Assembly: GCA_043813365.1 (NCBI GenBank) | Contig: JBDRLB010000030.1 | Span: 1 to 15,589 of the forward strand | From: Candidatus Micrarchaeota archaeon | Lineage (GTDB): Archaea; Micrarchaeota; Micrarchaeia; Norongarragalinales; SBBD01 | Length of the DNA stretch: 15,589 bases | Direction of reading: 5' to 3' | Shown: in pieces, positions 1 through 15,589 of the stretch | Layout: every line of letters begins with the position of its first letter | How positions within the stretch are numbered: the stretch's first letter is position 1 | Position numbers and translations under genes: made by a program | The notes under the pieces: generated by a model | The model's database searches: none | What the model was told of the DNA's origin: nothing | Seen by the model: the letters and a program-made list of their open reading frames with translations, nothing else

Positions 1-23
1 CTCCATACCTATCGGTTATTTTA

Positions 24-130
24 CGCATATTTATAATACTTCGCATTGTTGTTTACGAACGCATACAAATAATACAAAGCATACTCATTGCATGCTTCCG
101 TTCAAAAAGCCCGTCGCATACGTTTATAAT
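24..130. promoter_or_regulatory. AT-rich upstream region of csl4 with phased (C)GCAT repeats and two TTTATAAT TATA-like boxes
   Basis: GCAT occurs at 25, 43, 61, 79 (18-bp spacing) and at 116. TTTATAAT occurs at 30-37 and 123-130, each shortly after CGCATA. CTCCAT at 1-6 could be the start of a divergent minus-strand gene. Confidence 0.45.
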
Positions 131-184
131 CGTTGGTTACGGAATAAATACGCTGAAATAATCACACTGATTTTGGGTGTTATA

Positions 185-781
185 ATGGCTAAAGAAATCG
201 TTACGCCCGGCGAACTGCTGGGAATGGAGGAGGAGTTCTTCGGGAATGAAAAAACGTTTGCCGAGGAGGGAAGCGTTTACTCTCTCGTTCTGGGGGAGAA
301 GAAGATGCTGAACAAGCAGGTGCAGGTAGTTTCCCCAAAATTTGCCCGCCAATTGCAGAAGGACGATATTGTCGTGGGAAGGGTGGAGGATTTATACGAC
401 TCCGTTGCGCTCATAGTCATTCAAAGCGGCGATGAATTGGAAAGGTTGGCAAATGCCCCAAAAGCAGGCGTTTCTGCACCGGAAGCAGACGAGCGCAAGG
501 CAATTGGGAAAACATACACTTACTTGAGAATTACGGAAATCGCAAAGAACGCAGGCTACATAGAGAATTTCCGGCAGTTCATCAAAATCGGGGATATTGT
601 CCGGGCTAAGGTAATTGATGTTGCGCCTCTTGGCACATATCTCACAATCGCGGAGGAAAAACTCGGCGTAATCAAGGCGAGATGCTCAAGGTGCAGGGCA
701 AAACTTACGCAGCAGGATAGGGCAATGAGATGCCTCGAATGCGGCAACACTGAAAGCAGGAAGATGGCGGGTTCAAAATAA
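185..781 (+). CDS. csl4: Exosome complex RNA-binding protein Csl4
   Basis: N-terminal 'IVTPGELLGMEEEF', S1 domain (DDIVVGRV...IKIGDIVRAKVI...YLTIAEEKLGVIKARC) and C-terminal Zn ribbon CSRC...CLECGNTESRK. Start moved to ATG 185 (MAKEIVTPGE), where family similarity begins. Confidence 0.92.
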   Translation: MAKEIVTPGELLGMEEEFFGNEKTFAEEGSVYSLVLGEKKMLNKQVQVVSPKFARQLQKDDIVVGRVEDLYDSVALIVIQSGDELERLANAPKAGVSAPEADERKAIGKTYTYLRITEIAKNAGYIENFRQFIKIGDIVRAKVIDVAPLGTYLTIAEEKLGVIKARCSRCRAKLTQQDRAMRCLECGNTESRKMAGSK

Positions 782-786
782 CCTAA

Positions 787-1392
787 TCATACGACTAATT
801 TTATTTTCCCTTCTCTCAGCACGACCGGCTTTCCGGAAGAGCAGTCAACCACAGTCGAGGGCGGCTCCTTGGGAAGGTTTCCGGCATCAATGATAAGATC
901 GACCAGGTGGCCGAATATGCGAATGGCTTCCCTTGCGGAGTAGATTTCGCCTTCCCCCGATACATTCGCACTTGTCGCGGTAAGCGGATGGGGATAACTG
1001 CGCAATAATTTCCTGATAACGAGGTTTGAAGAGATCCGAATTGCAATTGTGTCGCTGCCGGACAGGTTTTCAGCCAATTTGAAGGGCTTCCTCTTTTTCA
1101 GCACCAATGTTAAGGGGCCAGGAATGTTCTTTTTTGCTACTATTTTCGCGCTTTCATTCATTACCGCGTATTTATCCAGCATGCGGGGGCTCGACACGAA
1201 AACCGATAGCGATTTCGACGCCTCCCTCCCCTTGATCCGGAATATCTTCTCAACCGCATTGTGGTTTGTTGCATCGCAAAGAAGCGCATAGCATGTTTCA
1301 GTTGGGGCAATGACAACGCCCGCCCTTGAGAGAACATATGCCGCTTCCGAAATGGAATTCGTGTCCTCATTGGTGACGATTTTGGCAACCAT
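787..1392 (-). CDS. tsaC: L-threonylcarbamoyladenylate synthase (YrdC/TsaC domain only, short Sua5-family)
   Basis: Motifs PTETCYAL, IFRIKGR, PGPLTLVL, TIAIR, TATSANVSG, PSTVVD and VLREG. At 201 aa it lacks the C-terminal SUA5 domain. Confidence 0.92.
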   Translation of the reverse strand: MVAKIVTNEDTNSISEAAYVLSRAGVVIAPTETCYALLCDATNHNAVEKIFRIKGREASKSLSVFVSSPRMLDKYAVMNESAKIVAKKNIPGPLTLVLKKRKPFKLAENLSGSDTIAIRISSNLVIRKLLRSYPHPLTATSANVSGEGEIYSAREAIRIFGHLVDLIIDAGNLPKEPPSTVVDCSSGKPVVLREGKIKLVV

Positions 1393-1465
1393 ACTTAATC
1401 AGTGCAAACAATAAGGAAGGCAGGCTTAATTAAACAGGATGGGGGGAGGAGGGCTTCGGTATTAC

Positions 1466-2026
1466 CTAAAAGAAATCCTTCACCACATCATTAATGCTCC
1501 TTTTGACGTTTTCATGCTTCTCCTCGTGCCACTTGATGAAATCCTCGACCAGCAGGATGGTCATGAGCACCACGAAATACACCAGCAAAGCTACGCCCTG
1601 CGATGTGATGAAATCGTATTTCATAAGCGGAGTCGGGAGGGGCAGGTCTGCGAAAGAGTAGCTGGCGTAGGAAAGTGGGTAGAAAAGCAGTATGCGGTAA
1701 TCGATGGAGTAAAACATGTCCATGATGAGGTGGCCGACGAGCATCACCATCACGACAAGCCAGAACTGCTGCATGAGTGTGCTGCGGGGCTTGCGGTTCC
1801 TTTCCAATCGGTAGGAGAAGTAGAAGAGTATGAGCGGAACGAGCACCACGAAGAAAATGTTGTGGAGGGGCTTGGCGTAATTGGGGTCAATGTTGAAGAA
1901 ATGGTCGAAATCAATTGCAACTGCAAATGCGGCTGCTGCGAAGACGAACCACATCCGGTGCTTCTTGTGCAAATCCAGCGCAAGCGCACCGATGACTGAG
2001 AAGACGAAGTGGAAAAGCGAATCCAT
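1466..2026 (-). CDS. Membrane-bound metal-dependent hydrolase, YdjM/DUF457-like
   Basis: Multi-TM protein with the pattern MDSLFH...IDFDH...PLHN...GHLIMD...LFYPL. Start placed at MDSLFH (2026), a family-typical N-terminus about 25 bp from a TATA box. The ORF track starts at 2065. Confidence 0.75.
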   Translation of the reverse strand: MDSLFHFVFSVIGALALDLHKKHRMWFVFAAAAFAVAIDFDHFFNIDPNYAKPLHNIFFVVLVPLILFYFSYRLERNRKPRSTLMQQFWLVVMVMLVGHLIMDMFYSIDYRILLFYPLSYASYSFADLPLPTPLMKYDFITSQGVALLVYFVVLMTILLVEDFIKWHEEKHENVKRSINDVVKDFF

Positions 2027-2048
2027 ATGAAGGAATAACGTGAGGTCG

Positions 2049-2056
2049 TTTAAATT
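2049..2056. promoter_or_regulatory. Palindromic TATA box (TTTAAA) centred between divergent start codons; probable bidirectional leaderless promoter
   Basis: TTTAAA at 2049-2054 lies 23-28 bp from ATG 2026 (minus) and 25-30 bp from ATG 2079 (plus). Confidence 0.55.
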
Positions 2057-2078
2057 CATTTCCATCCTATTCTATTTT

Positions 2079-2564
2079 ATGAAAACCGCATTGGTCATCG
2101 GAAGGTTCCAGCCTTTCCACAATGGCCATCTGGAAGCAATAAGGAAAATCATCAAGGAGAACGGCCGCCTGCTTCTTCTCATAGGAAGCACACAGGAAAC
2201 CCGGACGCAGAAGAACCCGTTTTCCGCAAAGGAGAGGGAGGGAATGATTATGGGGGTGCTGAAAGCGGAAGGCTTGTCATCCAAAACGCGCATAATCCTC
2301 CTTAATGATGAAAATAACCACGAGAGGTGGGCTGGAAGGGTGAAGGAGATCGCAAAAAAGGCGGATGTCGTCTATTCCGGCAACTGGCTAGTGCAGCACT
2401 TGCTTAAGGGGAAATATGAAATCCGCACGATGGCCTCCTCGGTGAAAATTTCAGCCACGAAGATCCGGGAAATGATCAGGAAGAACGATCCGGAATGGAA
2501 GAAATGGGTGCCGAAGGGAATCAGCAAGTACATTGTTGAAAATAAGCTGGAAAAAATCATATAA
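2079..2564 (+). CDS. nadM: Nicotinamide-nucleotide adenylyltransferase (archaeal NadM family)
   Basis: GRFQPFHNGH (HxGH), IGS...NPFSAKER, YSGNWLV, ISATKIRE and WKKWVP. Start at ATG 2079 (MKTALVIGRFQP). Confidence 0.9.
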   Translation: MKTALVIGRFQPFHNGHLEAIRKIIKENGRLLLLIGSTQETRTQKNPFSAKEREGMIMGVLKAEGLSSKTRIILLNDENNHERWAGRVKEIAKKADVVYSGNWLVQHLLKGKYEIRTMASSVKISATKIREMIRKNDPEWKKWVPKGISKYIVENKLEKII

Positions 2565-2571
2565 ATTGAAT

Positions 2572-3141
2572 TTACTGCTTGTTTTGATACCATTCCGCGA
2601 ACTTCCGGACCGCCTTCGCACGGTGGGAAATCTCCGCCTTCTCCTGCTTGCTCATCCGGCTGAACCTCACTTTCTTCCCTGAAGGGACGAAAATCGCCTC
2701 GTAGGGCAGTTTGGGGTTCTGGTACCTCTTTTCATCCGGCACCTGCGTTATTTCGCCCTTGCAGATCCCCTCGAATGTTTCCGTTTTTTCACCGTCGAAA
2801 TATGCGAGGATGGTTTTGAAGTATGCGCCACGGTTCTTTTCATGAAGCAGGCGGAGGATGCCGTCATAACCCAGTGAGCGGAAAACAAAAGAGGGAAAAA
2901 CGCCGGGAAAATTTTCATACGCTTTGAAATAAACCCCCGTATCCTCCGCAATAACAGGCGTTTTGCACATTCCAAACGCGGTTTTCGCTTTCTGCACCGC
3001 GACCTCCCCCTGGTTTTCAGAGCGGATCTCGTTGAGGTCGGCGTCAATGGGGACGACTTTAATCCCATATTCGGAGAGAATTTGGCCCACTTCAAATATT
3101 TTTTCCCTGTTGGAGGAGGCGAACGCGATTTCTTTTGCCAT
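2572..3141 (-). CDS. rdgB: Non-canonical purine NTP pyrophosphatase (RdgB/Ham1/ITPase)
   Basis: FASSNREK, EDTG, FPG, FEGICKGEI and EKAEISHRAKA. Its ATG directly follows the ATPase stop codon. Confidence 0.92.
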   Translation of the reverse strand: MAKEIAFASSNREKIFEVGQILSEYGIKVVPIDADLNEIRSENQGEVAVQKAKTAFGMCKTPVIAEDTGVYFKAYENFPGVFPSFVFRSLGYDGILRLLHEKNRGAYFKTILAYFDGEKTETFEGICKGEITQVPDEKRYQNPKLPYEAIFVPSGKKVRFSRMSKQEKAEISHRAKAVRKFAEWYQNKQ

Positions 3142-5913
3142 TCAATCATCCTCCTCTGCTGCAGCAGCTTTGGGTTTGTAGAAATACTTGATGATCTCCT
3201 CAACAATGAAAACGGAGGAGCCTACGAGGAAAATCATCGCCCATTCAAGGGGGAGGAGGGGAACAGTATAGAATATTGCCTCCAAAATGCCGGTCTGCAC
3301 AATCAGGATTTGTGAAACAAACCCTATCAGCACTGCTGCAACAAGGAAGCGGTTCTTGAAAACGCCAACCTCGAGGATTGGCGCCTTGTGCGCATGCCAG
3401 CTCAGGGCAATGAAAAGCTGGAAGAATATTATGGTGCTGAATGCGAGCGTGCGCGCCTTCTCCAGCGCAAGTTCATGGTCAGGAATCCCCGAATTCAGCC
3501 CCCACCAGAACATCGCCAGGGTTCCTATGGTGATCAGCGCACCGATCATCCCCAAACGGACCATGTCGTCCTTCGGGATCACCGGCTCGTCCGGTTTCCT
3601 TGGGGGCCGGCACATGATGTCCTTTGCCTTTGTGTCAGCAGCGAGCGCAAGCGCGGGAAGCGCATCCGTAGCGAGATTCATCCATAAAATCTGTATCGGC
3701 AGCAGCGGATAATCCCAGCCGATGATTATCGCGAGAAGGATCACCAGCACTTCCCCTATGTTGCACGAGAGCAGGTATTTCACCGCCTTCATTATGTTGT
3801 CGAAAAGTATGCGCCCTTCCTCCACGGCTGCAACAATGGAGGCGAAGTTGTCATCCGTGATCACCATGTCCGCGCTTTCCTTTGCGACATCGGTGCCGGT
3901 AATGCCCATTGCAACGCCGATGTCCGATTTCTTTATTGCGGGTGCATCATTCACGCCGTCTCCTGTCATCGCAACTGACTCTCCCTTCCTCTGCAGCGTG
4001 CTTACTATCCGCAGCTTATGTTCGGGGGAAACGCGCGCGTAAACGGCGACTTCCGACGCGATTTTCTCATACTCCGAATCGGGAAGGTCCTCGAGCTGCC
4101 TTCCGGTAAGCACCTTGTCGGTTTTCTCATCGAACATCCCCAGCTCCTTGGCGATCACTTTCGCGGTCAGCTCATTGTCGCCGGTGATCATCACTACCCG
4201 GATGCCAGCCTGCTTGCAAAGGGCGATCGCATCCCTCACCTCCTTCCTCGGAGGGTCCATCATCGCCATCAATCCTACGAAAACGAGCTCCCTTTCAACA
4301 TCTCCGATCTTGAATTCCCGGTTTCCGCTTGTTTTCAGGTTGCGGTAGGCGAACCCCAGCACGCGCAGCCCCTCGGAGGCGAAATCAGCATTTTTCCCTT
4401 CAATGGTTTGGCGCATTGCAGCATCCAATTTCACCTGCTTCCCATCCTTCAGGTAAAAGCCGCATTTTTCAATAAGCATTTCCGGTGCGCCTTTGGTGTA
4501 GGCGATGACGCCCGCCTCGTCCTCATCGTAAATCACGGACATCATCTTCCTTTCCGAATCAAATGTGAGCTCCTCGACCTTTTTGCGCGATTTTTTCTCC
4601 AGCAAATAGTCCATTCCCGCCTTTTTGGAAACAACCAAAAGGCATGCTTCAGTAGGATCGCCAAGTATGCCCGTGTCCGTCAGGGAGGCGTTGTTGCATA
4701 AAACAGCCGAATGGAAAAGCGGGGAAAAATTGGCCTCCTTGAGGGGGCTTAGCAATTTCTTGCCTTTTTCATCGGAAAATTCGCCCTCGGCGGAATATCC
4801 CTGGCCGCTAACGGAATATTCCCTGCCATTGGTGAAAATTTTCCTCACAGTCATCTCGTTCCTCGTAAGCGTGCCTGTTTTATCGGAGCAGATCACAGTT
4901 GCGGAGCCGAGCCCTTCGGCTGCGGACAACCTGCGAATAATTGAATTCCGTTTGGCCATGCGCTGCACGCCTATTGCAAGCGCGATTGTGACAACAGCGG
5001 GAAGCCCCTCGGGAATGGCTGCAACTGCAAGCGCTACGGAAACAAGGAAGAGCTGGAGGACGTCATGGAACTCGAAGCCGTTCCCCATTATTTCCCGGAT
5101 GAAGCCGATTGCAAAAACAAGCACGGTCGCGGCAATTGCCATTTTTCCAAGCTGTTTCCCCAGCTGGTCCAACTTGTGCTGGAGCGGGGTCTCCTCCTCC
5201 CCGATGGATTGCACCAAGGTAGCAATTTTCCCGATTTCCGTATTACCTCCGGTGAAGCAAACTACCGCCCGCGCCTCGCCTTTCGTGACCAGCGTACTCA
5301 TGAAGAGCATATTTTGCCTGTCGTTGATCACGGCTTTCACATCCAATTTCAGCTTGAAAGATTTGCCAACGGGATTGCTTTCGCCGGTGAGGCTGGATTC
5401 ATCTGCCTCAAGGTTGTGCGATTCGATCAGCCGCGAATCAGCGGGCACCTTGTCGCCCTCATGCAGGATGATGATGTCCCCCGGGACAAGCTCGGAGGTG
5501 TTTATCTCCATTTCCTTCCCATTCCGGACAACGTTTGCCTTTGGGAGCACCAGCCTCCTCAAAGCCTCGATTGCCTGGTTCGCCCGGTACTGCTGGAAGA
5601 CGCCGATAATGGCGTTGATTACAACGATTGCGATGATTGCAATGGAATCGAGGTATTCGCCCTCGTTTGTCATGTAGGTGGTGATTGCGGAAATGATTGC
5701 GGCAGCAATTAGCAGCAAAATCACGAAGTCCTTGAATTCGCCGATGAACATTTCAAAAAGGGTTGCCTTCTTCCGGGCCTTGAGGGTATTGGGTCCGTAT
5801 TGCTTCAATCGTAACTCAGCTTCCTCCTTGGAAAGCCCATCCTTCCCCACCTTAAAGGAGGACAGCGCCTCCTCAGCTGATATGGAGTGATAACTAGCAC
5901 TGCTTTCGGGCAT
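3142..5913 (-). CDS. Cation-transporting P-type ATPase, type IIA (SERCA-like, likely Ca2+)
   Basis: LTGES, AIPEGLP, CSDKTGTLT, KGAPE, MITGDN, MTGDGVNDAPA, SCNIGE and LWMNLATD, with about 10 TM segments. Confidence 0.95.
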   Translation of the reverse strand: MPESSASYHSISAEEALSSFKVGKDGLSKEEAELRLKQYGPNTLKARKKATLFEMFIGEFKDFVILLLIAAAIISAITTYMTNEGEYLDSIAIIAIVVINAIIGVFQQYRANQAIEALRRLVLPKANVVRNGKEMEINTSELVPGDIIILHEGDKVPADSRLIESHNLEADESSLTGESNPVGKSFKLKLDVKAVINDRQNMLFMSTLVTKGEARAVVCFTGGNTEIGKIATLVQSIGEEETPLQHKLDQLGKQLGKMAIAATVLVFAIGFIREIMGNGFEFHDVLQLFLVSVALAVAAIPEGLPAVVTIALAIGVQRMAKRNSIIRRLSAAEGLGSATVICSDKTGTLTRNEMTVRKIFTNGREYSVSGQGYSAEGEFSDEKGKKLLSPLKEANFSPLFHSAVLCNNASLTDTGILGDPTEACLLVVSKKAGMDYLLEKKSRKKVEELTFDSERKMMSVIYDEDEAGVIAYTKGAPEMLIEKCGFYLKDGKQVKLDAAMRQTIEGKNADFASEGLRVLGFAYRNLKTSGNREFKIGDVERELVFVGLMAMMDPPRKEVRDAIALCKQAGIRVVMITGDNELTAKVIAKELGMFDEKTDKVLTGRQLEDLPDSEYEKIASEVAVYARVSPEHKLRIVSTLQRKGESVAMTGDGVNDAPAIKKSDIGVAMGITGTDVAKESADMVITDDNFASIVAAVEEGRILFDNIMKAVKYLLSCNIGEVLVILLAIIIGWDYPLLPIQILWMNLATDALPALALAADTKAKDIMCRPPRKPDEPVIPKDDMVRLGMIGALITIGTLAMFWWGLNSGIPDHELALEKARTLAFSTIIFFQLFIALSWHAHKAPILEVGVFKNRFLVAAVLIGFVSQILIVQTGILEAIFYTVPLLPLEWAMIFLVGSSVFIVEEIIKYFYKPKAAAAEEDD

Positions 5914-5959
5914 AATTAACCGAATAAGTTAAAATCGGGCGATTTTTATTTGTATTCTA

Positions 5960-6892
5960 TTAGTGTGCAACGGTTTTCGTGCCGATTTCCTTCATTGATT
6001 TCCAGAAAAAGAACGCAATAATGGCAATGGTGGCCACTGGTGAAAGCCAGTTCGGAATTTCAGCACCGAAAGCATCAAGCACCATGATGGTTCCGAGTAT
6101 GAGGATGGAATACATCGCACCGTTCTTGAGGTATTTGTATTTCTGCACGTTCTCGATGTTCCTTATTGTAAGCTCACGGACAACGAATGCGCCAATGCCG
6201 TTCCCGATGAGAATTAACGGGACAGCGAAGGTGAATGCGAATGCGCCCACTACTCCGTCAATTGAGAATGAAGCATCAATTACTTCGAGGTAAAGGATTT
6301 TGCTCCAGTCGCCCATGCCCCCTCCTTTTTCAAGCATCTCCTTCTCCTTCAGCTCAGCATTCTGCCGGAAACCATGCACTATGAAGAATGCGGTTGAACC
6401 TATGACTGCTGAAAGCGCCATCATGGGATCGCGCTGGAGGCACTCGTAAACGATGAATGTGAGAAGAATGGATACGACCGCATAGAACCATACTCCCTGC
6501 TTCGAGAAGAATTTCTCACCATGGAGGCCGAAATTCTTCGGTTCCATGAAGAGCCAGTGGAAGAAAATGAAAATCAGGAAGATGCCGCCACCTACAAGAA
6601 GAATGGGTGCCGTATGTTCAATTGCCTCCACAACCGACGGGTCTGAAGAAAATGTTGCGGTAAGCGCGCCCATCAAACCGATTGAGGGGTTGGAAACATA
6701 TACAATCAGGAGTGGCAAAACCCCCCTTAATATGAAAACAGCGAAAAGAAGCCCCCAGAAAAGGAACCATCTCCTCGCCCATGCGGACATTTTCCGCAAT
6801 ATCTCTGCATTGATGACGGCATTATCAAATGAGCTTACGGTTTCAAAAAGCACCAGACCGATGATTGTAAGTAATACGGCGAAAAGATCCAT
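5960..6892 (-). CDS. DUF475 / TerC-superfamily integral membrane protein
   Basis: SSFDNAVINA, LYLEVIDASFSIDGVVGAFA and YLKNGAMYSI motifs. Start at ATG 6892, 22-28 bp downstream of a TTTTAAA box (6914-6920). Confidence 0.88.
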   Translation of the reverse strand: MDLFAVLLTIIGLVLFETVSSFDNAVINAEILRKMSAWARRWFLFWGLLFAVFILRGVLPLLIVYVSNPSIGLMGALTATFSSDPSVVEAIEHTAPILLVGGGIFLIFIFFHWLFMEPKNFGLHGEKFFSKQGVWFYAVVSILLTFIVYECLQRDPMMALSAVIGSTAFFIVHGFRQNAELKEKEMLEKGGGMGDWSKILYLEVIDASFSIDGVVGAFAFTFAVPLILIGNGIGAFVVRELTIRNIENVQKYKYLKNGAMYSILILGTIMVLDAFGAEIPNWLSPVATIAIIAFFFWKSMKEIGTKTVAH

Positions 6893-6968
6893 GCAATTAA
6901 ATTGCAAATCGGGTTTAAAATAGGGTAATAAGGTGCAAGAATAGCATCAGGAATTTTGAACGGGCGGG

Positions 6969-7352
6969 TTACTTCCTGCTCATTTTCTTATAGAGCTTCC
7001 CGTTGCCGTCGTTCAGGAGTTTCTTCCTGCCGAAATAGCCTATCCTCTCCAACTGCGCGTACTTCTTCCTTTCCTCCACGTCCGCCTTCATCTTCAGCTG
7101 CCTCTCCTTCCTTTTTGCAACTGCTTCCTCAACATCCTCCGGGCCTAAAGAGTACACTAAGTAGTTGGAGAAAGTCAGCTGGGCGCTGCCAACGCGTGCC
7201 TTGACGCCCTTCAGCTCTTCGGTGGATACGGTTTTCAAAACAACGTTAGTATTGCATTCACCGCATACCTTATGCTTCATGCTAGCGTCCCAAACTTGTT
7301 TAGAGTTGCAGGAACCGCATTTCACAATGAAGACCTTAATGGATTCGTTCAT
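6969..7352 (-). CDS. Hypothetical Zn-ribbon protein with basic/charged helical tail
   Basis: CGSC-x14-CGEC followed by a K/R/E-rich helix. ATG 7352 is preceded by SD-like AAGGTGGG. GTG 7361 is the alternative start. Confidence 0.65.
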   Translation of the reverse strand: MNESIKVFIVKCGSCNSKQVWDASMKHKVCGECNTNVVLKTVSTEELKGVKARVGSAQLTFSNYLVYSLGPEDVEEAVAKRKERQLKMKADVEERKKYAQLERIGYFGRKKLLNDGNGKLYKKMSRK

Positions 7353-7445
7353 ACAGCCCACCTTGCATAAGCATTGCTAATTAAAGCCAATTTTACCACT
7401 GAGGAGCAGTATATTTATGGCATATCCAATATATATACTTTCCGA

Positions 7446-7484
7446 ATTTGCCCCCATAGTGATATAATGAACATGGGGTAAAAT
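7446..7484. repeat. Imperfect inverted repeat in the divergent intergenic region
   Basis: ATTTGCCCCCAT (7446-7457) and ATGGGGTAAAAT (7473-7484) are 10/12 complementary, with a 15-bp spacer. Confidence 0.5.
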
Positions 7485-7635
7485 CAGCAAATAAATGGCT
7501 CATCAATAGTTTGGAGACCCCCGGCTAATAATTGTTCGGTTTAACTTAGGCGTGCAATAGGAAAGCCCTCCATTCTGCACTTTTTCAAACAATTTATTAA
7601 TCTTTTCGCGTTCAAATGAGGAGAGGGGAGATGAC

Positions 7636-8262
7636 ATGTACAAGAAAATATTCTACGGATTGATTGTGGCGATCGTTTTGTTCGGGCTGATTTTCATCGG
7701 CTCATCATTTTTCGGGGGAGGGACGCCAGCGGCTGCAAATGCAACGGCAACACCTGGGCCTTCATTCCAGGTTACGGTAACAAAAGTGGCAGGTGGGAAC
7801 ATGGCTGTTGAGAAAGGGGATACCGTTTCAGTGTGGTATTTGGGAACATTGGAGGATGGGTCCGTATTTGACACAAACATCATTGATGAGGCAAAGAAGG
7901 CGGGCACCTACGAAGCTTCAAGGCCGTATGAGCCCCTTACATTCCAGGTTGGGATTGGGCAGATGATCAAGGGATTTGATGATGGGGTAGTTGGAATGAA
8001 GGAGAATGAGACCAAAACCATTAAAATTGAAGCCAAGGATGCATACGGCACGCCCCAGCCGGAAAATATAGTTGATTTCCCAATAGATGATTTGCGGCAG
8101 AACGGCATTGATCCAGCTGTGGGGCTTTCTTTGAGCAACGGGATGAGCCAAGGAATCATCACAAAGGTCACGAACTCAACCGTGACCGTTGATTTCAACC
8201 ATTTCCTTGCAGGGAAGAACCTGATATTCAAGGTCACGATACAGAAATTGCAGAAAGGCTGA
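7636..8262 (+). CDS. slyD: FKBP-type peptidyl-prolyl isomerase (SlyD-like, with IF insert) carrying an N-terminal signal/TM anchor
   Basis: MYKK plus a hydrophobic helix and Ala/Thr/Pro linker, then KGDTVSVWYLGTLEDGSVFDTN, PLTFQVGIGQMIKGFD, AYG and VDFNHFLAGKNLIFKV. A purine-rich SD lies upstream. Confidence 0.9.
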   Translation: MYKKIFYGLIVAIVLFGLIFIGSSFFGGGTPAAANATATPGPSFQVTVTKVAGGNMAVEKGDTVSVWYLGTLEDGSVFDTNIIDEAKKAGTYEASRPYEPLTFQVGIGQMIKGFDDGVVGMKENETKTIKIEAKDAYGTPQPENIVDFPIDDLRQNGIDPAVGLSLSNGMSQGIITKVTNSTVTVDFNHFLAGKNLIFKVTIQKLQKG

Positions 8263-8276
8263 TTTTCCTTTTTTTT
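8263..8276 (+). terminator. Oligo-T archaeal terminator after the FKBP gene
   Basis: TTTTCCTTTTTTTT immediately follows the TGA, between convergent genes. Confidence 0.6.
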
Positions 8277-8322
8277 GAAGCGCAGCTAGGGATGAAATTC
8301 AAAGCCCGCCCTTATTGATTCC

Positions 8323-8604
8323 TTAAACAGGAGGCGAATACTGCTGGTAGCCCCAGCCGCGGTTCTCGCGTTCCTTCTGCGCAACCAACTGCTTTACCTT
8401 CTTGTCGTAAATCCGGAGATGCTTGCCGCAGGAAGCGCAGTAGCACATCTTCTTTGTGATCTTCGAGAAATACTGATCGTCATGCATGTCCTTGCGCTCA
8501 ACCGGGTTCATGAGGATTGGCTTGTCTATGCAAACCGCCTTGTCAGACCGTACCCTTCTTCCGCACTTTGAGCAAATAATTGATGTTTCCTTTCCCCTAC
8601 CCAT
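8323..8604 (-). CDS. rps26e: Small ribosomal subunit protein eS26 (S26e)
   Basis: GRGKETSIICSKCGRRVRSDKAV...YCASCGKH matches the eS26 pattern C-x2-C-x6-DKA ... YC-x-SC-x2-H. ATG 8604 is preceded by SD-like GGGGCTGA. Confidence 0.85.
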   Translation of the reverse strand: MGRGKETSIICSKCGRRVRSDKAVCIDKPILMNPVERKDMHDDQYFSKITKKMCYCASCGKHLRIYDKKVKQLVAQKERENRGWGYQQYSPPV

Positions 8605-8609
8605 GTGAA

Positions 8610-8852
8610 TCAGCCCCTTTTCCACGGCCAGAATTTCCAGACGAGCGCCACAACTGCACCGAATATGATGCCATGGTACAACGCAAAATTGTAATCCGGA
8701 ATTTCCCCCAGAAGATAAGTGTCATAGAATGTCCTTGCGAGGAACGTCGCAACCATGCCGGCAAGCCCCAAACGCATTGCCTCATCCCATCTAACATCCC
8801 TCTCTGCCGGAACGGCTTTTTCCTTCCTCCCGGCACGGCTTTTCCTCTTCAT
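8610..8852 (-). CDS. Small 2-TM membrane protein, probably co-transcribed with eS26
   Basis: Basic N-terminus and two hydrophobic helices. TTTTATAAA lies about 30 bp upstream, and the stop is 5 bp before the eS26 start. Alternative start at 8867. Confidence 0.6.
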   Translation of the reverse strand: MKRKSRAGRKEKAVPAERDVRWDEAMRLGLAGMVATFLARTFYDTYLLGEIPDYNFALYHGIIFGAVVALVWKFWPWKRG

Positions 8853-8880
8853 TGCAATCCCTTTCATTACGGAGTTCAGA

Positions 8881-8889
8881 TTTATAAAA
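8881..8889 (-). promoter_or_regulatory. TATA box for the small membrane protein/eS26 unit
   Basis: TTTTATAAA on the minus strand, 29-37 bp upstream of ATG 8852. Confidence 0.55.
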
Positions 8890-8923
8890 GCGACTAATCC
8901 AGCTCCTCACAAGCAGGCAAAGG

Positions 8924-11900
8924 CTATTCCCTGGTGCCGCCTATAAAGGCCGAAACTTCTGAAACGATCTGCGAATAGAACAGCGAAGCAGCTTCCCAGA
9001 TATTGGCTACATCAAGCAAACCAGTCATATTCACATAGGTTTCATTCCCTGTAATGTAATTGAACCCCCAGGTCTGGTTGCCCAAAACAGCTGCTTCATC
9101 AAATGAGCTCAGCTCCTGCTCCCCGTTCTGGTAAACGATGTAAACCTGCTGGTCTTCACTTTTTTCCGAGGAGGGTATGGCGCTATTGATCCCTTCCAGA
9201 ATCGCCTGCCTTGCAATTGTTTCATTTGTAACCGGAGATTCCAATATTATTGTGATGTTCATGGGTTCGCTGATGTTAACAATCGCAAAGCCGGAAAGGT
9301 TTGAGCCGTTTGCATAAATTGTGTGGGGTGTAAAGCAGTGGAAATTGGAGCCGCTTCCCTGGCATCCTTCAGCGTAAGTGTCCAGATCCGTCTGGTTGAA
9401 CTCCTCTACTGCAAAGCTGATGCTCCCATCTGCATCCGTTACTCCTGAATGCTTCAAATTGCCCTCAAAATCGTAAATTTCCACGGTAGCATTTTCAATT
9501 GATTGGTTGCTTTCATCCTGAACGCGGATGTTTGCCGTGTAGAACACGTGGATGGGGTCGCCCTGGTAGGCGGCGTTGTACCTGCTCTTATTGTAGGTAA
9601 CATCATAGAGATAGGCGGGGGAAGGCGTGTAGTAGGTTACAAAATCATAGCCCATGATGTTCGAAAGATTGCAGTTGATGATTTCCGTATTGTTTGCAGA
9701 AAGGCTGTAGATCCCATGCCCCCTTGTTGATGTGCTGGCATTGACATTCCTGATGTTCATTCCTGAAATGGTGAACTTTTCGGTTGTTTGGGGGCCCGAC
9801 CTGTCAAGCATTAGAGCTGCCATATCCAGCCCATTTGCCCAGATGCCTTCCAAAGTGAAGTTCTTCCATGAGTTGTTCGCTGCCCCATGGTTGATGTACC
9901 CTATCCCGTAGGGGTTGCCGGTGCTGTAATTGTAATTGTGGAAGTAGGCGTTCTCAATTGTGATGTTTATTGGGTTGGAGAGCCAGAACGCCCTTACTCC
10001 GCCGTCCCCATGGCACGTGAAATCTCTAATTATCTGGTTTTCAGAGGTTGTGAATAAGCAGAAGCCGTGCAGAGTGTTGTTGATTATTTCACTATGGTCA
10101 TTGCCTACCCTGATCTGGCTGTCACCGTTGAAAACATTGTTGTTGATTTGGAGGTTGTCCGTGTTATCCACCCTTATTGCGCCTGCATCAACAATGGAAT
10201 CGTTGAATGCCAAATTGGAGCCATGCTGGGAGCTGTCCTCTGAAAGAATCGTGTAATAGTAAATAGATTTTGCATAGAAGTTGCTCCAGGTGTACAAATC
10301 GGACACGTTGTTAAGCAATCTGTAAGGAGCCATCCTCAATGCTCCGGAATGCTTTGCGGAGTTGTTTGTGAAATTGTTATTGTAGGAATAGGTGAACTGG
10401 GAGCCGTTTACGTAGAAAATCCCGTAATCCGAAATTGGTGTTTCGCCTCCGAAATTGTCCGCGTAATTGTCCTTGATCAAATTATCATGGATGAAGGAGT
10501 AATTGCTCTTTTGAAGGTTGAACATCTTGAAAAATGCGTTGTTCGGGCTCTGCTTGATGCCGTTCCGTATTGTATTGTTGAAGAATTGGAGGTAGGTAAC
10601 GTTCTTTCCCTTCCAGACGTTAATCGTTCCTTCGAGGATGCAGTTCTTTATTGTGATGTTGTTTGTGTTTTCTGAAAAGAACAGGTAATCTTCATTTAGT
10701 TTTGGCGCCTGAATTTGGAAGCCGTTGCAATCTAAAATTATGTTGTTCGAGTTGAAATTGAAGCAGCTGTTGTTGTTAGCTGATAAGATTAAGCTTGATG
10801 ATAGGTCTACCATATTGCTGCAGTCAACTTCCCCCCATGGGTTCACGGTTACTGTTTGCATATCCGATGCCCCCCATTCGCTGTTGAAGTAGCAAAGCAT
10901 CCTGTTTGTGTAAGTGGCGTTCTTCTCCCCAACAATTGTGCGGCTTGTGGAGCATAAAACAACCGCTTCGTCTTCCGGGTTTGTGCCGCTCTGGATGTAT
11001 TGCCCTAATCCCTGCGGGCTTGTTGGGATGTATTGCCAAGTGCCGTTTGAGAATTGCCAGTAGATGCTCCCCATTGTGGGGCATAAGCCTGATGCGGAGA
11101 TCATTCCGGTCATGGTGAAAGTTTCATTGATCGTGATGTTCGGATCTGAAGCCGGTGCGCTCATTATGCAGCTCCATGTGCACGGCGGAGGCCTGTCAAT
11201 CCATTTGAAAGCTGATGTTAGAGTCTGGTTTACTGCCAATGGGCCAAAATCAATTAGGAGCGTTATTGGCGCGTTATATTGGAATTGGGTGCTTTTCACG
11301 AGCAAATTGTAATTTTCATCTCCTTCCCATGAAAGCTGCAGGTATTCGTTTGTAACTGAATCCCTGATTGAGAAACTAGGTATTTGCAGGTTTGTGAAAT
11401 TCATCTCCAATGTCTGGTTCAGCAGGTAATAACTCCCATCCACATCAAGGTAATCATTTTCCTGCGTGTTGCTTATTCGAATGTCCTTTACCTTCCATGC
11501 GAACCCCACGTCAACGGGAATTGCCTGGGTTCCAACGTTTTCTATCGAAGGTGTAACCGTAAGATTTTCATCCTGCGAACCTAGATGGTAATTTACGCCT
11601 ATTTTGATGCCATAACTGTTGCCTCCCCTTGTGAAATTGAATATTTTGAAACCGTTAATGTTTACATAACTGGAGTTATCGGTTTCAAACGACCAGCTGA
11701 AAGGCAATGAATCGGTGCATTTGTACTGCCACTCATCCAGCTTTACCAGCCCGCAGAAAACATTATGCGACCAATACTCATCGTAATGGTTGGTGAGCTG
11801 GATGCCGGAAGAGCTGTTGAAGTAATAATCGTCATTTTCATTCCAGATGTGCCAAACTGCGCCGGAATCCAGCTCTTCAAAACCGATTGCCGGTGAATCC

Positions 11901-11980
11901 GGATGGTTGGGGCTTGCTTGCACTAGGAGGCCTGCGATGAGCAGGCTTCCGAAGACCAGCACCAAGGATGTTTTTTTCAT
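8924..11980 (-). CDS. Large secreted/surface protein with right-handed parallel beta-helix repeats and Ig-like domains
   Basis: Signal peptide MKKTSLVLVFGSLLIAGLLVQA. Beta-helix motifs (NNIILDCNGFQI, NNITIKNCIL, FFNNTIRN) and a carboxypeptidase-regulatory-like Ig (IRVQDESNQSIENATVEIYD...GVTDADG). Many N-x-S/T sequons. ATGA overlap with the upstream stop. Confidence 0.85.
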   Translation of the reverse strand: MKKTSLVLVFGSLLIAGLLVQASPNHPDSPAIGFEELDSGAVWHIWNENDDYYFNSSSGIQLTNHYDEYWSHNVFCGLVKLDEWQYKCTDSLPFSWSFETDNSSYVNINGFKIFNFTRGGNSYGIKIGVNYHLGSQDENLTVTPSIENVGTQAIPVDVGFAWKVKDIRISNTQENDYLDVDGSYYLLNQTLEMNFTNLQIPSFSIRDSVTNEYLQLSWEGDENYNLLVKSTQFQYNAPITLLIDFGPLAVNQTLTSAFKWIDRPPPCTWSCIMSAPASDPNITINETFTMTGMISASGLCPTMGSIYWQFSNGTWQYIPTSPQGLGQYIQSGTNPEDEAVVLCSTSRTIVGEKNATYTNRMLCYFNSEWGASDMQTVTVNPWGEVDCSNMVDLSSSLILSANNNSCFNFNSNNIILDCNGFQIQAPKLNEDYLFFSENTNNITIKNCILEGTINVWKGKNVTYLQFFNNTIRNGIKQSPNNAFFKMFNLQKSNYSFIHDNLIKDNYADNFGGETPISDYGIFYVNGSQFTYSYNNNFTNNSAKHSGALRMAPYRLLNNVSDLYTWSNFYAKSIYYYTILSEDSSQHGSNLAFNDSIVDAGAIRVDNTDNLQINNNVFNGDSQIRVGNDHSEIINNTLHGFCLFTTSENQIIRDFTCHGDGGVRAFWLSNPINITIENAYFHNYNYSTGNPYGIGYINHGAANNSWKNFTLEGIWANGLDMAALMLDRSGPQTTEKFTISGMNIRNVNASTSTRGHGIYSLSANNTEIINCNLSNIMGYDFVTYYTPSPAYLYDVTYNKSRYNAAYQGDPIHVFYTANIRVQDESNQSIENATVEIYDFEGNLKHSGVTDADGSISFAVEEFNQTDLDTYAEGCQGSGSNFHCFTPHTIYANGSNLSGFAIVNISEPMNITIILESPVTNETIARQAILEGINSAIPSSEKSEDQQVYIVYQNGEQELSSFDEAAVLGNQTWGFNYITGNETYVNMTGLLDVANIWEAASLFYSQIVSEVSAFIGGTRE

Positions 11981-12324
11981 TTAATCACTTCCAATATTAA
12001 GTAAAGTATACCGAATAATGAAATCGCCAGAAGAAAGATTAGCAATATTTTTTTTATAAGCAGCCTTAATTTCACTCTATACTTGGTTAATTCTTCATCA
12101 GATCCATCAATTTCATTGTAAAGAAATCTATACATCCTCAATGGATTCATAAATATAAGTTTACCATAAAGATATTCATATTTCTTCTTATTTTTTTTTA
12201 TTAAATATAGTTTAAAACGAACATTTGTAAGTAAAAATAAAACAATTGTAATAAACCCGATAAGCACTAGAATTGCAATTAGTATGAATAAGCCGGCAAC
12301 AAGCCACACTTCAATGTTTTCCAT
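11977..12324 (-). CDS. Putative immunity protein, two TM helices, UspB-like layout
   Basis: Starts 14 bp after the Rhs stop with a GGGGA SD. Very low GC (8/60 G+C in 12181-12240). Layout is TM, loop (KKYEYLYG...NPLRMYRFLY...DEELTKYR), TM. Confidence 0.7.
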   Translation of the reverse strand: MENIEVWLVAGLFILIAILVLIGFITIVLFLLTNVRFKLYLIKKNKKKYEYLYGKLIFMNPLRMYRFLYNEIDGSDEELTKYRVKLRLLIKKILLIFLLAISLFGILYLILEVIK

Positions 12325-12338
12325 AATATCCCCTATTG

Positions 12339-15269
12339 TTAATTATTATCTGAGTAAAAATCATAATAAAACGCGTATGGACTTCGACTCCTAACAGTTG
12401 AATCAGACGTTGAATAAGCTACTTGACTTATTTCAGGGTAATTATTTAGGTTAAGGGATGTAAAAGGTTGTGAATTGTAAGGTTGGCCAGAATTTTGAAC
12501 ATAGCTTCCACTAGGATTTGTTTCTATATTTAAATAAGCATTTTTTCTTCCAAGTTCCTGCGGATTGGTTTTTTGCTTATTTATCGCAACGAATGTATCG
12601 GTAATTACAGTTTCAGACTTTCCTTGAACTGCACTTATACCAAAACCAGCGCCTATGCTATAACCTACTTCTTCGTTTCCATTTTTATCAGTTGAGATTT
12701 GGTTACTAACCCCAAATATATCTTTCGCATTTACTCCCATAACATTTGAAAATCCTTCAATATCATCAAGCGATTGAGCGTCTTTTAGTAAAGATGCATC
12801 AAGATTTCCTGAAATTTCACCACCGAGCATGAAACCATCAGTTTTTGATATATATTTTCCTATTTCTATGGACCCTTTATTCCCAATAACCAGAACATAA
12901 CCTGCGGAATATGAATTAAAACCTCCCAACGAAACGGTTTTTGAGAGAAAGCCTTGAATCGGGTTGATGAATACGCCTAATCCATAAGTTAAACTTAGTC
13001 CAACCTTTATACCAAAATTTCCTTTTAAATCAATATATACATACGGATTATTCAGTACATAGCTGTACCTGTTCAGCATCTGCGGATTATACAAATCCGG
13101 TATCATCGAATCCGCCTGCGTGAATTTCCCTATTTTCGGGTTATAGTATCTGGCGCCATAATACATCAATCCGGTTTCGGAATCCTTTTCCTTTCCAGTG
13201 TAAAGGAACCTGCTTTTCGCATCGTATAGCGGCTCACCGAAGGGTTTGTAATTCGTATCCTCCACAACAGCACCGGATTCATTTGTAACGAGCGTAGTCG
13301 AACCCAGATGGTCGGGATGATAGAAATACTTTTTCCCGTCGGGGTCTTTGCGGGCGATCATTTGGGAATCGGCGAAATAATAAATCGTGTCGAAGGTTCC
13401 GGTTGCATTAATCACCCGTAGGAAATTCTGGTTGATGTAGAGGATGGTTTCGTTCTTGAGATGATCTGTTTTGCGGATGCGGTTGCCGTCGGGGTCGTAT
13501 AAATATTCGGAAATTATGAAACCGGTTGAATTGCCTGTTCTGATTGCGCTTAATTGGTTGAAGGAATTGTACTCATAGTAGTTGTTTGCATCTTGAATTA
13601 GGTTGCCGTTGGCATCGTAAAGGAATGTTTGCGTAAGGTTGGAGGGAGCTGGTGCGGAGGTTTGCCCTATTGCAAGTGATTGCTGGGATAGGAAGGTTTG
13701 ATTTGATGCGCGAGCGGTTACTTTGTATTCGGTTGAATTGGAGTAATTGTAGCTGATGAATATGAGAATTGATTCCTGCGGCTTGAGGGAGATGTTGAGG
13801 GTTGAGTTGATTTGCGAAACTCCCGTAAAGAAGGTGAAATTGACGTTTGTGATGTTCGCGTTGCCGTTGTTCTTGATTTTGAAGCGGTAGGTTTTGAGCG
13901 TTGAGTTGGTGTTTACGAGTTGAAGATCTTTGAGTTCGAGGAGAGGACCGGTTTGGGAAATTGATTTGGGGGAGTGGACGGGAGAGTTCTGGTAATTGTA
14001 GGTACTGATGGTGTTGGCGTTGTTTTCCTGAATTGAAAGGATGTTGCCGATGGAGGAGTAGGTGTAATTTAGAAGGTAGTTTTCCTTTTGAGGGGAGTTA
14101 TCGGTTCGGGAGGCGAATGTGAGGCGGCTAAGTTTGTCGTAGCCCATCGTCTGGATTATTGAGTTGTAGGCATCGTTGATTTGGAGGATGTTGCTGGTGT
14201 TGTCGTAGAGGTATTGGAGGTCTTGGAGGGAGGAGGTTTGTATTCTGGTGAGGCGGGAGGTTGGGAAGTCGTAGGTGAAGGAGGTGTTGAGGGAGTTGGC
14301 GTAATTGCGGAGAATGGGCTTGTTGAAGGCGTCGTATTGGGCGAGAGTGAGGATGCCTTCGATGGAGGAGAGCTGGTTTTGGGAGCTGTAGGTGTAGTAG
14401 ATGGTTTCGGAGTTGGGGAGAATTATTGCTGTAATCCGGTCTAAAGAGTCGTAGGTGTAGTTGGTTCTGGAGACGTTATTTTCAATTGATTTGAGCTCAG
14501 AGGTTTTGCGGTAGCGGGAGTCGTAGGAGAATGCCTCTGCGAAAGAGGCTGAAAGTATCCTTGAAAGGGTGCCGTTGAGCTGCTCATCGTAGAGGTAGGT
14601 GAATGCGAGCGGGGAGGCGGATTTGTGGGTTAGGCGGTTTAGGGGGTCGTATTGCAAAGCGGTTGTGATGGAGCGGTTGTCCTTTTGGGAGATGAGGTTG
14701 CTTGCTGCATCGTAAGAGTAGTTCCAGATTCCTAAATCGGGGTCGGAGAGGGAGGTTTTGCGTCCGAGAGTGTCGTAGGTGAATTTGAACTTGTTGTTTT
14801 CGTTGTCGGTGATGTTTAGGAGCTGGGAGGCGGCATCGTAGGAGTATTTGGTGACGTAGGGGGTGGGAGAGTTGAATTCGTGAATCTCAATGATTTGGCC
14901 GTAGGCGTCTTGAATCTGGAGGAGCTGATTGCCGTTTTCATCCGTTATTGTTGTGTTCCATTTGGAGTAGTTGAAGGTTTTTGTGGTGTTGTCGGGGTTG
15001 GTGGTTTTGATTATGCGGGAGAGGGGATCGTAGGAGATGTTGGAGAAGGGGATGGTGGAGTTGGGAGTTGTGTAGTTTTCGGATTTTTCAACACGAGTAT
15101 GACGAAACGGAGAGTTGTGGATCCATTCATAGGGTTCGCCATCATCGTTTGGGTCAGGAATGTTGGCAATAGCATCATTGAATTGGGATTGAAAAAGAGC
15201 TTGCAGTCTTGAATCAGAGGTGAATCTAGCATCGCATTCAGAAAATGCTAGTTTACCTCGTGTTATCAT
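12339..15269 (-). CDS. rhs: RHS/YD-repeat protein (N-terminally truncated core + RHS-associated core + variable C-terminal tip); polymorphic toxin candidate
   Basis: YD repeats (YDTLGRKTSLSDPDLGIWNYSYD, YDANGNL, YDPDGNRIRK) and core motifs YFYHPDHLGSTT, YKPFGE, YTGKEKDSETGLMYYGARYYNPKIGKFTQAD and LNRYSYVLNNP. The AT-rich ~225-aa tip spans 12339-13016. Confidence 0.93.
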   Translation of the reverse strand: MITRGKLAFSECDARFTSDSRLQALFQSQFNDAIANIPDPNDDGEPYEWIHNSPFRHTRVEKSENYTTPNSTIPFSNISYDPLSRIIKTTNPDNTTKTFNYSKWNTTITDENGNQLLQIQDAYGQIIEIHEFNSPTPYVTKYSYDAASQLLNITDNENNKFKFTYDTLGRKTSLSDPDLGIWNYSYDAASNLISQKDNRSITTALQYDPLNRLTHKSASPLAFTYLYDEQLNGTLSRILSASFAEAFSYDSRYRKTSELKSIENNVSRTNYTYDSLDRITAIILPNSETIYYTYSSQNQLSSIEGILTLAQYDAFNKPILRNYANSLNTSFTYDFPTSRLTRIQTSSLQDLQYLYDNTSNILQINDAYNSIIQTMGYDKLSRLTFASRTDNSPQKENYLLNYTYSSIGNILSIQENNANTISTYNYQNSPVHSPKSISQTGPLLELKDLQLVNTNSTLKTYRFKIKNNGNANITNVNFTFFTGVSQINSTLNISLKPQESILIFISYNYSNSTEYKVTARASNQTFLSQQSLAIGQTSAPAPSNLTQTFLYDANGNLIQDANNYYEYNSFNQLSAIRTGNSTGFIISEYLYDPDGNRIRKTDHLKNETILYINQNFLRVINATGTFDTIYYFADSQMIARKDPDGKKYFYHPDHLGSTTLVTNESGAVVEDTNYKPFGEPLYDAKSRFLYTGKEKDSETGLMYYGARYYNPKIGKFTQADSMIPDLYNPQMLNRYSYVLNNPYVYIDLKGNFGIKVGLSLTYGLGVFINPIQGFLSKTVSLGGFNSYSAGYVLVIGNKGSIEIGKYISKTDGFMLGGEISGNLDASLLKDAQSLDDIEGFSNVMGVNAKDIFGVSNQISTDKNGNEEVGYSIGAGFGISAVQGKSETVITDTFVAINKQKTNPQELGRKNAYLNIETNPSGSYVQNSGQPYNSQPFTSLNLNNYPEISQVAYSTSDSTVRSRSPYAFYYDFYSDNN

Positions 15270-15589
15270 TTTTTCACTTTTTCCAAAACATCTAGTGAAG
15301 CTTTATCATTCGGCTTATATCTCAATACTTTTCTCGCAATTTTGACTGCCTCTTCATCGGAGATTAGTTTATCGGGTAAAATATTGAAAAAAAGCAGCCA
15401 TTGTAAATTATCAACATTTGTTGGTTCGAGTTCAACGGATCTGCGTGCATGGAAAAGAGCTAAATTGTATGCGTTTGGTAGGTGATTTATTCCATTAGAT
15501 AAAATGACCGATGCTATTCTGTGGTAGTACGCTGTTTCCTTATCACAAATTAAAAACCAAATAAAGCTGTAAGGGGCTATGCTTTCCTT
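15266..15589 (-). CDS. Partial (5'-truncated by window edge) helical/TPR-like protein; possible immunity protein of an upstream toxin
   Basis: Not in the ORF track. My translation is open for 107 codons: KESIAPYSFIWFLICDKETAYYHRIASVILSNGINHLPNAYNLALFHARRSVELEPTNVDNLQWLLFFNILPDKLISDEEAVKIARKVLRYKPNDKASLDVLEKVKK*. It has TPR-like 'ALFHARRSVELEP' and 'ARKVLRYKP' segments, and its TGA overlaps the Rhs ATG. Confidence 0.7.
   Translation of the reverse strand, partial: KESIAPYSFIWFLICDKETAYYHRIASVILSNGINHLPNAYNLALFHARRSVELEPTNVDNLQWLLFFNILPDKLISDEEAVKIARKVLRYKPNDKASLDVLEKVKK

Follow-up and report, generated by a model that had tools for sequence, protein, structure and literature searches.

The window analysed here, a stretch of 15,589 nucleotides, is an entire contig of a 1.34-Mb genome (G000), the assembly of which is 88.6% complete. 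According to the ORF list of the window it carries an Rhs island of four open reading frames, all situated on the minus strand and running from position 15589 to 8924. The first of them (15266..15589) is a 5'-open fragment of 107 codons for a small helical, TPR-like protein whose 5' part is truncated by the contig end. It is followed by the Rhs ORF of 976 aa (12339-15269), by an ORF for a 115-aa protein with two transmembrane (TM) helices (11977..12324), and by the final gene of the island, which codes for a secreted, sequon-rich surface protein of 1018 aa (8924..11980). The stop codon of the upstream fragment overlaps the ATG of the Rhs gene (aaaaATGAtaaca at 15269-15266, an ATGA overlap), and the 115-aa gene and the 1018-aa gene are joined in the same manner (ttaaATGAaaaa at 11980-11977). 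Between the Rhs stop codon TAA (12339-12341) and the ATG of the 115-aa gene (12324) there is a gap of 14 nt. The co-orientation of the four genes, both overlaps and the gap had already been described in a first-pass annotation and were found at these positions.

The GC content varies along the contig. It amounts to 0.352 in the upstream fragment, 0.471 in the Rhs core and 0.457 in the 1018-aa gene, with 0.491 for the housekeeping part, 0.467 for the whole contig and 0.494 for the genome. The variable tip of the Rhs protein and the 115-aa gene, having GC contents of 0.348 and 0.264, respectively, look foreign compared with the core and the genome. Given the base composition, open frames of this length are expected by chance with a probability of 1.4e-8 (tip) and 1.8e-5 (115-aa gene).

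The sequence had been suspected to stem from a DPANN archaeon and the island to adjoin archaeal housekeeping genes. Both are supported: a genome of the same genus is assigned to Candidatus Micrarchaeota, the block from csl4 to the FKBP gene is syntenic in three same-genus genomes, and the neighbours comprise eS26, Sua5, Ham1, FKBP and a P-type ATPase. The eS26 match is close to the threshold (27.8 bits, cut-off 27), and the Csl4/Rrp4-like ORF scored under its profile cut-off.

By its profile matches the 976-aa protein was shown to be a true Rhs protein (PF05593 RHS_repeat, E 1.8e-22, 79.6 bits, cut-off 22; TIGR01643 YD_repeat_2x, E 4.6e-20). The Rhs/YD-repeat shell comprises residues 50-751 (13017..15121) and ends with the Rhs-associated core domain (TIGR03696 Rhs_assc_core, residues 674-750, covering model positions 1-75 of 76 with 68.5 bits, cut-off 32.5, E 5.4e-19). 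The core domain terminates in the motif NNPYVYIDLKGN. The usual autoproteolysis motif of Rhs cores is of the DPxGL type; in the motif of the window, IDLKGN, the aspartate and the glycine are kept, whereas the proline and the leucine are replaced. Judged by profile and motif match, the core domain is of the autoproteolytic type. An Ig-like insertion resembling CARDB and DUF7507 is found at about residues 446-534 (13668..13934). Both matches (0.0046 and 0.0022, respectively) are weak and below the Pfam cut-offs, the segment is rich in sequons, and it also matches a 2056-aa surface protein of the relative G007.

The shell is 71% identical to that of the main Rhs protein of G002, a genome of the same genus, and the match begins at query residue 50, corresponding to residue 1092 of 2041. 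Likewise, residues 856-1546 of P0005 align to query residues 69-763. About 1,090 N-terminal residues of the full-length G002 gene are absent from the 976-aa protein, namely the part which in G002 contains the signal peptide, SpvB, FG-GAP and TcdB_toxin_midN. The alignment shows that the Rhs gene of the window is truncated at its N-terminus. SpvB (6.3e-12 in G002, 1.1e-7 in G005) and TcdB_toxin_midN (7.8e-20 and 3.6e-21) were detected in the main Rhs proteins of both relatives, as was FG-GAP_3. In place of this part the window's ORF has a unique leader of 49 codons (15122..15269) without Rhs homology, in which a Kyte-Doolittle (KD) plot showed no hydrophobic segment or signal peptide. Because the N-terminal trafficking part is missing from the chain, as judged by hydropathy and by the alignment to the 2041-aa relative, we classify the module as an orphan rather than as a full toxin.

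The annotation had further proposed that the locus is the tail of a multi-cassette Rhs toxin–immunity array, and this is supported by an orthologous island on a 263-kb contig of G002. That island starts with the 2041-aa main Rhs gene (Tox-REase-9 tip, 29.6 bits, cut-off 27.3), two small low-GC ORFs and a 535-aa orphan (Ntox35 tip, 35.2 bits, cut-off 23.6); a 154-aa helical ORF, a further Rhs fragment and a related surface-protein gene follow, so that the gene order agrees with that of the window. The ORFs following the tips have GC contents of 0.28-0.32. The counterpart of the window's module is the further Rhs fragment, which shares 76% identity with residues 443-707 of the Rhs protein of the window and, truncated on either side, is reduced to a frame of 276 codons. 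Both G002 orphan modules start at the Ig-like domain (query residues 416-443) and have a common 5' junction of 196 nt with 89% identity. Homology of the window's protein to the G002 orphan stops at residue 753, the border between core and tip. Comparison of these sequences shows a multi-cassette organisation in G002.

No match to Pfam or NCBIfam was obtained with the upstream fragment of the window. It shares 65% identity with the 154-aa ORF located directly 3' of the Ntox35-tipped orphan, and homologues were found in two of the 40 relatives searched, G000 counted among them. From its position in G002 we predict that it is the immunity gene of a preceding, unassembled Ntox35-type Rhs module. 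By the G002 island and this homologue, the window's module would be located downstream of a main rhs gene. Since no second Rhs, main rhs, SpvB, TcdB_toxin_midN or TcB-like gene was detected in the 88.6%-complete G000 assembly, the head of the array is deduced from one relative.

The variable tip, a predicted toxin delimited by the break in homology, comprises residues 752-976 of the Rhs protein (225 aa; 12342..13016). It matched no Pfam family, and a search of 1.84 billion representatives gave a single, spurious match. No PDB match covering it was obtained with the whole protein, and no similarity to any known pore-forming tip was found. Tips vary between paralogues and orthologues: those of G002 belong to Tox-REase-9 and Ntox35, the one of the window is familyless. 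By these searches the tip has not been seen before, and together with the putative immunity protein it belongs to no described family. It contains no histidine, cysteine or tryptophan. The first 75 residues are glycine-rich (20% Gly, with small-xxx-small runs), residues 76-225 are polar, and the hydrophobicity is modest with a KD maximum of 1.19. The AF2 model of the tip alone reached a pLDDT of 29.7. In the full-length proteins of G002 and G005 a Gly/Ala-rich hydrophobic start is followed by a soluble C-terminal domain (the Tox-REase-9 nuclease in G002); by analogy, the glycine-rich start of the window's tip may be merely a translocation segment.

The 115-aa protein had been described as a low-GC protein with two TM segments, which agrees with two KD peaks, one in the N-terminal third (3.39) and one at residues 83-115 (3.04), separated by a lysine-rich loop. 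Among 62 candidates it matched only itself, and no significant match was found in 39 relatives. Modelling of the tip together with the 115-aa protein gave a complex with an ipSAE of 0.76 (0.77, 0.76 and 0.76 in the individual runs) compared with 0.00 for the best of three controls. Of 78 solved complexes 51 attain this mark, compared with 2 of 108 mismatched pairs. The contacts agreed between runs to at least 96%, the pLDDT of the partner was at least 79, and the interface consists of tip residues 3-145 and both TM helices of the 115-aa protein. The model supports binding of the tip to the 115-aa protein; unspecific packing of TM helices may also yield a confident model, the controls not being stated to be membrane proteins. 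From position, hydropathy and the complex model we predict that the 115-aa protein is the cognate immunity protein of the tip. Most likely the tip would attack the membrane of the target cell, either forming pores in it or depolarising it. This proposal is based on the two TM helices of the immunity protein, the glycine-rich start, the lack of His, Cys and Trp, and the precedent of Tse5.

A high density of N-x-S/T sequons had been noted in the Rhs core, and counting bore this out: residues 1-751 contain 28 sequons compared with 15.1 +/- 3.5 in shuffled sequences (z 3.7), the tip none compared with 3.7 +/- 1.6, and the 1018-aa protein 41 compared with 19.3 (z 5.9). The closest Rhs homologues are enriched as well, whereas seven bacterium-labelled homologues are not. 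The proposal of Sec export and glycosylation is thereby supported in an indirect way, through the sequons, an STT3/AglB homologue in the genome and signal-peptide-like N-terminal stretches of the full-length relatives. The window's own Rhs ORF has no signal peptide.

Secretion of the 1018-aa protein, as annotated, is in line with its hydrophobic residues 1-25 (KD 2.09), which are signal-peptide-like by hydropathy. The label "beta-helix", in contrast, could not be confirmed. No Beta_helix or NosD match was obtained in Pfam up to E 10, and hhalign to a NosD protein gave a probability of 23% (E 8.8e-4) over 51 columns. Residues 405-524 gave a blastp match of 30% identity (E 5.9e-6), and a motif of our own definition occurred eight times compared with 1.4 +/- 1.2 in shuffled sequences. 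There is a weak Ig-like match at residues 819-857. The AF2 model has a pLDDT of 33.4, only the C-terminal domain reaching 55-75. This domain of about 140 aa (8927..9358) is conserved in the family and common to secreted proteins of differing size in this archaeal family. It found matches of 42-58% identity in five of the 19 relatives searched (G002, G003, G004, G007, and G008), and 16 of the 17 invariant columns of the protein family lie within it. Residues 383-1017 are 29% identical to the protein at the equivalent position of the G002 island. The surface-protein gene is linked to the Rhs array in two genomes at different chromosomal sites; this linkage is what was seen in favour of the help in delivery that the annotation had considered possible for the adhesin-like protein. 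The G002 island, including this gene, lies between two genes that neighbour each other in G000, G001, G003, G004 and G005 (five of six same-genus genomes, the exception being G002), and therefore the surface-protein gene travelled with the array.

From these results we consider it probable that the window contains the downstream end of a polymorphic-toxin island of a DPANN archaeon of the Micrarchaeota, and that the 976-aa gene is a displaced, N-terminally truncated module of the orphan type. Such a module would retain the variable tip in full, the autoproteolytic core domain and about 700 shell residues, and would be devoid of the signal peptide, SpvB, the beta-propeller and the first half of the shell present in its Sec-exported, TcB-TcC-fusion-like relatives. 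Because the trafficking part and the first shell half are missing, the 976-aa protein alone is probably not exported. The cassette would supply immunity through the 115-aa membrane protein, whose TM helices may block the membrane-attacking tip inside the membrane, and would serve as a spare tip, which recombination across the shared core could move onto a main rhs gene. Such recombination may be rare because the DNA of the G002 orphans is only 78-86% identical to the main gene. The upstream fragment would then be the immunity gene of the preceding module, and the 1018-aa gene the terminal gene that moved together with the island. The intact 2.9-kb ORF and its ATGA coupling are compatible both with a protein that is expressed and with a silent spare.

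The same intact, coupled ORF would also be expected if the 976-aa protein were an active, separately translated TcC-like subunit that completes a cocoon with a TcB-like partner as in ABC toxins. With a core of about 750 aa and a tip of about 225 aa, the protein is comparable to TcC in size and layout. Moreover, C components encoded at distinct loci are packaged in Yersinia entomophaga, according to the accessible text of PMC11067744. We nevertheless regard such a subunit as very unlikely: the protein has no signal peptide while the full-length relatives are single chains built for Sec export, the search of the G000 assembly yielded no TcB-like gene, and the G002 counterpart, cut at both ends, resembles a decaying spare copy. 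For the tip itself, a soluble toxin of undefined enzymatic type is a possible though doubtful alternative. It would act inside the target cell, its glycine-rich start serving only for passage through the membrane, and the 115-aa protein would prevent entry instead of blocking a pore. This is compatible with the layout of the main tips of G002 and G005 and with the polar residues 76-225. It agrees less well with the lack of His, Cys and Trp and of any family match, with the location of the immunity protein in the membrane, and with a modelled interface to which the tip contributes residues up to position 145 and the immunity protein its TM helices.

The 1018-aa protein could be a working partner of the Rhs protein, with a docking, target-binding or TcA-like role, instead of a mere neighbour, as its ATG overlaps the immunity gene stop, a related protein closes the G002 island, and the gene moved with the array. 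This seems unlikely, however, since proteins with the same C-terminal domain occur without Rhs on the contig in G003, G004, G007 and G008, an unrelated gene follows the main Rhs cassette in G005, and the two linked proteins share just 29% identity. Finally, the locus could be an assembly chimera, or bacterial contamination fused to archaeal genes. In G000 the FKBP gene adjoins eS26, whereas it is followed by aRF1 in G002, G003 and G004; eS26 is located on other contigs in G002-G005, and the GC content of the contig is lower than that of the genome. An artefact of this kind is extremely unlikely, because the orthologous island (65-76% identity) lies inside the 263-kb Micrarchaeota contig of G002, the Rhs query was matched in nine of nine relatives of the same family, RHS_repeat was found in six of the seven family members of a phylum sample, and the enrichment in sequons follows the archaeal pattern.

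The orphan module preferred here has a parallel in enterobacterial orphan rhs-CT/rhsI pairs, in which a truncated rhs gene, located downstream of another cassette, retains core sequence together with a tip and an immunity gene of its own. The window's module has the same three elements, and its homology ends exactly where the core meets the tip; it differs by the long retained core (about 700 aa) and by a separate ATG that is coupled to the immunity gene before it. The BC cocoon of Tc (ABC) toxins, with YenB/YenC2 (PDB 4igl) and further TcC-like chains of solved structure, is also related: YenC2 matches query residues 660-747 in the shell and core, and SpvB and TcdB_toxin_midN are found in the full-length relatives. 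In these relatives, however, B and C are fused, and the likely targets would be microbes, not animals. The TcA profile PF18276 matched none of five genomes, but none of 14 known control genomes either. As a working model for the tip we favour Tse5/Tsi5; in Tse5, an Rhs protein of Pseudomonas aeruginosa, the tip is described as encapsulated and pore-forming (PMC10684867). Common to both would be the Rhs shell, a small non-enzymatic, membrane-acting tip and a cognate immunity gene. The match to Tse5 is confined to the shell (query residues 140-340), the tip having no sequence similarity, and delivery by a T6SS, as for Tse5, is not expected for the window's Rhs protein.

The full-length Rhs proteins of G002 and G005 share the layout of the TcdB/TcaC class (signal peptide, SpvB, integrin-like beta-propeller, RHS repeats and variable tip; Zhang et al. 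2012, PMC3482391), plus toxin/immunity cassettes. Differences are that the window's module lacks the entire trafficking part and that its tip and immunity protein fall outside the described families. The host lineage differs as well, as the archaea listed in the accessible text of that paper are Euryarchaeota only, among them Methanosarcina acetivorans with classical RHS polymorphic toxins and cassettes; the island would extend a known bacterial-style Rhs weapon to the Micrarchaeota, a further group of archaea. A further-reaching reading, which we consider quite unlikely, is that a relocating island combines a Sec-exported, N-glycosylated TcB-TcC-fusion cocoon, swappable tips and a dedicated surface protein for TcA-independent, contact-dependent delivery by a DPANN episymbiont against rivals or its host, the tip being a newly arisen pore toxin neutralised in the membrane by the two-helix protein. 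In the M. acetivorans genome, used as a control, both TcdB_toxin_midN and RHS_repeat were matched.

Positions 8924-15589 of the window, which is the whole of contig C30, are occupied by four ORFs on the minus strand: a 5'-open fragment of 107 codons, followed by genes for proteins of 976, 115 and 1018 aa. The first-pass annotation had described two ATGA overlaps and a 14-nt gap between these genes, and the sequence reads exactly so. The genome (1,335,696 bases in 78 contigs, 88.6% complete) has a GC content of 0.494. Within the island the value is 0.471 for the core of the 976-aa Rhs protein, 0.352 for the upstream fragment, 0.348 for the tip (residues 752-976 of the Rhs protein) and 0.264 for the 115-aa gene. 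The probability that frames of this length stay open by chance is 1.4e-8 in the case of the tip and 1.8e-5 in that of the 115-aa gene. The remainder of the contig codes for Sua5, Ham1, a P-type ATPase, TerC, FKBP, eS26 and a Csl4/Rrp4-like ORF; tRNA genes were not found in the window. The block from csl4 to FKBP is syntenic in the same-genus relatives G002, G003 and G004. We considered whether the contig could be bacterial contamination. This was rejected, since the same island lies inside a 263-kb contig of G002 and the Rhs query matches all nine family relatives.

The 976-aa protein matched the profiles RHS_repeat (1.8e-22) and YD_repeat_2x (4.6e-20), and its residues 674-750 form a Rhs-associated core domain (68.5 bits, cut-off 32.5). 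Among solved structures, Rhs, teneurin-like and YenC2 chains show similarity to the protein that is confined to shell and core. Inside the shell, at about residues 446-534, there is an Ig-like segment with CARDB and DUF7507 matches below the cut-offs. The homologue search yielded 1,635 proteins at E <= 0.001 out of 7,999 scored candidates; among the best 20 only two carry a source name, Woesearchaeota and Pacearchaeota. TcdB_toxin_midN, FG-GAP and SpvB are present in many of the best-scoring homologues, and the full-length ones start with signal-peptide-like stretches. Residues 69-763 of the window protein align to residues 856-1546 of the homologue P0005, and residues 50-782 to residues 1092-1823 of the 2041-aa Rhs protein of G002 with 71% identity. 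For the first 49 residues neither homology nor a hydrophobic stretch was found. Because only the second half of the homologues is covered and the N-terminus is unmatched and not hydrophobic, the protein is to be regarded as an N-terminally truncated module and not as a full toxin.

The orthologous island on the 263-kb contig of G002, the genome with the nearest copy of the window's Rhs gene, shows where such a module can be situated. All genes are oriented in one direction and were read in order. The first codes for the 2041-aa Rhs protein, which has a signal-peptide-like start, SpvB, FG-GAP_3 and TcdB_toxin_midN domains and a Tox-REase-9 tip. Next are two ORFs of low GC, whose weak TsiV and Imm11 matches stay below the cut-offs. 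An orphan Rhs of 535 aa, tipped with Ntox35, comes after these, and then a helical ORF of 154 aa sharing 65% identity with the upstream fragment of the window. The following element is another piece of Rhs, which shares 76% identity with residues 443-707 of the window Rhs and breaks off just past '...DSESGL' inside the core. About 60 nt downstream of this fragment lies the gene for an 808-aa secreted, sequon-rich protein related to the 1018-aa protein of the window. Both genomes thus have an immunity homologue, an Rhs module and a surface protein in the same order; the tip and the 115-aa cassette are absent from the corresponding place in G002. Homology between the window Rhs and the 535-aa orphan ends at residue 753, the border of core and tip. 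The Rhs domain matches together with the G002 island support the initial reading of an archaeal Rhs toxin-immunity locus at the tail of a multi-cassette system. Our results support an orphan-type Rhs cassette with a new pair of tip and membrane immunity protein at the tail of a Micrarchaeota polymorphic-toxin island.

The two G002 orphans are 78-86% identical in DNA to the main rhs gene of that genome, and a 196-nt stretch, 89% identical between its copies, is found just 5' of both (G002 contig C5, 114317-114512 and 116610-116802, within locus L011). Judged from these sequences, the array was probably enlarged when a single truncated module was duplicated and the tips were then exchanged. Both orphans begin at the Ig-like insertion of the shell. 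In locus L012 of the same contig, DNA repeated in tandem (72-76% identity, register about 183 nt) occupies positions 122413-123512, where the main Rhs gene codes for its N-terminal, FG-GAP/EF-hand-like part. Beside the island, at 126104-129448 (also L012), there are five ORFs of 276, 350, 125, 137 and 109 aa with no counterpart in the assembly of the window's genome, which may be a second accessory or mobile segment.

In G005, another relative of the same genus, a similar main Rhs is split over two contigs within the conserved core and is followed by two small low-GC ORFs. On contig C7 of this genome (locus L014) three 'mini-Rhs' proteins of 463-508 aa are encoded on the minus strand at 5831-7264, 7347-8738 and 16170-17696. 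Each begins with a membrane or signal segment and a linker rich in Pro and Thr, has of Rhs the associated core only and carries a different tip; the cores are 38-43% identical to residues 605-760 of the window Rhs. From this layout they are predicted to be polymorphic toxins without a shell.

With the window proteins and seven homologues as queries for a second Rhs or TcB-like gene, matches in the genome of the window were obtained on contig C30 only. As no second Rhs, TcB-like part or Ntox35 tip was found in this assembly, we infer the head of the array. A search for TcA (PF18276) matched none of five genomes, and equally none of 14 known control genomes.

The window Rhs used as query matched 10 of 40 relatives, the genome itself included. 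Every one of the nine further family members matched; of the 30 genomes from other families of the order, none did. In the phylum sample RHS_repeat was present in 10 of 301 genomes, again counting the genome itself, that is in six of seven other family members and in three of 293 genomes outside the family. In bacterial cell-to-cell conflict polymorphic Rhs toxins are a main weapon, and this Micrarchaeota family shows the full bacterial logic, with a main gene, displaced orphan modules and low-GC cassettes of tip and immunity gene. Organisms living attached to other cells would have in them a concrete genetic means to compete or to manipulate a host. A 2019 review on polymorphic toxins in archaea may have a bearing on Rhs arrays in DPANN; our literature search found no description of such arrays in this group. 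The kind of system is already known, namely Rhs arrays of the TcdB/TcaC class, which are reported also from Methanosarcina (PMC3482391); lineage and cassette are new. Where the reference survey treats polymorphic Rhs toxins as rare in archaea, it names only some methanogens and haloarchaea (PMC3482391).

The Rhs core contains 28 sequons against 15.1 +/- 3.5, and the main Rhs of G002 contains 74 against 34.3 (z 7.6). Enrichment was seen also in the surface protein of the window but not in the main Rhs of G005 (z 0.7). For 120 listed Rhs homologues the median density is 1.5 sequons per 100 aa; the seven bacterium-labelled ones among them have z values of -0.3 to 1.7. Most of the closest homologues reach z values of 3-16, and one Woesearchaeota-labelled protein, P0015, has no sequon. 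The tip has no sequon where 3.7 are expected, and the genome encodes an STT3/AglB homologue. This pattern fits a shell predicted to be exported and glycosylated around an unglycosylated cargo. Read as a glycosylated shell with a sequon-free tip, the pattern suggests how the cocoon may be adapted to the chemistry of an archaeal surface. With no sequon in its 1186 aa (z -4), P0015 differs from the sequon-rich entries around it in the homologue list; this may be due to sequon avoidance or to a mislabelled bacterial contig.

The tip matched no Pfam family. Its sole phmmer match among 1.84 billion representatives (E 5.6e-5), a 225-aa tandem-repeat protein aligned to the Tyr/Asp-rich tail only, was judged spurious. 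An ESM Atlas search gave a best value of 0.78, with recognition below the usual mark and no lead. Glycine makes up 12% of the tip and 20% of its first 75 residues; His, Cys and Trp are absent. Modelled in isolation with AF2 the tip reached a mean pLDDT of 29.7. Two pronounced TM segments and a loop rich in Lys characterise the 115-aa protein. Its best matches in 39 relatives have E values of 0.0018 and 0.0078 only, and among 62 candidates from a collection of 5.8 billion clusters only the protein itself was found. Modelled together, tip and 115-aa protein gave a complex score of 0.76 (median of three runs) compared with 0.00 for the best of three controls. For comparison, 51 of 78 solved complexes attain this mark, as do 2 of 108 mismatched pairs. 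At least 96% of the contacts are common to the runs, the partner has a pLDDT of at least 79, and the modelled interface places residues 3-145 of the tip against both TM helices. The model supports the prediction that the tip binds the 115-aa protein.

We considered two alternatives for how the tip could act. Its composition, the TM segments of the immunity protein and the complex model led us to propose, tentatively and with somewhat less than even confidence, that the tip would act on the membrane and would be blocked within it by the 115-aa protein, in the manner of Tse5, an Rhs toxin for which pore formation has been described (PMC10684867). The main alternative is that the tip is a soluble toxin, the Gly-rich part being a translocation segment. 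As a pair without relatives and with a strongly supported complex model, tip and 115-aa protein are a compact candidate for a new family of membrane-acting toxins, which can be tested in ordinary laboratory hosts.

Between the 1018-aa surface protein and the 808-aa protein of G002 the identity is 29% for residues 383-1017 and rises to 50% in the last 119 residues. Pfam searched to E 10 gave weak Ig-like matches only (residues 814-859), and AF2 with a seven-row alignment reached a pLDDT of 33.4. A beta-helix is probable, given the repeat motifs of the protein and its weak similarity to one of NosD type. The last approximately 140 residues form a domain common to secreted proteins of varied size in 5 of 19 relatives. 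With this domain no usable match was obtained in the ESM Atlas, and among 290 candidates from the collection of 5.8 billion clusters it was found in the protein itself and in one 653-aa protein (7e-9). Only in the window and in G002 does a gene with this domain adjoin an Rhs gene. The G002 island, 13.5 kb with the surface-protein gene, is inserted between an MBL-fold gene and a NosD-like gene, which are adjacent in the genome of the window (contig C26), in G001, G003, G004 and G005. The island of the window adjoins eS26; at this place G002, G004 and G005 carry a gene for a protein of about 350 aa with, by eye, a weak peptidase look. As the island occupies different sites in the two genomes, each time with the surface-protein gene, it has been relocated as a unit. 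That this gene travelled with the island is, as read from gene order, linkage and no proof of function.

In the window, at positions 8262-8323, the gene after FKBP is eS26. In G002 aRF1 takes this place; G003 and G004 also have aRF1 after FKBP, separated from it by additional ORFs. A synteny search for the other end of the island located aRF1 on contig C19 of the window's genome behind ordinary genes and gave no join. From the sequence, either this genome has a rearranged gene order round the island, or the join of the contig at 8262-8323 needs checking. Directly 5' of eS26 (8610-8867, minus strand) there is an 85-aa ORF with a 49%-identical ORF at the same position in G005; this appears to be a conserved partner of eS26, encoded by a small gene.
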